DNA of 64,000 nt, from positions 1,933 to 65,932 of the forward strand of contig CAITUP010000098.1 of the NCBI GenBank assembly GCA_903895595.1, in the 5' to 3' direction. A program made the translations under genes and the position numbers. Positions 1-64,000 of this stretch are shown here, piece after piece. A model generated the notes under the pieces. That model worked only from the letters and a program-made list of their open reading frames with translations. It was not told the origin of the DNA and did not search any database. Positions within the stretch are counted from its first letter, which is position 1. Each line of letters begins with the position of its first letter. The stretch comes from an uncultured Acetobacteraceae bacterium (GTDB lineage Bacteria > Pseudomonadota > Alphaproteobacteria > Acetobacterales > Acetobacteraceae).

Positions 1-75
1 CCCCGATCAATAATATCCACCGGCACGCCGCCCCCCGGAAACCGCATACCGGCCATCGACAACTGTGAAGCGCCC

Positions 76-582
76 ATGAAACAGCCAGGACCCGAGGTGC
101 CCATACACCTCGACGCGATCGACCGCCGAATCCTGGCTGCATTGCAGGAAGACGGACGGATGACCAACGTGAAACTGTCGGAGTTCGCGGGGGTCTCGGC
201 GCCGCCGTGTCTGCGCCGGGTCCGTGTACTGGAACAGGCCGGAGTCATCCGTGGCTACCACGCCGACACCGACCCGCAGAAACTCGGCTGGGAGATCACG
301 TTCTTCGCGATCGTCGGGCTGGACAGCCAGAAGGAAGCAGTACTGTCGGCCTTCGAACAAACCGTCGCCGCCTGGCCGGAAGTGCGGGAGTGCCACATGA
401 TCCGCGGCGGCGGGGATTTTATGCTCCGTCTGGTTGCGCGCGACACGGCGCATGAGAACCAATTGACCCAGCGCCTGACCGGGCTGCCGACCGTCGGCAA
501 GGTGCAGACGCTGCAGACCATCCGCACCAGCCGGAACCTCTCCGGCGTGCCCTTTCCGGACGTACCGGCCCGCTCCGCATGA
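76..582 (+). CDS. Lrp/AsnC family transcriptional regulator
   Basis: N-terminal HTH (LDAIDRRILAALQEDGRMTNVKLSEFAGVSAPPCLRRVRVLEQAGVIRGY) and AsnC-type C-terminal domain (ECHMIRGGGDFML). Confidence 0.92.
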   Translation: MKQPGPEVPIHLDAIDRRILAALQEDGRMTNVKLSEFAGVSAPPCLRRVRVLEQAGVIRGYHADTDPQKLGWEITFFAIVGLDSQKEAVLSAFEQTVAAWPEVRECHMIRGGGDFMLRLVARDTAHENQLTQRLTGLPTVGKVQTLQTIRTSRNLSGVPFPDVPARSA

Positions 583-1682
583 CCGATCCTTCGCACGCCC
601 CGACCCTCAGCGTCATCGTCCCCTGTTATAACGAACGGCCGAACGTCGCCCCCATGATCGCCAAGCTCGATGCTGCTCTGGCGGGCATCGCGTGGGAGGT
701 GATCTACGTCGACGACGATTCCCCCGACGGTACCGCGGCCGAGGTCCGGCGTATCGCCCAGACCGACGCCCGCGTCCGCTGCATCCGCCGGGTCGGCCGG
801 CGCGGCTTGGCCTCGGCGGTGATCGAGGGCGCGCTGTCGTCCTCGGCCGCCTTTGTCGCGGTGATCGACGGCGATCTGCAGCACGATGAAACCCGGCTGC
901 CGGTCATGCTCGAAGCGCTCCGCACCGGCGATTACGATCTGGCGGTGGCCAGCCGGCATGTGGAGGGCGGCGACAATGCCGGCCTCGCCGGACGCTGGCG
1001 GCATATGCTGTCGGACGGCGGCATCGCCCTTTCGCAGGCGTTTCTTCCGGTGAAGCTGACCGATCCCATGAGCGGCTTCTTCATGCTGCCGCGCCCGTTG
1101 TTCGAGGAACTGGCGCACGGGCTGAACGGCCAGGGATTCAAAATCCTGCTCGATCTGGTCCTCAGTTCCCCCGCGCCGCTGCGCGTGAAGGAAGTACCGG
1201 CCACGTTCCGCGAACGCGTGGCGGGTGAAAGCAAGCTCGATCTGCTGGTGATGATCCAGTTCGGCGGTCTGCTGCTGGACAAGATTTGCGGCGGGGTGCT
1301 GCCGCTGCGGTTCATCTCCTTCGCGCTGGTCGGCGGCTTCGGCGTGCTGGTGCATCTGGCGATTCTGGGCGGCCTGCGCCATTTCACCGGACTGGGGTTC
1401 GAGGTCGAACAAACCATCGCAACCATCGTCGCTATGGTGTTCAATTTTAAGCTTAATAACTCCATCACCTACCGCGATCAAAGGTTGCGCGGACCGCGGC
1501 TATGGCGCGGCATGGTGCTGTTCATCGTGGTCTGCGGCGTGGGCGCGATCGCCAATATCGGCATCGCGAACACGTTGTATGAATCGCATGCGACCTGGAC
1601 GGCGGCAGGCGCGATCGGCGCGGTGATCGGGGTGGTCTGGAACTACGCGATGTCCGCCACACTGGTGTGGCGCGCCCGTTGA
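579..1682 (+). CDS. GT2 polyprenol-phosphate glycosyltransferase fused to C-terminal GtrA-like domain
   Basis: SVIVPCYNE, YVDDDSPDGT, VIDGDLQHD, DPMSGFF, RVAGESKL motifs; four hydrophobic helices at C-terminus; ATGA overlap with upstream gene. Confidence 0.9.
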   Translation: MTDPSHAPTLSVIVPCYNERPNVAPMIAKLDAALAGIAWEVIYVDDDSPDGTAAEVRRIAQTDARVRCIRRVGRRGLASAVIEGALSSSAAFVAVIDGDLQHDETRLPVMLEALRTGDYDLAVASRHVEGGDNAGLAGRWRHMLSDGGIALSQAFLPVKLTDPMSGFFMLPRPLFEELAHGLNGQGFKILLDLVLSSPAPLRVKEVPATFRERVAGESKLDLLVMIQFGGLLLDKICGGVLPLRFISFALVGGFGVLVHLAILGGLRHFTGLGFEVEQTIATIVAMVFNFKLNNSITYRDQRLRGPRLWRGMVLFIVVCGVGAIANIGIANTLYESHATWTAAGAIGAVIGVVWNYAMSATLVWRAR

Positions 1683-3100
1683 GGCGTGCCGCCGCCGGAT
1701 TGGCGGGTCTAACCGCGATCCGGCTGATCATTGCCGCGTATCTGCCGCTGACGCCGGACGAGGCCTACTACTGGACTTGGTCGCGCGCCTTGGCGCCCGG
1801 CTACGTCGATCATCCGCCGATGGTGGCGCTGTGGATCAAAGCTGGCACGCTGCTGTTGGGGGAAACCCCGCTGGGCGTGCGCCTGCTGGGACCGCTGGCG
1901 GTGGCGCTCGGGACGTGGCTGCTGGCAGATTGCGCCGAACGTCTTTTCTCCGGCCGGCGAGCCGGTCTGACGGCCGGGCTGTTGTGGAATGCCACGCTGA
2001 TCGTCGGCGCCGGGTCGATGGTCATGACGCCGGATGCACCGTTGCTGCTGTTCTGGTGCGGGACGCTCTGGGCGATGGTTCGGCTTGTCGCGGGCGGTTC
2101 CGGTTGGTGGTGGCTGGTCGCGGGAGCCTGCGCGGGCGCGGCGTCGGCCAGCAAATACACGGCGGCGTTCCTGTGGATTGGGATCTGGCTTTGGGTGTTG
2201 GCTGTGCCGTCCGTCCGGGTTTGGCTGCGCCGGCCGGCGCCCTGGATCGGGGCGGGACTGGGCGCTGCGATCTTTCTGCCGGTACTGCTGTGGAACGCCG
2301 ATCATGGTTGGGCCAGCTTCCTGAAGCAGGGGGGCCGTGTCGCCGAGTGGCAACCCGCACGCGCCATGGGGTTCCTGGGGGAGCTGATCGGCGGGCAGAT
2401 CGGGCTGGCGACGCCGGGCGTGTTCGTGCTGTGCGTTGTGGGGCTGGCGGCGGCAGGGAAGGCACGGCGCGAGGAACATTGTGGCTTGCTCCTGGCACTG
2501 ACAATGCCTGCTGTTCTGGTCTTCCTGCAGCACGCCTTGGGAGATCGGGTGCAGGGGAATTGGCCAGCGATTATCTATCCGGCCGCCATTGTTGCCGCCG
2601 CCGGATTGGCACGACAGCGCTGGGTCCCGCCGGCCGTGGCGCTGGGCTTCGCGATGACCGCCATTGTGCTGCTGCACGCCACGACCGGGTTTCTGCCGCT
2701 GCCGCCGAAATCCGACCCGGCCGCACGGCAGCTGGCCGGCTGGGACAAGGTGGCACTCTCCGCCGAAACCCTGCGCCTGCGCGAACACGCCGCCTACATC
2801 GTCGCCGAGGAATACGCGCTGATCGCCGAACTCGCCTGGAACGCCCCCGCCGGCGCGCCGGTCGTCGGAATCGAAGCCCGTTTGACCCCAATGGACCTGC
2901 CTGCGTTCGACATGGCCGGACGGACCGGGATCCTGGTGCGCGCCGAACATCGCGGCGAGGAAATCGACCCCGCCACCTGGTCCTCTGCCCTTCCGCTGGG
3001 CTTCATCGAACGCGGCAACCAGGAGCGGTCCAGGGTTTGGCTGGTCACTGGACGCACGGTGGGAAAAGCGCTGCCGGCACGTGTTGCGGCGGGCCGATAG
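1679..3100 (+). CDS. ArnT/PMT-like lipid-linked glycosyltransferase (GT39/GT83)
   Basis: DEAYYWTWSRALAPGYVDHPP, TPDAPLL, SKYTA, LWNADHGWASF motifs; polytopic membrane protein; TTG start overlapping upstream TGA (alternative start 1667). Confidence 0.88.
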   Translation: MRRAAAGLAGLTAIRLIIAAYLPLTPDEAYYWTWSRALAPGYVDHPPMVALWIKAGTLLLGETPLGVRLLGPLAVALGTWLLADCAERLFSGRRAGLTAGLLWNATLIVGAGSMVMTPDAPLLLFWCGTLWAMVRLVAGGSGWWWLVAGACAGAASASKYTAAFLWIGIWLWVLAVPSVRVWLRRPAPWIGAGLGAAIFLPVLLWNADHGWASFLKQGGRVAEWQPARAMGFLGELIGGQIGLATPGVFVLCVVGLAAAGKARREEHCGLLLALTMPAVLVFLQHALGDRVQGNWPAIIYPAAIVAAAGLARQRWVPPAVALGFAMTAIVLLHATTGFLPLPPKSDPAARQLAGWDKVALSAETLRLREHAAYIVAEEYALIAELAWNAPAGAPVVGIEARLTPMDLPAFDMAGRTGILVRAEHRGEEIDPATWSSALPLGFIERGNQERSRVWLVTGRTVGKALPARVAAGR

Positions 3101-3142
3101 ATCGGTCTACGCTCCCCGGTAATAAAAGGGAGTGACGAAACA

Positions 3143-4453
3143 ATGTCCACCGCCTTGCTGAACGACAAAGCCTTGGAAGCCGCGACGATGCGCCGGGTGT
3201 CCTGGCGTCTCATGCCGTTTCTGATCCTGGCCTATCTGCTTTGCTACATCGACCGCGTGAACGTCGGGTTCGCGTCGTTGCAGATGAACAAGGCCGTCGG
3301 CATCGACCCGAAGACCTACGGTCTCGGCGCCGGGATCTTCTTCATCGGCTACTTCATTCTGGAGGTGCCCAGCAATCTGGGGCTGGAGCGATTCGGCGCG
3401 CGCAAGTGGATTGCGCGGATCATGCTGACCTGGGGGATTGTGTCGGGCGCTTTCGCGCTGATCGGCGGCCCGACCTCATTCCTGGTGTTGCGCTTTCTGC
3501 TGGGTGCGGCGGAGGCTGGGTTTTTCCCCGGCGTTATCCTTTACCTGACCTATTGGTTCCCGGCGGTCTACCGAGCGAAGATCGTGGGCATATTTATGGT
3601 CGCGATTCCGGTGGCGGGATTGATTGGGTCGCCCATTTCCGGCGCCATTCTGGGGATGGACGGTGTTTGGGGCCTCGGTGGGTGGCAGTGGATTTTCATC
3701 CTCGAAGCTATCCCGACGCTGCTGTTGGGCGTGGCATCGTTCTACTGGCTGACGGATCGTCCCGAACACGCGCCGTGGCTGCCGAAGGAGCAGCAGGCAT
3801 GGCTGATCGCGCGCCTCGCCGCCGAGGGTCGCCGTCAGACCAAGGTGCCGCATCAGTCGGTCTGGAAGACGATGACCAACAAATACGTGCTGATCATGGC
3901 GCTGGTTTACGCCGGTGCGGCGGGTGCCTCGACATCGCTGGCGCTGTTCATGCCGCAACTGGTGAAATCGTTCGGTCTGACGAACTTCGAGACGGGATGC
4001 GTGAACTCCATTCCCTTCGGAATCGCGGCGGTGTGGATGATTTTGTGGGGCCGCAGTTCGGATAAAACCGGCGAGCGGGTGTGGCACAACGCGCTGCCGC
4101 TGGCCTGGATGGTCGTGGCGATGGTGGGGTTGTTCTTCTTCATCAAGAATCTCTACGTCGTGATTCCGCTGATGACGCTGATCGCCGCCGGCACCTACGC
4201 GAGCAAGGGCCCATTCTGGGCGCTGTCGTCGGAGTGGTTGGGGGCCGGCACCGCCGCCGCCGGTCTGGCGCAGATCAACGCGCTGGGGAACCTGTCGGGG
4301 TTCTTCTTCAACTACATGATCGGCTGGATTCAGGCGGAAACCGGCAGCTTCCCCTTGTCCATCATGCCGATCGCGATCGTCGCCGCCATCGGCACGATCA
4401 GCGTTCTGACCGTTGGGCGGCACCAGCCGCGCACGGTCGCGGTGCCTACATGA
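3143..4453 (+). CDS. MFS transporter, anion:cation symporter (tartrate/phthalate-permease-like)
   Basis: YIDRVNVGFA, EVPSN, WIARIM, RFLLGAAEAGFFPG, GWQWIFILE motifs; about 12 TM segments. Confidence 0.92.
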   Translation: MSTALLNDKALEAATMRRVSWRLMPFLILAYLLCYIDRVNVGFASLQMNKAVGIDPKTYGLGAGIFFIGYFILEVPSNLGLERFGARKWIARIMLTWGIVSGAFALIGGPTSFLVLRFLLGAAEAGFFPGVILYLTYWFPAVYRAKIVGIFMVAIPVAGLIGSPISGAILGMDGVWGLGGWQWIFILEAIPTLLLGVASFYWLTDRPEHAPWLPKEQQAWLIARLAAEGRRQTKVPHQSVWKTMTNKYVLIMALVYAGAAGASTSLALFMPQLVKSFGLTNFETGCVNSIPFGIAAVWMILWGRSSDKTGERVWHNALPLAWMVVAMVGLFFFIKNLYVVIPLMTLIAAGTYASKGPFWALSSEWLGAGTAAAGLAQINALGNLSGFFFNYMIGWIQAETGSFPLSIMPIAIVAAIGTISVLTVGRHQPRTVAVPT

Positions 4454-4492
4454 ACGGTTAAGGCGGTTGCTGACTGGAACCGGCGGTTCCAG

Positions 4493-5359
4493 TCAGCCAT
4501 CTGTTCGCGCCGCCAAACGGTACCGCCGTACCAGCATGATCGCACCGAACGCGATCGCCGCGCCGCCCCATAGATCCACGAAATGATGCCCACCGATCGC
4601 GGGCGTTGCCGCGATCACCATCAGGTTGATCGCGATTGTCAGAGGAAACAGGATCGGAATGCCTCGGCTCGCATAGGCATACAAAATCGCCAGCGCGGTA
4701 TGGAACGACGGAAACTGCACGACACCCTGGAGTTGCCAAAGATCGATCGCGTCGAACGTTCCGTCGCGCAATCCGGTAAAGACATTCACGTAGTCCCGGA
4801 CAGGTTCGACTTTGAAATGGTAAAACGCGCCGCCCGTGGGCCAGGGGCCGGAAAAAAGAACGCAGCCCATCCCCATCAGCGCGAACAGCCATACCAGCTC
4901 GTGGCTGCGCCCGGTTTGCCCCCGAAAATTCAACACCAGCAGCAGGACAACGATTTGAATCGTCATGCTGATGTAGAAAATGCCCAAGACAATGTTCACG
5001 ACCGGATGCACATCCAGCCAGCGGTGCATCGCCGGCCAGTCCAACCCCGTCGCGCGATCCACCGCCACCAGATATTCGTCCAGCAGCGGACGGTTCAGCG
5101 TCACCATCAGATAGCTCAGAATGCCCGCGCCGGTCGTAAAGGCGATCAGTTCCGCCGTCGATCGTGTCAGCGAGGCGATACGGGCGTCCCGCCGCACGGT
5201 GCCGTAGAACCAGGCGAGCAACGCCGCGACAGCGCCTGCCAGGGCCGGCGCCCATAATGACGAAGCGACCAGCGTCAGCCGCGAGGCCGGCAGCCATACC
5301 GCATCGGTTAATACCACTCCGGCAATCAGCAGCCAAAGCGGTTTCGTCGTTTCCGGCAT
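4493..5359 (-). CDS. PAP2-superfamily membrane phosphatase/phosphotransferase
   Basis: FPSFHTA and GGHHFVDL motifs; multiple TM helices. Confidence 0.8.
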   Translation of the reverse strand: MPETTKPLWLLIAGVVLTDAVWLPASRLTLVASSLWAPALAGAVAALLAWFYGTVRRDARIASLTRSTAELIAFTTGAGILSYLMVTLNRPLLDEYLVAVDRATGLDWPAMHRWLDVHPVVNIVLGIFYISMTIQIVVLLLVLNFRGQTGRSHELVWLFALMGMGCVLFSGPWPTGGAFYHFKVEPVRDYVNVFTGLRDGTFDAIDLWQLQGVVQFPSFHTALAILYAYASRGIPILFPLTIAINLMVIAATPAIGGHHFVDLWGGAAIAFGAIMLVRRYRLAARTDG

Positions 5360-5421
5360 CGAACTCTCCCGCGATCGCGGGACGTGTAGGGTGCGGGCGT
5401 GCCGCCGCCAAGCCGGTGCGC

Positions 5422-6075
5422 TTAGTTCGACACCGACTGGATCGCGCTAATGGGCAGCATCAGCGCCCCGACCATGACCTGTTGCGTGTGGTTCGCCACG
5501 GAAACCCCGGTGACGGCGCCGGTGAGGGTGACTGGAATAGCGGCCGGGGTCGTGCCGGCGGTGCCGCCCATGACGGATACGGTGTAGGCGCCATCGGGCC
5601 GCTTCGCGCCGCTGCTGTCGGCGCCGTTCCAGGTCCAGCTATTCGGCCCCGCCACGCTGGTCAGCGACGTCTGCGCGACCGTGGCGCCCGAGGCATCCTT
5701 GACCGTGACCGTCACCGGCTCCGCCGCTGGGGTAGCGAACTGGATACTGCCCGATCCGTTTTGCAGCGAGATTTGCGTCGATGTCGCCGTGACCGTTTTC
5801 CCGACCAGGGACGAGGCCTGCAGGACGGCGTTGGACTGGGTAAGTTGAATCAGCGACTGCACCCCGTTGTCGATGTTGATCTGCTGCTCGACGCTGGCAA
5901 ACTGCACCAGCTGGGTGGTGAACTGACTGGTATCCGTCGGGGTGGTCGGGTCCTGATTTTTCAGCTGCGTCATCAGCAGGTTCAGGAAGTTGTTCAGGTT
6001 GGACGACAGCGACGACAACGGGTCGGCGGGCTTCGTGCTGGTCGCGCTGGGCGCGGTGACGGCGGCGATGGTCAT
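5422..6075 (-). CDS. flgD: flagellar hook-capping/assembly protein FlgD
   Basis: NFLNLLMTQLKNQDPTTPTDTSQFTTQLVQFASVEQQ; FlgD Ig-like WNG..DGAY region. Confidence 0.93.
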   Translation of the reverse strand: MTIAAVTAPSATSTKPADPLSSLSSNLNNFLNLLMTQLKNQDPTTPTDTSQFTTQLVQFASVEQQINIDNGVQSLIQLTQSNAVLQASSLVGKTVTATSTQISLQNGSGSIQFATPAAEPVTVTVKDASGATVAQTSLTSVAGPNSWTWNGADSSGAKRPDGAYTVSVMGGTAGTTPAAIPVTLTGAVTGVSVANHTQQVMVGALMLPISAIQSVSN

Positions 6076-6089
6076 GGCGGCGGTGTTCC

Positions 6090-7619
6090 TCAGGCGGTGA
6101 TGTCGAGGCCGGATCGGGCATAAGCGGGCCGGATGGGTGTCGGTTCGGATGTGGCGGCGGGATCGGATCGGCCGGCACCGAACATCGGCGGGCGGTGCCC
6201 GCCGCGATCCGCGAAGCCCTGCGACGATTGACCGGTGCCCATGAATTGCGACGCGGTTTGACCGGCATCCTGGCCGGCGGGCGCGGCCGTTACGATTGGC
6301 GCCGCATGGTAGCTGACCGTCATGGCCTCCCGCGGAACCCCCGCCCTGTCCAGCGCCTGTTGCAGCTGCGGGGTATCGCGACGGAGCAGGGCCAGCGTCT
6401 CCGGCCGTTCCGCCTCGATCCGGACCTGCATGGGGGAGTCGGGGTTTCGGTCGATCTGGATCCGCAGCTGGCCGAGTGCGTCGGGTTGCAGTTGCAGGGT
6501 GAGATGACCGGCCCCGGTGTGGCTGTTGGCGATGGTCGCGAGCACCGGGGCAAGCTGTTCGGCGGGCGGTGGTGCGGGACCGGGTGCTGGCGCTTGGGCC
6601 GGGCGGGGGAGAGGCGCGACGGGAACTGGCGGCGCCGTTGGGACGATGGAAGGCGTCGGGTCGATGGGTGCGGTCTCATGCCGAACGGGGGACGCGGCGA
6701 CGGACTGTGCCGGCGCATGGGCGGGAGAGGGGGCAGGGGCGCTGGACGACGGAGGCGACGGCGTCGCTGCCGCGACCGGGGGAGGGAGGGCAATGTCGTC
6801 CGGTTTCGCCGTCTCTTCGATCGGATCGGGGAGGGGCTTCGGGTCTGTCTGGGCGTGCGGGAACGCGGGTCTGGCGGCTATCGGGACCGGGTCCGGCGGT
6901 GGCGCGGCCGCTGGAGCAACCGAAACCGGTTCGGCGGGCACTTTACCCGTCGGCGCAGCATCGGACTGCACCGCTCTTATAGCCGCCGGGGGTGTGTCCG
7001 GCGGTGCCGGTGCGGCGTCGGTCGGCGGATTGGGGGAGATCGCCGTGCCGCCGAACGCCGGGATCGCAATTGGGGGGACGGGCGGGTTCGGTTGCGCCGG
7101 AAGTGCGGCCGGCCATTCCGCTTGAACCGGCGCCGCGTGTTCCCGAACGGGCTGGCTATCGCGGCGGATCGGCGGCGTTTTTCCGCTCGGATGCGGTTCC
7201 GGCGCCGCCGGAACCGGTTTGCCCGGCAACTCGGGCGGCAAGTCGGTCGCCGGGGGCAAAGGCAGTGTGGCAGGCGCTGGCACAGGCGCCTCCACGGGGG
7301 GCGCGGGCGCATCGGCCGGCTTCGGGTCGGCTTGCCCGACGGGCAGCGCCGGGTCGGGCATCGCGACGGCCGCGGGCGGCGGCTCGTGGGCGGCAAGCGG
7401 CCCGTCGCGCGGTGTTACGATCTGCCGCGGCGTGACCGTGGTGGTGGTTGGTCCCGGAGTTGGCACCGCGTTCGGCGCCGTCGTTGCTTCCAGCAGCGTC
7501 GTCAGCAACCCCGCGAACAGGCCGGCCACGCCGGCAGCCGGTTCGGGCGCGGGCGATCCGGCTGCCGAGGCGAACGGCGCGGGCACGATCGGGTCGGGGA
7601 AGCTCGGCAGGACTGGCAT
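6090..7619 (-). CDS. fliK: flagellar hook-length control protein FliK
   Basis: Pro/Ala-rich N-terminus plus C-terminal LQLQPDALGQLRIQI...ERPETLALLRRDTPQLQQALDRAG; directly upstream of flgD; GGAG before ATG 7619. Confidence 0.82.
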   Translation of the reverse strand: MPVLPSFPDPIVPAPFASAAGSPAPEPAAGVAGLFAGLLTTLLEATTAPNAVPTPGPTTTTVTPRQIVTPRDGPLAAHEPPPAAVAMPDPALPVGQADPKPADAPAPPVEAPVPAPATLPLPPATDLPPELPGKPVPAAPEPHPSGKTPPIRRDSQPVREHAAPVQAEWPAALPAQPNPPVPPIAIPAFGGTAISPNPPTDAAPAPPDTPPAAIRAVQSDAAPTGKVPAEPVSVAPAAAPPPDPVPIAARPAFPHAQTDPKPLPDPIEETAKPDDIALPPPVAAATPSPPSSSAPAPSPAHAPAQSVAASPVRHETAPIDPTPSIVPTAPPVPVAPLPRPAQAPAPGPAPPPAEQLAPVLATIANSHTGAGHLTLQLQPDALGQLRIQIDRNPDSPMQVRIEAERPETLALLRRDTPQLQQALDRAGVPREAMTVSYHAAPIVTAAPAGQDAGQTASQFMGTGQSSQGFADRGGHRPPMFGAGRSDPAATSEPTPIRPAYARSGLDITA

Positions 7620-7824
7620 CGGGTCACTCCGATGCACCATACGCAAAGGGCGGGCCAGGGCCTGGAGCGGCCAAAACCGGGGAGTTCAGCCCCCCATGCG
7701 GCGCCCCCGTCGGGTATTTTCAGCCGAACGGCCGAAAATGCCGGTCTTGCGGTGCGGGCCGGCGTACTTCTATCGTCCCACCATGGGAATACGGCGCGAT
7801 AAGCCGGCCCGAGGGAGAAACATC

Positions 7825-9141
7825 ATGGACACGCCCGTGGCCACCGAGATCGAAACCCGCACCCTGCGCAAGGTTTATCTGCGCCTCGTGCCGTTTTGCT
7901 TCCTGCTTTACATCCTCTGTTACATCGATCGCATCAACGTCAGCTTCGCCTCGCTGACGATGAACAAAGATATCGGCCTGAGCGCCTATATCTACGGTCT
8001 GGCGGCCGGCGCGTTCTTCTGGGGCTACTGCCTGCTGGAAGTCCCGTCCAACATCATCCTGGAAAAGGTCGGCGCCCGCATCTGGATTACCCGCATCATG
8101 ATCACCTGGGGGCTGCTGTCGGCGGCCACCGCGTTCGTGACCGGTCCCTGGAGCTTCTTCACCGTCCGCGTACTGATCGGTGCCGCCGAGGCCGGGCTGT
8201 TCCCAGGTATCCTGCTTTATTTTCACCGCTGGTTCCCGCAGCACCACCGTGGCCGCGTTTCCGGGTTTTTCCTGTTGGGTCTGCCGCTGGCCACCGCGAT
8301 CGGCGCGCCGCTGTCCACCGCCTTCCTGCAAATGGAGGGGATTATGGGTTTGCACGGCTGGCAGTGGATGTATCTGGGCGAAGGCATTCCGACGGCGATC
8401 ATCGGCTGCACCGTTTGGTCCTACCTGACCGAACGCCCGTCCGACGCAAAATGGCTTACGGCCGAGGAAAGGACGTGGCTGGAAAGTACTCTGGCACAGG
8501 AAAAGATGCGGATCGAGAAGCACCGCACCTACTCCATTTGGTCGGCGATGGCGGACCCGAAAATATGGGTTCTGACCACCATCTTCGCCGGCATCGGCAT
8601 GGCGGGGGTGGGGCTGGTGCTGTTCCTGCCGCAAATCCTGAAGGCGCAGGGCATGAGCAATACCTCGGCCGGATTGCTGACGGCCGTGCCCTATGTCGCC
8701 GGAACCATCGCGATGGGCGCGTGCGGCTGGATTTCCGACCGTACCAAGGATCGGTTCTGGATTCTCACGATCACCTGCTCATGCGCCGTCGCCGGACTGG
8801 TGGCCGGTGCCATCCTGCGGGAAAGTCTGTGGGTGCTGGCGGCGTTCTCGCTCGCCACGGTGGGGTTCTACGGCATGAAGTCGCCGTTCTGGCCGCTGCC
8901 TTCCACCTTCCTGACCGGACCGGGATTGGCGGCGGGATTGGCCTTCATCAACTCCGTCGGCAACTTCGCAGGCTACCTCGGTCCCATCGCGGTCGGCTAC
9001 GCCAGGGATGCTACCGGCAGCTTCGAGATCGGCTTGTACGTTTTGGCGGGGGCGGCTGCCGTGTCCACGCTGACCGCGCTCGCCTGCGGGCTATGGATGC
9101 CCCGCGACTTGGCGGCAGCAAAATTAGCGCGGGCGCATTAA
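7825..9141 (+). CDS. MFS transporter, anion:cation symporter family
   Basis: YIDRINVSFA, EVPSN, IWITRIM, GAAEAGLFPG, GWQWMYLGE; GAGGGAG RBS before ATG 7825 (the longer ORF-track start is spurious). Confidence 0.9.
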   Translation: MDTPVATEIETRTLRKVYLRLVPFCFLLYILCYIDRINVSFASLTMNKDIGLSAYIYGLAAGAFFWGYCLLEVPSNIILEKVGARIWITRIMITWGLLSAATAFVTGPWSFFTVRVLIGAAEAGLFPGILLYFHRWFPQHHRGRVSGFFLLGLPLATAIGAPLSTAFLQMEGIMGLHGWQWMYLGEGIPTAIIGCTVWSYLTERPSDAKWLTAEERTWLESTLAQEKMRIEKHRTYSIWSAMADPKIWVLTTIFAGIGMAGVGLVLFLPQILKAQGMSNTSAGLLTAVPYVAGTIAMGACGWISDRTKDRFWILTITCSCAVAGLVAGAILRESLWVLAAFSLATVGFYGMKSPFWPLPSTFLTGPGLAAGLAFINSVGNFAGYLGPIAVGYARDATGSFEIGLYVLAGAAAVSTLTALACGLWMPRDLAAAKLARAH

Positions 9142-9154
9142 ATGGTATGCAGCG

Positions 9155-9170
9155 TTAACCTTTTGTAAAC
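9155..9170. promoter_or_regulatory. CtrA-like box upstream of motB
   Basis: TTAA-ccttttg-TAAAC, one mismatch to TTAA-N7-TTAAC, 40 bp upstream of motB ATG. Confidence 0.5.
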
Positions 9171-9210
9171 CTTTTGCCGGCATCCTGCCTCCGACACAGG
9201 AGGCGGATGC

Positions 9211-10287
9211 ATGGCACGCGGCGGCGACAAGAAGGGTTCCAACGTAACCATCAAGAAGTACGAGATCATAGAGGGCGGCCACCACGGCGGCGCCTGGAAG
9301 GTGGCGTACGCCGATTTCGTGACGGCGATGATGGCGTTCTTCCTGCTGATGTGGCTGCTGAACGCCACGACGGAGGATCAGCGTAAAGGGTTGGCCGACT
9401 ATTTCAGCCCCAACAACCTGCTCAGCCACGCCTCGTCCGGCACCGGCCAGCCGTTCGGCGGGCACACCGCGTTCGACGACGGGGCGCTGGTGTCGGATCG
9501 CGGGTCGGTGGAGATCGTGCCGGGCAAGCGCCCGCCCGTGCCGCAGCAGCCCTCCGACGACAGAGAGTCGGAAGCCGCGACCGACGCGCGCGACATGTCG
9601 CTGACCGGTCAGGCGGAGGAAGCGAACGATGCCAACCGCAAACCGTCGGCCGGGTTCGCCGCGCAGAAACTGGGCCCCAATCCGGATGCACAGCGGCAGG
9701 CGGGTGTGGCGGCGATTCTGGACAGCCAGACGTCCAACGGCGGCCGCAAGCCGACCGATGCCGAACTGAAAGCCGAACAGGAACGGCGGGAGAAGGCGGC
9801 GTTCGAAGCGGCGGCGCAGCAAATTCGCGACGCCGTGAAGGCCGATCCGGCACTGGCCGAACTCGGCCGGCAACTGTCGATCGACATGACGCCGGAGGGG
9901 CTGCGTATTCAGATCATGGATGAGGTGAAACTGCCGATGTTCGCCACCGGCTCGGCCGATCCGAACGAGCGTGCCCGCCTGTTGTTGCAGAAAGTCGTGC
10001 CGGTACTGACAAAATTGTCGCAGCCGATTTCCATCGCCGGCCATACCGATGCCGCGCCGTTCCCCGGGCCCGGCCGCACCAATTGGGAATTGTCGGCCGA
10101 ACGCGCCAATGCCACCCGCCGCCTGCTTCTCGAAGGCGGATTGCCGGAAGGGCGAGTCCGCTCGGTCACGGGCAATGCCGACAAGGACCCGCTGCTGCCG
10201 GGGGAACCGATGGCGGCGGCGAACCGGCGTATCGCCATCGTGGTGCTGCGCGACAGCCGAGCGGCCGATAAGGGAGCCAAGCCGTGA
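9211..10287 (+). CDS. motB: flagellar stator protein MotB
   Basis: GGAWKVAYADFVTAMMAFFLLMWL and OmpA-like IAGHTDA...NWELSAERAN...NRRIAI. Confidence 0.95.
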   Translation: MARGGDKKGSNVTIKKYEIIEGGHHGGAWKVAYADFVTAMMAFFLLMWLLNATTEDQRKGLADYFSPNNLLSHASSGTGQPFGGHTAFDDGALVSDRGSVEIVPGKRPPVPQQPSDDRESEAATDARDMSLTGQAEEANDANRKPSAGFAAQKLGPNPDAQRQAGVAAILDSQTSNGGRKPTDAELKAEQERREKAAFEAAAQQIRDAVKADPALAELGRQLSIDMTPEGLRIQIMDEVKLPMFATGSADPNERARLLLQKVVPVLTKLSQPISIAGHTDAAPFPGPGRTNWELSAERANATRRLLLEGGLPEGRVRSVTGNADKDPLLPGEPMAAANRRIAIVVLRDSRAADKGAKP

Positions 10288-11147
10288 CGACGATCGGTGG
10301 GTTGGCGTTCGTCTTCTTCTGCGTGTTCGCGAGCTACGTTGTCTCCGGCGGCAGCATGGAGCCGTTGATCGAAGCGATCCCGTTCGAAATGTGGACGATC
10401 GGCGGCGCCGCGATCGGGACATTTCTGATGTCCAATTCGATGCACGACGTGAAACATACGCTGGCCGGGTTCGGTAAAATCATTAAAGGCGCGGTGTATC
10501 ACAAGTCCGACTACGTCGAGTTGCTCAGCCTGATGTATTTCCTGGTGCGGCTTGCCAGCACCAAGGGCAACATGGCGCTGGAGCCGCATATCGAAAAGCC
10601 CTCCGAAAGCTCGGCCTTCCAGAAATTCCCCAAGATCGTGGCAAACCATCACGCCTGCACGATGATTTGCGACTACCTGCGCATGGTCGGCATGAACGCC
10701 GACGATCCCAATCAGATCGAAGATGTCATGGCGCGCGAATTGAAAAAGACGCTGAACGAGGAAATGCATCCCTCGCACGCGTTGCAGACGATGGCGGACG
10801 GGTTGCCGGCGCTGGGGATCGTCGCGGCTGTGCTGGGCGTGATCAAGACCATGTCGCATATCGATCAGCCGCCGGCGGTGCTGGGCGCGATGATCGGCGG
10901 CGCGCTGGTGGGAACGTTTCTGGGGATTCTGCTGGCCTATGGGATGTTCGCGCCGTTCGCGAGCCGTTTGAAGGGGGTCGTGGAGGAGGAGTCCAAATTC
11001 ACCGAGGTGATCCGGGCGGTTCTCGTTACCCATCTGCATGGGAATGCACCGCAGGTGAGTATCGAATCCGGGCGGAAAATGGTGCCGAACGAACATATGC
11101 CCAGTTTCGCGGAAATGGAGGAGGCTATTCAGCAGGTGCAGATGTAG
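10284..11147 (+). CDS. motA: flagellar stator protein MotA
   Basis: IGGAAIGTFL, DGLPALGIVAAVLGVI, IGGALVGTFLGILLAYG, VSIESGRK; GTGA overlap with motB. Confidence 0.95.
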   Translation: MTTIGGLAFVFFCVFASYVVSGGSMEPLIEAIPFEMWTIGGAAIGTFLMSNSMHDVKHTLAGFGKIIKGAVYHKSDYVELLSLMYFLVRLASTKGNMALEPHIEKPSESSAFQKFPKIVANHHACTMICDYLRMVGMNADDPNQIEDVMARELKKTLNEEMHPSHALQTMADGLPALGIVAAVLGVIKTMSHIDQPPAVLGAMIGGALVGTFLGILLAYGMFAPFASRLKGVVEEESKFTEVIRAVLVTHLHGNAPQVSIESGRKMVPNEHMPSFAEMEEAIQQVQM

Positions 11148-11188
11148 GGGGCGGAATTGTCACCGCCTGTGCCGGTCGCTGCATCGGC

Positions 11189-11243
11189 GTTTCGCGCGGA
11201 GGACGCGGGGTCTACGCAGCCTTCGGCGCCCTCCGCGTGAAAC
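11189..11243. repeat. 18-bp imperfect inverted repeat between convergent motA and Rieske genes
   Basis: GTTTCGCGCGGAGGACGC (11189-11206) versus GCGCCCTCCGCGTGAAAC (11226-11243), 16/18 complementary. Confidence 0.7.
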
Positions 11244-11253
11244 ACCCGGCCGG

Positions 11254-12558
11254 CTACGCCCGCCCGAACGGGTCCCCGAACCTGCCCCGCATCACCGCGT
11301 CCAACGGTTGCTCGGCCGGCGCCACCGCCCCGCCGCCACGAACACGGAACGCTCCCGGGTTCGCCGCCGCCGCCGGTTCCTCCCCATTCTCCAAACCCTG
11401 CGCGGCGCCCAGCACCGCCCGCCGGAAACGGATAACCCCCATGTCGGTTGGGCCGAGATATTCGGCCGTACGGTCGGCGATGCGGCCCTGGCTGTCCTGG
11501 ATGGCGGCATCCTGTTCCGACACGCCCTCGATCCCCGTATAGCTTTCGGTCTTCTGCGCGACGCGGTCGATCAGGTAATCGTTGTCGCGGCGGCGGAGCG
11601 GCACGTAGGCGGCATCGACGGCGGCGTGGACGCTGAAGCCGGCCTTGTAGCGGGCGCGGTCGGCGTCGCCGATTGGCCGGACCGGGTTCCAGCTGTAGCA
11701 ATAAATCCAGCAGGATTCATCGTCGATCGGCACCCAGGTCTGGCCGTGATAGGTGTCGCCGGGGAAGGCGTTGGGCGTCAGCCCGTGGTTGGGCATCAGG
11801 AACTGGCTGATGCGCCAGTAATGTTGCCCAGGATCGCCACGCCGCGCGGCACCGAGGACCAGGCCGGCGGGATGATCCAGAATGGTGAAGTGCGGGGTAC
11901 CGTCGTCGCGCATCCAGCGCACCGTGTCGCTGCCGGTCGAAATACGGTCCATCACCCGTTCGGTCACATCCGCCGCGTCGGCGACGGCCATGTGCAGGAA
12001 GGAGAAATGCGCGGTATCCAGCCCGCCCTCGGCGGCCTGAGCCCAGTTGCATTCCTGCAGTTTCTTCGAAACGAAGACGTGAGAGTCGGGCAGCGCCATG
12101 AATTCCATGTCCGGCAACGCCGGCTGGTGTTCCACCGGACCGAAATAAGCCCAGACGATGCCGCCGCTTTCGCGCGTGGGATAGGCCGTCAGCCGGACAT
12201 GCTGTTCCGCTCGGTCGCGTTGCGCGCCCGGTTCCAGCGTCGGGATCGCGAGGCAGCGTCCGTCGGCAGCGAATTTCCAGCCGTGATAGACGCAGCGGAT
12301 GCCGCCATGCTCATTACGGCCGAAAAAAAGATCGGCACCGCGATGCGGGCAGCGAGGCGAGACCAGCGCGACGGCACCGTCGGTGGTGCGGAAGGCGCGT
12401 AAATCCTCGCCCATGATTGTCACGCGCAGCGGGGCGCCGTCCGGTTCCGGCAGTTCCGCGCTGAGCAACACCGGCTGCCAGAACCGGCGAAACAAATTGC
12501 CCATCGGCGTGCCGGCCCCGGTTCGGGTCAGGCGGATGTTGTCGGCTTCGCTGAGCAT
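11254..12558 (-). CDS. Rieske non-heme iron aromatic ring-hydroxylating oxygenase (phthalate dioxygenase/LigX-like alpha subunit)
   Basis: CPHRGADL...RCVYHGWKF Rieske motif; ECNWAQAAEGGLDTAHFSFLH mononuclear Fe motif; EQDAAIQDSQG. Confidence 0.9.
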   Translation of the reverse strand: MLSEADNIRLTRTGAGTPMGNLFRRFWQPVLLSAELPEPDGAPLRVTIMGEDLRAFRTTDGAVALVSPRCPHRGADLFFGRNEHGGIRCVYHGWKFAADGRCLAIPTLEPGAQRDRAEQHVRLTAYPTRESGGIVWAYFGPVEHQPALPDMEFMALPDSHVFVSKKLQECNWAQAAEGGLDTAHFSFLHMAVADAADVTERVMDRISTGSDTVRWMRDDGTPHFTILDHPAGLVLGAARRGDPGQHYWRISQFLMPNHGLTPNAFPGDTYHGQTWVPIDDESCWIYCYSWNPVRPIGDADRARYKAGFSVHAAVDAAYVPLRRRDNDYLIDRVAQKTESYTGIEGVSEQDAAIQDSQGRIADRTAEYLGPTDMGVIRFRRAVLGAAQGLENGEEPAAAANPGAFRVRGGGAVAPAEQPLDAVMRGRFGDPFGRA

Positions 12559-12728
12559 GGCGGTTCCTCGGTCGTAATCCTGTTATCCGGGAACGTGAGG
12601 CGGGGCCGGGCGCAATGTCAACGGCTGGCGGTTTCTTGCTTGCCACGGCACGAGAACCCGCCTTACTTTGGTATCACTGTGTAAAAACAACCGAACCGGA
12701 CGACCGGCGGCACGGAGGGGACAAGTCA

Positions 12729-14045
12729 ATGACGAGCGTTCGATCGATGGCCACCATAAAGGCCGCTGCCGTGGGTTTCGCGATTGCCGGTCTTTTGGCA
12801 GTCGCAACTCCGGCCGCCGCATCGGGCTTCGCGCTACGCGAAGGCAGCGCCGACTGGATGGGCAACGCCTTCGCCGGCGGCACCGCTAAAGCTTACGACG
12901 CCTCCACCGTCTGGTCTAACCCCGCCGGTATGGTGCGGCTGAACTGGAATGAAATCGACGCGGCCGCCAATCTTATTCTCGCCAACAGCAAGTTTTCGGG
13001 TGGAAATACAATCGGGGGCGCGCCGACGGGTGGCACCACGGGATCGAACCTGATTGAGCCGGGGGTCACCGGAGGGCTGTACGGGGTTTGGTCGTTCTCG
13101 CCGTCGATGAAATTCGGTCTTTCCGTCTCTTCGCCGTTCGGGCAGCGGGTCACCAATCCGACCAACTTCGTCGGCCGCTACCAGAGCCTTGTATCGTCGA
13201 TTTCCGATGTGCAGGTCGCGATTGCCGGTGCCTATAAAATAAATGAGCAGTGGTCGATCGGCGGCGGACCGGTGATCGACATCCTCAGCGCACGGCTGAC
13301 TCAGGCGATCAATCTGGGGCCGCTGGCCCCCTTGACCGGGGATGCGGTCGGCGATTTGCACGGCAGCGACACCGCGGTCGGATTCAACGTCGGCGTGCTG
13401 TATCAGGCGACGCCCGACTTGCGATTCGGGGCCGATTACCACAGCCGCATCCAGCACAATATCTCGGGTGCGCAGTCGGCGACGATCCCGGGTCTGGTGC
13501 CGGGACTGTCGGCGGCGACCGCGGCGTTTCTCACAGCGCAAAACTCCCCCGCCGCCACCAAACTGACCCTGCCGGACAGCGTCACGCTGGGCGTTTACTG
13601 GCAGGTAACTCCGGCGCTGGCGCTGCTGGCCGATGCCGGGTGGACGCATTGGGGTCTGCTGAAGACCATCAATGTGGTGCCGAGCGGTGCGGGCGCGCAG
13701 GCGAGCTCGCTTGTGGAGGGATGGAACGATACGGTGGCGCTGTCCGTTGGCGCCAATTACCAACTGACGGAATCGCTGATGCTGCAGGGCGGTATCGGCT
13801 ACGATCAGAGCCCGGTGAAAGCGTCGAACCGCTCCACCCGCATCCCCGACAGCGATCGCTATCTGTTCGGCGTCGGCGTGCAGTACGAGGCGATCAAGAA
13901 CGTCACGCTGCAGCTGGCCTATGCACATATCGTGTTTGCCAGTGCCTCCATCGCCAATGCGGCGGCGCCATCCGCCGGGGCGATCGCGGGGAGCTACAGC
14001 AACGCGGCCGACACCGTGGCGTTCGGGGTGAAGGTGAAGTTCTGA
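12729..14045 (+). CDS. FadL/OmpP1/TodX family outer-membrane transporter
   Basis: signal peptide then ASGFALREGS...GNAFAG...DASTVWSNPAGM; TRIPDSDR; terminal VKF. Confidence 0.9.
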   Translation: MTSVRSMATIKAAAVGFAIAGLLAVATPAAASGFALREGSADWMGNAFAGGTAKAYDASTVWSNPAGMVRLNWNEIDAAANLILANSKFSGGNTIGGAPTGGTTGSNLIEPGVTGGLYGVWSFSPSMKFGLSVSSPFGQRVTNPTNFVGRYQSLVSSISDVQVAIAGAYKINEQWSIGGGPVIDILSARLTQAINLGPLAPLTGDAVGDLHGSDTAVGFNVGVLYQATPDLRFGADYHSRIQHNISGAQSATIPGLVPGLSAATAAFLTAQNSPAATKLTLPDSVTLGVYWQVTPALALLADAGWTHWGLLKTINVVPSGAGAQASSLVEGWNDTVALSVGANYQLTESLMLQGGIGYDQSPVKASNRSTRIPDSDRYLFGVGVQYEAIKNVTLQLAYAHIVFASASIANAAAPSAGAIAGSYSNAADTVAFGVKVKF

Positions 14046-14150
14046 CCGGCGACGGCGGCGGGGCTGGGCGACGATTCCGCTCTCCGCCCTGGCGCCGACC
14101 CGTGCTAACCTCCCAGCCGGAATCGTCAGATCGCGCCGGAGGACCCAAGT

Positions 14151-15118
<968 letters not shown>

Positions 15119-15122
<4 letters not shown>

Positions 15123-16888
15123 GCGAAGCCGCGCTTGGCGTCACCCGCAGCCTGGGCGGGCGGCGCTGGATCTGGCGCGCGGGCGAGGACCGGGTCGCGC
15201 TCGGCATCTCCCAGCGCCTGAACGTGCCGGAAATCGTTGGCCGTCTGCTGGCCGCACGCGGCATCGGGTTGGAAGCGGCGGCGGATTTCCTGGAGCCGAC
15301 GCTGCGGGCGCTGTTGCCTGACCCATCCCTGTTGACCGACATGGATGCGGCGGCGGAGCGTTTGGCCCGCGCCGCGATGCACCGCGAAATGGTTGGGGTG
15401 TTCGGCGATTACGACGTGGACGGGGCCTGTTCGGCCGCCCTTATGGTCACGTTCCTGCGCGGCCTCGGCTGCAAGGTGCTGCACCACGTCCCCGATAGAA
15501 TGAAGGAAGGCTACGGGCCAAACGGTCCGGCTTTGCGGGGACTGGTGGATCGCGGTGTTAGCCTGATCGTCTGCGTCGATTGCGGCACCGCCGCGGCGGA
15601 GGCCCTAAGCGCGGTGCATGGCGAGGCCGATGTGATCGTGCTGGATCACCACAAGTCGGAAGGTGCGACGCCGCCGATCTTCGCCACCGTCAATCCGAAC
15701 CGTCTGGACGACAGTTCCGGGCTCGGCACGCTGTGCGCGGCCGGCATCGCGTTTCTGACCGTTGTGGCGACCGTGCGGGTCCTTCGGAAAGCCGGCCATT
15801 TCGCGGGCGGGCGGGAGCCGGACCTGATGGGTCTGCTCGATCTCGTGGCGCTGGCGACGGTGTGCGACGTGATGCCGCTGACCGGGGTCAATCGTGCTTT
15901 GGTGTGCCAGGGGCTGAAGGTCATGGGCAAGCGCGGCCGCCCCGGCGTCGCGGCGCTGCTGGAGGTGACGCAGGCCAAGGACAAGCTTTCCGCTTTCACC
16001 TGCGGCTTCGCGCTGGGGCCGCGTATCAACGCCGCCGGGCGCATCAGCGAAGCCGATCTGGGCCTGCGTCTGCTGCTGACCGAGGACCGGGTGGAAGCGA
16101 TGGCGCTGGCCGAACGCCTGGACGGCATCAATCGCCAGCGGCAGGAGGTCGAGGCCGGCATGCTCGAAACCGCCCTGCGGGATGCCGAGGTCCAGGCCGA
16201 CGCCGGCAATGCCGCGCTGCTGGTGGCCGGGGAGGGGTGGCATCCCGGCGTCGTCGGCATCGTCGCCGGCCGCATCAAGGAACGCTTCAACCGCCCGGCC
16301 TGCGTGGCGGGTATCGCCGCCGGATTCGCCAAAGGCTCCGGCCGGTCGGTCACGGGAATCGATCTCGGCGCCGCGGTGATCGCCGCCCGTCAGGCCGGGA
16401 TTCTGTCGACGGGCGGCGGGCATGCGATGGCGGCGGGGTTCTCGCTGCCATCCGAACGGTTGTCGGCGTTCCATATCTTCCTGAACGAACGGCTGGCCGC
16501 GGCGTCGGAGTTACCGGGCGCGGCCGATCTGGCGGTCGAGGGTGCGTTGGCGGTGCAAGGCGCCACCGTCGAGCTTGCTCGGCACCTCGAACGCCTCGCG
16601 CCCTTCGGGGCGGGCAACGATGAGCCGACTTTGGTGCTGCAACGCGCCCGGGTGGTGCGTGCCGACCGGGTCGGCAAGGAAGGCAATACGATTCGCGCCT
16701 TCGTGGAAGGGGAGGGCGGCGGCCCCCGCCTGAAGGCCATGCTGTTCCGCGCACGGGACGGGGCGCTGACCGATGCGCTGCTAAGCCGCGAAGGTCTGCC
16801 GCTGCATTTGGCCGGAACGCTGCGGGCGGAGGAGTGGAACGGGTCCGTCACGCCAGGATTTTTCATTTCCGACGCCGCGATGGCTTGA
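15119..16888 (+). CDS. recJ: single-stranded-DNA-specific exonuclease RecJ
   Basis: FGDYDVDG, DCGT, LDHH, LVALATVCDV, GPRINAAGR, WHPGVVGIVAGR, GGHAMAAG. Confidence 0.96.
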
Positions 16889-16954
16889 CCGGGGCAGGTG
16901 CCTCGGCTACCCACCCCGGACCCGAGCGGTTCGCCGCTATGGGAAGTCCGGCCA

Positions 16955-17030
16955 GTCCCGTTCGTCTAGAGGCCCAGGACACTGCCCTTTCACGGCGGCG
17001 ACAGGGGTTCGAATCCCCTACGGGACGCCA
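16955..17030 (+). tRNA. tRNA-Glu (TTC)
   Basis: GTCCCGT...ACGGGAC acceptor stem, anticodon arm CTGCC-CTTTCAC-GGCGG, GGTTCGAATCC T-loop, CCA end; 76 nt. Confidence 0.96.
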
Positions 17031-17172
17031 GTCTCATCGCAGACGGCAAAGCATCCATCTCGTCGAACGCAGATCGCACACCCGATGACGGTTCGGTGAC
17101 GATGCCCGCGGGCGGTTTCGTTCGCCTGTTGGACCCGTTAAAGCGGCCGGACCGCGGCGGGGAGCATGCACG

Positions 17173-18189
17173 ATGGACAATGAGACAGCACTATTCCCAA
17201 TGAAAGAGGAAGCTGGGTTGAAAGGCCTGATCTGGGGCTACCGCTTCAGCGAGGACGGAACGGCGGAGCCGCTCGACGAAGCGGAAGCGTCGTGCGCGCT
17301 GGAACGGCAGGACTCCTGGATATGGCTGCATTTCGACCTGATCGACGGGCGCGCGCGGGAGGCATTGACCCGTCTGACTGTCCTGCCGGAGGAGGCGCGG
17401 GACCTGCTGCTCGGCACCGACACCCGCCAGCGAATCGAGACCATCGACCATGCCATCGCCGGGGTGATCGCCGATTTCGAGCGGGCCGACGAACTCGATG
17501 CACGCCAAATGGGCGCTTGGCGCTTCTGCATGCTGTCTCACGCGTTCATTTCCGCCCGTCGCACGCCACTTCATACGATGGCGCACGTTCGGCATTCCCT
17601 CCAGAGCGGCCAACGGATGTCCGGCGTGCTGCATCTGTTCGACAGCATCGTCCACGGGTTCGCCGACGCCCTGACCTCGGTCTCCGTCCGGATGGCGGAG
17701 CAACTGGACGAAGTGGAGGATGCGGTTATCGCATCGCGCGACGGCGACGATTTCGAATCTCTGGGCGAGGTTCGGCGCGGCGCGGTCCGGTTGCGGCGGC
17801 AAGCGACGCCTTTGCGGTCCATGTTGCACCAGCTGCTGGCGAAGCCGCCGGCCTGGTTCACCCCGGACGCGGCTGAGGACTGCACCGAGGTGGCACAACG
17901 GGTCGCCAGCATTTGCGCCGATCTGGAGGCGTTGCAGGAACGCGCCCATGCGCTGCAGGATGAGGTCTTTTCGCGGCAGACCGAGACCACCAACCGGCGG
18001 CTGATGCTGCTGTCGGTGATGTCCGCCGTGCTGATCCCGCCGACGCTGATTTCCGGCATTTTCGGCATGAACGTCGATGGCTTGCCGCTGAAGGACAACA
18101 GCCCGTTCGGGTTCGTTATTACGATGGGGATGATGACGGTCGCGGTCGTCGTCGTGCTGTTCGCGCTGCGCCGGCTGAAGATGATCTAA
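17173..18189 (+). CDS. CorA/ZntB family divalent cation transporter
   Basis: WIWLHFD, two C-terminal TM helices with GIFGMNV signature. Confidence 0.9.
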   Translation: MDNETALFPMKEEAGLKGLIWGYRFSEDGTAEPLDEAEASCALERQDSWIWLHFDLIDGRAREALTRLTVLPEEARDLLLGTDTRQRIETIDHAIAGVIADFERADELDARQMGAWRFCMLSHAFISARRTPLHTMAHVRHSLQSGQRMSGVLHLFDSIVHGFADALTSVSVRMAEQLDEVEDAVIASRDGDDFESLGEVRRGAVRLRRQATPLRSMLHQLLAKPPAWFTPDAAEDCTEVAQRVASICADLEALQERAHALQDEVFSRQTETTNRRLMLLSVMSAVLIPPTLISGIFGMNVDGLPLKDNSPFGFVITMGMMTVAVVVVLFALRRLKMI

Positions 18190-18258
18190 CCCTCAGCCGG
18201 CCGCGGCGAATTTATACCAGGCGTCCGAACCTTTGACTCATAGTCAGCGGTGCCCTGT

Positions 18259-18286
18259 CGTCATGCTGACCTGCGTCAGCATGACG
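18259..18286. repeat. perfect hairpin (collapsed REP variant) between convergent corA-like gene and ppk2; possible bidirectional terminator
   Basis: CGTCATGCTGAC-CTGC-GTCAGCATGACG, 12-bp stem; same CGTCATG ends as the REP family. Confidence 0.75.
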
Positions 18287-18328
18287 AGTTGGCACGGACC
18301 GGTGTGTCAATGGTGAGGGCGGCTGGTG

Positions 18329-19255
18329 TTAGTAGCGTTCCGGCACGTAGAGGTCCTGCGGCAGGGTCCGCCGTTCGTAGTTCGGGTCGAACAGCCGCTC
18401 GGGCAGTGCGACCAGCTCGTGCGGCACTTCCTCGTAGGGAATCTGCGTCAGCAAATGCGAGATGCAGTTCAGCCGCTCCCGCTTCTTGTCGTTGCCTTCG
18501 ACGATATACCAGGGCGCTTCGGGGATGTTCGTGCGTTCGAACATCTCTTCCTTCGCCTTGGTGTATTGTTCCCACCGAACCCGCGATTGCAGGTCCATCG
18601 GCGACAGTTTCCACTGCTTGATGGGATCGTGAATTCGCACCTGAAAGCGGAACTGTTGCTCTTCGTCGGTGATGGAGAACCAGTATTTCAACAGGATGAT
18701 GTCGGACCGCACCAGCATCCGTTCGAATTCCGGCACGTCGCGGAAGAAATTTTCGACCTGATCCTCGGTCGCGAAACCCATCACGCGCTCCACCCCGGCT
18801 CGGTTGTACCAGCTGCGGTCGAACAGCACGATTTCCCCGGCGGCGGGCAGATGCGGGACGTAGCGCTGGAAATACCACTGGGTCTTTTCGCGATCCGACG
18901 GCGCGGGCAAAGCGACCACGCGGCAGTGCCTTGGGTTCACGCGCTGAGTGATCCGTTTGATCACGCCGCCCTTGCCGGCGCTGTCTCGTCCCTCGAACAG
19001 CACCACGACCTTCAGGCCCTTGTGCACGACCCAATCCTGCAGCTTCACCAGCTCGGATTGGAGGCGCAGGAGTTCCCGGAAATAGGTGCCGCGGTCGATC
19101 GCGCTTTTCTTGTGGACCTTCTGCAGCTTGCGCAGCGCCGCGGGAATGCGGTCGTCGTCGAGTTCGTGCTCCAACTCCTCATCGAAATCGTCGGCGAGCT
19201 CCAGATCGAGCCACGATTCACCCTTCTTGTCGTCCGGACCCGTCGGCATTGGCAT
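18329..19255 (-). CDS. ppk2: polyphosphate kinase 2
   Basis: LFEGRDSAGKGG, QWYFQRY, FDRSWYNRAGVERVMGF, WKLSPMD. Confidence 0.96.
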   Translation of the reverse strand: MPMPTGPDDKKGESWLDLELADDFDEELEHELDDDRIPAALRKLQKVHKKSAIDRGTYFRELLRLQSELVKLQDWVVHKGLKVVVLFEGRDSAGKGGVIKRITQRVNPRHCRVVALPAPSDREKTQWYFQRYVPHLPAAGEIVLFDRSWYNRAGVERVMGFATEDQVENFFRDVPEFERMLVRSDIILLKYWFSITDEEQQFRFQVRIHDPIKQWKLSPMDLQSRVRWEQYTKAKEEMFERTNIPEAPWYIVEGNDKKRERLNCISHLLTQIPYEEVPHELVALPERLFDPNYERRTLPQDLYVPERY

Positions 19256-19509
19256 CTCCCTGCGTTGATCGCTTTCGGATTACAGGAATTTCCGGGGCGG
19301 AGGATGACAGTTCGGTTGCGGCGTCACGACCTGACGTCGGCCGACATCTCAGGCGCCAAGCAGGTCCGTCCGATCCAATGCCGATGGACGGGGATCGGGA
19401 AGGATGAAATCGGATTCCTCCCTCCGTATTCTGGTTCGTCTTCGTAGTAATACCAAGTGCCCTAACCATTGACCAGCAGTTCTCATTATGGCGGTCGTCA
19501 CCTCTTCAT

Positions 19510-19625
19510 CGTCATGGTCGGGCTTGACCCGACCAACTCTGGCGATTTGAGGCGCGTTGAAATTGCGAGTTTTTTTGGCGGTACCCCATTGGCCTGAGTT
19601 GGTCGGGTCAAGCCCGACCATGACG
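19510..19625. repeat. REP doublet (REPIN-like), perfect 30-bp inverted arms
   Basis: CGTCATGGTCGGGCTTGACCCGACCAACTC (19510-19539) is the exact reverse complement of 19596-19625. Confidence 0.9.
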
Positions 19626-19689
19626 GGTATGCGGAACAAAATGGCAAAATGAAAACTGCCGACCATTGACACACCGTCGCATGGAAAGT

Positions 19690-19772
19690 CGTCATGCCGA
19701 CGCAGGTCGGCATCCACGCCTCACAAACCTGCTCGACGAAAGTCGTGGATGTTGACCTTCGTCAGCATGACG
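19690..19772. repeat. variant REP doublet
   Basis: CGTCATGCCGACGCAGGTCGGCATCCACG (19690-19718) and inverted CGTGGATGTTGACCTTCGTCAGCATGACG (19744-19772). Confidence 0.8.
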
Positions 19773-19840
19773 GGGGAGCGCCGCCGACCATGGGTCACGG
19801 GTGCGGGGGGTCAAGGGTGCGGGCGCCAATTATAAATACC

Positions 19841-20644
19841 TCAGTTCGCAGTCATCCCGCCATCGATGACCAACTCGCTCCCCGTCACCCAAGCCGCCTC
19901 GTCCGAGGCCAGATACAAACACCCCATTGCGATATCCACCGGCTTCCCGAACCGTCCCATCGGTGTCGCATCCATCCGCGCCTTGCCGGATTCGTTACCG
20001 AGCAACCCAGGCCGCGCCATCGGCGTATCCACGAATCCCGGATGCACGGAATTCGCTCGGATCCCCTCCTTCGCATACTGAATCGCCGTCGATTTGGTGA
20101 AAATCCGCACCGCACCCTTGGACGCGTGATACGCCGCATTGGCGAACGACCCCACGATCCCGCAAATCGACGAAATATTCACGATCGACCCGCCCCCGGC
20201 CCGCCGCATCGCCGGGATGGCGCTTTTGGTGCCCAGGAACACGCCGGTCGAGTTCACCTCCATGATCGCGTTCCAGTTCTCCAGCGTCTGGTTCTCCAGC
20301 CCGACGCCGGTCATGACCCCGCTCGCCTGCACCGTCATACTCGGCGGCCGGCCGGAGATGCCGGCGATGTTGCAGAGCACGTTGAGCTTGCCGTACTTGG
20401 CCTCCACGGACGCGATCAGAGCGATCCACTGCGCCTCATCGGTCACGTCCAGCGTGCGGTATTCGGCGGAGCCGCCGGCTGCGACGATCTCCCCCGCCAC
20501 ATTGTGCCCCAGCTCGTCCTGCACGTCGCACAGCACGACGCTCGCGCCTTGTGCGGCGAATTGCCGGCCGGTTTCGGCGCCGATGCCGGATGCGCCGCCG
20601 GTAACGATGGCGATCTTGCCAGCCAGACGTTGTCCTGTGGTCAT
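19841..20644 (-). CDS. short-chain dehydrogenase/reductase (3alpha,20beta-HSD-like)
   Basis: VTGGASGIG, NISSICG, YHASKG, ANSVHPG, VIDGG. Confidence 0.93.
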   Translation of the reverse strand: MTTGQRLAGKIAIVTGGASGIGAETGRQFAAQGASVVLCDVQDELGHNVAGEIVAAGGSAEYRTLDVTDEAQWIALIASVEAKYGKLNVLCNIAGISGRPPSMTVQASGVMTGVGLENQTLENWNAIMEVNSTGVFLGTKSAIPAMRRAGGGSIVNISSICGIVGSFANAAYHASKGAVRIFTKSTAIQYAKEGIRANSVHPGFVDTPMARPGLLGNESGKARMDATPMGRFGKPVDIAMGCLYLASDEAAWVTGSELVIDGGMTAN

Positions 20645-20770
20645 GATGGTTTCCTCCCGTTTGCGTGCCGGGACGCTAAAGCGGTTTCGGGTTGGGGGAA
20701 AGCGTCGGTGCCTCGGGCAGCATCGCTGTTTCGCGCGGAGTGAGTGGAGGTCGCGGAGCGTAAGGAAACC

Positions 20771-21835
20771 TCAGCGACCGCCGCGCGTAACAGCGTCGCC
20801 GCGACCGCCCGAGGCCTTGCCATTTCCGCGCGCCAAACCCAGGCAAGGCCGTTCCACCAACATCCAGCTCAAATACCCCAGGGCCGAGGCCACTGTCAGC
20901 GCGATCCCGCACAGCAGCCACGGATCGATCCCGCGGTACCACCAGATGAACAGCGACTGCACCGGGAAAGCATACAGATACAGCCCGTAGGAAATGTCCG
21001 CCCGATTATCGAACCGGCTCAGCCGGACGATCGGGGCTGCGAACGCGAACCAGAAAATCAGATAGCCGCCGAAAATAGCGTATCCGGCATTGGCGGTCGT
21101 CCAGTGACACAGACTCGCGACCAGCAGCACGGCGGCTGCCGCGGCCCAGCCGGCTCGCAACGGGATACGGTCGCGGAACAGGAACGCCAGCATCCCGACG
21201 CCGAACACGGCGGTAAAATGAATATCGTAATGGTTCCCGATGCGCAGCGGGCCGTTGGGCAGGGTCAGCGCGTCCAGCACCAGAAGGATCGCCACGACAC
21301 CGGCCCAAACGATCTTGCCCCTCGGCCGCGTGCATCCCAGCCAGCCGAGGACCGGCACCATCAAATAGCAGCGGAACTCGTAGCCGATGGTCCACATCGA
21401 ACCGTTCAGCGCGGGGTACGGCAGACCCGCGAAGGCCCCCGTCACCGCCGGCTGCGCCAGTTTGATCACGCGCGCCGCCAGCCGGCCGAGGCTCTTGGCG
21501 GTCAGGATGTCGGTCCCGCCCGCGAGCGGCCCAACCACCACGACGCACAGGATAAAGCACACGAGATACCCTGGCACGATGCGCGCCACCCGCTTCACCA
21601 GATACGAAACGGTGGAGGACCCATGGACAAAACTCTGGGTAATCAGAAACCCGCTGATCAGGAAGAACCCGTCCACCGCGACCTCCCCGAACGACAAAGT
21701 GCCGAACAGGCGCGTCAGCAGCTCCCGCGACCGGTTCCCATCCAGCAGCTCAGGCGAGTGCGATACGATGACCAGCGATGCGAACAGAAGGCGCAGAGAA
21801 CCGAAATTGTTCTCCCGTGAGGTTGCACCGGCCAC
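20771..21835 (-). CDS. acyltransferase family 3 (OafA-like) membrane O-acyltransferase
   Basis: NNFGSLRLLFASLVIVSH, AVDGFFLISGFLI, RVARIVPG, NGSMWTIGYE, DISYGLYLYAFPVQ, VERP. Confidence 0.9.
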   Translation of the reverse strand: MAGATSRENNFGSLRLLFASLVIVSHSPELLDGNRSRELLTRLFGTLSFGEVAVDGFFLISGFLITQSFVHGSSTVSYLVKRVARIVPGYLVCFILCVVVVGPLAGGTDILTAKSLGRLAARVIKLAQPAVTGAFAGLPYPALNGSMWTIGYEFRCYLMVPVLGWLGCTRPRGKIVWAGVVAILLVLDALTLPNGPLRIGNHYDIHFTAVFGVGMLAFLFRDRIPLRAGWAAAAAVLLVASLCHWTTANAGYAIFGGYLIFWFAFAAPIVRLSRFDNRADISYGLYLYAFPVQSLFIWWYRGIDPWLLCGIALTVASALGYLSWMLVERPCLGLARGNGKASGGRGDAVTRGGR

Positions 21836-21906
21836 GCGCGCTCCTTCTCTCGGCGGTCCATCCGCGTTACGCTGATACTAATTGTCACAGACGGGGAAAC
21901 CAAGCG

Positions 21907-23613
21907 ATGTCCGGCAGCACCGAACGACCCACCCATATCGTCGCGGGCGGGGGCTCCGCCGGCTGCGCCTTGGCGTCCCGCCTGTCGGAGAACCCCGCGA
22001 ACCGCGTGCTGGTGATCGAGGCCGGGCCGGATTACGGCACCGCCAATATCCCCGACGACATCGCCGATACCTACGCCCACCGAGCGATGACGAATTCATC
22101 GTATTTCTGGCCGGCGTTGCAGGTTTCGCGGGGGAGCCACCAGCATATCCCCGAAAAAGGCCGGAAACCGTATTTCTTCTACCAGGGCAAGCTGATGGGC
22201 GGCGGCTCGTCGATCAACGGCCAAGTCGCCCTGCGCGGCGCGCCGGCCGATTTCGACGGCTGGTCGGAGCTGGGCGCCAAGGGCTGGGACTGGGGGTCGG
22301 TGCTGCCCTATTTCCGCAAACTGGAAAGCGATCTGGATTATTCCAACGACCAGCTGCACGGCGCCACCGGCCCCATCACCGTCCGCCGCATCCCCCGCGA
22401 CCAATGGGACGAGTTCACCAACGCCGTCGCTCGGTCGTGGGACGGCCAGGGCCACGCTTACGTGCCGGATATGAACGGCGCATACGAGGAAGGCTATTCG
22501 CCGCTGCCCACGTCGAACGACGGCAGCGCCCGCCGCTCCACCGCCAACGGACACCTCAGCGATGAGGTCCGAGCGCGGCCCAATTTGCGACTGATGCCGG
22601 AAACCCATGTGCGGCGCATCCTGTTCGAGGGCACGACGGCCGTCGGCCTGGAAGTCGTGCGCGCCGGCGTCACCGAACGCATTATGGGCGAGAAGATCAT
22701 TATCAGCTCCGGCGCCTTCCACAGCCCGAAGCTGCTGATGCTCTCGGGTGTCGGCCCGGCCGACCATTTGCGCCGGCATGGCATCGCGGTCGTCGCCGAC
22801 CGGCCCGGTGTCGGGTCCAATTTGCAGGATCACCCGTTGATTTCCGTGTCCGCTTACCTGCCGCCGATCGCGCGCGAGAAGCACGTGATCCGGCGGAATT
22901 ACTCGTATCTACGGTATTCCTCCGATGTCGCCGGGTGCGAGCCGGCCGACATGATCATGATGGCCGTCTGCCAATCCATGTGGCATGCGGTGGGGGAGCG
23001 GATCGGGACACTCAGCACCTACATCTCGCTCCCGTATTCCCGCGGCAGCGTCCGCCTGTCCTCGGCCGATCCGATGGCGGCACCGGCCATCGATTTCAAC
23101 TGGCTGGAAGATGAGCGCGACCGCACCCGCCTGCTGGCGGCGTTCCTGCGCATGGCTGGAATGTTCACCACCGACCCTGTCAGCACCTACGCGCTGGACC
23201 CGTTCCCCTCCAGTTTTTCGGAGCGTGTGGCGGCGATCAGCCGGCCCACCGGGTTGAACGCGGTGCTGACCAACGTCGCCGCCGCGCTGCTGGATTCCGC
23301 GTCGCCGATCCGCCGTTTCCTGATCGAGAACATCATCAGCGAGGCGCCGAAACTCGCTGCGTTGATGGCCGATCCGAAAGCGGCGATGGACTACGTCTGC
23401 ACCGCCGTTCGCAGCGCCTGGCACCCGTCCTGCACCTGCCGCATGGGCGCCGCCGACGACCCGATGGCGGTCACCGACCCGAACGCGGCGGTGATCGGTA
23501 CACAGAACCTGTACGTCGCCGATGCTTCGATCATGCCGCGCGTCACCCGCACCAACACCAATCTGCCATCGATCATGATCGGGGAGCGGGTCGCCGACCT
23601 GATTCAGGCATGA
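21907..23613 (+). CDS. GMC family flavoprotein oxidoreductase
   Basis: GGGSAG, GKLMGGGSSING, VGSNLQDHP, WHPSCTCRMG, ADASIMP...NTN. Confidence 0.93.
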   Translation: MSGSTERPTHIVAGGGSAGCALASRLSENPANRVLVIEAGPDYGTANIPDDIADTYAHRAMTNSSYFWPALQVSRGSHQHIPEKGRKPYFFYQGKLMGGGSSINGQVALRGAPADFDGWSELGAKGWDWGSVLPYFRKLESDLDYSNDQLHGATGPITVRRIPRDQWDEFTNAVARSWDGQGHAYVPDMNGAYEEGYSPLPTSNDGSARRSTANGHLSDEVRARPNLRLMPETHVRRILFEGTTAVGLEVVRAGVTERIMGEKIIISSGAFHSPKLLMLSGVGPADHLRRHGIAVVADRPGVGSNLQDHPLISVSAYLPPIAREKHVIRRNYSYLRYSSDVAGCEPADMIMMAVCQSMWHAVGERIGTLSTYISLPYSRGSVRLSSADPMAAPAIDFNWLEDERDRTRLLAAFLRMAGMFTTDPVSTYALDPFPSSFSERVAAISRPTGLNAVLTNVAAALLDSASPIRRFLIENIISEAPKLAALMADPKAAMDYVCTAVRSAWHPSCTCRMGAADDPMAVTDPNAAVIGTQNLYVADASIMPRVTRTNTNLPSIMIGERVADLIQA

Positions 23614-24017
23614 GCACCGACAAAGACGATATCCGCGAACTGCTACATCTGTATTGCTTCTGCATGGACGAGGGCCGGTTCGCCGAACTCAGCCGCCTTT
23701 TTGCCCCGGACGGCGTCTGGTGTGCGCCCTACCGCACCGCGACCGGTCCCGCCGAGATCGAGGCCTGGCTGACCCAATCCGTGCCGGCGTCCCCGAAACG
23801 CATGCACTACGCGATGAACACCATCATCACTCTGGACGGCGACCGAGCGACGGCGCGGTCCAACTATCTGGTGATGGTGGAGGGGGCGGATGGGCCGGTT
23901 CCCTCCGTCTGCGGCACTTACGCGGATGCGTTGGTGCGGATCGGGCAGGCATGGAGATTTCAGCGGCGGGAGCTGATCCACGCGTTTAAGGGTGAGATGA
24001 AGCTGACGCTCCCGTAG
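23610..24017 (+). CDS. SnoaL/NTF2-like small protein
   Basis: DIRELLHLYCFCMD...LFAPDGVW...DGDRATARS...GTYAD.LVR...WRFQRR; ATGA overlap with GMC gene. Confidence 0.85.
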   Translation: MSTDKDDIRELLHLYCFCMDEGRFAELSRLFAPDGVWCAPYRTATGPAEIEAWLTQSVPASPKRMHYAMNTIITLDGDRATARSNYLVMVEGADGPVPSVCGTYADALVRIGQAWRFQRRELIHAFKGEMKLTLP

Positions 24018-24018
24018 C

Positions 24019-25539
24019 CTACTTCCAGCTGGCCAGATAAAACCGCGGCAGTTCGTCAGGATACGGCTTGAAATTCAGCTCCCGCGACAGCCCGTACGTG
24101 ATCGTATAGGTATACATCGGCAACCAATACGCCTTCTCGCCGATCAGCTTGATCGCGGCGCCGTACGCCTTGCGGCGCTGATCGGGGTCGGTCGTGGACC
24201 CGCCGGCCTTGATGAGTTCCATCAGTTCCGGATCGCGGGTGTAGTCGTTGGCGGCGCCGCCGAAATATTGCGGCAGAATGGCCGAGACGTCGTTGATGGA
24301 ATAGCTGCCCCAGTTGCCGGCCTCCATCGGGTTCTGCCCCGCCATGCTGCGCTGGATGACGGCGGCGACCTGCAACACGCTCAAGCGCACGTCGATGCCG
24401 ACCGCTTTGAGGTAATTTTGCATCGCGCCGGCCCAGGACGGCAGCTCGTAGGTGACGAGTTCGGTGCTGAACCCGTTGGGGAATCCGGCTTCCGCCAGCA
24501 AGGCCTTCGCCTTCGCGGGGTTGTAATCGTAATGCACCGCCGATCCCGCGTCGCAGCCGAATTGCGTCGGGTAACATGGCGCGTCGAGCGTCCGCGAGCC
24601 GCCCTGCACCAACTGTTTCGCCATCGTTTCACGGTCGATGGCATGCATAATGGCCTGTCGCACTTTGACATTCGTCAATGGATTGCCCGCGCCCGTGCGG
24701 GCGGCGCTATCCATATTGATGTAGCCGATCCGCATCGACTCCGACCGCAGCGCCAGCAGGCCCGGCATGCGGGCGACGCTGTCGAACTGGTCGGGGCTGA
24801 ATTTCCAGATCCAGTCGGCCCGCTTGCCCAACAGTTCCGCCATCTCGGTGGAGGCATCGGGCACCTCGTGAATCACGATTTTGCCAATTGCGGGCTTTCC
24901 CTTGGGGCTGTCGGTGTAGTAGCCGTCGTAACGCTCCATATCGATTTGGGTCACGCCATCGACGCGCGTGATCTTATAGGGGCCCGTGCCGACGGGGTGG
25001 TGTGCGTATTCGTCCACCCCGACCTTTTCACGATAGGCTTTCGGCCAGATCCACAGCGTCATCGCCATGTAATCCAGGGCCGCGGGGAAAACCCGTTTGA
25101 GCTTCACGCGCACCGTGTAGTCGTCGATTTTCTCCGCGCCCTCGTAGAACGAATAATTGCTGGGGACCGCGACCTGTTTGTCGGCGATGACGGTGTTGAT
25201 CGTATAGACCACGTCGTCGGCGGTGAACTTGTCGCCGTTGTGCCAAGTGACGTTCTTGCGCAGCGCGAATTCCAAGGTCGTGTCGTCGATCCATTTGTAG
25301 GATTCGGCCAACAGCGGACGGTTCTGGAACGTCTCGGGGTCGCGATAAACCAGCGTGTCCCAAGCCTGATGCGCCAGGATGATGCCGGAGCGCTGTTGGT
25401 TGTAGTACGGATCGATGTTCGGCACTGCATCGCGCCACGTGATGCGCAGCGTGTCGGCCGATTTTTGCGCGTGGGCGGGTGGGGTCAGACCGAAACCGGC
25501 GGCCATGGCGGCCGCGGCGAACAGGTGCCGTACGCGCAT
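24019..25539 (-). CDS. ABC transporter substrate-binding protein, family 5 (peptide/nickel)
   Basis: signal peptide; PLLAESY, FALRKNVTWHNGDKFTADDVVYT, PVGTGPY, VRQAIMHAIDR; GGAG before ATG. Confidence 0.92.
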   Translation of the reverse strand: MRVRHLFAAAAMAAGFGLTPPAHAQKSADTLRITWRDAVPNIDPYYNQQRSGIILAHQAWDTLVYRDPETFQNRPLLAESYKWIDDTTLEFALRKNVTWHNGDKFTADDVVYTINTVIADKQVAVPSNYSFYEGAEKIDDYTVRVKLKRVFPAALDYMAMTLWIWPKAYREKVGVDEYAHHPVGTGPYKITRVDGVTQIDMERYDGYYTDSPKGKPAIGKIVIHEVPDASTEMAELLGKRADWIWKFSPDQFDSVARMPGLLALRSESMRIGYINMDSAARTGAGNPLTNVKVRQAIMHAIDRETMAKQLVQGGSRTLDAPCYPTQFGCDAGSAVHYDYNPAKAKALLAEAGFPNGFSTELVTYELPSWAGAMQNYLKAVGIDVRLSVLQVAAVIQRSMAGQNPMEAGNWGSYSINDVSAILPQYFGGAANDYTRDPELMELIKAGGSTTDPDQRRKAYGAAIKLIGEKAYWLPMYTYTITYGLSRELNFKPYPDELPRFYLASWK

Positions 25540-25608
25540 TATCGTCTCCAACATTCTGTTACAAACACTATGGGGCAGCGGCGTGCCGGGGCAAGGGAAT
25601 TCGGCGGG

Positions 25609-27042
25609 TTATTCCCAGCCCGGTGGGGGAGCGAACGCATACCCCGCTCGCTCCAGCAAGCCGGCAGCAGCGATGGTGGAGCGGTCGCCATGGGAGGGTC
25701 CGACGATCTGCACGCCGATCGGCAGCCCGTCGCGGGTGCGGCCGATGGGCGCGACGGTGGCGGGCAAATGACTGCCGCCGATCATAAGCGGCCAGAAAAG
25801 CTGATCGTTGTAGTGGACCGTTTGCCCATCGATCGCGATGCGGCGTTCCCAGGTGGTGCCGTCCTGGCGGTGCGGCATGGCCGGCGTGGCGAACACCGGG
25901 CACAGCAGCACGTCCCATTCCTGGAAAAACGCGTTCCACAACCGGCGGATGGCGTGTCGCCTTTGGTTCAAGCCAAGCCATATCCCGTGCGGCATGTCGG
26001 TCCCGCGCAACATCCAGGCGTCGGCGCTGTTGTCGTCCGGCGACAGGCGCGCGGCGGCCTTTCGCTGTTCGGCGATGATCGCTTCCGGCGTGTTGCCGCC
26101 CCAGGCGGCATGCAGCAGGCGCAGATAGATTCGATAAGCGGGCAGGGGATCGAAAGCCGGGCGAGCGGTGCGGGAAACCGTGGCGCCCTCCCGCTCCAGC
26201 CGGTCGGCGAGGCCGTCGATGGCCGCGACGATTTCGGGTTCCGTCGGTTGGCCGGGTTCGTGGTTCCAGACCGCGACGCGCAACGTTTTCAGGGACGTGA
26301 ACCGCGGGGAGGGCAGGGTGATGGCCAACCCGGTATCGGCCGGATCCGGCCGCGCAAGCAGATCGAGAACAAGCCGCAGATCGTTCGCCGACCGCGCCAA
26401 CGGCCCCAGCACAGCAATGTCCGTCGGCGCGCTCGGTCCCGCACCGCTGTAATTCGGGCACAGCGCCCAACTCGGCTTGTGCCCGAACACGCCGCAATAA
26501 TGCGCGGGGACACGGATCGAGCCGCCGATGTCGGACCCAAGCTCCAGCCCGGTCAGCCCCGCGGCCAACGCCGCCGCCGATCCGCCGGATGACCCGCCGG
26601 GCGTCCGGTCGGTATTCCACGGGTTCGACGTGGTGCCGTAAACAGGATTATAGCTCTGCCAATCCGCGAGATCGACGGGCACGTTGGTCTTGCCGAACAC
26701 CACCGCGCCGGCCTCTTCCAGCCGCCGGACAGCCAGGCAGGTTGTCGCCGCTTGCATGTTCGCCAGTTCCGGATGCCCACGCGTCGTCGGCAGCCCCGCG
26801 ACGTCGAAACTTTCCTTCACCGTCATCGGCACGCCGAACAATGGGACGGATTTGTCGGACTGGTTATCCAGCGCCCGCGCCCGTTCGCGCGCTCGGTCGA
26901 AGTCGTGGACCACAATCGCATCGATGCGCGGGTTCAGAAGCGCGGCGCGGCCGATAAATCGATCCAGCAGTTCCAGGCAGCCGATCTCCCCCTTGCGGAT
27001 GAGACCGGCCAAAGCGCTGGCGGACTGGAAGTGCAGCGTCAC
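25609..27042 (-). CDS. amidase (amidase-signature family)
   Basis: GVPMTVKE, GKTNVP, TPGGSSGGSAAALAAG, ELGSDIGGSIRVPA; GTGA overlap with upstream SDR. Confidence 0.93.
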   Translation of the reverse strand: MTLHFQSASALAGLIRKGEIGCLELLDRFIGRAALLNPRIDAIVVHDFDRARERARALDNQSDKSVPLFGVPMTVKESFDVAGLPTTRGHPELANMQAATTCLAVRRLEEAGAVVFGKTNVPVDLADWQSYNPVYGTTSNPWNTDRTPGGSSGGSAAALAAGLTGLELGSDIGGSIRVPAHYCGVFGHKPSWALCPNYSGAGPSAPTDIAVLGPLARSANDLRLVLDLLARPDPADTGLAITLPSPRFTSLKTLRVAVWNHEPGQPTEPEIVAAIDGLADRLEREGATVSRTARPAFDPLPAYRIYLRLLHAAWGGNTPEAIIAEQRKAAARLSPDDNSADAWMLRGTDMPHGIWLGLNQRRHAIRRLWNAFFQEWDVLLCPVFATPAMPHRQDGTTWERRIAIDGQTVHYNDQLFWPLMIGGSHLPATVAPIGRTRDGLPIGVQIVGPSHGDRSTIAAAGLLERAGYAFAPPPGWE

Positions 27043-27821
27043 GCGATCGACGAGTTGAAGTTGCCCCCGTCGAGAATCAGGTTGTGGCCGACGATAAACC
27101 CGATCTTGGCGGAGCAAAGGAAGGCGCAGGCGTCGCCGAACTCGGCCGGATCGCCGACGCGGCCGGTCGGCGTATTGGCGGCCCGTTCCATCACGATCTC
27201 GTCCACCGGCACATTCCGCTGCGCCGCCGTTGCCACCGCACCGCTGCGCAGACGATCGGTCAGGAACGGACCCGGCAGGATGTTGTTGATGACGACGTTA
27301 TGCTTCGCGACCTGACGCGCCAGCCCGGCCACGAACCCGGTCAGGCCCGCACGTGCGCCGTTGCTCATGCCCAGGTTCGGGATCGGCGACTTCACCGAAG
27401 CCGACGTGATGTTGACGATGCGCCCGAACTTGCGCGCGATCATGCCATCGACGGTCGCTTTGATCAGGAAGATGGGCGCCAGCATGTTCTGATCGACGGC
27501 CTTGATCCAATCCTCCCGCGTCCAGTCGCGGAAATCGCCATGCGGCGGGCCGCCGGCATTGTTCACCAGAATATCGGGCTCCGGGCACGCGGCCAGAGCG
27601 GCGGCGCGGCCTTCTTCCGTGGAGATATCGCCGGCGACGGCGGTCACCTTGGCGCCGGTCATCGCGCGGATTTCCGCGGCGGTTTCCTCCAGGGTGGACA
27701 AAGTGCGGGCGGTGATGACCAGCTCCACGCCTTCGCGCGCCAGAGAGATGGCGCAAGCGCGGCCGAGGCCTTTGCTGGCGGCGCAGACGATGGCTTTTTT
27801 GCCGGCGAGACCGAGATCCAT
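27039..27821 (-). CDS. short-chain dehydrogenase/reductase
   Basis: CAASKGLG, LVNNAGGP, NITS, SNGAR, NNILPG, ILDGG. Confidence 0.92.
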   Translation of the reverse strand: MDLGLAGKKAIVCAASKGLGRACAISLAREGVELVITARTLSTLEETAAEIRAMTGAKVTAVAGDISTEEGRAAALAACPEPDILVNNAGGPPHGDFRDWTREDWIKAVDQNMLAPIFLIKATVDGMIARKFGRIVNITSASVKSPIPNLGMSNGARAGLTGFVAGLARQVAKHNVVINNILPGPFLTDRLRSGAVATAAQRNVPVDEIVMERAANTPTGRVGDPAEFGDACAFLCSAKIGFIVGHNLILDGGNFNSSIA

Positions 27822-27887
27822 GGTTGGTTCCTCCTTTAAGTGTGGGCGGCATAGGACCGCAATTCGTCCCCGACGCCAAGCCGGGGG

Positions 27888-28676
27888 TCAGCTGGTTTCG
27901 GTGCGTCCCCTCTGGCGGCGCCCGAGCGAGAGTTCGGTGACGATGCCGTGGAGGGTGCGGAGTTCCTGGGTCGTGACCTCGCCGCGCTGGAACAGATGCT
28001 GGATGTTGCGGACCATGCCGGGGCGCTTGGGCAGATTCCGTAAAAAACCGCTTTCGTCGAGTTCGGCGATCAGGTGCGTCAGGAAATTGTCCAGTTCGCC
28101 CTTGGTCGCGACATTGGTTTCGTTGGTCATCAGCGTGCGGGTGGGGGTCCGATCGTCGGCCGTCCACCACTCGTAGGCCATGACCAGCACGGCCTGGGCG
28201 AGGTTCAGCGACATGAACGCCGGGTTCAAGGGATAGCGGATCAGTGCATCGGCCTGCGCCATGTCGTCATTGTCCAGCCCGGCACGCTCCGGTCCGAACA
28301 GCAGGCCGGTTTTTAGGCCGCGACTGGTGATTTCGCGCAGTTCGGCGGCGGCGCCGCGCGCGGTCATGACGGGTTTGACGATGTGCCGGGGGCGGGGGCA
28401 GGTGGCGAACACATGGTGCAGATCGGCGACGGCGTCGGCGACGGTGGGATGCACGGTCGCGGCATCCAGCAGCCGGTCGGCGCCCGAGGCCGTACGCCAC
28501 GCCTTTTCCTGCGGCCACCCGTCGCGTGGGGCGACGAGCCGGAGGTGAAACAGCCCGCCATTCGCCATGGCGCGCGCGCAGGCGCCGATGTTGTCGGCGA
28601 GTTGCGGGCGGACGAGGATCACCACGGGTGTATTGCCGACCGGATGCAGATCGGCGCCGCCGTCGCGGCCGGTCAT
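27888..28676 (-). CDS. trmJ: SPOUT RNA methyltransferase, TrmJ/LasT family
   Basis: ILVRPQLADNIGACARAMAN, LLFGPERAGLDN, SLNLAQAV. Confidence 0.9.
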   Translation of the reverse strand: MTGRDGGADLHPVGNTPVVILVRPQLADNIGACARAMANGGLFHLRLVAPRDGWPQEKAWRTASGADRLLDAATVHPTVADAVADLHHVFATCPRPRHIVKPVMTARGAAAELREITSRGLKTGLLFGPERAGLDNDDMAQADALIRYPLNPAFMSLNLAQAVLVMAYEWWTADDRTPTRTLMTNETNVATKGELDNFLTHLIAELDESGFLRNLPKRPGMVRNIQHLFQRGEVTTQELRTLHGIVTELSLGRRQRGRTETS

Positions 28677-28687
28677 CCACACCCCCC

Positions 28688-28761
28688 CGTCATGGTCGGA
28701 CTTGACCCGACCACCTCAGGCCAATGGGAAAACGATGGTCGGGTTAAACCCGACCATGACG
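28688..28761. repeat. REP doublet
   Basis: CGTCATGGTCGGACTTGACCCGACCACCTC (28688-28717) and inverted GATGGTCGGGTTAAACCCGACCATGACG (28734-28761). Confidence 0.88.
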
Positions 28762-28788
28762 GGTCCGAGGCGGCGGTGGGGCGGTCCA

Positions 28789-29073
28789 TCACTTCCCCAG
28801 CATCGATTTGATCCACGCCTTGATCTGCGCCTTCAGCCCGGGATCGGCCTCGACCTGCGCCCTATAGGGGGCGGCGGCTTGTTTCAGTGCCTCTTTGGTC
28901 GCGGGGTCGAGCCCTTCGTATGCCGCTTTTGCCTGCGCGGGGGTCATGGTCGCGGCGTTCGGCGGGATCGTGACACCGGGCGGCAGCTTCACCCCTGGCG
29001 GCAGTTGCGGCGTCTGCGCGGGCGCGGCGAATGTCAGCAGTACGGCGGCGGTGGCGATAACGGTTCGGTGCAT
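28789..29073 (-). CDS. small secreted hypothetical protein
   Basis: signal-peptide-like start (MHRTVIATAAVLLTFAAPA), Pro-rich then amphipathic helices; just downstream of cysS. Confidence 0.65.
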   Translation of the reverse strand: MHRTVIATAAVLLTFAAPAQTPQLPPGVKLPPGVTIPPNAATMTPAQAKAAYEGLDPATKEALKQAAAPYRAQVEADPGLKAQIKAWIKSMLGK

Positions 29074-29075
29074 GG

Positions 29076-30425
29076 TCAATTGGTCCTCCGCCAAATGGTG
29101 CCTTTGGGTCCGTCCTCAAGCAGAATGCCGCGCGCGGCGAGTTCGTTCCGGATCGCATCCGCCCGCGCGAAATCCCGCGCCTTGCGGGCGGCGAGGCGGT
29201 CGGCGATGGCGGCTTCGATATCCCCGGCGTCATCGCCGTCGCCCCGGAACCATGCCTCCGGCGCCAGTTGCAGCACGCCCAGCACGTCCCCGGCGGCGCG
29301 CAACGCCCGAGCAGCGTCGAAATCGCCGGCCAAGGCCATGTCGGCCAGCGCGTGCATCGCCGACAGCGCCAGCGGCGTATTCAAATCGTCGCACAGCGCA
29401 TCCGCGACCGACGGCGACAGATCGCCGGCGCCGATGTCGGGGAATTTCTCCAACGCACGATAGAAACGATCTAGTTCCTTTTTCGCTTCGCCCAACGCCG
29501 CGTCGGAGAAATCCAGCACCGCGCGATAATGCGCGCGCAGCAGCAGCAGCCGCACCGCCTCGGCCGGCGCCTTGGCCAGAATTTCGCGAATGGTGAAGAA
29601 ATTGCCGAGGCTTTTCGACATTTTCTCCCCGTTTACCAGCAGCATGCCGTTATGCATCCAGTAACGGGCGAAATGGCTGCCGGGGAAAGCGCAGACGCTT
29701 TGTGCGCGTTCGTTCTCATGATGCGGAAAGATCAGGTCCGATCCGCCGCCATGAATGTCGAAATTTTCACCGAGATAGCGCCAGGACATGGCGGAGCACT
29801 CGATATGCCAGCCCGGCCGGCCGCGGCCCCAGGGGGAGTCCCAGCCCGGCAGGTCGTCGCTCGACGGTTTCCACAGCACGAAATCGCCGGCATCGCGCTT
29901 GTAGGGCGCGACATCGACGCGGGCGCCGGCCAGGAGTTCGTCCGGCGTGTGGCCCGAGAGCTTGCCGTAGCCGGGGTCGGTGGCGACGGCGAACAGCACG
30001 TGCCCCTCGGCCGCATAGGCGTGGCCGGAGGCGATCAGGCGTTCGACGATTTGGATCATCTCTTCGATATGCTCGGTCGCGCGCGGCTCCACATCCGGCG
30101 GCAGCGCGTTCAGCTTGGCGATATCGGCATGGAAATCGCGCGTGGTGCGTTCGGTAATCGCGCCGATCGGCTCCCCGGACTCCTGGGCGCGGGCGTTGAT
30201 CTTGTCGTCCACGTCGGTGATGTTGCGAACATAGGTAACCTTGGGGAACAACACCCGCAGCAGCCGCGACAGCACGTCGAACACCACGATGGGCCGAGCA
30301 TTGCCGAGATGCGCGAGGTCGTAGACGGTCGGCCCACAGACATACATCCGCACATGCTGCGGATCGAGGGGCGCGAAACGCTCCTTCCTCCGGGTCAGGC
30401 TGTTGTGCAGGGTCAGTTCGGGCAT
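29076..30425 (-). CDS. cysS: cysteine--tRNA ligase
   Basis: [61 protein letters not shown]. Confidence 0.97.
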
Positions 30426-30512
30426 GCGGGCGGGGTCCGTTGGGGTGGGGGCGCTTTATCGGGGATTCCGAGGTTGGGTTCAATGTCGGGGTTGGGGGGC
30501 GCCTGACACATC

Positions 30513-30542
30513 CGTCATGTTCGGGCTTGACCCGAACACCTC
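30513..30542 (+). repeat. single REP arm (left boundary of DGR cassette)
   Basis: CGTCATGTTCGGGCTTGACCCGAACACCTC matches the family consensus, with compensatory changes in its internal hairpin. Confidence 0.82.
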
Positions 30543-30613
30543 CTGCGACCGGGGGCGCTTGCCCATCCCCCGGCACTTCCGGCACACTCCCGTCCGCAAC
30601 CGCCGGAGCCGTC

Positions 30614-32718
30614 ATGAAGGGCTTCATCTCCTACGCGCATGCCGACCAAGCGATGTTTCAGGCGTTTCACACGCATCTGAAAGGGATCGAGCGCGTGCTG
30701 GACGTTCGGTTCTGGGCCGATACCGGCATTGGCGGCGGCGCGCATTGGAACGACGAAATAGCAAAGGCCATCGCCGAGGCGGATATTTTCGTGCTGCTGC
30801 TCAGCCCCGATTGGCTGGCCAGCGAATACATCGAAAAGTACGAGGAACCGGCGATCCGGGCACGATACAATCCGAAGACGGGGCTGATCTGTCCGGTGAT
30901 TTTACGCCGCTGCGACTGGACGGACATCGTGCCGGATTTGCAGGGCATCCCGACGCATGGCCGCAAGGTTGTGCCGATCGACGATTGGCGCCCGAAGGAA
31001 CACGGCTACGATGCGGCCCGCGCGGAGATCAAGGCGGAAATCCGGGCACGGTTCAACCTGTCCTCCCGCCCGGCGGAATGGCGCCAGCGGCTGGATGGGG
31101 GCCGCAGAAGCAGCCGGCGATTGTCTGGGTTCAGGAGAACGACCAGCTGGTGCCGGCGGCCGAAGGAGCGGAGGCCGACGACGCCGTCGCCGCGGATGCG
31201 TCCACCCAACGGTCGCAGGGTGTGGTTCGGAACAAGGCGGACACGCTTGCGCGGCTGGCGAACCAGTTAGGCAATCGCCTCGACTCCGACTGGACGGGGA
31301 TCGCGGCGGCGGCTCGGGAATTCGCCGATGAAATGGCGAAACCGACCAAGATGTTGGCGGCGGAGATAGACCCGCTCTGGCACATGTTTCTGCGCTTGTC
31401 GTTATTCCTGGCGATGGATGAGCGTGCGATGAACCGTAGGAATGGGGAGACCGCCCCTTTACCAGCGCCGTTGCATCGCGCCCTGAGCGATCTGGTCGGT
31501 TCGGCTGCGCCCTGGCTGCGCCGCTTCCCCACCGCGCGCGGGATGGACGATCAGCGCCGCGCATCGGGGGCGGACCGCGCAGATATGACCGAAACGATGG
31601 GGTTGGCCGAGGCGCTGATCGCGGCTGCACGGGACGAGCCGTTGATACCGTCATCGGCCGCGAAACGCCTGTCCGACAGTGTGAAAATGGGACAGGATCC
31701 TTCCGTTCCCGGCGACAAGGCGGCAGCAGAGTCCGAAAATGCAATTTATAATCTGTTCGTTAAAATGGGCAGCACAGCGGCGGGTGCGATGCTTGGCGAC
31801 CTGCGCTTCGGATCGGAGGCCGATCGTGCCCTACATGGCCATATCAAGCACGTTTTAAGGGCAATCGAGGATCATCCGCGGATCGGCGCCTATCTCAAAG
31901 CGCGTTTCCCCGACGATTTGCGGCATGCGTTCGAGCAGTTGATGCGGGAGGCTAAGGAATCGCCAGGCGCGTTCGAAATTCCGCCGGAACGGGAAGAAGG
32001 AAGCGGCCCGTCGGTCGCGGGACCGGACATGGTGCGTATCCCCGCGGGCAAATTCATGATGGGGGTTCCGCAAGAGGAAAGCGATGGACCGGAAGGTTGG
32101 GGCGCGAGCGACGACGATTCGCGCCCGGTGCATGAAGTGACGTTCGCCCGGCCATTCCTGCTCGGCAAATACCCCGTCACCGTAGGAGAATACGCCGCAT
32201 TCGCAGGGGATACCGGGCGGACGCCGGAACCGCCGGCATTTCCGCAGACGGATCGGCACCCGGCGGTGAACGTGTCGTTCGCCGATGCTGTGGCCTATAC
32301 CGAATGGCTGTCGGAGCGGACAGGCCTGCGCTACCGGCTGCCGAGCGAGGCGGAATGGGAATATGCGTGCCGGGCAGGGACGACGACGGCGCGGTGGTGG
32401 GGCGATGGGTTCGATCCCTCCAAAGCGAACAAAAACGATCAGGGTACGACGGCGGTCGACCATTACGATCCGAACCCATGGGGCCTGCACGACACGATCG
32501 GCAACGTGTTCGAATGGGTCGCCGATCCCATGCACGACAACTATGTCGATGCTCCCTCCGACGGTTCGGTGTGGACAACCGGAGGTAGCGATGACAGCCG
32601 CGTTGTCCGTGGCGGTTCCTGGAGCAGCAGCGTCGGGAACCACCGCTCCGGCGTCCGCGGCTGGCTCAACCTCAGTGCCCGTCCGTGGGTTGGGTTCCGT
32701 CTCGCCAGAACGCTGTAG
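30614..32718 (+). pseudogene. TIR domain + unknown helical region + FGE-sulfatase/CLec domain fusion (DGR target), split by a 1-nt frameshift near 31097-31101
   Basis: frame 1 from ATG 30614: GFISYAHAD...FWAD..I.GG..W..EI..AI.EADIFVLLLSPDWLASEYI (TIR_2); after the G5 run the protein continues in the 30403..32718 frame to MVRIPAGKFMMG...RLPSEAEWEYACRAG...NPWGLHD..GNVFEW...RVVRGGSW...GFRLAR. Confidence 0.85.
32595..32708 (+). repeat. DGR variable region (VR)
   Basis: 114-bp gap-free match to 32916-33029; encodes SRVVRGGSWSSSVGNHRSGVRGWLNLSARPWVGFRLA at the protein C-terminus. Confidence 0.95.
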
Positions 32719-32741
32719 TCTCTTTAATCTTAGACTCTTTA

Positions 32742-32774
32742 CCTCTTTAGAGAGGGGTCCGGGGCATAGCCCCG
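32742..32774 (+). promoter_or_regulatory. hairpins downstream of VR/IMH (putative DGR homing cis-elements)
   Basis: CCTCT-TTAG-AGAGG (32742-32755) and CGGGGC-ATA-GCCCCG (32760-32774), 24-56 bp after the target stop codon, preceded by CTCTTTA repeats. Confidence 0.65.
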
Positions 32775-32915
32775 TGGAAATTTTTGGGGTTTTTAAGGCC
32801 TTGCACGACTCGGGCGCATTGGCGCCGTATGCGTCCGCTATCGGGCGTTCGCGCCCTACGATCTTCCCCCGCGCCCGGCCTGTTCGCCGTCCCAAGGGGA
32901 AGCCTGGCCGCCCCC

Positions 32916-33029
32916 CAGCCGCGTTGTCCGTGGCGGTTCCTGGAACAACAACGACAGGAACCACCGCTCCGGCAACCGCAACTGGAACAACGACAGTGCC
33001 CGTCCGTGGGTTGGGTTCCGTCTCGCCAG
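32916..33029 (+). ncRNA. DGR template repeat (TR)
   Basis: non-coding copy of VR with 8 AAC codons in the target frame; 12 A-to-N differences plus one G-to-C; 3' flank diverges from VR (GCCAGCACGCCT versus GCCAGAACGCTG). Confidence 0.93.
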
Positions 33030-33217
33030 CACGCCTCCATGCCAGAGCCGGGTGGGTCAAGGCCCAGTCGGGAGTGCCGAGGTTGCGTTCAGGGGTTGCC
33101 ATGATGACAAGGGGTGCAAGTGGTTTGACCCCGGTGCTCCCGGCGCCTGTCCTGGTTCTTCGATGGACGACAGGCGCCGGAACTTCCCGCGGGCACCCGG
33201 CCGGCCGGGTGTCTGCC

Positions 33218-33307
33218 ATTTGCGTTCATTCGCGGTTTCACTTTGGCAGGCGGAAGAACCGGTTCATTGGTCAGGTCCAAGGATCGGAACCGCGAACGAA
33301 CGCAAAT
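33218..33307. repeat. 22-bp imperfect inverted repeat
   Basis: ATTTGCGTTCATTCGCGGTTTC (33218-33239) versus GGAACCGCGAACGAACGCAAAT (33286-33307), 20/22 complementary. Confidence 0.8.
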
Positions 33308-33390
33308 TTCCGGTGGCCGAGACAAACCGTGGGTAGCGGGCCTGCGCCCGCCATGACGGTATTTCTCTTCGGCCCATGCCAAATTGGCCT

Positions 33391-33420
33391 GAGATGGTCG
33401 GGTCAAACCCGACCATGACG
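33391..33420 (-). repeat. single REP arm (right boundary of DGR cassette)
   Basis: GAGATGGTCGGGTCAAACCCGACCATGACG, inverted relative to 30513-30542; preceded by ATTGGCCT as at 19588-19595. Confidence 0.85.
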
Positions 33421-33434
33421 GGGTGCGAGGACGA

Positions 33435-35036
33435 CTATGCGGCTGCGTCTTCCTTGATCATCACCGCTGCCTTTTCCCCGATCATGATTGTCGGCGCGTT
33501 CGTATTCCCCGTGGTCAGTGTCGGCATGATCGACGCATCCGCCACCCGCAGCCCCGCGATCCCGTGCACCCGCAGCCGGGAATCAACCACGGCCGCCGGT
33601 CCTTCGCCCATCCGGCACGTCCCGACAGGGTGATAAATCGTCGTCCCGTAATCCTTGAAGAACTGCGTCAGCGCCGCGTCCGATGTCACATCCGGACCCG
33701 GCAGCGTCTCCACCACGCTGTGCTTGGCAATCGCCGGAGAGGCGAAAATCTCCCGCGTGAACCGCGTGCCCGCCAGCAGCACCTGAATATCCGCGGGATC
33801 GGACAGATAGTTGGGCGCGATCGCCGCTTTCTCGAACGGGTCGGCGGACCGAGCCATGATGGTGCCACGGCTGTCGGGGCGGACGGGGCAGATGGCGACG
33901 GTCATGCCGTCTTCGCGCTCCAGTTCCCCGAATTTGGCGTTGTCGTAGCTCGCGGGCGTGAACAGCAGTTGCAGATCGGGGCTCGCGAGTTCCGGCCGGG
34001 ACCGGCAGAACACCTGCGCCGTCGTTACCCCGAACGTCAGCGCCCCATTCCCGGCGGTGAAGAATTTCGCGACTTCGCGGACCAGCCGAACGCCGCGCGC
34101 CAGTTTATTGATCGAAATGGAATCGCGCACGCGGTGCGATACGCGGGCCACGTAATGATCCTGCAAGTTCGCCCCGACCCCGCGCAGATCGTGCACGACC
34201 GGCACGCCGATCGATTGCAGATGCGCCGCCGGTCCGACGCCGGAGATTTGCAGCAGATGGGGGGAGTTGATGGCGCCGCCGGACAAAATTACCTCCCGCC
34301 CCGCGCGCAGTTCCTTATCCTGCCCGCGCTGACGGTAGGCGACGCCGACGCAGCGCTTGCCCTCGAACAGCAGTTTGGTCGCGATCGCTTCGGTTTCGAC
34401 CCGCAGGTTGGGGCGGCTCCGCGCCTCTTTCAGGAACGTCTGCGCCGTCGAGCCGCGCCACTTCCCCTTGCGGGTCATTTGGGAATAGCCGACGCCCTCC
34501 TGCTGGCGTCCGTTCAGGTCTTTGCTGAACGGAAACCCGGCCTGCTGCGCGGCCTCGATGAAACGGTGGGTGAGGGGCAGGATCGTGCGGTAGTCCTCGA
34601 CCTTCAACGGCCCGCCGGTGCCGCGATAATCCGTGTCAGCCGCCTGCTTGTAGCTTTCGGATTTGCGGAACAGCGGCAGGACATCGTCGAAGCTCCAGCC
34701 GCGGCAGCCCATTTGTGCCCAGCCGTCGAAATCGGCGGGGTTGCCGCGCACATACAGCATGCCGTTGATCGAGGACGACCCGCCCAGCGTCTTGCCGCGT
34801 GGCCAATGGATTCGGCGGCCACCGCTGCCGTCGGAGGGTTCGGAACTGTAATTCCAGTTCACGACAGGGTGGTACAGCAGTTTCAGGACCCCGGCCGGGA
34901 TGTGGATCCAGGGGTTGGTGTCCGGCGGCCCGGCCTCCAGCAGCACCACCGAGGCGCCGGTCTCCGACAGGCGGGAAGCCACGACGCAGCCGGCCGATCC
35001 GGCGCCCACAACGATGTAATCCGCGTCCATGTGCAT
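33435..35036 (-). CDS. GMC oxidoreductase (choline dehydrogenase-like)
   Basis: VGAGSAG, RGKTLGGSSSINGMLYVRG, VGANLQDH, YHPVGTCRMG, ADASIMP...GNTNAP. Confidence 0.94.
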   Translation of the reverse strand: MHMDADYIVVGAGSAGCVVASRLSETGASVVLLEAGPPDTNPWIHIPAGVLKLLYHPVVNWNYSSEPSDGSGGRRIHWPRGKTLGGSSSINGMLYVRGNPADFDGWAQMGCRGWSFDDVLPLFRKSESYKQAADTDYRGTGGPLKVEDYRTILPLTHRFIEAAQQAGFPFSKDLNGRQQEGVGYSQMTRKGKWRGSTAQTFLKEARSRPNLRVETEAIATKLLFEGKRCVGVAYRQRGQDKELRAGREVILSGGAINSPHLLQISGVGPAAHLQSIGVPVVHDLRGVGANLQDHYVARVSHRVRDSISINKLARGVRLVREVAKFFTAGNGALTFGVTTAQVFCRSRPELASPDLQLLFTPASYDNAKFGELEREDGMTVAICPVRPDSRGTIMARSADPFEKAAIAPNYLSDPADIQVLLAGTRFTREIFASPAIAKHSVVETLPGPDVTSDAALTQFFKDYGTTIYHPVGTCRMGEGPAAVVDSRLRVHGIAGLRVADASIMPTLTTGNTNAPTIMIGEKAAVMIKEDAAA

Positions 35037-35100
35037 ACACCCCAATTTCGTCTGAGGTGGCCCGAAGCACCGGCCGGGGTCAAGAGCCGTGAAGCTTTGG

Positions 35101-35129
35101 TTGCGGCCCGCCGCGCTCCCCCCTATAAG
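35101..35129 (+). promoter_or_regulatory. sigma70-type promoter of tRNA-Ser
   Basis: TTGCGG-N17-TATAAG followed by GC-rich discriminator GCGCGCGGC, 18 bp upstream of the tRNA. Confidence 0.6.
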
Positions 35130-35147
35130 GCGCGCGGCTGCCGGTCG

Positions 35148-35236
35148 GGAGAGATGCCAGAGCGGTCGATTGGGACGGTCTCGAAAACCGTTGTACCCTA
35201 TGGGTACCCAGGGTTCGAATCCCTGTCTCTCCGCCA
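35148..35236 (+). tRNA. tRNA-Ser (CGA)
   Basis: GGAGAGA/TCTCTCC acceptor stem, anticodon arm ACGGT-CTCGAAA-ACCGT, long variable arm, GGTTCGAATCC, G-CCA end. Confidence 0.96.
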
Positions 35237-35243
35237 GCCATCC

Positions 35244-37412
35244 CTAATCCGCGGCTTCCGCCGCCAGAACCGGCGAAAACGCCGCGATCATCGCCGGAAT
35301 ATCGCCGGCCGGGCGCGGCTTGCTGAACAGATACCCCTGTAGCTCGTCGCATCCCTCCACCTGGAGCAGACGCATCTGCGGTTCGGTCTCCACCCCTTCC
35401 GCCAGGACATCCATGCCCAGCGCCTTGCCGAGTCCGACGACGGCCCGCACGATCTCCAGGCTGCCTTTGCAGCCATCGAGATTCTGCACGAACGACCGGT
35501 CGATCTTGATCTTGTCGAACGGAAACCGGCGCAAATAGCTCAACGACGAATAGCCGGTGCCGAAATCGTCCATCGAAATCCGCACTCCCAGATCGTGCAG
35601 CCGCCGCAGCAGCCCGATCGTCGCGTCGGTATCCCGCAGCAGCACCGATTCGGTAATTTCCAGCTCCAGCCGGTGCGGCGCCAGACCGGATGTGGCCAGC
35701 GCGAACGCAATGTCCTCGGCCAGCACGCCGCTCTCGAACTGGACCGGCGACAGATTGATCGCGACTTTGAGGTGGCCAGGCCAACGCGCCGCCTCCGCGC
35801 AGGCCGTGGTCAGCACCCAGGCCCCGATCGGCTTGATCAGACCGGTCGCCTCGGTCAGGGCGATGAACGCGCCCGGCGGCACCAGACCGCGCGCCGGGTG
35901 GCGCCAGCGGATCAGCGCCTCGAACCCGGTCAGGGACTCGCTGTCGGCCTCGATCAGCGGCTGGTAGAAAACCTCGAACTGCTCCTCGGCCAGCGCGACC
36001 CGCAGATCCGCTTCCATTTCGCGGCGCTGGCGGATATCGGCATCCATCGCCGGCTCGAAAAACCGGCAAACCCCCCGCCCATCGGCCTTCGCTCGGCATA
36101 GCGCGATGTCGGCGTTACGCAGTAGCTCATCGGGTGCGAGTTGCTCGGGGTCCGCGAGCACGACCCCCATGCAGGCGTCGATCTCAATGTTCTGCCCGCC
36201 GATTTGGAACGGAAACCGCAGGATCCCGTGCAGCCGGTCGGTCAGCGACAGCACGTCGGACGGTTGTTCGGCATCGCTTTGCACGATCGCGAACTCGTCG
36301 CCGCCGATCCGCGCGACCAGATCGGTCTCGCGGGTGTTTTCGCGCAGCCGGTCGGCCACCTGCCGCAGCAGCTCGTCGCCCACCGGGTGCCCCAGCGTGT
36401 CGTTCACCGTCGTGAACCCGTCCAAATCGATGCAGATCACCGCCAGCGCATGCCCCCGCCGCACCGCCGGCGCCGCCCGTTGCAGATGATCGTGGAACAT
36501 CGCGCGGTTCGGCAGCCCGGTTAGCGCGTCGTGCCATGCCATGTGCAGCAGCTGCGCCTGCGTGCGGCGCCGTTCGGTGATGTCCTCGAACGTCGCGACC
36601 CAGCCCTCCTGAGGCACCGGGCGCCGGACGACCTGAATCACCCTGCCGTCGGGAAGCTCGTGCACCCGGTCGTCCGGGTCCCGTTCCAGGTCCGGTCCCG
36701 GCGGCGCCAATAGCGTGCCCAATTCCGCGGCCGTTTGTCCTTCCGCTGGGGCGCCGAACATGTCCGTGAAACGCCGGTTGAACACCGTCAGCCGGTTCCG
36801 CGAATCGAACAGGCACAACCCTTGAGTCATATTATGCAGCGCGGCCTGAAACCGGGTGCTTTCCATCGCCAGCCGCGACAGGGTGGTGTCCAGCGCCCGG
36901 ATCGCCAGCAATCGGACAAGCAGCCAAGCGACGAAGCCCAAGGCACAGCTGCCGGCGGCGACAAAGGCGGTGCGGCGGACCAGCGGCCGCAAACTGACCT
37001 CGGCATCCAGCCAGCCGATCGTCGTCCCGCCCACCACGATTGGCGTACGGGCCGCTTGAACCGGAGACAGCAGGTCCAGGCTTTCCTGGAGCACCAGCTT
37101 GCCCCGTGTGTCGGTGACGCGCTGGCGGATCGGTTCGCCATTGCCGTCGGGGTAGGCGATCAGTTCGGCAATCCGGTCGGACTGGTATCGCCACAGACGA
37201 TCGTTGGCGAAGATGAATTTTTCGACGCGGCTCGCACTCAGCCGCCCCTTGAAATCGAGTGCGTCGGCGGAATCCTCGGCGCCGAGTGTGTAATAGGCGG
37301 CGGGGACGGCGAGCGCGATGGCGATGGCGAAGATCAGGCTCAGGGCGCCGATCAGCGTGCGGATATGCGGGGGGGCCACCGATCTATTCCCCGCCGGGGA
37401 TGCAGCCGCCAT
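35244..37412 (-). CDS. membrane-anchored PAS-GGDEF-EAL c-di-GMP signalling protein
   Basis: two TM helices; HDALTGLPNR, IDLDGF, RIGGDEF; YQPL, FEAL, ELEITE, SMDDFGTGYSSLSYL, IKIDRSF, AEGVET, QGYLFSKP (alternative GTG start 37379). Confidence 0.93.
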   Translation of the reverse strand: MAAASPAGNRSVAPPHIRTLIGALSLIFAIAIALAVPAAYYTLGAEDSADALDFKGRLSASRVEKFIFANDRLWRYQSDRIAELIAYPDGNGEPIRQRVTDTRGKLVLQESLDLLSPVQAARTPIVVGGTTIGWLDAEVSLRPLVRRTAFVAAGSCALGFVAWLLVRLLAIRALDTTLSRLAMESTRFQAALHNMTQGLCLFDSRNRLTVFNRRFTDMFGAPAEGQTAAELGTLLAPPGPDLERDPDDRVHELPDGRVIQVVRRPVPQEGWVATFEDITERRRTQAQLLHMAWHDALTGLPNRAMFHDHLQRAAPAVRRGHALAVICIDLDGFTTVNDTLGHPVGDELLRQVADRLRENTRETDLVARIGGDEFAIVQSDAEQPSDVLSLTDRLHGILRFPFQIGGQNIEIDACMGVVLADPEQLAPDELLRNADIALCRAKADGRGVCRFFEPAMDADIRQRREMEADLRVALAEEQFEVFYQPLIEADSESLTGFEALIRWRHPARGLVPPGAFIALTEATGLIKPIGAWVLTTACAEAARWPGHLKVAINLSPVQFESGVLAEDIAFALATSGLAPHRLELEITESVLLRDTDATIGLLRRLHDLGVRISMDDFGTGYSSLSYLRRFPFDKIKIDRSFVQNLDGCKGSLEIVRAVVGLGKALGMDVLAEGVETEPQMRLLQVEGCDELQGYLFSKPRPAGDIPAMIAAFSPVLAAEAAD

Positions 37413-38199
37413 CCCGTAGCGTCCGGATGCCGGCGTCGCTGTGCAGAAAATTCAGAAACGCCTGTACCGGAGCGGTCATGGGGGAGCGGACGACGATCCG
37501 CAGGACCTTGTCGTAGCGGTACCGTCCGTTCTCCAGGGCGTCCAGCGCGGGTGCCGTACCGTCGATCGCGACCAGCCGCAGATCGCGCCGCTCCGTCACC
37601 ATCTGCGTATAGGTCGCCCCGATGAAGGAGCCTTCCAGGCCTTCCGCCAGGGCTGCATTGTCCAGATCGGTCGTCGCGACTGGCAGTTCCCGCCGCGCGC
37701 GAGCGGCGGCGAGTGCGTCGGCGATGCCTGGGAAATGGCTGGTCATGACCGTGTTGTCGTCCTCTGCTTTGGGGCGCAGAATCACCTTGATGCGGGTGCC
37801 GTCGGGCCAGGTGGCGACCGGGTCGGCGTAGACCCGCACGATCTCATGGGCCGTCATCGCCGTGGGGCCGGTGCTGGAGGTGGCGAAGACGAACGGCGTG
37901 CGCAAAACCGCCGCCTCCGTCAGACCCTGAGCCTTTTCGGCGTCGGTCAAGGTACGGCCCGCGACGGCGACATCGATTGCGCCCTCGGCCGCTGCCCTGA
38001 TCCCCCCGCCGCTCCCCAGGCTTGGCACCACCTCCAACATGGTGCCGGAGCGTTCGACGAAGGGTTTCGCCATGCGTGTCATCAACCCGATCGCCCCGCC
38101 GGTGCCGCCGATCCGCAGCGTATCGGCCATGGCGGGTGGACTTTCGGCCACCCAGACGGCGACGAAAAACAACAAAATCAGCGGTGAACGACGTGTCAT
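37384..38199 (-). CDS. PstS-like periplasmic binding protein (PBP_like)
   Basis: signal peptide; LRIGGTGG...SLGSGGGIRA..EGAIDVAVAGR.L; directly upstream of the GGDEF-EAL gene. Confidence 0.78.
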   Translation of the reverse strand: MTRRSPLILLFFVAVWVAESPPAMADTLRIGGTGGAIGLMTRMAKPFVERSGTMLEVVPSLGSGGGIRAAAEGAIDVAVAGRTLTDAEKAQGLTEAAVLRTPFVFATSSTGPTAMTAHEIVRVYADPVATWPDGTRIKVILRPKAEDDNTVMTSHFPGIADALAAARARRELPVATTDLDNAALAEGLEGSFIGATYTQMVTERRDLRLVAIDGTAPALDALENGRYRYDKVLRIVVRSPMTAPVQAFLNFLHSDAGIRTLRDGGCIPGGE

Positions 38200-38245
38200 G
38201 GCGGTCAGTCCCTGCGATGCCGGGGGGCAGTGTCGCAGGGAGTTG

Positions 38246-38261
38246 TTAAGAAACCGTTAAC
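38246..38261. promoter_or_regulatory. perfect CtrA-type box
   Basis: TTAA-gaaaccg-TTAAC, 47 bp upstream of the PBP/GGDEF-EAL operon start. Confidence 0.62.
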
Positions 38262-38280
38262 AGAGGGGCATTCGGAGAAA

Positions 38281-39471
38281 TTATTTTCGCTCCTTGGCGC
38301 GCCCGCTGCCGAGCGCCAACAGTACCGCGCCCAACGCGGCAAACACAGCGGCCGTCGTGTATCCCAGTCCGTATCCACCGCCGGCAGTGACGGACGCGGC
38401 GAACGCCGGTGGCATCAGCATGCCGCCGGAGAACATCAGGGCGGTGCCGAGCCCGCTGGCCTCGGTGCCGCGGCTGCCGCCGAGATGGGCGTATTCGGCA
38501 TAGGCCACGCCGGTATAGCCGCCAGCGGTGCAGCCGGCGATCAAGGCAACCGCCGCGACACCCCATGTCGGCCAGACCGGTCCGAACTGCCCGGTCAGCA
38601 GCGCCGCCGCCGCCATGCCGGCGCCATGCACCGCCAGCGTGGCGGCCGGGGTCAGATACCGGTCGGCGATCCAGCCCCAGATCGGGCGGCTGACGGACCC
38701 GGCGATTTGATACAGCGCCAGAATACGCCCGGCCGTGATCAGATCCAGATGCACGACGCCGGTCAGATGCACCGTCATGAAGCTGACGAAACACAGTTGA
38801 ATGCCGGAGTAGATGAACGCCCCCACCGACAACCGCCGTATCCTTGGGTCGGCCAGCAGGCGGAACGGGCGCACCAGCGTCTCGGTCAGCTTGTAGCGGA
38901 TAGGGTCGAGCCCCGAGTCCCAGGATTTACGCGGGATTTCCATCAGCAGGATCAGTGCCGCCACCGGCACGGTTTCCGACAGCAACGCGCCGCGCCAGCC
39001 CAGCAGCCCGACCAGCGGCGGCAGGATCAACGCGGCGAGGACCCCGCCCAGCGGCACCCCGATCTGGCGCAGCGACATGATGGTGTTGAACACGGCGGGC
39101 GGAGTCTTGGGGGCGAGCAGATGGGTACTGGCCGGGGCGGCGGCGCCGTAGGCCAGGCCGAGCACCACGCCGGACACCCACAACGCCAGCACGCCATGCG
39201 CGGTGCCGGCGATGATCTGCATGCCCAGAGCCGCCAGGAGGACCATTTGCGTCGCCCGAACGCCTCCGTGCCGGCGGATCAGCGCCGGCGACAACAGGGC
39301 CGAGATTATGCCGACGCCGTACGCCGTCGCCACGAACCCGCCGACCAGCGCACCGTTCACGTTCAGGTCCCGCGCGACCTCGGGCGCCAGGGCCGGCAGG
39401 GAATAGAGCGACATGGTCGCCAGGGTCTGCACCGCCAGCGTCGCCAGCAGCGGCCAGACCGGCATGCGCAT
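38281..39471 (-). CDS. MFS transporter
   Basis: 12 hydrophobic segments; SLRQIGVPLGG, WGWIADR; the ORF-track extension to 40326 is spurious (alternative GTG 39483). Confidence 0.82.
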   Translation of the reverse strand: MRMPVWPLLATLAVQTLATMSLYSLPALAPEVARDLNVNGALVGGFVATAYGVGIISALLSPALIRRHGGVRATQMVLLAALGMQIIAGTAHGVLALWVSGVVLGLAYGAAAPASTHLLAPKTPPAVFNTIMSLRQIGVPLGGVLAALILPPLVGLLGWRGALLSETVPVAALILLMEIPRKSWDSGLDPIRYKLTETLVRPFRLLADPRIRRLSVGAFIYSGIQLCFVSFMTVHLTGVVHLDLITAGRILALYQIAGSVSRPIWGWIADRYLTPAATLAVHGAGMAAAALLTGQFGPVWPTWGVAAVALIAGCTAGGYTGVAYAEYAHLGGSRGTEASGLGTALMFSGGMLMPPAFAASVTAGGGYGLGYTTAAVFAALGAVLLALGSGRAKERK

Positions 39472-39479
39472 CGGAACAG

Positions 39480-40268
39480 TCACAGGCTGGACAGGAAGCT
39501 GTCCAACAGCGCGTTGGTCCGAACGGGTTCGTCGAGCTGAGGAAAGTGGCCGGTATCCTCCACGATCTCCGCCCGCACGCCGGGGACGGCGCCGCGCAGC
39601 ATGTCCAGATATGGGCTGGTCTGGCCTTGGCGCATCGAGGTGCGTTCCCGCTTTTCGTTGCTGTAGGTCGTCTGGATCGCCATCACGGGCACGCGCAGGC
39701 ATCCGAGCGAGGCTGTGAACCGGTGGGCATCGTAACGCTGCAAATCCGTCAGCATCTTCTCCCCCACCTCCCGCGGCAGCCTTAGCGCTCGGGCTATAAC
39801 CGAGGCGGCGACGGCGGGGTCGCTCTTGGCGGTGAACATGTCCTTGAACAGGCCCTGCGCCATGGTGGCGAAGCCGTTTGGCTGGGCGAAGGCCACGCGC
39901 AACGCTGCCCCCATGGCGGCGGCGAACTGGCTGCCATCGACCAGCACCACGGCCTTCACCCGGTCCGGGACCTGCAACGCGGCTTCCGTGACGACGCGGC
40001 AGCCCAGACTGTGCCCGACGATCACGGCGGGGGGCAGATCGAGGGCGCGAATCACCTCGGCCACGTCGGCGCCGTAGCGCTCGATGGAGCAATCCGCCGC
40101 GGGGCCGGGAGAGGCGCCATGGCCTCGCAGATCGACGGCGACCGTCATGTGTCGCGGCGACAGATGCGCGACCTGCGCGTCCCAGTCGGTATGGCCGCAG
40201 GCGAAGCCGTGCACGAACACGATGGGGGGCTGGGCGTTGCCGGCGACGACGTGATGGATCAGGGGCAT
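39480..40268 (-). CDS. alpha/beta hydrolase
   Basis: VFVHGFAC, VDLRGHGAS, GHSLG nucleophile elbow, TGHFPQLD. Confidence 0.92.
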   Translation of the reverse strand: MPLIHHVVAGNAQPPIVFVHGFACGHTDWDAQVAHLSPRHMTVAVDLRGHGASPGPAADCSIERYGADVAEVIRALDLPPAVIVGHSLGCRVVTEAALQVPDRVKAVVLVDGSQFAAAMGAALRVAFAQPNGFATMAQGLFKDMFTAKSDPAVAASVIARALRLPREVGEKMLTDLQRYDAHRFTASLGCLRVPVMAIQTTYSNEKRERTSMRQGQTSPYLDMLRGAVPGVRAEIVEDTGHFPQLDEPVRTNALLDSFLSSL

Positions 40269-40554
40269 GAAACGGGCCTGTACGGTTGCTGGCCGAAAGG
40301 TTCGGGGCGTTCGGCGTCCGCGTCAATAAAGGCGGGGCAGGGGGCCGAGGCGGACAGGAGAACGAAAAACACGAACAGCGCGTACGCTTGTCTGCCGCGC
40401 TAACGAATTATGCACATTTGCAGGGTGGGACCCGATGGCCGGCGGAACGGGTCCGCCGGCCTTTGGTCTGGAGGTAACCGAGATGCTTCTACATCTCATT
40501 TCCCTGCTGCCTATCGCGGACATCTTCGACATCGAAGCCAAGATCCGCCTCACG

Positions 40555-40602
40555 AAAAAGCGGTGGGGTGGGGCCGGTTCGTTCGCGAGCCGGCCCCACC
40601 CC
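40555..40602 (-). terminator. Rho-independent terminator of livK-like gene
   Basis: 13-bp stem GGGGTGGGGCCGG/CCGGCCCCACCCC followed on the minus strand by ACCGCTTTTT. Confidence 0.7.
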
Positions 40603-40611
40603 AGCCATGGC

Positions 40612-41709
40612 CTACATTTGCGCGTAGGCGCCGTTCTTCCAGATATACAGCACGTAGCCGGCGCCTTTCGGATCGCCTTTCTTGTCGAAGCTCATCGGAC
40701 CGAGCACCGACGGCCAGTTGCCACTGGCTTTCAGCGCGGCGGCGACTTTCTTGGGGTCGGCACTGCCGATCTTCTTGGCGGCATCGGCCCAGATCTGCAC
40801 GGCGGCGTAGGTGTAGAGAACATAGCCCTCGGGATCGATATTCTTGGCCTTGAAGCTCTTTACCACATCCGCCGCGGCCTTGTTCAGGCGCGGATCGGGG
40901 GAGAAGGTCATCAGCGTGCCGGTGCCGGATTCTCCCGCGATCTGCCAGAACTCATTCGTTACCAGCGCGTCGCCGCCGACCAAGGTCGCTTTCATGCCCT
41001 GTTCCTTGGCCTGACGGATGATCAGCCCGGCTTCGGTGTGATAGCCGCCGACATAGATCACCGATACGCCAGCCTGCTTCAGGCGGCTGACGAGCGCGGA
41101 GTAATCTTTCTCCTTCGGCGTGTACGCGGTGAACAGCGCTTCCTTGCCACCGGCGGCGTGCAGAGACTTCAACGTCTCGTCCGCCAGGCCTTTGCCGTAG
41201 GTGGTGTTGTCGTGCAGGATCGCGATCTTCTCTTTCTTGAAGTTTTTGGCCAGGTACTGGCCGGCGACCGCCCCTTGTTCATCGTCCCGCCCGCAGACGC
41301 GGAACGTGTTCCAGCCGCCCTTGTCTGTATAAACCGGGTTGGTGGATGCGGGAGAAATCTGCAGAATCCCTTCCTCCCCATACACTTTCGACGCCGGGAT
41401 GGAGCTGCCGGAGCAGTAATGGCCGGCGACGAGCGCGACCTTCTTGGCGGCCATCTGGTTGGCCACGGACACGGCCTGTTTCGGGTCGCAGGCGTCGTCG
41501 CCCACTTCCAGGATCAGCGTCTTGCCCAGCAGTCCGCCGGCCTTGTTGATGTCGGCCACGGCCTGTTCGGCGCCGACCTTCATCTGTTGCCCGAAGGAGG
41601 CGTATTCCCCCGTCATCGGCCCCACGGCGGCAATGCGAATTTGCGCCAGCGCGGGCGCGGCGGCGACGGTCAGCAGGGCGGCGGCACTCAGTAACGTGCG
41701 TCTCAGCAT
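40612..41709 (-). CDS. branched-chain amino acid ABC transporter substrate-binding protein (LivK/LivJ-like)
   Basis: signal peptide; GPMTG, DDACDPKQAVSVAN, GHYCSGSSIPAS, ISPASTNP, RVCGRDD.QG, HDNTTYGKGLA. Confidence 0.93.
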   Translation of the reverse strand: MLRRTLLSAAALLTVAAAPALAQIRIAAVGPMTGEYASFGQQMKVGAEQAVADINKAGGLLGKTLILEVGDDACDPKQAVSVANQMAAKKVALVAGHYCSGSSIPASKVYGEEGILQISPASTNPVYTDKGGWNTFRVCGRDDEQGAVAGQYLAKNFKKEKIAILHDNTTYGKGLADETLKSLHAAGGKEALFTAYTPKEKDYSALVSRLKQAGVSVIYVGGYHTEAGLIIRQAKEQGMKATLVGGDALVTNEFWQIAGESGTGTLMTFSPDPRLNKAAADVVKSFKAKNIDPEGYVLYTYAAVQIWADAAKKIGSADPKKVAAALKASGNWPSVLGPMSFDKKGDPKGAGYVLYIWKNGAYAQM

Positions 41710-41818
41710 GGTGGTTCTCCCGATGGCAGCAGAGTCGATTTCGACGCCGCGAACCTAGCGCCGAACCGCGAAACGCGCCAGAAACCCGTTTAACGACCAC
41801 CCTATTGGAGTTTCCGAC

Positions 41819-42982
41819 GTGAAGGCTTCCCTGTTCTACCTCCCCGGCAACGCCAGCCGCGCCGAGATCGAGGCCGGTATGGCCGGCACCAAGCCGGAGC
41901 TTTACCAGCGCATGCTGCGGGAACTTTCCGAACAGATCAGGCTGGCCGACGACCTCGGCTACGATTCCGTCAGCTTCACCGAACACCATTTCCATATCGA
42001 GGGGTTCGAGGTTTCCAATAACCCCGTGCTGCTCGATCTGTATTTCGCGATGCAGACCAAGCGCATTCGCGTGGGCCAGCTGGGCATCGTGCTGCCGGCG
42101 GCAAATCCGCTGCGGGTGGCCGAGGATATCGCGATGCTCGATCACATGACAGGCGGGCGGGCGAACGCCGGGTTCGCGCGCGGGTATCAGCGCCGCTGGG
42201 TGGACGTCATGGCGCAGCAGACGCACGGGGTCAGCGGCGCGCTGCCGCACCAGCACGACGCGATCGATGCGACAAACCGAGCGGCGTTCGAGGAAAACTG
42301 GCAGATCATCAAGAAGGCCTGGACGCAGGAGATGATCACCCATGACGGGCAGTTTTGGAAAATCCCGGCCGGCGAGACCCCTTGGACTCTGCCGACCACG
42401 GAAAAATGGGGCAAGGGCGTCGAAAACGGGATTTTGAAGTCCGTCGGCGTGGTGCCGAAGCCGCTGCAAAAACCGCATCCCCCGGTGTTCCTGCCGTTCG
42501 CGTCCTCGGAATCGTCGATTCGCTGGGCGGCGCAGGAAGGTGTGACCGCGATCCTGCCGGCGATGCTGCCGGAATACGAAGTGCCGCTGTACGACCTCTA
42601 TGCCCAGGTTTCCGGCAAGCCGCGCACGCACGGGACGGCGCTGCTGCGCGACGTGATCATCGCCGACACCGATGAGGAAGCTTTGGCGCTGTGGGCCGAC
42701 TCTGGCCAGTTCACGGGGCGCGCGTGGTTCGAGCCGTTCGGCTTCCGCCGCGGCATGATGGATACGAAATCGGGCCAGTACCTGACACCCGAGCAGGCGG
42801 TGAAGGAAGGCTACGTCCTGGCGGGCACCGTGGACACCGTGATCCGCGGGCTGGAGGCGAACATGCGGCGCCAGAACGTCGAATGGGTGTTCTGCTACAC
42901 CTACAGCAGCCTGATTCCGCACGCGAAGCTGATGAATTCCATCGAGAAGTTCTGGACCCAGGTCATGCCGAAATTCGCGTAG
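41819..42982 (+). CDS. luciferase-like (LLM class) flavin-dependent oxidoreductase
   Basis: GYDSVSFTEHHF, NPLRVAEDIAMLDHMTGGR.NAGFARGY, PLQKPHPP. Confidence 0.9.
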   Translation: MKASLFYLPGNASRAEIEAGMAGTKPELYQRMLRELSEQIRLADDLGYDSVSFTEHHFHIEGFEVSNNPVLLDLYFAMQTKRIRVGQLGIVLPAANPLRVAEDIAMLDHMTGGRANAGFARGYQRRWVDVMAQQTHGVSGALPHQHDAIDATNRAAFEENWQIIKKAWTQEMITHDGQFWKIPAGETPWTLPTTEKWGKGVENGILKSVGVVPKPLQKPHPPVFLPFASSESSIRWAAQEGVTAILPAMLPEYEVPLYDLYAQVSGKPRTHGTALLRDVIIADTDEEALALWADSGQFTGRAWFEPFGFRRGMMDTKSGQYLTPEQAVKEGYVLAGTVDTVIRGLEANMRRQNVEWVFCYTYSSLIPHAKLMNSIEKFWTQVMPKFA

Positions 42983-42994
42983 GAGCGTCGCACC

Positions 42995-43297
42995 ATGTCA
43001 GCCAAAAGGCCCGCTTATGTCATCGCCGAGGTCGAGGTCACCGACCCCGCGGTGTTCCAGGAATACGTCGCGCAGGCGATCCCGACCCTGCAACAATACA
43101 ACGCCCGCATCGTCGTCCGCGCAAAGCCCGACACCAAGGAAGGTGCTCGGGCCGTCGGCGACATCGTGATCGCGGTGTTCGAGAGCATGGAGGATGCGCA
43201 GAGCTGGTACCACGCGGCGGAATACACCGCCGCCATTTCGGTGCGCCAGCGGGCCGCGAAGACGCGGTTGATGATCGTGGAGGGGGAGCCGGTTTAG
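42995..43297 (+). CDS. DUF1330-like small protein
   Basis: AYVIAEVEVTDP..F.EY.......L..Y.AR.VV...VIAVFESMEDA.SWY...EY..A...R......RL.IVEG. Confidence 0.85.
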   Translation: MSAKRPAYVIAEVEVTDPAVFQEYVAQAIPTLQQYNARIVVRAKPDTKEGARAVGDIVIAVFESMEDAQSWYHAAEYTAAISVRQRAAKTRLMIVEGEPV

Positions 43298-43333
43298 GGG
43301 CTACGCCGCGCGCATCATCGGTGTGGTTCCGGA

Positions 43334-43702
43334 CTACTCAGCCGCCGCGAGCGGCAAGTCCAATTCCACACGGTCATGCGAGACAACCGGCCGAATCCGC
43401 CCACGTTCACCCCGTTCCAAGCGGATCAACCCATACCCGGCCATGGTCTTCAACGTCCGGGAGAGGTTCGACTTGGCCTTGCCGGTGATCCGCGCCAGTT
43501 CGTCGAGCGACCCCGGCGCCTGTTCGGCGATGGTGCGCAGCAGCGCGCGGTTGCCCGCCGACAGAACTTTGGCGAAGGACTCCGTGGACGTGAACCAGAC
43601 CTTCGGCTCATCCGGCCCGACCTGCAGCTCCCCCCGCGCGATGGCCATGGTGCGGGTTTTCATGTCCTCATAGCTGGCGACGCCGACTTTCAGGGTGGTC
43701 AT
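43334..43702 (-). CDS. winged-HTH putative antitoxin/regulator (HVO_A0114-like)
   Basis: WFTSTESFAKVLS..NR.LL..I.EQ.PGSL.ELA..TG...SNLSRTLKTM..YGL; ATGA overlap with upstream gene. Confidence 0.78.
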   Translation of the reverse strand: MTTLKVGVASYEDMKTRTMAIARGELQVGPDEPKVWFTSTESFAKVLSAGNRALLRTIAEQAPGSLDELARITGKAKSNLSRTLKTMAGYGLIRLERGERGRIRPVVSHDRVELDLPLAAAE

Positions 43703-44055
43703 GGAATGATGCCTCTCTCTCGCAACAGGGCGTCGACGGTTGCCCAAAAATCGCCGAGCAACGTGGCGGCGTCCTGGTAGTCGTATGCTTTCACGGTCCG
43801 CAACCGATGGCGGTGGTCTTGCGGTTCGCCCCGCTTCTGGCGCGCCACCGGGTGGGCGTTGTCGAAGCCGGCCAATCGCTCTCCATCCGGGCCATGGAGG
43901 GTTAACGAATAGTCCAGGCCGTGCGGTTTATCCGGCGTGACCGGCACCCGCGTCACCACGAATCGAACCCAGTGACGACCGGCCGGATCGACGACGAGTG
44001 CCTGTCCGTCGAGGTCCAGTAAGGTGTCTAGGGTTGGGTCGCGGGTTTGCGGCAT
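43699..44055 (-). CDS. DUF6516/TumE-like putative toxin
   Basis: PHGLDYSLTLHGPDGERL.GFDNAH...DHRH motif recognised from memory; coupled to downstream HTH gene. Confidence 0.68.
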   Translation of the reverse strand: MPQTRDPTLDTLLDLDGQALVVDPAGRHWVRFVVTRVPVTPDKPHGLDYSLTLHGPDGERLAGFDNAHPVARQKRGEPQDHRHRLRTVKAYDYQDAATLLGDFWATVDALLRERGIIP

Positions 44056-44062
44056 GCGTAGT

Positions 44063-44091
44063 ATGTTATCATAATGAGATAACTATGGCAA
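44063..44091 (-). promoter_or_regulatory. sigma70 promoter with overlapping palindromic operator; leaderless start
   Basis: minus strand TTGCCA-N17-TAACAT, 7 nt before ATG 44055; GTTATC-N7-GATAAC inverted repeat at 44065-44083. Confidence 0.62.
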
Positions 44092-44214
44092 CCGTGATCG
44101 GGTGATCGATCGTGGAAGCGGAACGGGGGGTATCCGGGGCTGCTGGCTAGACCTGCCAGGATAGCTAACCCGGCATGCTGCTTTTTTGGCAGCGACCGGG
44201 CTGGTGGCAAGTCC

Positions 44215-44342
44215 GCGAGATTCACCACTGAACCACTGAACCACGGAACAGACCGAGCAACCTGGCACGCCTGAGGCCCAACGCCCCGGCTTCTCCGAAG
44301 TTCCGTGGTTCAGTGGTTCAGTGGTTCAGTGGTGAATCTTGC
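44215..44342. repeat. inverted repeat built from tandem 8-mers (CACTGAAC x2 versus GTTCAGTG x3)
   Basis: TTCACCACTGAACCACTGAACCACGGAAC (44221-44249) mirrors GTTCCGTGGTTCAGTGGTTCAGTGGTTCAGTGGTGAA (44300-44336). Confidence 0.82.
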
Positions 44343-44493
44343 GATCGTTCCACGGGCGCACACGGCCACAACCCGCAAACCGAATCGTACCTCCATCCTC
44401 CGCTTGGACAACAGCCTGCCTTTGCCGCTAATGACTTGGCCGATGCGCGGCCGATTCCCGGCGGATCGGCCTTTATCCGAGAATGAGAACCGC

Positions 44494-46035
44494 ATGCCCA
44501 TTTTGAGTTGGTTGACACGGGACGACGACATCCGCGCCGCTCGGCAGGTGCCGTACCGGCTGCTGGATTCGGTGCCCGAACTCTCGGCGGGCGATCCGGC
44601 CTCGGGGAATATGCTGATCCAGGGGGATAATCTGGATGCGCTGAAGGCGTTGCTGCCATTTTACGCGGGGCGGGTGAAGTGCATTTACATCGATCCGCCT
44701 TACAATACGCGGTCGGCGTTCGAGCATTACGACGATAATTTGGAACATACGCAGTGGCTGTCGATGATGTGGCCTCGGTTGGAGTTGCTGCGGGAGTTGT
44801 TGGCGGAGGATGGTTCGATTTGGGTTTCCATCGACGACAATGAGGGGCATTATTTAAAGGTGGTGACGGATGAGGTTTTTGGGCGTCGGAATTTCATAAC
44901 GAATATCGTATGACAAAAATCATATACGTCGAATCAAACAGCGAAATTCATATCCGATACCCATGACCATGTATTTTTGTACGCAAAAGATCAAGACCTA
45001 TTCCGTCTTGGGAAGATTGATCGAACTGAAGACCAAAAGAATTCGTTTAAAAACCCTGATAGCGATATTCGGGGAGATTGGAAGGCGGCAAATCTTTCTG
45101 CTGGGAAATACTATGAGGCCGGTCAGTTTCCTATTACCGGCCCTACCGGAAAGGTTTTCTATCCGCCGAAAAATAGATATTGGCGATGCAATGAGGACAC
45201 GTTCAACCTTTGGCTGGAAGACCGTCGAATTACATTTGGGCGGGACGGTACCGGGCGTCCAATGCTCAAAAAATATCTTCATGAGATGAAGTCTGGGCTG
45301 ACGCCAAACACCTGGTGGTCATATAACGAGGTTGGTGGCAATAAGCAGGCGAGCTCGGATCTGAAGGCGCTATTTCCGGATCAGGAGGTCTTCGGTACGC
45401 CGAAACCGGTAAGTCTAATCGAACGGTTGTTGACATTATCCACCAATCCCGGCGACCTCGCCCTCGACTCCTTCCTCGGCTCCGGCACTACCGCCGCTGT
45501 CGCGCACAAAATGAACCGCCGCTACATCGGCATCGAAATGGGCGATCACGCCGTCACCCATTGCGTCCCACGCCTGAAAAAAGTCATCGACGGCGAGCAA
45601 GGCGGCATCTCCGCCAGCGTCGGCTGGCAGGGCGGCGGCGGGTTCCGCTTCTACCGCCTCGGCCCGCCGGTCTTCGACGAAGATGGCCAGATCCGCGCCG
45701 ATATCGCCTTCCCGGTGCTCGCCGCGCATATCTGGTTCAGCGAAACCGGCACGCCCTGGACCGCGACCGACAACACCCCGTTTATCGGCTTTCACGATGG
45801 GCGGGCTTTCGTGCTGCTGTATAACGGCATCCTCGGCGACAAGCGCCCCGCCGGCGGCAATGTGCTCACCCGAGCCACCCTGGCCATCGTCCGCGCCGCC
45901 ATCGCGGCGGCCGATCCCGCATTCGCCGGCCCCGTCACCATCTACGGCGAACAATCGCGCATCGCTGCTGCCACGCTCGAAAACGACGGCCTGACCTTCA
46001 AGCAGACGCCCTACGACGTCAAAGCAAGGCGCTGA
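44494..46035 (+). pseudogene. mod: type III R-M methyltransferase (Mod) with premature in-frame TGA at 44911-44913
   Basis: IQGDNL.ALK, IYIDPPYNT, WVSIDDNE, TNIV*QK, FGTPKP..LIERLL, LDSFLGSGTT; the same frame continues through the stop to 46035. Confidence 0.88.
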
Positions 46036-46044
46036 GGAACGGTC

Positions 46045-49000
46045 ATGCAGCTCAAACAATACCAGACCGACACGCTGACCATCCTCCGCCGCTATTTGGA
46101 GGAAGCGCGCACCGCCGGACCCGCTCCGGCCTACGACCTGCTGACCGCCGAACCCGAGCAGGAAAAGCGCTTGGGCCGCTACCGGTCGGCGTACAAGGCG
46201 CTGGAGGCGTTGCCGGACACGCCCTATGTCTGCCTGCGCCTGCCGACCGGCGGCGGAAAGACCATCCTCGCGGCACACGCCATCGGTATCGCCCGCGATG
46301 CCTGGATGGAGAAAGACCACCCGCTGGTCCTGTGGCTGGTGCCGTCCAACACCATCCGCCAGCAAACCGCCGAGGCGTTGAAGAACCCGCGCCATCCCTA
46401 TCGCCAGGTGCTGGACGAGCTGTTCGGCGGCCGCGTGCGGGTGTTCGATATTACCGACTTCACCGATATCCGCCCGCACGACATCGCCGACAGCGTGTGC
46501 GTGGTCGTCGGCACCATCCAAACCCTGCGCGTCAACAATACGGAAGGCCGCAAGGTCTACGCCCACAACGAAAACCTGGAGACCCATTTCAGCCGCGTCC
46601 CGCCCAACATGCCGGGGCTGGAACTGCGCGACAACGGCGCGCCGCGGTTCTCTTTCGCCAATCTGCTCCACGTCCATCGCCCGCTGATGATCGTCGATGA
46701 GGCGCACAATGCCGTGACGGGCCTGACGCGGGAGATGCAGACCCGCGTCAATCCCTGCGCGATCGTCGAATTCACCGCGACGCCGCGCATGGACTCCAAC
46801 ATTCTGCACAGCGTCTCGGCGCGGGAACTCAAAGCCGCCGAGATGATCAAGCTGCCGATCGTCCTCGCGGAACACGACTCCTGGCAAACCGCGGTGAACG
46901 GCGCGATCGCCAGCCGGGCGGCCTTGGCGGACGCAGCGAAGGGGGAGAGGGACTACATCCGCCCCATCGTCCTGTTCCAGGCGCAAAACCGCGACCAGGA
47001 GATCACCGTCGAAGTGCTGAAAAAGCATCTGACGGACGTGGAACACATCCCGGAGGACCGGATCGCCATCGCCACCGGCGACCAACGGCAACTGGACGGG
47101 TTGGATTTGTTCGATCCTGCCTGCCGGATCGAATACGTCATCACCATCGCGGCCTTGAAGGAAGGTTGGGATTGCTCCTTCGCCTACGTCTTTTGCTCCG
47201 TCGCCCGCATCCAAAGCGCCACCGACGTGGAACAGCTGCTCGGGCGCGTCCTGCGCATGCCCTACGCGCGGCGACGGACGGCGGAGGCTTTGAACCGCGC
47301 CTACGCCCATGTGTCGGAACCGTCGTTCGGCGCGGCGGCCGCGGCACTGACCGACAAGTTGATCGCGATGGGCTTCGATGAGGACGATGCGCGGGATGCG
47401 ATCGAACCGGCGCAGACCAGTCTGGACGACACGGGATTGTTCGCGCCGCGGCCGGTACCGCTTCCGGTGTTCCGCCATGTCGTGACCGTCAGCTCGGCGG
47501 AGGCGGCAGCCATCGCAACCGCCGTCGCCGCCGAAGGTGTCGCTGTCACACCGCGACCGGATGGCACGGTCGAGATCGCGGTCACCGGTCGGGTGCGGCC
47601 CGAGGTGGAGGAAGCCATCTCCGCCGCGATTCCGGAGCCGGTGCGCCGGCATTTCGCCGAGGCGGTCCGGACGTATCGTGTGGCAATCCAGGACCAGTTG
47701 TCGCCAGCCGAGCAAGGAGAGGAATTCAAGGTTCCCCGCCTGATGGCGGAAATTCAGGGCAATTTGGAATTCGCGGATACCGACCTGTTTTTCGACGAAT
47801 TCCACGACTGGACGCTGGCGTCCTATCCGGCGCGGTTCGATGCCCCCGAATTCACGGCCGACGAAACCGCCCGCAACTGGGAAATCGACCTGAACGGCAG
47901 CCGTATTTCCTATCATTTCGCCAATGAGGACGCTCAATTGGCCCTGGATGTGGATGTCGAGGGTTGGACGCCGCAAAATCTGGTCATCTGGATGGCGCGG
48001 CAATTGCGGCATCACACGATTCATCCGTCCGACCTTCATGCGTGGCTCACGAACTGTATCGCCTATCTGATCGCGGCCCGGAAAATACCGATTGCCGCGT
48101 TGATGCGCATGAAGTTCATCCTGATCCGCAAGCTGCAATCGCGCATCGATGCCGCGCGTTTGGTGGAACGGAATGCTGCGTTCCAGCGGTATCTGTTCGC
48201 GCCCGAAGCGCGGGTGTCGGTTTCGTTCGAGACCGCGTTCGAATTCAAAGATGGGATGTACCGTGATGTAAAAAAACAACCTCCCGGCCGTTGGAAGCCT
48301 CAAAAGCATTTTCTGGGACCGAATCAGGTCCCGGCGTTCGACGGCGCGGAAGGCGGCGAAGAATTTCAGTGCGCCCAGGCGATCGACAGCCTGCCCCAGG
48401 TGCAATTCTGGATCAGGAATGTATCAAGGCATCCGGCCTCGTTCTGGCTCCCCACGGCCACCGACAAATTCTACCCCGATTTCGTGGCGCGGCTGACCGA
48501 CGGGAGGCTATTGATCGTCGAATACAAAGGGGCGTTGCTCGCCGGGCCGGGTGTGGACGATACCAACGAGAAGCGTGCCGTCGGGCGGCTATGGGAAACC
48601 CATAGCGGCGGCCTGTTCATCGTGGTCGAGAAGCAGGTCCGCGTGCTCGGCATGCGTGCTCAGCTTTTGGAAAAACTCGGTAGCTGGCAGCCCCCTTCAA
48701 CCACCCCGCCCATACCCCAAAGCCCGCAAAGCCGCCGCCGGCTCCCGCGCCAAAATCGTCATCAACGACCGAGCGCTCGGGTCCATCAAGGTCCGCCCTT
48801 GTTCCCAGTTCTGCAGCGTCGCCACCGGAATATGGATCGCGTCCGCGAACCGCCGCTGCGACATGCCCAACCGCTTGCGAATAACAGCCGGGGAGATGAT
48901 ATCGCCCTCATCGATGTCCTCATCGGGGTCGTAGCCGTCCTCCCGCATATGCCGCGCGATATCGGCCTCGGTCGTCGCGTCGATCCGAACAAGATCGACG

Positions 49001-49179
49001 GCCGGGGTTTTGGCCATGATCTCCGCCAGTGTCATGCCCGATTTTGCCATAGCCGTAGATCCTTTCCGCTCGCTTTCCACGCACTGATAATCCAAAGGAC
49101 ACAGCCCCGGATCGTGAATACCACGACAAAGGCCCGTCCATCGATCGCTCCGATTGCTCGGATCCGTTCTTCGCCGTAG
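46045..49179 (+). CDS. res: type III R-M restriction subunit (Res; SF2 helicase + PD-(D/E)XK nuclease); C-terminal about 165 aa probably read-through
   Basis: LPTGGGKT, IVDEAHN, FTATP, LKEGWDC, EQLLGRVLR, FYPDFVARLTDGRLLIVEYKG; protein-like sequence ends near 48685. Confidence 0.88.
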   Translation: MQLKQYQTDTLTILRRYLEEARTAGPAPAYDLLTAEPEQEKRLGRYRSAYKALEALPDTPYVCLRLPTGGGKTILAAHAIGIARDAWMEKDHPLVLWLVPSNTIRQQTAEALKNPRHPYRQVLDELFGGRVRVFDITDFTDIRPHDIADSVCVVVGTIQTLRVNNTEGRKVYAHNENLETHFSRVPPNMPGLELRDNGAPRFSFANLLHVHRPLMIVDEAHNAVTGLTREMQTRVNPCAIVEFTATPRMDSNILHSVSARELKAAEMIKLPIVLAEHDSWQTAVNGAIASRAALADAAKGERDYIRPIVLFQAQNRDQEITVEVLKKHLTDVEHIPEDRIAIATGDQRQLDGLDLFDPACRIEYVITIAALKEGWDCSFAYVFCSVARIQSATDVEQLLGRVLRMPYARRRTAEALNRAYAHVSEPSFGAAAAALTDKLIAMGFDEDDARDAIEPAQTSLDDTGLFAPRPVPLPVFRHVVTVSSAEAAAIATAVAAEGVAVTPRPDGTVEIAVTGRVRPEVEEAISAAIPEPVRRHFAEAVRTYRVAIQDQLSPAEQGEEFKVPRLMAEIQGNLEFADTDLFFDEFHDWTLASYPARFDAPEFTADETARNWEIDLNGSRISYHFANEDAQLALDVDVEGWTPQNLVIWMARQLRHHTIHPSDLHAWLTNCIAYLIAARKIPIAALMRMKFILIRKLQSRIDAARLVERNAAFQRYLFAPEARVSVSFETAFEFKDGMYRDVKKQPPGRWKPQKHFLGPNQVPAFDGAEGGEEFQCAQAIDSLPQVQFWIRNVSRHPASFWLPTATDKFYPDFVARLTDGRLLIVEYKGALLAGPGVDDTNEKRAVGRLWETHSGGLFIVVEKQVRVLGMRAQLLEKLGSWQPPSTTPPIPQSPQSRRRLPRQNRHQRPSARVHQGPPLFPVLQRRHRNMDRVREPPLRHAQPLANNSRGDDIALIDVLIGVVAVLPHMPRDIGLGRRVDPNKIDGRGFGHDLRQCHARFCHSRRSFPLAFHALIIQRTQPRIVNTTTKARPSIAPIARIRSSP
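48697..49050 (-). CDS. XRE/HigA-like HTH antitoxin
   Basis: IRKRLGMSQRRFADAIHIPVATLQNWEQGR..D..AR.L. Confidence 0.85.
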   Translation of the reverse strand: MAKSGMTLAEIMAKTPAVDLVRIDATTEADIARHMREDGYDPDEDIDEGDIISPAVIRKRLGMSQRRFADAIHIPVATLQNWEQGRTLMDPSARSLMTILAREPAAALRALGYGRGG

Positions 49180-49322
49180 TCCCGCCGCTTGTCGGCGACC
49201 AGGACGACCCGGCCGGCGAACACCCGCGCCGCGTAATCGAAGCCGAACCCGCGCTCGCGGAGGTTCTTGTCGCTTTTCGGCGGGTCCCAATCGAAGCTCT
49301 CCCCCACCGTATACCCCATCAT
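49032..49322 (-). CDS. BrnT family toxin
   Basis: FDWDPPKSDKNLRERGFGF.YA..VF...D.RRDYGEER..AIG...VVVFT.RG...IISA.KA; overlaps the antitoxin start. Confidence 0.85.
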   Translation of the reverse strand: MMGYTVGESFDWDPPKSDKNLRERGFGFDYAARVFAGRVVLVADKRRDYGEERIRAIGAIDGRAFVVVFTIRGCVLWIISAWKASGKDLRLWQNRA

Positions 49323-49372
49323 GGTGTCCGCTACAAGCGTATAATACCCTGGAGGGCGCGGCCCACGCCCCC

Positions 49373-49741
49373 TCAAAACACCCACCCCTTGGTCCGGTCC
49401 TTCTCCTGCGCCGGGGTCAGCGCCGCCGGCCCATCCGCCACGCCTTTCGGATGCCCGGGCAGAGCGGCCGGGTCGTTCCAGCAATCCACCCGCCCCAAAC
49501 TGCGGGTACAGAACACCGGCGCTTCGGGCGGGGGCTCCTCCGCCTTGCAGTAGCTCTTGCCCTTGTCCCAATGGACAACCGAACAATCGCGCCCGGTGAC
49601 GACCGATATAACGGCATCGACCGGTGTGCGGCCCAGGACCGCGACGCTGCCGATTCCCACACCAACGCCGCCGGCAACCCACTGGTCAGGGGTCGCACCA
49701 CAGCCGCCAAGGAGCAAAAGCCCGAGATATATGTGTTTCAT
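49373..49741 (-). CDS. small lipoprotein, hypothetical
   Basis: lipobox LLLLGGC; conserved-looking DAVISVVTGRDCSVVHWD.GKSYC...YCTRSLGRVDCW pattern. Confidence 0.72.
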   Translation of the reverse strand: MKHIYLGLLLLGGCGATPDQWVAGGVGVGIGSVAVLGRTPVDAVISVVTGRDCSVVHWDKGKSYCKAEEPPPEAPVFCTRSLGRVDCWNDPAALPGHPKGVADGPAALTPAQEKDRTKGWVF

Positions 49742-49845
49742 GCGGGCAGTCTGACAGCAAAAGATGAACAAAAGGTTTACGCCGTTTGCCCATATTGACC
49801 GTCGCCGCTATGGTCCGCCCGCCCAGAACCGGATGAGAGTGCGCG

Positions 49846-50508
49846 TTGGTCGATATCTTCGACGAGGTTGATGAAGAGCTGCGGGCCGAGAAGACCCAGC
49901 AACTGCTGAAACGCTACAGCGGCGTGATCGGCGGCGTGGCGTTCGCCATCGTCGGCGTCGCGGCCGGCTGGCAAGGCTGGCAGTGGTGGCAGGCTCGGCA
50001 GGATGCCGCCGCCGCCTCGGCCTTTGTCGCCGCGATGTCGTCCGCCGAAACGGCCGCGACGCTGGACCCGGCCGCCCGAGGCGCACTTGGCGGGGCCTTC
50101 GATGCCCTCGCTGCCGGCGCGCCGGAGGGCTACAAAACCCTGTCCCGTCTGCGAGCGGCGGCTTTGAAGGCCGATGCCGGCGATCTCGCGGGGGCTGCCG
50201 CGCTTTGGGATCAGGTCGCCGCCGACGGTGCCGCCGACCCGTTGCTGCGCGACCTCGCGACCTTGCTGTGGGCACAGCGACAAATCGACCAGGGCGATCC
50301 GGCTCGGCTGGAAGCCCGCCTGAAACCGTTGACCGATCCCGATAACGCTTGGCGCGCCTTCGCGAAGGAACAGCTGGGGCTGCTCGCGCTGCGGCAGGGC
50401 CATACGGATGAGGCGCAGGCCAGTTTTCGTATATTGGCACGGGACGTCACCGCCCCCACGGGCGTGCGCAACCGAGCCACGGCTCTGCTGAACCGGCTTG
50501 GCGCGTGA
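49846..50508 (+). CDS. YfgM-like tetratricopeptide-repeat membrane protein
   Basis: MVDIFDEVDEELRAEK...TM...helical repeats; position upstream of bamB-der. Confidence 0.85.
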   Translation: MVDIFDEVDEELRAEKTQQLLKRYSGVIGGVAFAIVGVAAGWQGWQWWQARQDAAAASAFVAAMSSAETAATLDPAARGALGGAFDALAAGAPEGYKTLSRLRAAALKADAGDLAGAAALWDQVAADGAADPLLRDLATLLWAQRQIDQGDPARLEARLKPLTDPDNAWRAFAKEQLGLLALRQGHTDEAQASFRILARDVTAPTGVRNRATALLNRLGA

Positions 50509-50580
50509 GTGCGGAACGGGATATGCCGTCGCCCGACCCTTTGCCCGACCCTCTGCCCGACCCCCTGAAGGAATCATTCC

Positions 50581-51948
50581 ATGTCGCGTAACGCGGGGCC
50601 TGCCTCCGACCGACCGAAATCGCCCATGGCGAAGCTGTCCCGGCGCGCGGCGCTGCTGGCGCCTCTGACTCTCGCAGCCTGCGACACTATCGAGGGCTGG
50701 TTCGCCACCAAGAAGACCCCATTGCGCGGCAAACGGGAAATCGTGGAGGCCCTTCGGCCCGGCCTGGCGCCCGATGAGGGTGTTCCCAAGATTGTCCTTC
50801 CGGCGCCTGTCCGTAACAGCGGCTGGCCGCAGGAAGGCGGCAATCCGACGCATGCCATGGGGCATTTGGCTGTCAATGAATCCATTTCCGAAGCTTGGAC
50901 CGCCGATATCGGTTCCGGTGGCGGCTATCGGAAGAAAATTCTGACCCAACCGCTTGTCGCGGACGGCGTGGTCTACACGATGGACTCCGAGGGCCAGGTC
51001 TCGGCCTTCACTTTGTCCTCCGGGTCCCGCCAATGGCGCTCCGACACCAAGAACGAAGACGCGGACGCACACAATGTCGGCGGCGGTTTGGCAGTCGATG
51101 CCGGGACGGTTTACGCGGTCAACGGGTTGGGCGATCTGGTGGCGCTGGATGCCGCCAAGGGCACCGAACGCTGGCGCAAAACCTTGCCCGTGCTCGCGCG
51201 GTCGTCGCCGACGGTGATCGAGGGGCGGCTGTTCGTCACCACCATCGACGACCAGCTGCTGGCCCTGTCCACCGCGGACGGACGGCAGCTCTGGAACCAC
51301 CAAGGGATCGGCGGCGGCACATCCATGCTCGGGCAGCCCGCGCCAGCCTACGCGAAGGGACTGGTTGTGGTTGGCTTCGGTTCGGGTGAATTGGCCGCGT
51401 TGCGTGCCGACACCGGGACCGTCGTCTGGTCCGATGGTTTGGGTTCGGCCCGTATGCGGTCGGTCCTGACGGATTTCACGGCGATTCGCGGCGCACCGGT
51501 CATCTTCAACAATCTGGTCTACGCTGTCGGCATGGGCGGTTTGGCGGTGGCCATCGACCTGCCCACCGGCCGCCGTGTTTGGGAGCGCCAGATTACCGGC
51601 TTGACCACGCCGTGCGTGGCGGGCGATTGGCTCTTCCTTGTTTCGGCCGAGCAGGAAATGGTCGCGATCAACGCCCGCGACGGCCGGATCGCCTGGGTGA
51701 CCTCGCTGCCGCGCTGGGGCAATCAGGAAAAGCACAAGGATCCGCTGACTTGGTACGGCCCCGTGCTGGCCGGCGACCGCTTGGTTGCCACCGGCACAAG
51801 CGGGGAGGCCGTGTCCGTCAGCCCCTATACCGGCGCGCTGCTGGGACGGCAGCCTTTGTCGGATGTCGCGGCGCCGGTCACACCGGTGGTCGCGGACGGC
51901 ACCCTTCTTGTGGTATCGGACAATGCGCGGCTGTTGGCGCTGCGCTGA
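50581..51948 (+). CDS. bamB: PQQ-like beta-propeller lipoprotein (BamB/YfgL-like)
   Basis: lipobox LTLAAC; repeated ..DG...W propeller motifs; synteny with yfgM and der. Confidence 0.82.
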   Translation: MSRNAGPASDRPKSPMAKLSRRAALLAPLTLAACDTIEGWFATKKTPLRGKREIVEALRPGLAPDEGVPKIVLPAPVRNSGWPQEGGNPTHAMGHLAVNESISEAWTADIGSGGGYRKKILTQPLVADGVVYTMDSEGQVSAFTLSSGSRQWRSDTKNEDADAHNVGGGLAVDAGTVYAVNGLGDLVALDAAKGTERWRKTLPVLARSSPTVIEGRLFVTTIDDQLLALSTADGRQLWNHQGIGGGTSMLGQPAPAYAKGLVVVGFGSGELAALRADTGTVVWSDGLGSARMRSVLTDFTAIRGAPVIFNNLVYAVGMGGLAVAIDLPTGRRVWERQITGLTTPCVAGDWLFLVSAEQEMVAINARDGRIAWVTSLPRWGNQEKHKDPLTWYGPVLAGDRLVATGTSGEAVSVSPYTGALLGRQPLSDVAAPVTPVVADGTLLVVSDNARLLALR

Positions 51949-51963
51949 ACCGGTAAAAATCAT

Positions 51964-53313
51964 ATGTCTCTCCCCGTTGTCGTCATCGCGGGGCGGCCCA
52001 ACGTGGGCAAGTCCACGCTGTTCAACCGTCTCGCCGGACGGCGTATCGCGATCGTCGCCGATACGCCGGGAGTCACGCGCGACCGCAAGGAAGCGGAAGC
52101 GCAGATGCGCGGGCGGATGGTGCAGATCATCGATACCGCCGGGCTGGAGGAAGCCGCGCCGGAAACCCTGGCCGGCCGCATGAAGGACAGTTCCGCCGCC
52201 GCGGTGCATCTGGCCGATCTGGTGTTGTTCGTGATCGACGCCCGCGCCGGCGTGTCGCCGGCCGACGAGCACTTCGCCCAGTGGCTGCGCCGGCAGGGGC
52301 GGCAGGTGCTGCTGGTCGCCAACAAGGCCGAGGGCCGTAGTGCGGGATCGTCCGTTCTGGACGCGTGGTCGCTGGGCCTGGGCGAGCCCTGCGCCGTATC
52401 CGCCGAACACGGGGAGGGAATCTCCGACCTGATGTCGGAGATCGTCGACCGCTTGCCGCCGGAGCCGGAGGATGAAGACGAGGAAGCGGGCACCGACGAC
52501 CGGCCGTTGAAGCTCGCCATCGTCGGCCGCCCGAATGCCGGCAAGTCCACGCTGCTGAACCGGTTGCTGGGCCAGGAACGCCAGCTGACAGGGCCGGAGC
52601 CGGGCCTGACCCGCGATTCCATCGCGGTGACGATTACCGATACCGATGGCTACAAGATAGAGCTGGTCGATACCGCCGGCCTGCGCAAGCGCGCCCGCAT
52701 TGAGGCCGACTTGGAGAAAATGTCCGTCAGCTCGGCCATCAACGCCCTGAAGATGGCGGAGGTGGTAGTGCTGACCTTGGATGCCGTCGAAGGCGTCAAC
52801 GATCAGGACCTGCAGATCGCCCGTTTGGTCGAGCGGGAAGGCCGTGCCTGCGTCATTGCCCTGAACAAGTGGGACGCAGTGCCGGACCGGAACGCGGCCC
52901 GCAAGGCGGCGACCGACCGGTTGGAGGAAAGCCTCGCCCAGATGAAGGGCATCCCGGTCGTCACGTTCTCGGCTCTGACCGGCGCCGGCATCGACCGTCT
53001 GCTGCCCGCGGTGCGCGCGGCCCACGCAGTGTGGAACACGCGTGTCCCGACCGGAGAGCTGAACCGCTGGTTCGAACGCGTGCTCGCCCGTCATCCGCCG
53101 CCGATGGTCAGCGGGCGGCGGTTGAAGCTGCGGTATCTGACTCAGGCAAAGGCACGCCCGCCGACGTTCATCGTGTTCGGCACGCGGGCGGAGCGGATAC
53201 CCGAGGATTACCAGCGGTATCTGGTGAACAACCTGCGGGAGACGTTCGAACTGCCGGGCACGCCGATCCGGATGGAACTGCGCGGGACGAAGAACCCGTT
53301 CGCGGACGACTGA
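51964..53313 (+). CDS. der: ribosome biogenesis GTPase Der (EngA)
   Basis: two G domains (GRPNVGKS, GRPNAGKS), TRD, DTAG, NKAE/NKWD, C-terminal KH-like domain. Confidence 0.97.
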   Translation: MSLPVVVIAGRPNVGKSTLFNRLAGRRIAIVADTPGVTRDRKEAEAQMRGRMVQIIDTAGLEEAAPETLAGRMKDSSAAAVHLADLVLFVIDARAGVSPADEHFAQWLRRQGRQVLLVANKAEGRSAGSSVLDAWSLGLGEPCAVSAEHGEGISDLMSEIVDRLPPEPEDEDEEAGTDDRPLKLAIVGRPNAGKSTLLNRLLGQERQLTGPEPGLTRDSIAVTITDTDGYKIELVDTAGLRKRARIEADLEKMSVSSAINALKMAEVVVLTLDAVEGVNDQDLQIARLVEREGRACVIALNKWDAVPDRNAARKAATDRLEESLAQMKGIPVVTFSALTGAGIDRLLPAVRAAHAVWNTRVPTGELNRWFERVLARHPPPMVSGRRLKLRYLTQAKARPPTFIVFGTRAERIPEDYQRYLVNNLRETFELPGTPIRMELRGTKNPFADD

Positions 53314-53363
53314 GCGGTCGGTGTCTTCGGTCATTCCCATCTCATCGTGCCGGCGTACCTTTC

Positions 53364-53457
53364 CCGTCATCCCAGGGCTTGTCCCGGAGAGCATTATCGG
53401 CAGAAAACCGGGTACTTGTGCGTGTCGTGATTTGCGGGACAAGCCCGGGGACGACGG
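53364..53457. repeat. variant REP doublet
   Basis: CCGTCATCCCAGGGCTTGTCCCG (53364-53386) versus CGGGACAAGCCCGGGGACGACGG (53435-53457), 21/23 complementary. Confidence 0.8.
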
Positions 53458-53467
53458 AATGAAAGCG

Positions 53468-53656
53468 CAGGGGGATCGCATATGGCGGATTTCCGACACT
53501 TTCCGTCATGGTCGGGCCTGACCCGACCATCTCACGCCAATTGGGCACCGTTCGAAAAACCCTGCCTTTTCAATGGTGCGCAAAATCGCAGAAGATGGTC
53601 GGGTCACGCCCGACCATGACGAGCGGGGCCACCAAAGGTCGTATGCGATAGCCCTG
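53468..53656. mobile_element. MITE with CAGGG ends, internal REP doublet and 10-bp target-site duplication
   Basis: TIRs CAGGGGGATCGCATATG / CGTATGCGATAGCCCTG; AATGAAAGCG at 53458-53467 and 53657-53666. Confidence 0.88.
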
Positions 53657-53700
53657 AATGAAAGCGCCGTTACAATGGTCATGGATTGGAACTGACGGTA

Positions 53701-54678
53701 TCATTTGCTCATGACCTCCGCACCAGCGCCCGAAGGCAGACCGCCGTAGTCCGGGTGTTCGATCCAGGTCACGATGTCGCGGATCGGCACATCGCGTCCC
53801 AGGTCGCGCAGCAACAGGTGGTAGCCTCCGGGATAGAAGGCCCGCACCGGCCCCGGCGGTAGGGCGCCCCAAACAGCCTTGGTTGCCTGCCGAGGAATAA
53901 CTTCATCGTTCCCGCCGTACAGGAACAGCGCGGGCGCATCGAACCGCGGTGCCGCCGCCAGCGCGGCGTCCATCAGGTCCACGACACCCCGGATGGCGTC
54001 TACCCGAGCGCCGAACAGCGTCAGGGGATTGCGCGACAGCCGCCGCAACGCTTCGGGATTGTCGCTGGCTCGTATTTTCACCAAGCCACGCCCGGTCATG
54101 TGCCAGCCTGGGGTCAGCTTGCCGGCTATCCACAGGGCCGCGCGCATGAACGGGTTCATCTTCGCGCGTCCCCAGACAGCCGGGGCGATCAGCACATAGG
54201 CGTCGGCGCCCGGCGGATTGGGCGATGTCGCGGCAACCATGAGGATCGCCGCGCCCATGCTCTCCCCCATCAGGATCAGCCGCACACCTGGGTAACGCGC
54301 CCGCAGCAGCGCCGCCATGGTGCGGACGTCGCCCACCAGCCCCTCGGTCCCGGCCCAGTAGCCGCGCGACGCCGTTGCCCCGAAGCCGCGCTGGTCGGGG
54401 GCGAACACCGCGAGTCCCGCCTTGGCGAAGTCGGGCCCGGGATATTCCCATGCATCCCGGCTGTCGTTCATGCCGTGCAGTGCCAGTATCACCGCCTTGG
54501 GCGCGCCGTCGGGCAACCAGGCGCGATAGGGTAGGCGGGTGCTGTCCGGCATGACGAAAGCCTCGTCGGCGACTGCGGCCTGCATGATCCTCGGTCCCGG
54601 CGGGGCGAGATGTTCGGTGCAGCCGGCGAGCAGCAGCACCGCGACCCATGCGCCCAAAAATCGACTGGTTGAACTCAT
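53701..54678 (-). CDS. alpha/beta hydrolase, lysophospholipase/monoacylglycerol lipase-like lipoprotein
   Basis: lipobox LLAGC; LALHGMND, DQRGFG, GESMG, YGGNDEVIP, YHLLLRD. Confidence 0.88.
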   Translation of the reverse strand: MSSTSRFLGAWVAVLLLAGCTEHLAPPGPRIMQAAVADEAFVMPDSTRLPYRAWLPDGAPKAVILALHGMNDSRDAWEYPGPDFAKAGLAVFAPDQRGFGATASRGYWAGTEGLVGDVRTMAALLRARYPGVRLILMGESMGAAILMVAATSPNPPGADAYVLIAPAVWGRAKMNPFMRAALWIAGKLTPGWHMTGRGLVKIRASDNPEALRRLSRNPLTLFGARVDAIRGVVDLMDAALAAAPRFDAPALFLYGGNDEVIPRQATKAVWGALPPGPVRAFYPGGYHLLLRDLGRDVPIRDIVTWIEHPDYGGLPSGAGAEVMSK

Positions 54679-54728
54679 CCCCACACCCGCTATCATCCCC
54701 CCGTCCCACGGACCAGCAGAGGATCGAA

Positions 54729-54920
54729 ATGCCCGACGGCGCCACACCGACCGAAATCATCCACGTCGACGACCGCACCGTCGCCTGCGATGGCGGCACC
54801 AACGCGGCCCTCGGGCACCCGCGCGTGTTTTTACACATTGAGGGCAGGGATGTCGTGTGCCCCTATTGCTCGCGGTTGTATGTCCTGAACGAAGGAGCGG
54901 GCCACGGCTCCGGACACTAA
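54729..54920 (+). CDS. zinc-finger (zf-CHCC) protein
   Basis: VACDGG...LGHPRVFL...VVCPYCSRLY. Confidence 0.88.
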   Translation: MPDGATPTEIIHVDDRTVACDGGTNAALGHPRVFLHIEGRDVVCPYCSRLYVLNEGAGHGSGH

Positions 54921-57699
54921 TGTCGCGCCAGAGGCTGCCATTCCGGCGGCTTCGAACGCGCCCAACCTCGTTCTGATCGACGGATCGGGGTTCATCTTTC
55001 GCGCGTTCCACGCGTTGCCGCCGATGACCCGGCCGGACGGGACGCCGGTGAACGCCGTGTTCGGCTTCACCAACATGTTGGCGCAGTTGTTGAAGGATCA
55101 CACCGGCACGCATATCGCCGTGATCTTCGACGCCGGCCGCTACACGTTCCGCAACCGGCTGTACGAGGCCTACAAGGCCCACCGTCCCCCGGCACCGGAG
55201 GAATTGATCCCGCAGTTCGCCCTGGTCCGCGAAGCGACGGAGGCGTTCGGCGTCCCCGCCATCGAACTCCCGGACTGGGAGGCCGACGACCTCATTGCGG
55301 CCTATGCCCAGGCGGTCACGGATATCGGCGGGCAGGCGACCATCGTGTCGTCCGACAAGGACCTGATGCAGCTCATCCGGCCCGGCGTGACGATGCTGGA
55401 CCCGATGAAGAAGAAGCCCATCGGCCTGCCGGAGGTGATGGAGAAGTTCGGCGTCCCGCCCGAGAAGATGATCGAGGTGCAGGCGTTGATCGGCGATTCC
55501 ACGGATAACATTCCGGGCGTCCCCGGCATCGGCCCCAAGGGGGCGGCGCTGTTGATCAACGAGTTCGGCACGCTGGAAGCCGTGCTCGCCGCCGCGCCGT
55601 CGATGAAACCGTCCAAGCGGCGGGACTCGCTGATCGAGCATGCCGACAAGGCCCGCATCTCCTACGAGCTGGTGCGCCTGCGCGCCGATGCGCCGCTGCC
55701 GCTGCCGGTCGAGGCGCTGATCGTCAAGGAAGCCGACAAGCCAGCGCTGATTGCCTGGTTGGTCGCCCAGGGCTTCCGCAGCACGATTGCGCGCCTCGGG
55801 CTGGAAGTGCCGGCCTCGGCACCCGCACCGACCGCGATGGCGCCGCCATCCCAGGACGATCTCGGTCTGACCGGTGCCGCGCAGGCGTCGTCCGGCTTCG
55901 GACCATACGAGACCATCACGACCGAGGACGCCCTGCGCGCCTGGGCCGCCGAGGCCACCGCCGCCGGCCGCTTCGCGCTGGATACCGAGACCGACGGGCT
56001 GGATGCCACCCGCGCCCATTTGATCGGCCTGTCGATGGCCACCGCCCACGGCCGCGCCTGCTACGTCCCGCTCGGGCATGAAATCCTGGGCGAGCAACTG
56101 CGCATTCCCGCCGCCGTGGAAATCCTCGGGCCGCTGTTCGCCGACCCCTGCGTGCTGAAAATCCTGCAAAACGCCAAGTTCGACCTGATGGTGCTGACCC
56201 GAGCGGGATTCCCGCTGCCGTGGCCGGTCGATGACACCATGCTGATGTCGTATTCCCAGGAAGCCGGGCTGCACGGGCATGGCATGGACGAGTTGTCGGC
56301 GCTGCATCTCGGCCACACGCCGATCAGCTTCGATTCCGTCACCGGCACCGGCCGCGCGCGCATCCCGTTCTCCCAGGTGCCGTTCGACAAGGCCACCGCC
56401 TACGCGGCCGAGGACGCCGACGTCACGCTCCGGCTGTGGGACGTCCTGCGGCCAACGCTGCGCAAGAACCAGTCGCTGGCGCTGTATGAGCAAGTGGAAC
56501 GCCGCTTGATCCCGGTCCTGATCGACATGGAACGCGCCGGGGTGAAGGTGGATGCCGACGATCTGCGTCGCATGTCGGTGGATTTCGCCGAACGCATGGC
56601 GGTGATGGAGGCCGATGCCCACCGCCTCGCGGGCCACGAATTCAACATCGGCAGCCCCAAGCAGCTTGGCGAAGTGTTGTTCGACGAGATGAAGCTGCCC
56701 GGCGGCAAGCGGATGAAGACGGGCGCCTGGGGCACCGATTCCTCCGTTTTGCAGGCGCTGAACGACCAGGGCCACGATCTGCCGGCGCGCGTGCTGGAAT
56801 GGCGGCAACTGGCGAAACTGAAATCGACCTATGCCGACGCGCTGGTGAACCAGATCAACCCCGAAACCGGCCGCGTCCACACCAGCTTCGCCATGGCGAT
56901 CGCCGCGACAGGGAGGTTGTCCTCCACCGATCCCAACCTGCAGAACATCCCGATCCGCACCGAGGAAGGCAGCCGCATCCGTCGCGCCTTCATCGCCGAA
57001 CCCGGTCATGTGCTGGTCAGTGCCGACTACTCGCAGATCGAGCTGCGCCTGCTCGCCCACGTCGCCGATATCCCCGCGCTGAAGGAAAGCTTCGCGCGCG
57101 GGGAGGACATCCACGCCCGCACGGCGTCGGAAGTGTTCGGTGTGCCGATGGAGGGCATGGACGGCATGACCCGCCGTCGCGCCAAGGCGATCAACTTCGG
57201 CATCATCTACGGCATCAGCGCCTTCGGCCTCGGCCGCCAGCTGGGCATCGGACCCGGCGAGGCGCGCGGCTACATCGACCGCTACTTCGTCCGTTACCCG
57301 GAGATCCGGTCCTACATGGACCGCGTTCGCAAGGAAGCGCAGGCGAACGGGTTCGTGGTCACGCCGTTCGGCCGCCGCTGCTGGATCGCCGGCATTCAGG
57401 ACAAGAACCCCGCTCGGCGTGCGTATGGCGAGCGGCAGGCGATCAACGCGCCGTTGCAGGGCGGGGCCGCCGACATCATCAAGCGTGCCATGGTGCGCCT
57501 GCCCGCGGCGCTGGCGAAAGCCGGCCTGAAATCCCGCATGTTGCTTCAGGTCCACGATGAACTGCTGTTCGAAGCGCCGGAGGCCGAGGCCTCGGCCTTG
57601 GCCACGCTGCTGCGCGATGTGATGGAAAGCGCCGCGACCCTGTCCGTGCCCTTGGTGGTGGAGACCGGCACCGGGAAGAACTGGGCCGAGGCGCATTGA
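54920..57699 (+). CDS. polA: DNA polymerase I (5' end lacks an in-frame canonical start; see findings)
   Basis: LIDGSGFIFRAFHALPP (in frame from 54967), EADD, SDKD, PGVPGIG.K, DTETDG, LSSTDPNLQNIP, DYSQIELR, AKAINFGIIYG, QVHDEL. Confidence 0.93.
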
Positions 57700-58790
57700 T
57701 TACCATCCGGTCGGTCACCCCGTTCTTCAAACAGGTCAGTCCCAAAACGATCTGGTGCTTCGTTCGCGTCCTCGCCGATGACGGCACCGAGGGCTGGGGG
57801 GAGGCTACCGTCAACGGCCAGGCCCCCGCCGTTGGGGCGGAAATCCAACGCCAGCACGCGGCGCTGGCCGGCACGAACGCTGTCCTCGCAGACGGCATCC
57901 GTCCGCTGACGCGGAGCAAGATCGGCTGGGCGGCGGCCTCGGCCATCGATCAGGCGCTTTGGGACATCGCGGCGCAACGCGAGGGACAATCGCTGGCCGC
58001 GTTGCTGAGCACTGCTGCCACGACCGACGTCCCCCTCTACGCCAACATCAATCGCGGCACGCTGGATCGTTCGCCCTTCGGCTTCGCGGCCACCGCCGCC
58101 GCGGCCGTCGACGCCGGGTTCACCGCCATCAAAATGGCTCCCTTCGACGACCTGACGCCCGAGAACGCCGGCACCATCGACGGGATGGTCCATATCCAGA
58201 ACGGCCTCGACCGCATCGCGGCGGCGTACGATGCCATCGGCCCGGGCGCGAAACTGATGGTGGACTGCCACTGGCGCTTCACCCCGGCGACCGCGGAGGC
58301 CGCGTTGCGCGAAGCCGCGCGCATCGGGATTTCCTGGTTCGAATGCCCGCTGCCCGAAGCGCCGGACACCATCGCGGCGGTCCGGAAACTGCGCGGTATC
58401 GCCAACGCCGCCGGGGTGCAACTGGCGGGGATGGAAGAATTCTCCACTGTCGCGGCTTTCCTACCCTGGGTGGACGCCTACGACGTCATGATGCCCGACG
58501 TGAAATACGCTGGCGGCCTGAGCGAAACCTTCCGCATCGCCGAAGCCCTGCGCGCCCGCGGCGTCGGCGTGTCGCTGCACAACCCCACGGGGTCGGTCTG
58601 TCACGCCGTCAGTCTGCACGTCTCGGCGGCGTTGCAGACAGGATTGCCGCTGGAGGTCCAATGGGCCGAGACCGATCTGCTGTTCGATCTGCCACCCAAG
58701 CATCTGCCGCGCCCCCGTAACGGCCGTTCGGCTCTTCCGGCCGGCCAGGGACATGGCGCCCGCCTGTCCGTCGGCGACCTGACGCCATGA
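57696..58790 (+). CDS. mandelate racemase/muconate lactonizing (enolase superfamily) enzyme
   Basis: GWGEAT, SAIDQALWDI, AIKM.PF, LMVDCHW, WFECP, GMEE, MPDV, SLHNP; TTGA overlap with polA. Confidence 0.88.
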   Translation: MITIRSVTPFFKQVSPKTIWCFVRVLADDGTEGWGEATVNGQAPAVGAEIQRQHAALAGTNAVLADGIRPLTRSKIGWAAASAIDQALWDIAAQREGQSLAALLSTAATTDVPLYANINRGTLDRSPFGFAATAAAAVDAGFTAIKMAPFDDLTPENAGTIDGMVHIQNGLDRIAAAYDAIGPGAKLMVDCHWRFTPATAEAALREAARIGISWFECPLPEAPDTIAAVRKLRGIANAAGVQLAGMEEFSTVAAFLPWVDAYDVMMPDVKYAGGLSETFRIAEALRARGVGVSLHNPTGSVCHAVSLHVSAALQTGLPLEVQWAETDLLFDLPPKHLPRPRNGRSALPAGQGHGARLSVGDLTP

Positions 58791-58952
58791 GCGGCATAAG
58801 CAACGCCGGGAAATTTCCCGGGCGGCGAGTCTGGTATCGATCCGAGGTCTATCGGTTCTGGCCGCTTGAAAATCCCCTCGTTCGGTCCAACCGTTTTCAA
58901 AAGAATATTTACCTAAAACTAACCGCGCGTCAATAGAAATCCACATGCGCCG

Positions 58953-59054
58953 CAGGGGGATCGCATATGGCGGATTTCCAACACTTTCCGTCATGGTCGG
59001 GTCAAGCCCGACCATGACGAGCGGGGGCGCCAAAGGTCATATGCGATAGCCCTG
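58953..59054. mobile_element. second, internally collapsed MITE copy with 10-bp target-site duplication
   Basis: TIRs CAGGGGGATCGCATATG / CATATGCGATAGCCCTG; ACATGCGCCG at 58943-58952 and 59055-59064; internal perfect hairpin CGTCATGGTCGGG-TCAAG-CCCGACCATGACG. Confidence 0.9.
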
Positions 59055-59076
59055 ACATGCGCCGTCGTTCATGGCG

Positions 59077-59271
59077 TTACCGCGCTTCGGTCTGCGCGAA
59101 CCCCGCGCACCGATCCCGGGGCGATTGGATCGTGTCGTGCACGCGGCATAACCCGTCGTCCCCGCCCACCGATGCGAACGCCGACCCCAGCACCGTCAAC
59201 CCCGGCACCGCGGCCTCGATCCGGTCCCGACCCGTTTCGAACCACCGGCATCGCGCGCAGGCCGGGGTCAT
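59077..59271 (-). CDS. small Cys-rich protein (CxxC...C...C), possible metal/Fe-S binding
   Basis: MTPACARCRWF...GLCRVH...RDRCAGF; ATGA overlap with upstream transporter stop. Confidence 0.62.
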   Translation of the reverse strand: MTPACARCRWFETGRDRIEAAVPGLTVLGSAFASVGGDDGLCRVHDTIQSPRDRCAGFAQTEAR

Positions 59272-60602
59272 CGGCCGATCGCGGTCCAGTAGGAACCGAA
59301 GACGACCGCCGACAGGATGTAGCCGAGGATCAGGTTCACCGCGACGCCGGCCGAAAACGCCACGAACGCGTTGCCTGTGACCGGCGCCATCGCCCGAATG
59401 CGCAGCGATGTGCCGATGCTGAGGAAGCTGAACGTAAACAGCCAGTTGCGCATGGTCTCGACCGGCGCCAGCAGACCCGGCCGCAGCGTGCCGAAATTGC
59501 CGCCCGGGAACCATTTGCTGGCAACCGTAATCGCCACCGAGGCCAGGAAGAACCCCAGAATGAACTTCGGAAACCGGGTCCAAATCTGCGACAGATCGGC
59601 ACCATGGTGGGTTTCCGAAGGTTCCCACCGCAACAGGGACACCAGCGACAAGCTCGCCGCCCACACACCGATCCACATGTCCCGGCCGATGATTTTCACC
59701 AGCGTATAGGCTTGCAGGGATTGCTCCGGCGCGCCGGAAATGGCGATCCGGCCGAATGTCTGCGCCGCCGCGTACCCGGCCGCGTCGGCATATTCCGATG
59801 TGCCGATCCACGCGCCGCCGACGCCAGACGGCAGCCACCAGGCCCAGGCCAGCAGCGGCAGCACCACGATCATGACAAGCGCCCAGCCCACCACCATCGT
59901 TGTCGCGACCGATATATCCTCCCGCTTCGCTCGGACCGCGCCCGCGATCGCCACGATGGCGGAGATGCCGCAGATCGATCCACCGCCGGCCAGTAACGCC
60001 GAAAGCCGCCGTTCCAGCTTCAGGAAGCGGGCCGTCGTGTAGATCACGGCGAAGGTGACGACCGACCCGATCGAGGCCTGCGCCAGAGCCACCGGTCCGG
60101 CCTGCATGATGATGGGCAACGGCAGCGAAGCGCCCAGCAGCACCACCCCGATCTTCAGATAAAACTCCGCCCGTAGGCCGGTTTCCATCCAGGCCGGCAG
60201 CTTCGCGACATTGCCCAGGATCAGCCCCAACACCAGCGCGATCAGCGGCGTCTCGATATACATCTGCCGGCTGTTGCGCCAAGCGGAGGCGAACAGGATC
60301 AGGATCGACAGCACATAGACAACCGCGAAGCTCGCGGCAAAGCGGCTCGGCCGGTACCCGATATTGGCGGCGGCGGCGGTCAGGCAGACGAGCAACACCA
60401 ATCCAAGCCCAACATACCGCAGTAGGTCGGCGATGGCTTGGCCCCACCCATCGGACAGCCCGTCCCAAACCCCCGGCGCGGAGATCAGGCGGTTCAGGTC
60501 GAAGCTGGCGAAGCATGCGCCAACGGCCACCGCGATGATCGCCAATCCAAGGATCAGCGCCCACCAATCCTCCGACAGGGAACCGCCCGTCCGAACAGTC
60601 AT
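59268..60602 (-). CDS. YeiH family putative sulfate exporter
   Basis: SEDWW, EFYLKIGVVLLGA, GGSICGISA.VA.AGA, WIGTSE...A.GYAA, VKIIGRD.WIG, RFPKFILGF. Confidence 0.88.
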   Translation of the reverse strand: MTVRTGGSLSEDWWALILGLAIIAVAVGACFASFDLNRLISAPGVWDGLSDGWGQAIADLLRYVGLGLVLLVCLTAAAANIGYRPSRFAASFAVVYVLSILILFASAWRNSRQMYIETPLIALVLGLILGNVAKLPAWMETGLRAEFYLKIGVVLLGASLPLPIIMQAGPVALAQASIGSVVTFAVIYTTARFLKLERRLSALLAGGGSICGISAIVAIAGAVRAKREDISVATTMVVGWALVMIVVLPLLAWAWWLPSGVGGAWIGTSEYADAAGYAAAQTFGRIAISGAPEQSLQAYTLVKIIGRDMWIGVWAASLSLVSLLRWEPSETHHGADLSQIWTRFPKFILGFFLASVAITVASKWFPGGNFGTLRPGLLAPVETMRNWLFTFSFLSIGTSLRIRAMAPVTGNAFVAFSAGVAVNLILGYILSAVVFGSYWTAIGR

Positions 60603-60799
60603 GGAAAACGAGCTTCGTCCAGCATGCTTGCCTTGTAGCTCAGGGTTTCCGCGTCGCGAAAGGGGGGCACTCGCCGATTCGGAGGGCGCCGATCACGATC
60701 GTGTTTCCCGCCCGGCTGACACGCGGTACAGGCTATGGACCTCCGGCCGGAAATCGGCTTTTTCGGCCCGAACCTCGCGAAGCCCCAAGGAATCCCTGT

Positions 60800-61786
60800 A
60801 TGCCCCGTCGTTTCCTCGTGACCGGCGGCGCCGGCTATGTCGGCAGCCATCTGGTCGCGGCCCTGCTCGACCGGAACGACGATGTCACCGTGTACGACAA
60901 CCTCAGCACCGGCCACCGCACCGCCGTTCTGCACGGCGCGCGCCTGATCGAGGCGGACCTCGGCGACGCATCGGCCCTGGACGCCGCCCTCGCCGATGGC
61001 CCCTGGGACGCGGTGTTCCATTTCGCCTCGCTCTCCCAGGTCGGGGAATCGATGCGGGCGCCGCTGCGCTACCTGATGGAGAACGTCGGTAACGGTATGC
61101 GCCTGATCGACGCCTGCGTGCGCCATGGCGTGCCGCGCTTCGTGCTGTCCTCCACCGCTGCCCTGTTCAACGTGGCCGGCGATGCCGCGATCCCAGAGGA
61201 CGCCCCGGTCGACCCGCAATCGGCCTACGGCGACAGCAAGTGGATGATCGAGCGTACGCTCCGCTGGGCCAGCGCCGTTCACGGCCTGCGTTCGGCCTGC
61301 CTGCGCTACTTCAACGCCGCCGGCGCCGACCCAGCCGGACGGCTGGGGGAGGATCACCGGCCGGAAAGCCACCTGATGCCTTTGGCCATCGATGCCGCTT
61401 TGGGCCGCCGGCCGGCACTGACGGTGTTCGGCTCCGATTACCCCACGCGGGACGGCACCTGTGTGCGCGACTACATCCATGTCACCGATCTGGCGTCGGC
61501 GCATCTCCTGGCGCTGGACGCCCTGGTCGGCGGCGACATCCGCTGGAACCTGGGCAATGGCGCCGGCTACTCGGTGCTGGAGGTTCTTCAGGCGATCGAA
61601 CGCGTGGCCGGCCGGGCAGTACCGCATACGCTGGCCGACCGGCGGGCAGGGGACGCGGCATCGTTGGTAGCCTCGGCCGAACCGGCGCTCCGGGCCGGGT
61701 GGGAACCCCGTCACGCCGGGCTGGACGACATCGTGCGCACCGCTTTGACGTGGCGGGCAGCGCACCCCAACGGCTACGGAAACTGA
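60800..61786 (+). CDS. galE: UDP-glucose 4-epimerase
   Basis: LVTGGAGYVGSH, DNLSTGH, HFAS.SQVGES, LRYFNAAGAD, GEDH.PESHL, GTCVRDYIHV.DLA. Confidence 0.93.
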   Translation: MPRRFLVTGGAGYVGSHLVAALLDRNDDVTVYDNLSTGHRTAVLHGARLIEADLGDASALDAALADGPWDAVFHFASLSQVGESMRAPLRYLMENVGNGMRLIDACVRHGVPRFVLSSTAALFNVAGDAAIPEDAPVDPQSAYGDSKWMIERTLRWASAVHGLRSACLRYFNAAGADPAGRLGEDHRPESHLMPLAIDAALGRRPALTVFGSDYPTRDGTCVRDYIHVTDLASAHLLALDALVGGDIRWNLGNGAGYSVLEVLQAIERVAGRAVPHTLADRRAGDAASLVASAEPALRAGWEPRHAGLDDIVRTALTWRAAHPNGYGN

Positions 61787-61796
61787 ACCCGTCAGG

Positions 61797-62939
61797 TCAG
61801 GACTGAGCCTCTGGCGACAGTACGATGCAATTGGCTTTGCCGCGCGACAGTTTCTGGCATGCCTGCACCGCGGCTTCCCGAGACAGGCCGGTCAGGCGGG
61901 CCCGCCACAGCGTGCCCTTGGCCTGCTGCACCGCCCCCACGTAAGGATGCGCCACCGCCAATTCCGGCCGGGCGCGATCCCGGGCCTGGCCGAGCGCGGT
62001 CTGGGCTTGGGTCTGATTGGCGTAGGCTCCGACCTGGATCGCCCATTGACCCGTGGCGCTGCCGGTATGGCGGAACGGCACCGGCTCCGCCGCGTTGGCA
62101 GAGGGAATCAGCGCGAACGTGCTGCGCGCCGGCGGTGGCGCCACAGGCGTGAAGCGCGGCGGTTCCGGCTGCGCGGTGGCCATCCGAACCGGCTCAGGCG
62201 CGACGGGGACGGGGAGCGCCGCGGCTACGATCGGCCCACGGCTGGGCACCCGGCCCGATCCGCCAGACGACGCGAATTGCGCGTTGCGGCCATAGCGCAG
62301 ACCCGGCGCGATGCGGATCGGCAGGTCGTTCATCGCGTAGGACTCAGCCGGCGACGGGGTCTTCGGCCGGGCGGTCTGCAAATTCGGCCCGATCATCGCG
62401 ACGTAGCGGCGGGTTTCGTCCGGCAGCGGCCGGTTGTTGGCAAGGTAGTCGTCCAAACGCGCCGGGCCGGCATTGTAGGCGGCGAGGAACCCGGGGGCCC
62501 CGTAGATGTCGTACATTTCCCGCATGTAGGCGACGCCGGCCATGATGTTGTCATGCGGATCGAACGGATCGTCGCCGAGGTTATGACGTGCCCGCAACTC
62601 GTCGTAGGTGCCCGGCATGACCTGCATCAGGCCCATGGCGCCGGCCCCGGACGTGATCAACTGCCCATTCTGGTATTGCCTGCCACCGGATTCCACCCGC
62701 ATCAATGAACGGATCCAGGCGTCGGGCACGTCGAACCGAGCAGATGCCTCCCGCACGTAGGGACCCCAGGGGTCTTCCGGCGGGCCGGGCGGGGTGTAGT
62801 TGCCGTGCGTCCGGGTATAATGCGCATGCCCGCCGGACGCGGTACCGCCCCCGCTTTGGCTGCACGCCGCGAGCAGGGCCAGGGCCAAAAGGGCGCCGGA
62901 GGCCCTGAACAGGGCGGAAAGACGATTCGGCGAGGTCAT
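61797..62939 (-). CDS. lytic transglycosylase (SLT) lipoprotein with C-terminal SPOR domain
   Basis: lipobox LLAAC; VESGG, GAMGLMQVMP, AAYNAGP; WAIQVGAY SPOR motif. Confidence 0.9.
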   Translation of the reverse strand: MTSPNRLSALFRASGALLALALLAACSQSGGGTASGGHAHYTRTHGNYTPPGPPEDPWGPYVREASARFDVPDAWIRSLMRVESGGRQYQNGQLITSGAGAMGLMQVMPGTYDELRARHNLGDDPFDPHDNIMAGVAYMREMYDIYGAPGFLAAYNAGPARLDDYLANNRPLPDETRRYVAMIGPNLQTARPKTPSPAESYAMNDLPIRIAPGLRYGRNAQFASSGGSGRVPSRGPIVAAALPVPVAPEPVRMATAQPEPPRFTPVAPPPARSTFALIPSANAAEPVPFRHTGSATGQWAIQVGAYANQTQAQTALGQARDRARPELAVAHPYVGAVQQAKGTLWRARLTGLSREAAVQACQKLSRGKANCIVLSPEAQS

Positions 62940-63177
62940 CGGTGGTCTTCTCCGTCGCATCGTGGCCGTGTCTGACAGGCTGTCCGAACAACCCATACGT
63001 GCAAATGAACAGCACGGTGGGACGGCGCTGAGGTAAACAATCAGCAAAGGCGTCTAACCCCTTATCCCCAACCGCAGTTTCAGGCAAGGGCTGAAATATG
63101 CGATGGTTAATGCGGCGCGGTTATGGCGAAAACACCCCTTCGGCCCTTTCGGTCGAGGACAAAGGAGGGCAGGGCGT

Positions 63178-63504
63178 ATGCGATCGACGGCTTTCGGTGC
63201 GGCGTTGGCGGTTGCGACATTGGCCTCCTGCGCCCCCGGCGGGCCATCCGTCGCACCCAGGGATACGAAAAACCCCGCCCAGGCCATCGTTTTAACCGCG
63301 CGTCCCATACCGGCCGGCGATGCTCGGGCGGCGGACCTGCTGCGGGCCGGCGCCCTGCGGCCCGACGCGGCCGCGACGGAATATGTCGTGCGCACCGCCG
63401 ACGGTGCCACTCTTGCCATCGTGCAGGCCGCCAACCCGGCCCTACGCCCCGGCGCCGCGGTCACCGTCCTGCGAGAAGAACGGGCGACCCTCGCCGCGCG
63501 GTAG
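63178..63504 (+). CDS. small lipoprotein, hypothetical
   Basis: lipobox LASC; EYVVRTADG.TLAIVQ...L.PG..V C-terminal motif. Confidence 0.65.
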   Translation: MRSTAFGAALAVATLASCAPGGPSVAPRDTKNPAQAIVLTARPIPAGDARAADLLRAGALRPDAAATEYVVRTADGATLAIVQAANPALRPGAAVTVLREERATLAAR

Positions 63505-63582
63505 GCCCGCCGACTGGGCCGTCGCGGTGACGCGAGTTGGTCCCCGGAACAAGTCGGGGGGGGGCAGGGCTATGCCACGGCC

Positions 63583-64000
63583 TCACGCCACCCCGCCGAG
63601 AGAACCGCTTTCCTCACGTTGTATGGCCTCTTGCCCACGCTTCGCCGCCAATTCCATTCGCTCCAACGCGGTCCCGGCGGCAAGCTCCTCGTCCTTCATC
63701 TGCCGCGCCAGCTTCCCTTTGCTGCGGTCCAGCAGCCCCACCAGGTACGAGGTCTCGCGTTTCAGCGAATCTTTCCGCGGCTGTTTGCCGTATGGCCAGG
63801 TCATCTTGTCCATCACCTCCTCGAAGTGCGCGTGGAAGGTAGCGACGATCTGCTGTTCCTCGGCGTTCCGCTGCGGCTCCGGCTTGCGCAGGACCGCGAC
63901 CAAGCCGGTCTCCGGCGCGACCTCCGGCTCACGGCGTATAGGGTCTTGCGCACCGGTCAGGATCGGCGCCTGCCGCAACGGCTCCGGCGGCGGCGCGTCG
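63583..64000 (-). CDS. hypothetical protein, 3' part only (5' end beyond the window)
   Basis: open frame from the window edge to the stop at 63583, typical high-GC codon usage. Confidence 0.5.
   Translation of the reverse strand, partial: DAPPPEPLRQAPILTGAQDPIRREPEVAPETGLVAVLRKPEPQRNAEEQQIVATFHAHFEEVMDKMTWPYGKQPRKDSLKRETSYLVGLLDRSKGKLARQMKDEELAAGTALERMELAAKRGQEAIQREESGSLGGVA

Follow-up and report, generated by a model that had tools for sequence, protein, structure and literature searches.

A target gene and template repeat of a diversity-generating retroelement, probably a module served in trans, in an Acetobacteraceae-like bacterium

Introduction

In the diversity-generating retroelement (DGR) of phage BPP-1, self-primed cDNA synthesis requires the flanks of the template repeat (TR), including 140 nt of spacer (PMC6182149), and avd-TR-brt function in trans (PMC5758913). 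Action in trans of the reverse transcriptase (RT) machinery is known from several reports (PMC5758913, PMC10907252, PMC4891356, PMC4372165). Remote targets lying up to megabases from the RT gene are well known (PMC5758913, PMC10907252) and, in Treponema denticola, leftover targets have been documented in strains that lost the DGR core (PMC4891356). TIR-bearing lectin-fold targets as well as trans-acting or incomplete DGR loci are already published (PMC10907252), and “putative antigen sensor” DGRs were reported by Dore et al. 2024 (PMC10907252).

The locus described here occupies positions 30513-33420 of a 64 kb stretch of DNA that was analysed as a whole (hereafter the window). A first-pass annotation presented it with a novelty that was overstated, considering the study cited above (PMC10907252) and the existence of two complete TIR-FGE DGRs (L096 and L101) with the same RNA in the TR flank. 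Of the three working parts of a DGR, two are present in the interval: the target gene and a template RNA gene standing on its own.

Results and Discussion

Template and Variable Repeats

The variable region (VR; 32595-32713) and TR (32916-33034) form a direct repeat of 119 nt on the forward strand, ungapped, 88% identical and offset by 321. The earlier claim of a gapless 114-bp alignment with 12 of 13 mismatches at TR adenines was reproduced on realignment: in this 114-nt core, 12 mismatches fall on the 23 TR adenines and a single one on the 91 non-A positions (one-sided Fisher p = 2.9e-9). The sole non-A mismatch, a G->C at TR position 32992, adjoins a mutated A. A fourteenth mismatch lies outside the core at TR position 33030, which is C in TR and A in every VR allele. 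The 3′ boundary is marked by this mismatch, which is also found in the related locus L096 (LAST versus LART). In the target frame, all 12 A-mismatches affect the first or second codon position, and the TR and VR codon readings of the first-pass annotation were borne out, the encoded peptides being NNNDRNHRSGNRNWNND (TR) and SSSVGNHRSGVRGWLNL (VR) as it had written them. When three VR alleles are pooled, 21 of the 24 TR adenines are varied against 3 of the 95 non-A positions. Simple deamination is excluded by the substitution spectrum (A->G 19, A->T 14, A->C 3). TR/VR differences targeted to adenines, and a VR placed at the 3′ end of a lectin-fold ORF with those adenines at codon positions 1 or 2, are both characteristic of DGRs.

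VR comprises the last 40 codons of the target gene, inside its FGE-sulfatase domain; variation is concentrated in a core (32617-32674) while the last 34-39 nt are invariant and common to TR. The TR, which has 24 adenines and eight AAC codons, is positioned 197 nt downstream of the target stop codon and separated from VR by a non-coding spacer. The TR frame is open from 32797 to 33336 yet has no in-frame ATG, GTG or TTG before the TR end. TR is hence not part of a translated paralogue, an eventuality that the first-pass annotation had named as contradicting its reading.

The Target Gene

The 5′ part of the target gene is a TIR ORF in frame A (30614-31270, forward strand) whose TIR_2 domain spans approximately positions 30623-30982 (Pfam TIR_2 2.5e-15). 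Past 31102 this reading is out of frame and runs on to the stop codon 31268-31270. The remainder of the gene is read in frame B (31102-32718; stop codon 32716-32718) and codes for a helical middle region followed by an FGE-sulfatase/C-type-lectin fold at ~32023-32709 (Pfam FGE-sulfatase 1.4e-51; PDB matches PvdO 5hha, 1e-37, and TvpA 2y3c, 7.5e-9). Both Pfam matches uphold the domain composition first proposed for the target. The break between frames lies at 31097-31101, where the window has five G residues and the intact 701-aa alleles of L001 and L003 have six; this 1-nt deletion (G6-to-G5) puts the TIR and lectin parts in different frames. The frameshift is real in the population, because the G5 allele recurs with no indel in Logan contigs of several runs (X1, X2, X3, X5, X6 and X8). 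The “receptor coupled to a TIR effector” claimed initially is split in the window by this frameshift. A candidate internal restart is the GTG at 31150, with AGGAG upstream (31133-31137). Programmed -1 frameshifting at the G-run was considered and discarded: T GGG GGC does not qualify as a slippery heptamer, and the run is simply one G longer in the intact alleles.

The middle region (~260 aa) has no family match and is predicted, with low confidence, to be all-helical. The AlphaFold model of the intact fusion, a check proposed at the outset, was computed for the 701-aa allele from a 4-sequence alignment and reached a pLDDT of 38; it provided the helical prediction, only secondary structure being taken from it, but was unusable for a fold search. 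No STAND NTPase (NACHT or nSTAND) was found in the target by Pfam, NCBIfam and PADLOC, which gave only the TIR and FGE domains. Identity as an FGE/PvdO enzyme was rejected (154 bits with the PvdO equivalog model versus a cutoff of 500; VR loop without Cys). In FGE, the catalytic cysteine pair is carried by the C-terminal loop that corresponds to VR here.

The TIR domain, a putative NADase-type effector, matches the PADLOC ThsB model (6.7e-19 for the intact allele P0001) and has an acidic residue, E71 (D in homologues), four residues past a conserved Trp. This is presumably the position at which TIR NADases have their catalytic Glu. Neither a ThsA partner nor a defence island is nearby; the neighbouring genes are cysS, spoU and those of a GGDEF-EAL protein and a GMC oxidoreductase. 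A local TR is absent from the distant TIR-FGE homologues P0004, P0005 and P0011.

Structured RNA of the TR Flank and Other Elements

The TR 3′ end and its flank form a structured RNA of 170 nt on the forward strand (33012-33181). It was recognized by a covariance model built from L096, L099, L100 and L101, with the window excluded, at 71.9 bits (E=5.8e-12); this is the one clear match in the 64 kb window, the runner-up scoring 20.4 bits. No Rfam family corresponds to the TR flank. Hairpin P1 (33048-33071), which starts 14 nt past the TR end, has ten base pairs closed by a CAAG loop. Compensatory changes are found at 8 of these 10 pairs across the 5 loci, and more compensatory variants occur in metagenome and metatranscriptome contigs. 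Hairpin P3 (33141-33180) is a GC-rich stem that also shows compensatory changes. In the 5-locus flank alignment, 93% of the cells pair (34-51% in slid controls) and 13 pairs are changed on both sides (2-5 in slid controls), values reached by 0 of 500 shuffles. The flank RNA keeps at least 90% of its pairs. A structured RNA adjoining TR, supported by covariation, is a further DGR character of the locus, and this particular RNA is common to complete DGRs with bAvd, RT and TIR-lectin targets. By analogy, 33012-33181 is considered to be the counterpart of the BPP-1 “spacer” (Sp) region and would recruit or bind the RT.

These data bear on the position of the local TR in the system. It is quite improbable that a complete DGR elsewhere, with an identical or nearly identical TR, does all the work on what would be an ordinary remote target, the local TR being a passive duplicate. 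Remote targets are documented (PMC5758913, PMC10907252), but the full-length covarying flank RNA kept by the local TR (71.9 bits) is unexpected of an unused duplicate. The only TR found in L101 has the same position, following a target gene. Furthermore, no second TR or TR 3′ end was detected in genome, metagenome and viral collections: there were no matches of an exact 32-mer for further TR/VR copies in genome or viral contig collections, of an adenine-degenerate TR/VR pattern in JGI metagenomes, of a TR-specific 23-mer in viral contigs, or of TR plus flank by blastn against plasmids and phages.

No sigma-70-like promoter was found upstream of TR. Metatranscriptome contigs from two wetland sets cover TR and ~95 nt of its flank with all adenines kept, at a depth up to 28.9, and have no coverage of the target gene; they derive from relatives (90-96% identity) and not demonstrably from the window organism. 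TR is presumably transcribed in this host as well.

Two small hairpins followed by T-runs (32742-32755 and 32760-32774, forward strand) are found after the target stop codon, 29-47 nt 3′ of VR. Their folding z-score of -1.55 is not significant. They are likely the transcription terminator of the target gene and could, by analogy, also correspond to the hairpin that follows VR in BPP-1. Downstream of the flank RNA, the segment 33189-33307 (forward strand) contains a terminator-like hairpin (33189-33216) and a long near-perfect hairpin (33218-33237 with 33288-33307), each unique in the window. The cassette is bracketed by REP-like palindromic elements, on the left at 30512-30542 (reverse strand; an element with at least 10 copies in the window) and on the right at 33391-33421 (forward strand). 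Their read depth, several hundred to several thousand x, indicates hundreds of copies per genome.

Absence of a Neighbouring Reverse Transcriptase

The description of 30513-33420 as a complete retroelement does not hold, as both the 64 kb window and the syntenic contigs lack RT and Avd. A six-frame scan of the window for the RT motif Y[AVIM]DD found none. The BPP-1 Brt and Avd probes had no match in the window or the syntenic contigs (tblastn/phmmer), and neither had the closer probes, RT and Avd (bAvd) of L096, in the window or the syntenic contigs L001-L003 (E>0.7); the L096 RT probe is sensitive enough to pick up BPP-1 Brt at 8.6e-27. Pfam analysis of ~45 ORFs, essentially all the large ORFs of the window, identified housekeeping, transport and restriction-modification functions only, with no RT or Avd. 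Two elements usual in DGRs, an RT adjacent to TR (sought in the 64 kb window and L001-L003) and an accessory protein in the cassette (Avd or HRDC; probes BPP-1 Avd and L096 bAvd), are thus not found. L001 and L003, which are independent assemblies, show this arrangement without an RT as well (TR, flank, REP, GMC oxidoreductase), and so do Logan contigs. Neither this absence nor the break between the TIR and lectin frames was mentioned in the first-pass annotation.

The locus is probably a target-plus-template module, non-autonomous and belonging to a known DGR clade, that is served in trans by an RT encoded elsewhere. As no RT was located, we infer the service in trans. The REP marker of the host was sought on four RT contigs from the L096 clade or its vicinity and none carries it; the RTs concerned are 62-78% identical to one another, in a clade of more than 7,900 members.

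Strain Comparison and VR Diversity

An Acetobacteraceae-like or Rhodospirillales host and a chromosomal setting of the cassette, as proposed initially, are both supported; the best CysS match is to “Rhodospirillales bacterium 70-18” at 79%, followed by Acetobacteraceae MAGs at 67-68%. The window and L001 are 99.6% identical overall. They have 20 differences within 32617-32674 and only 4 in the other ~3 kb, while their TRs are identical over 119 of 119 nt. TR contigs of X1, X2, X4, X5, X13 and X14 also show 0 differences. A constant TR next to a VR that varies among close genomes is what is expected of a DGR.

For the lineage of the window, Logan contigs of X1-X4, X7 and X15 show no VR allele other than the window type, leaving ongoing diversification in this strain unsupported. 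Together with the 1-nt deletion that splits the target, this single allele across samples fits an inactive module, which may be idle or decaying here. A more radical version is that the locus is a dead relic of a once complete DGR that lost avd-RT, with TR and VR drifting as leftovers and the frameshift as a first step of decay. The lack of RT and Avd in 64 kb, the frameshifted allele fixed in the samples of two studies, the single VR allele and the precedent of T. denticola (PMC4891356) are all compatible with such a relic. We nevertheless hold it to be rather unlikely. The TR is perfectly intact (24 A, eight AAC codons) and does not differ between strains; the flank RNA has preserved its pairing; and the 20 to 4 excess of VR over flank differences separates strains ~99.6% identical that have the same RT-less junction. 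In addition, unitigs of the deeper samples X13 and X14 break at 32600/32622 and resume at 32679, with a depth of 0-5 in the VR core versus 30-75 in its flanks, the pattern expected if VR is heterogeneous there. The depth drops in the VR core of Logan contigs (X13, X14, X5 and X6) are suggestive of VR variation.

The locus is a mosaic between lineages, its middle region being 70-78% identical and its TIR and lectin parts 89-100%, and L001 and L002 have four identical VR substitutions in common. VR alleles may therefore have spread by recombination instead of arising after the split of the lineages.

The repeat is prone to confuse assemblers, as seen from L003, in which VR and TR are collapsed into one chimeric copy, and from circular 351-nt unitigs in X5 and X6. 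These observations could speak for an assembly artefact, an adjacent RT having been lost by misassembly, or be set beside a coincidental duplication. Either is highly improbable: the junction between TR and the GMC oxidoreductase gene is unbroken in the window and L001 as well as in Logan contigs of several runs, X14 (33000-33450) and X15 (32805-33450) each cover it with 0 differences, and the adenine bias (p=3e-9) argues against chance.

A read joint that goes back 321, as well as the 351-nt contigs, was attributed to de Bruijn loops via a 36-nt segment common to VR and TR. Joints that skip ~2840, considered as empty sites, rather stem from other REP doublets elsewhere in the genome. An empty-site comparison based on cysS was uninformative, the nearest genomes sharing the spoU side only.

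Proposed Mechanism and Implications

In the proposed module served in trans, TR and ~150 nt of structured 3′ flank would be transcribed together as a template RNA gene. An Avd-RT complex, encoded more than 30 kb away or on another replicon, would recognize the flank structure and synthesize a cDNA faithful except opposite adenines. VR would be overwritten by this cDNA as far as the invariant 3′ segment, with at most ~21 positions of the lectin fold's ligand-binding surface being recoded. As a cytoplasmic sensor, the intact protein would join a variable tip to a TIR (Thoeris ThsB-like) effector.

Within the clade the template differs in placement. It adjoins the RT in L096, follows a target 2 kb away in L101, lies past an insertion sequence in L100 and stands by itself next to a tRNA gene in L099; in the window it accompanies a target, without an RT over at least 30 kb. 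We tentatively suggest that, in the L096 RT clade, free-standing template genes might be non-autonomous DGR satellites of a shared Avd-RT, if they are live, and would then be missed systematically by RT-anchored surveys. Their dependence would then resemble that of SINEs on LINEs. DGR surveys begin at the RT gene and seek TR/VR pairs nearby, an approach to which an RT-less target-plus-template module with an intact, conserved recruiting RNA would be invisible. If such modules are active, one RT would programme several independent templates per genome and DGR-diversified proteins would be undercounted. The covariance model of the template flank offers a protein-independent means to find DGR templates. 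This locus is a further TIR-lectin “variable sensor”, here from outside the multicellular bacteria, and its on (701-aa) and off (frameshifted) alleles occur naturally in lake strains found together.

Comparison with Known Systems

The locus shares with the BPP-1 DGR (mtd-avd-TR-brt) the adenine-specific flow from TR to VR, a C-type-lectin-fold gene with VR as its 3′ end, a constant 3′ segment bearing a TR/VR difference at its boundary, and a structured flank downstream of TR, which is needed for priming in BPP-1 (PMC6182149). It differs by its gene order without avd or brt and by the sequence of its flank RNA (the covariance model R1 of the flank RNA has no match on L087). The target is cytoplasmic and TIR-linked, whereas that of BPP-1 is a phage tail fibre, and the hairpins 29-47 nt past VR lack statistical support.

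Diversified targets away from the RT are a point in common with the trans or incomplete DGRs (T. denticola remote targets, Thiohalocapsa PB-PSB1 DGR 1/4/5, the nanoarchaeal cassette without an RT ORF). In the published trans cases consulted, however, the remote VR target borrows an RT-adjacent TR, whereas in the window TR and its flank RNA travel with the target and the proteins alone are lacking. The TIR resembles the Thoeris ThsB type by its PADLOC match and by E71, the acidic residue past the conserved Trp, but is fused to a sensor instead of standing alone, with no ThsA nearby. The target lacks the central STAND NTPase of TIR-STAND/NLR-like antigen sensors, a difference that also sets it apart from the L096/L101 clade, whose DGRs are the “putative antigen sensor” DGRs of Dore et al. 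2024 (PMC10907252); a further difference is the window host, a unicellular-type freshwater alphaproteobacterium and not a multicellular bacterium.

The closest systems are the DGRs of the L096/L101 clade. L096 has the order TIR-FGE target, TR, bAvd, RVT_1, TIR-FGE target, and L101 the order bAvd, RT, TIR-FGE target, TR with flank, in which the succession of target and TR is that of the window. Their bAvd and RVT_1 RT lie 0-3 kb from TR, whereas the window has neither in 64 kb, and their TIR and middle region have no detectable similarity to those of the window. In both clade members and window, a TIR forms the N-terminus of the target and an FGE/CLec fold its C-terminus, where VR comes last; the lectin domains are 35-45% identical, the TR peptide and its flanks are homologous (WPxPSRVVRGGSWNN...GFRLAST), and the TR 3′-flank RNA is held in common, with covariation.

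The Adenine-Biased Repeat and Its Target Gene

The locus contains an ungapped direct repeat of 119 nt (32595-32713 and 32916-33034). Its adenine bias, reported in the first-pass annotation over 114 nt, was reproduced: of the 13 mismatches, the 23 adenines of the downstream copy account for 12 and its 91 other nucleotides for one (one-sided Fisher p = 2.9e-9). All adenine mismatches are at codon position 1 or 2 in the frame of the upstream copy, which encodes SSSVGNHRSGVRGWLNL. With its eight AAC codons, the downstream copy corresponds to the peptide NNNDRNHRSGNRNWNND. It had been read as a template rather than as part of a translated paralogue, and this holds: no stop codon interrupts its frame between 32797 and 33336, but there is no start codon before the end of the repeat. 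The upstream copy is the variable region (VR) and the downstream copy the template repeat (TR). Position 33030 is C in the TR and A in every VR, a fixed, non-adenine difference that marks the 3′ limit of information transfer. A TR/VR boundary difference of this type recurs in a related diversity-generating retroelement (DGR; LAST versus LART).

The proposed TIR plus lectin-fold composition of the target was confirmed by Pfam matches to TIR_2 (2.5e-15, frame from the AUG at 30614) and FGE-sulfatase (1.4e-51, ending at 32718), which sit in different reading frames in the window. A search of 5.8 billion proteins identified intact 701-aa homologues carrying both domains, P0001 (98% identity) and P0002 (84%). 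Alignment locates the break at 31097-31101, where the window has five G and the related metagenome contigs L001 and L003 have six. The five-G sequence, without indel, also occurs in the Logan contigs of six metagenome runs, which belong to two studies, and this makes the frameshift a genuine allele, not an assembly error. Its product is a 218-aa TIR protein with an out-of-frame tail, and the sensor part might restart at the GUG at 31150, 3′ of an AGGAG (31133-31137). The TIR domain matches the PADLOC ThsB model (6.7e-19). The lectin-fold domain is nearest to PvdO (5hha, 1e-37), with a score far below the PvdO equivalog cutoff, and also matches TvpA, the Treponema DGR variable protein (2y3c, 7.5e-9). 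The 260-aa middle region is predicted to be helical (poor model, pLDDT 38) and has no family match.

Missing Reverse Transcriptase and Genomic Surroundings

Canonical DGRs encode a reverse transcriptase (RT), and usually the accessory protein Avd, beside the TR. Here the VR-TR spacer is 197 nt; past the TR come 386 non-coding nt and then a GMC oxidoreductase gene in convergent orientation. A six-frame scan of the window gave no candidate RT catalytic motif. BPP-1 Brt and Avd had no match in it as tblastn and phmmer queries, nor did the much closer RT and bAvd of the related DGR locus L096 (E > 0.7), whose RT detects Brt at 8.6e-27. Pfam analysis of essentially all large ORFs of the window found no RT, Avd, integrase or phage gene; they are those of an ordinary chromosome (RecJ, GlpX, CysS, PolA, Der, BamB, MotA/B, transporters and a Type III restriction-modification pair). 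The junctions from TR to REP, the palindromic element flanking the cassette, and on to the GMC oxidoreductase gene are the same in the independent contigs L001 and L003 and in several Logan contigs. Because RT and Avd are absent from the window and the junctions are confirmed independently, the interval 30513-33420 cannot be kept as the complete retroelement it had been called. That the arrangement is an artefact is extremely improbable given these contigs, assembler effects at the repeat notwithstanding (see below).

The REP-like palindrome GTCGGGTCAAaCCCGACCATGACGG has at least 10 copies in the window (including 19509-19626, 28687-28762, 30512-30542, 33391-33421, 53503-53622 and 58988-59020), with hundreds in each genome, judging by read depth. 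They are usually paired as (-)/(+) doublets separated by 50-95 nt; the (-) and (+) REPs on either side of the DGR cassette are 2.85 kb apart, as if the cassette had been inserted into a doublet. In L002, a contig of a lineage with 84% protein identity, the place taken in the window by the left REP, between cysS and the target, is occupied by a HepT/MNT toxin-antitoxin pair (2204-2850). The Type III pair (44305-49176) consists of an N6_N4 methylase followed by a ResIII helicase (46036-49176). The methylase is broken by an in-frame UGA (44911-44913) flanked by AT-rich DNA, with Pfam profile positions 1-77 before and 85-217 after the stop, and is the second inactivated defence-type gene in the window, besides the target gene.

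Related Loci and the Template-Flank RNA

Relatives were found with the TR-frame peptide as query, its hits being two ORFs annotated across TRs of other metagenomes; the close RTs number 7,973 (E < 1e-30). Locus L096 reads TIR-FGE target, TR, bAvd, RVT_1, second TIR-FGE target, and L101 reads TIR-FGE, patatin, TIR-nSTAND1-FGE, bAvd, RT, TIR-FGE, TR. The only TR detected in L101 sits 3′ of a target gene, some 2 kb beyond the RT, and the local order is that of the window. L100 has an insertion sequence between RT and TR. The 1.4-kb contig L099 (1-1432) carries a solo TR, with no target, Avd or RT: a tRNA gene fragment precedes the TR and its structured flank (about 330-615), and DUF4160 and DUF2442 genes follow. 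The lectin domain of the window is 35-45% identical to those of the related targets, whose TIR and middle regions have no detectable kinship with those of the window. Two short contigs without a TR, L004 and L088, encode distant homologues (P0004 and P0005, 31-33% identity) of the same TIR-middle-FGE architecture, whose differences from one another are concentrated in the VR-equivalent loop, as though a DGR had diversified them.

The window and the related loci are homologous across the TR and beyond it, over about 15 nt on its 5′ side and about 150 nt on its 3′ side. In the RNAalifold prediction, one hairpin (33048-33071) lies 14 nt past the TR, enclosing stems that use the TR 3′ end, and a second, GC-rich one occupies 33141-33180. 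For these two hairpins alone, in a 5-locus alignment, 93% of cells are paired (34-51% with slid partners) and 13 pairs have changes on both sides (2-5 in slid controls), values matched by none of 500 shuffles. A covariance model trained on the four other loci alone gave a single clear match in the left-out window (33012-33181, 71.9 bits, E = 5.8e-12; runner-up 20.4 bits). The first hairpin gains further compensatory pairs from variant contigs of lake metagenomes and wetland metatranscriptomes, for example 33053 T>C with 33066 A>G, and 33056 G>T or G>A with 33063 C>A or C>T, respectively. Judged by this covariation, the flank is a conserved structured RNA. For cDNA synthesis, BPP-1 bRT-Avd depends on 20 nt of sequence before the TR and 140 nt after it, and priming is from an adenosine within the downstream spacer (PMC6182149); by analogy, the conserved flank may be the RT-recruiting and priming element. 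Past it, at 33189-33307, are a 12-bp terminator-like hairpin and a nearly perfect 20-bp hairpin with a 50-nt loop, both single-copy in the window and absent from the related loci.

VR Alleles, Populations and Expression

L001, a contig of an ENA lake metagenome, matches the window at 99.56% identity across 6.3 kb. Of the positions in 30400-33450 at which they differ, 20 lie inside 32617-32674 and only 4 outside it, and their TRs are identical (119/119). The L002 VR differs from the window TR only at adenines and at the fixed boundary position. With the three VR alleles pooled, 21 of 24 TR adenines varied versus 3 of 95 other positions. The adenines were replaced by G (19), T (14) and C (3), which rules out deamination. 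Since strains with this 20 to 4 ratio have the RT-less junction in common, rewriting would have occurred in a lineage already without a neighbouring RT, which is the argument for service in trans.

Four VR substitutions are the same in L001 and L002, so VR alleles could also have moved between strains by recombination. These substitutions are at TR 59, 65 and 74-75 (window 32653, 32659 and 32668-32669); the L001 (98% lineage) and L002 VRs are alike in the half adjoining the 3′ boundary (both ...RYWNLD...) and differ in their 5′ halves. Partial retrohoming is expected to rewrite the VR 3′ half first, and sharing in this half suggests allele exchange or selection for one and the same ligand. The lineages diverge in a mosaic fashion (middle region 70-78% identical, ends 89-100%), which points to recombination or diversifying selection in the middle. 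Against L002, window 31014-31913 in the helical region is 70-78% identical, compared with 88-98% for the TIR part and 89-100% for the lectin part. Runs X4, X13 and X14 contain a second lineage with L002-type SNPs upstream of the VR (32510-32592); X14 combines these with window-type sequence downstream of it, which points to a third, recombinant haplotype. This mosaic structure is a caveat on the argument for service in trans.

The window-type VR allele is continuous through the VR in the lake and freshwater metagenomes X1-X3, and in X4, X7 and X15 no other allele was observed for that lineage. In X13 and X14 (30-75x) unitigs end at 32600/32622 and restart at 32679, with a VR-core depth of 0-5, and X5 and X6 have no VR-specific unitigs left. 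These gaps fit VR heterogeneity in other lineages but fall short of proof, since Logan contigs drop rare variants. In L003 (6127-6245) VR and TR are merged into one copy, VR-like at its 5′ end and TR-like at its 3′ end, and in the 351-nt X5/X6 Logan contigs the repeat yields circular unitigs of 321 + 30 nt. Both are most likely assembler effects of a 36-nt identical segment, an explanation favoured over a real VR/TR recombination deletion.

Two wetland metatranscriptomes have contigs that span the TR plus about 95 nt of its flank (90-96% identity, all adenines kept; one of 228 nt at depth 28.9), and neither covers the target gene. The contigs stem from relatives of the window organism, yet they show that the template unit is transcribed on its own. 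That the local TR is an unused duplicate of that of a remote complete DGR, a reading in which the RT would also lie elsewhere, is improbable.

Interpretation and Comparison with Known Systems

The best-supported reading, which we consider fairly probable, is a non-autonomous DGR module: target and template RNA gene lie side by side, and the proteins would be provided in trans. The frameshift and the single VR allele of the window strain are what an idle or decaying copy would show; a dead relic, set beside the VR-confined differences from L001, is a doubtful but serious alternative. The locus is real and clean, and useful for an RT-independent search for DGR templates.

Our literature search found no paper linking DGRs to Acetobacteraceae. 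The near-unprecedented status first given to the locus does not stand: Thiohalocapsa and other multicellular bacteria have been reported to carry TIR-bearing lectin-fold targets and incomplete loci and to show activity in trans (PMC10907252). Targets up to megabases from the RT and a plasmid-borne avd-TR-brt working in trans are established (PMC5758913), targets are left over in Treponema strains that lost the DGR core (PMC4891356), and a nanoarchaeal cassette is drawn without an RT ORF (PMC4372165). In contrast to these published loci, the TR and putative recruiting RNA of the window travel with the target and the proteins alone are absent, within a template-flank RNA family that has a range of TR placements, solo TR included.

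Follow-up and report, generated by a model that had tools for sequence, protein, structure and literature searches.

Canonical DGRs such as that of BPP-1 (mtd-avd-TR-brt) and those of Legionella and Treponema carry a TR and a VR which differ at adenines, with the VR at the 3' end of a gene of C-type-lectin/FGE fold and a GC hairpin after the VR. Directly downstream of the TR lies a non-coding RNA element; that of BPP-1 is an Avd-binding element without which processive cDNA synthesis fails (PMC6182149). This arrangement was shared by the locus described here, found in a window of 64 kb (the whole stretch of DNA analysed). However, canonical DGRs have avd and RT in cis while the window module was without both. 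The gene order also differed, being avd-TR-Sp-RT in the BPP-1 type and avd-RT-TR-Sp in the alphaproteobacterial family to which the locus is assigned below. In remote-target DGRs (Treponema denticola, Trichodesmium and cyanobacteria; Wu et al. 2018, PMC5758913) the RT works on a distant VR, as would be the case here, and the cis signals at the VR suffice for this distant action (PMC5758913). Remote targets draw on the master cassette for their TR and have none of their own, whereas the window locus has a dedicated TR and Sp RNA gene. The incomplete DGR loci of Thiohalocapsa PB-PSB1 resemble the window locus in being diversified without an intact RT, with trans activity considered for them, and the CLec targets of the Thiohalocapsa and TIR-STAND 'antigen sensors' are likewise joined to conflict-system effectors including TIR (PMC10907252). 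The RT-disrupted Thiohalocapsa loci, including DGR 3 and 7, were put down to earlier activity or to intact variants in some cells (PMC10907252). In contrast, the RT-less form of the window has lasted, with one common junction, in lineages that have diverged, and the changes in its TR and VR go together. SINEs with LINEs and ORF-less group II introns with a maturase in trans are non-autonomous retroelements which use the enzyme of a partner. As in the window module, their RNA gene keeps a structured handle for an RT encoded elsewhere; unlike them, the window module makes no copies at new sites and would instead rewrite one fixed adjoining target. Overall, the window locus is probably a non-autonomous DGR module derived from a canonical cassette of the alphaproteobacterial family.

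The window genes were mostly identified from translations alone, with Pfam run on part of the ORFs (Table 1). The DGR target was a sensor ORF with a region of ~300 aa without assigned domain followed by a C-terminal FGE-sulfatase domain of C-type lectin fold (~32023-32709) and a stop codon at 32716-32718. The TIR-domain ORF matched the ThsB TIR-like entries of PADLOC (E ~5.5e-20 to 6.7e-19). A complete Thoeris system was not found: only the TIR domain was ThsB-like, the rest of the locus had no PADLOC match and no ThsA-like (SIR2/SLOG) gene was recognised nearby. Since the G run in the overlap of the two ORFs is G5 instead of G6, a 701-aa TIR-sensor fusion is broken into two ORFs, and the translation of the TIR-domain ORF beyond ~31100 is in a different frame from that of the fused form. 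The G5 form was seen again in unitigs from four metagenomes. Separate TIR and sensor ORFs were also present in the relatives L110, L118 and L092, so the split form in the window may still be working. The two distant TIR-FGE homologues L004 and L005 (31-33% identity) had no TR nearby and were uninformative. The likely role of the module is to diversify the face by which a sensor coupled to TIR binds its ligand, in a variable island of the defence type.

Table 1. Features of the DGR module and its surroundings (positions in the window).
Feature	Position	Strand	Remarks
TIR-domain ORF	30614..31270	+	Pfam TIR_2 E 1.9e-14, domain ~30623-30964
Sensor ORF (DGR target)	31078..32718	+	Pfam FGE-sulfatase E 2.4e-51; homologues P0001, P0002
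G5 run	31096..31100	+	One G fewer than L001 (G6)
VR	32595..32713	+	Hypervariable 32617-32674; invariant 3' part 32675-32708
GC hairpin (GGGGC-ATA-GCCCC, 32761-32773), then T-run	32754..32794	+	Alignment with L110, L118, L128, L092
Box CTTGCACGACTCGG	32800..32813	+	Left side of avd-RT deletion; 24 nt before RT remnant
RT gene 3'-end remnant	32840..32897 (about)	+	Matches canonical '...TWRLRHAIFR...RKPGR' region
Conserved leader (GGAAGCCTGGCC...) and TR	32898..33034	+	TR proper 32916-33034
Sp-like structured RNA element	33008..33183	+	Begins within TR 3' end; covariance model R1 156 bits, E 6.5e-38
Sp-like invariant core AGCACGCCTCCATGCCAGAG	33028-33047	+	Also given as AGYACGCCTCCATGCCAGAG for the family
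Sp-like covarying hairpin	33048-33071	+	
Sp-like CCATGATGA motif	33099-33107	+	
Sp-like terminal hairpin	33142-33178	+	
Second GC-rich hairpin, T-containing tail	33189..33216	+	Looks like intrinsic terminator
REP-like palindromic element	33383..33423	+	Intergenic repeat general in genome; outside DGR

The VR and TR formed a direct repeat of 119 nt and are a DGR pair. The VR lay within the last 40 codons of the FGE-sulfatase target. All 13 mismatches between VR and TR fell within 32624-32672 and 12 of them were on TR adenines, at codon positions 1-2 (binomial P ~5e-8 for the adenine bias). The mutagenic zone of the TR (32944-32995) has 21 adenines; the VRs of the window, L001 and L002 were each changed at 12 adenine sites with 0-1 non-A changes and jointly covered all 21, the L002 VR being compared with the window TR (the L002 contig has no TR). 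The non-adenine changes were G32992 to C in the window and T32938 to G in L001, one per VR. On the 3' side, the VR had a 34-nt invariant end with a TR/VR difference right after it. The GC hairpin downstream was kept in canonical and RT-less relatives although its stem showed no covariation; it may serve in target recognition, as the terminator of the target gene, or both. The alternative of a duplicated gene fragment whose differences arose by chance has only the missing cis RT in its favour and is refuted by the adenine-specific pattern, by the place of the locus in a family whose canonical members carry avd, RT, TR and Sp, and by the fit of the Sp element to the covariance model (Table 1). 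The apparent collapse of VR and TR and the apparently split target in L003, a contig with an N-run scaffold gap, were treated as assembly artefacts.

The initial annotation had reported no RT or Avd in any ORF of the 64 kb and this was upheld by four tests over the window. Queries with BPP-1 Brt and Avd (tblastn, phmmer) found no RT and no Avd in the 64 kb. HMMs from 77 Brt-like RTs and 72 Avds gave a best E > 2 against the six frames of the window (8.3 for the Avd HMM), an HMM of the RT core of the alphaproteobacterial family itself gave a best E of 3.5, and Pfam on the unclear ORFs of the window showed no RT and no Avd. In related loci the same Brt-clade HMMs did detect this family, with E values of 1e-63 to 1e-70 for the RT and 1e-11 to 1e-14 for the Avd, so the empty result for the window is meaningful.

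In the canonical loci L088, L092, L095, L099, L100 and others, the FGE target with its VR, avd, RT, TR and Sp were found in that order. Comparison of these loci indicates that the ancestral cassette of the alphaproteobacterial DGR family defined here was arranged as target(VR)-hairpin-avd-RT-TR-Sp, and not as the avd-TR-RT assumed in the initial annotation. The distances given there as about 200 and 400 bp were correct, with 197 bp from the target stop to the TR and 400 bp from the TR to the GMC oxidoreductase gene (- strand, ending at 33435). However, neither gap was empty: the first held a 3' remnant of the RT gene and the second a conserved structured RNA element. The remnant was recognised when the nucleotide sequence was aligned with the RT ends of L092, L098, L110 and L096; it was also reached by a tblastn HSP of the family RT tails (starting at 32876, E 2e-21), most of which was TR-encoded. 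The remnant lies upstream of the TR because the RT precedes the TR in this family, and not in 33030-33430, which the initial annotation had named as the place for the remains of a decayed canonical DGR; downstream of the TR (33035-33435), no RT remnant was found by Pfam on the ORFs or by the RT HMMs. The box CTTGCACGACTCGG was located immediately upstream of avd in the canonical L092, in which avd-RT takes up 1546 nt where the window has 120 nt. One and the same junction (box, ~24 nt and RT remnant) was found in at least six loci, namely the window, L096, L110/L125, L118 and L128, and the FGE domains of the loci sharing it had only 62-70% identity to that of the window. The equal spacing of the junction in such distant relatives argues for a single deletion event. 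As read from these alignments, one old deletion took avd and all of the RT but its last codons, and sequence from ahead of avd came to stand ~100 nt from the TR. TIR and FGE matches were present upstream in L110 and L118 as in the window, and the window is assigned on its sequence to an RT-less TIR-sensor sub-lineage of the family, likewise defined here.

The Sp-like element (~170 nt) was present in a single copy in the window by covariance model R1, with a score like those of canonical copies (146-182 bits). An alignment of 28 sequences, all of them distinct, contained 37 pairs of which 15 had compensatory changes, with a bias towards the structure of the model to which it had been fitted; 95.7% of the alignment cells were paired compared to 40-50% when the partners were slid, and 0 of 500 shuffles matched the observed values. 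The single-sequence fold of TR-Sp gave a z of only -2.2; the structure claim rests on covariation. There was no matching family in Rfam, and the family Sp model had no match in the 16 BPP-1-type loci searched out of 81. A sigma-70 scan found no promoter. RNA-derived contigs from two metatranscriptomes covered 32897-33127 only, with starts at 32897-32912, and one of them had 99% identity to the window across 151 nt. These contigs are from relatives and give neither strand nor true ends.

The window and L001 differed at 37 of 9030 nt and 20 of these differences were in 58 nt of the VR. Both are RT-less in structure and their TRs, the pair for which identity between strains could be read, were identical. 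Strains which are 99.8% identical outside the VR therefore had different VRs, with the changes at TR-adenine sites; this variation is between strains, the Logan unitigs being too coarse for heterogeneity of the VR within a sample. Between the window and L110 the TRs differed at 11 non-A sites, at all 11 of which each VR followed its own TR, and all VR/TR mismatches of L110 were on A (10/10). The differing VRs of near-identical strains and the concerted TR/VR in two RT-less lineages suggest that homing continued past the avd-RT deletion and that the module seems not to be a fossil. It is unlikely that the cassette has been dead since the deletion, with the VR/TR pattern and strain differences as leftovers. 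This reading would agree with the 64 kb without RT or Avd, the frameshifted target of the window strain, the one non-A mismatch in the window VR and the leftover targets seen in Treponema after DGR loss (PMC4891356). In addition, the RT-less relatives L098, L102 and L128 were clearly decayed, with 18/28, 11/23 and 18/36 mismatches on A, respectively, which indicates that RT-less modules are able to die. Against it stand the junction common to lineages with targets just 62-70% identical, the fit of the VR to its own TR at every lineage-specific non-A site, the unrelated VRs of otherwise near-identical strains and an Sp element with full structure and score. The initial annotation had tied a fossil to the joint lack of a DGR RT in the genome and of VR variation, and such variation was present between strains; of its two readings, the deletion of the RT is borne out by the remnant and shared junction and the homing afterwards by sequence, while service in trans is inferred from the data that follow.

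For the RT, a unitig of 1593 nt spanning avd and RT with ~80% identity to L103 was assigned to the window organism by unitig depth alone in four lake metagenomes. Its depths in X1 to X4 were 16, 12.2, 26.8 and 6.3-6.7, compared to 14.1, 12.0, 27.2 and 5.6 for the window organism, and its depth in X3 agreed with the window-type strain. L103 was a better reference for placing the RT than L089, which gave only low-depth unitigs at ≥80%, and the freshwater runs X5-X8, being too mixed, added nothing to the depth argument. In X4, one unitig joined avd-RT to a second TR different from that of the window, and the window VR agreed with the local TR and not with the second one. The related MAG Umea_bin-06648 contained a canonical locus (L089) together with an RT-less orthologue (L096). 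Service in trans by the Avd-RT of a second canonical cassette is supported, short of proof, by this co-abundance and the one MAG; another organism or mobile element of equal abundance may carry the avd-RT unitig. No exact match to the 24-mer from the TR/VR 3' end was found in viral, genome and JGI metagenome collections, which means that the window species is absent from those collections and that further VR/TR copies are not findable in this way.

Two other sources of the enzyme were considered. Some cells may keep avd-RT between VR and TR, or the deletion may recur, with only such cells diversifying. Long reads did show intact variants of disrupted Thiohalocapsa loci (Doré et al. 2024, PMC10907252) and the metagenome data do not place the avd-RT unitig in the genome. 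This is nevertheless very unlikely, as the unitig from VR end to TR (32679-33023) had depths of 18.5, 10.6, 50.3 and 5.6 in the four samples against 14, 12, 45 and 5.5 for its flanks, the avd-RT unitig in X4 ran on into a different TR, and the identical junction spacing among distant relatives argues for one event. Similarly, a DGR of this family on a phage or plasmid could give Avd-RT only while present, since DGRs are common on phages, avd, TR and brt function from a plasmid (PMC5758913) and the avd-RT unitig could lie elsewhere than on the chromosome. We consider this highly improbable given that no viral contig had the TR 3' end or Sp core, that the avd-RT depth equals chromosome depth in the four samples and fits the window-type strain in X3, and that family members are surrounded by chromosomal genes.

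With a non-autonomous module as the preferred reading, all that is required locally would be the VR (including the hairpin and the invariant end on its 3' side), the TR and the Sp-like element ending in terminator-like hairpins. The TR-Sp RNA would be transcribed separately, which is partly shown by RNA-derived contigs confined to TR-Sp. Avd-RT from a second canonical family cassette elsewhere in the genome would then bind and copy this RNA, and the adenine-mutagenised cDNA would replace the VR of the adjoining sensor gene, a step whose footprint is seen. The sensor product would be partnered with, or fused to, a Thoeris-like TIR domain. We give an even chance to the broader proposal that several dedicated template RNA genes depend on a single master avd-RT cassette, with the Sp-like element as a portable handle by which an RT-less TR-Sp gene beside its own target would engage the Avd-RT complex of the family, and with the RT-less TIR-sensor lineage as a stable inherited case.

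In DGR surveys the RT gene is the starting point and the TR and VR are sought beside it (PMC8144416, PMC5758913), so a TR far from an RT gene goes unseen. If modules without RT are functional, counts of DGR activity and of target repertoires are too low, several independent templates could be run by one RT, and the element downstream of the TR would be a defined, testable recognition handle. Such a handle would help both in working out how templates are chosen and in engineering targeted mutagenesis from template cassettes kept separate. A TIR-partnered sensor target in a variable island also fits the proposal of DGR-diversified bacterial 'antigen sensors' (PMC10907252).

TR-Sp units may also disperse independently; the loci L094 and L102 begin just ~18 nt upstream of the TR. 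In that case, templates of this kind and the targets they serve would be missed systematically by surveys anchored on the RT. Finally, an inverted copy of the REP-like element was found at 30512-30540, upstream of the TIR gene.

The window carried a 119-nt direct repeat, whose copies are the variable region (VR) and the template region (TR). The two copies differed at 13 positions, all within 32624-32672, and 12 of the 13 mismatches fell on TR adenines, all at codon positions 1-2 (binomial P ~5e-8 for the adenine bias). By this pattern the repeat is the VR/TR pair of a diversity-generating retroelement (DGR), and the TR/VR finding is real. The initial annotation had put gaps of about 200 bp and 400 bp around the TR; the measured distances were 197 bp between the target stop and the TR, and 400 bp between the TR and the GMC oxidoreductase gene (opposite strand, ending at 33435). 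The locus lies with cysS on one side and the oxidoreductase gene on the other.

The same annotation had stated that the 64 kb held no reverse transcriptase (RT) or Avd, and four tests bore this out. No match was found in any of the six frames of the window with BPP-1 Brt and Avd (tblastn, phmmer), with HMMs from 77 Brt-like RTs and 72 Avds, or with an HMM of the RT core from the DGR family of the locus itself. A Pfam search of the unclear ORFs of the window showed no RT or Avd, and instead RecJ, an MFS transporter, a TumE toxin with an HTH partner and a type III restriction subunit; other window genes were identified from translations only. In related loci the same Brt-clade HMMs gave E-values of 1e-63 to 1e-70 for RT and of 1e-11 to 1e-14 for Avd, which gives the negative result weight. 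A low-GC island (0.57) was located at 43334-49179.

Coordinates of repeats and selected genes in the window
Feature	Position	Strand	Remark
VR	32595-32713		final 40 codons of ORF with stop at 32716-32718
TR	32916-33034		non-coding repeat copy
REP-like repeat	19509-19626, 28687-28762, 30512-30540, 33393-33421, 53503-53622, 58988-59020
TumE-like toxin	43699-44055	-	in low-GC island
HTH partner of TumE-like toxin	43334-47	-
Type III restriction-modification mod	44305-44913 + 44977-46035		split in two ORFs, upstream of res
Type III restriction-modification res	46045-49179

Relatives were retrieved with an invariant 20-mer, AGYACGCCTCCATGCCAGAG, from the sequence downstream of the TR, which produced 14 real loci in genome contigs (mostly Acetobacteraceae MAGs) and 18 real loci in JGI metagenomes. 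Most were canonical, with the order target (FGE, VR), hairpin, avd, RT, TR and Sp, an RNA element downstream of the TR. The canonical order had been given initially as avd-TR-RT, but the related canonical loci have avd-RT-TR-Sp, and hence the RT lies upstream of the TR in this family, whereas in BPP-1 it lies downstream. Among the canonical loci, L092 (TIR, FGE sensor, avd, RT, TR, Sp) was the one that corresponds to the window locus, and its avd-RT stretch of 1546 nt corresponded to 120 nt in the window. In the canonical loci L092 (4992-6386), L088, L089, L095, L099, L100 and L091, the RT frame had no stop before the TR, crossed it and continued ~70-130 nt past the start of the Sp core; such an RT would have a low-complexity tail specified by its own template.

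RT-less loci with enough upstream sequence were L094, L098, L102, L110, L113/L121, L118 and L128. One junction was common to the window, L096, L110/L125, L118 and L128, in the order VR stop, hairpin and T-run, box CTTGCNCGACTCGG, ~24 nt, remnant of the RT 3' end, GGAAGCCTGGC and TR. In L092 the box was directly upstream of avd, and family RT proteins matched the window via their C-terminal tails only, at 32876-33160. A remnant had been expected downstream of the TR; it was found upstream instead. The FGE domains of the junction-sharing loci were only 62-70% identical to that of the window, and the same junction despite this divergence shows that the deletion is old and inherited. In L094 (TR 4989-5116) and L102 (TR 2579-2706) the family match began only ~18 nt upstream of the TR, their TR-Sp units showed no RT remnant, and the 5 kb upstream in L094 contained neither VR nor target; one possible reading of these two loci is that TR-Sp units disperse on their own. 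A deletion that is the reverse of the window's was seen in L112 (about 39-1007 and Sp), where a truncated RT was fused straight to Sp and the TR was missing. The single VR/TR hybrid and split target of L003 (5089-5137, 6127-6245), a contig with an N-run scaffold gap, were set aside as probable assembly artefacts.

The metagenome contig L001 matched 9 kb of the window at 99.6% identity and shared its gene order and VR-TR spacing. The two differed at 37 positions, 20 of them inside 58 nt of the VR, while their TRs were identical. The VR of L002 (a contig without TR, scored against the TR of the window) differed from both. Each of the three VRs had 12 changed adenine sites, and jointly they covered all 21 adenines of 32944-32995 with 2 non-adenine changes in total. 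At the 11 non-adenine positions that differ between the TRs of the window and the RT-less L110, each of the two VRs agreed with its own TR (11/11), and 10/10 VR/TR mismatches in L110 were on adenines. Simple gene conversion between the two copies would wipe out the adenine-site differences as well. The pattern is that left by TR-to-VR retrohoming. These comparisons indicate that homing went on after the avd-RT deletion. In decayed RT-less loci, 18/28 (L098), 11/23 (L102) and 18/36 (L128) mismatches were on A, and L118 (TR region 2205-2332) had lost all of its TR but the 3' 55 nt, which abutted the RT remnant. Given the intact pattern of L110 and the decay in L098, L102, L128 and L118, RT-less modules can be either alive or dead. 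The retained TR part of L118 had 3/3 mismatches to the VR on adenines.

The 400 bp downstream of the TR, initially described as a gap, is a conserved RNA element. The consensus structure from a 15-copy alignment had 37 pairs, 13 with compensatory changes, and 96.2% of cells were paired compared to 42-50% with partners slid. The covariance model from this alignment matched the window once, at 33008-33183 (156 bits, E 6.5e-38), with a score inside the range of the canonical copies, and had no match in the BPP-1-type loci searched (16 of 81); no Rfam family matched the element. Among 28 distinct sequences, 15 pairs had compensatory changes, although these were aligned to the covariance model and hence biased to its structure. 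The hairpins at 33048-71 and 33142-78 were well supported, and the putative long-range pairing of Sp with the 3' end of the TR showed hardly any variation. In BPP-1, processive, template-primed cDNA synthesis needs the non-coding stretch that follows the TR, to which Avd binds (PMC6182149), and by analogy Sp is most plausibly an equivalent handle. In two wetland metatranscriptomes, coverage by RNA-derived contigs was confined to 32897-33127, which is the TR and ~90 nt downstream, and none covered the VR or target. One contig had 99% identity to the window over 151 nt, and in others the same downstream part was attached to different AAC-rich TRs. L088 had another Sp copy, lacking a TR and scoring 122 bits, 680 nt downstream of the first (oriented 3091-3261 and 3774-3941), with a small gene, GxxExxY-like by eye, between them.

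For the source of RT, unitigs of four lake metagenomes (X1-X4) were aligned to the canonical L103, which shares 86% RT identity with L089. The window organism had depths of 14.1, 12.0, 27.2 (window-type strain) and 5.6, and a 1593-nt unitig covering avd and RT (~80% identity to L103) had depths of 16, 12.2, 26.8 and 6.3-6.7. In X4 one unitig connected the RT with a second TR, which with its own Sp had depths of 15.7, 14.9 and 23.9. The VR-to-TR unitig of the window locus was at full flank depth, which makes an intact variant here unlikely. The related MAG Umea_bin-06648 contained the canonical L089 and L096, an RT-less orthologue, on separate contigs with similar low depth in X3. This evidence is correlational: it supports, but does not prove, that the genome of the window locus has a second, canonical cassette, and the weakest link is whether the avd-RT cassette physically belongs to that genome. 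Overall, the non-autonomous, trans-serviced DGR first proposed is the best-supported reading, from the RT-less junction, the continued homing and, correlationally, the depth-matched avd-RT unitig. Remote targets are known, and avd, TR and brt have been expressed in trans (PMC5758913). Trans activity was considered for incomplete loci in Thiohalocapsa, where disrupted loci were attributed to earlier activity or intact variants (PMC10907252), and targets are left over after DGR loss in Treponema (PMC4891356). RT-anchored surveys are blind to a TR located apart from its RT (PMC8144416). In the literature searched, none of the papers described an RT-less lineage, passed on by descent, in which a TR and RNA handle are retained and homing goes on.

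The target sensor comprised a ~300-aa uncharacterised region and a C-terminal FGE-sulfatase domain (C-type lectin fold, E 2.4e-51), and the gene upstream encoded a TIR domain (Pfam TIR_2 E 1.9e-14; PADLOC ThsB-like E 6.7e-19). TIR and sensor were fused in close relatives as a 701-aa protein (P0001 98% identity, P0002 84%); a single fused ORF was seen in L001 (near 1690-3795) and L002, which had a G6 run. The window had a G5 run at 31096-31100 compared to G6 in L001, with the gene split in two ORFs, and the G5 form is real because unitigs from the four lake metagenomes carry it. The distant relatives L110, L118 and L092 had TIR and sensor as two abutting ORFs, and from these the split form need not be dead. 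Both fused and split forms of the pair occur side by side in nature. In L002 (2204-2850) a HepT/MNT toxin-antitoxin pair was between cysS and the TIR-FGE gene, which the window did not have; the site behaves as a variable island. Finally, a REP-like palindromic repeat (GGTCGGGTCAAGCCCGACC + ATGACGG) had at least 10 intergenic occurrences in the window, often as inverted pairs, and very high unitig depth in the lake metagenomes; one such pair flanked the TIR-sensor-TR module on both sides.
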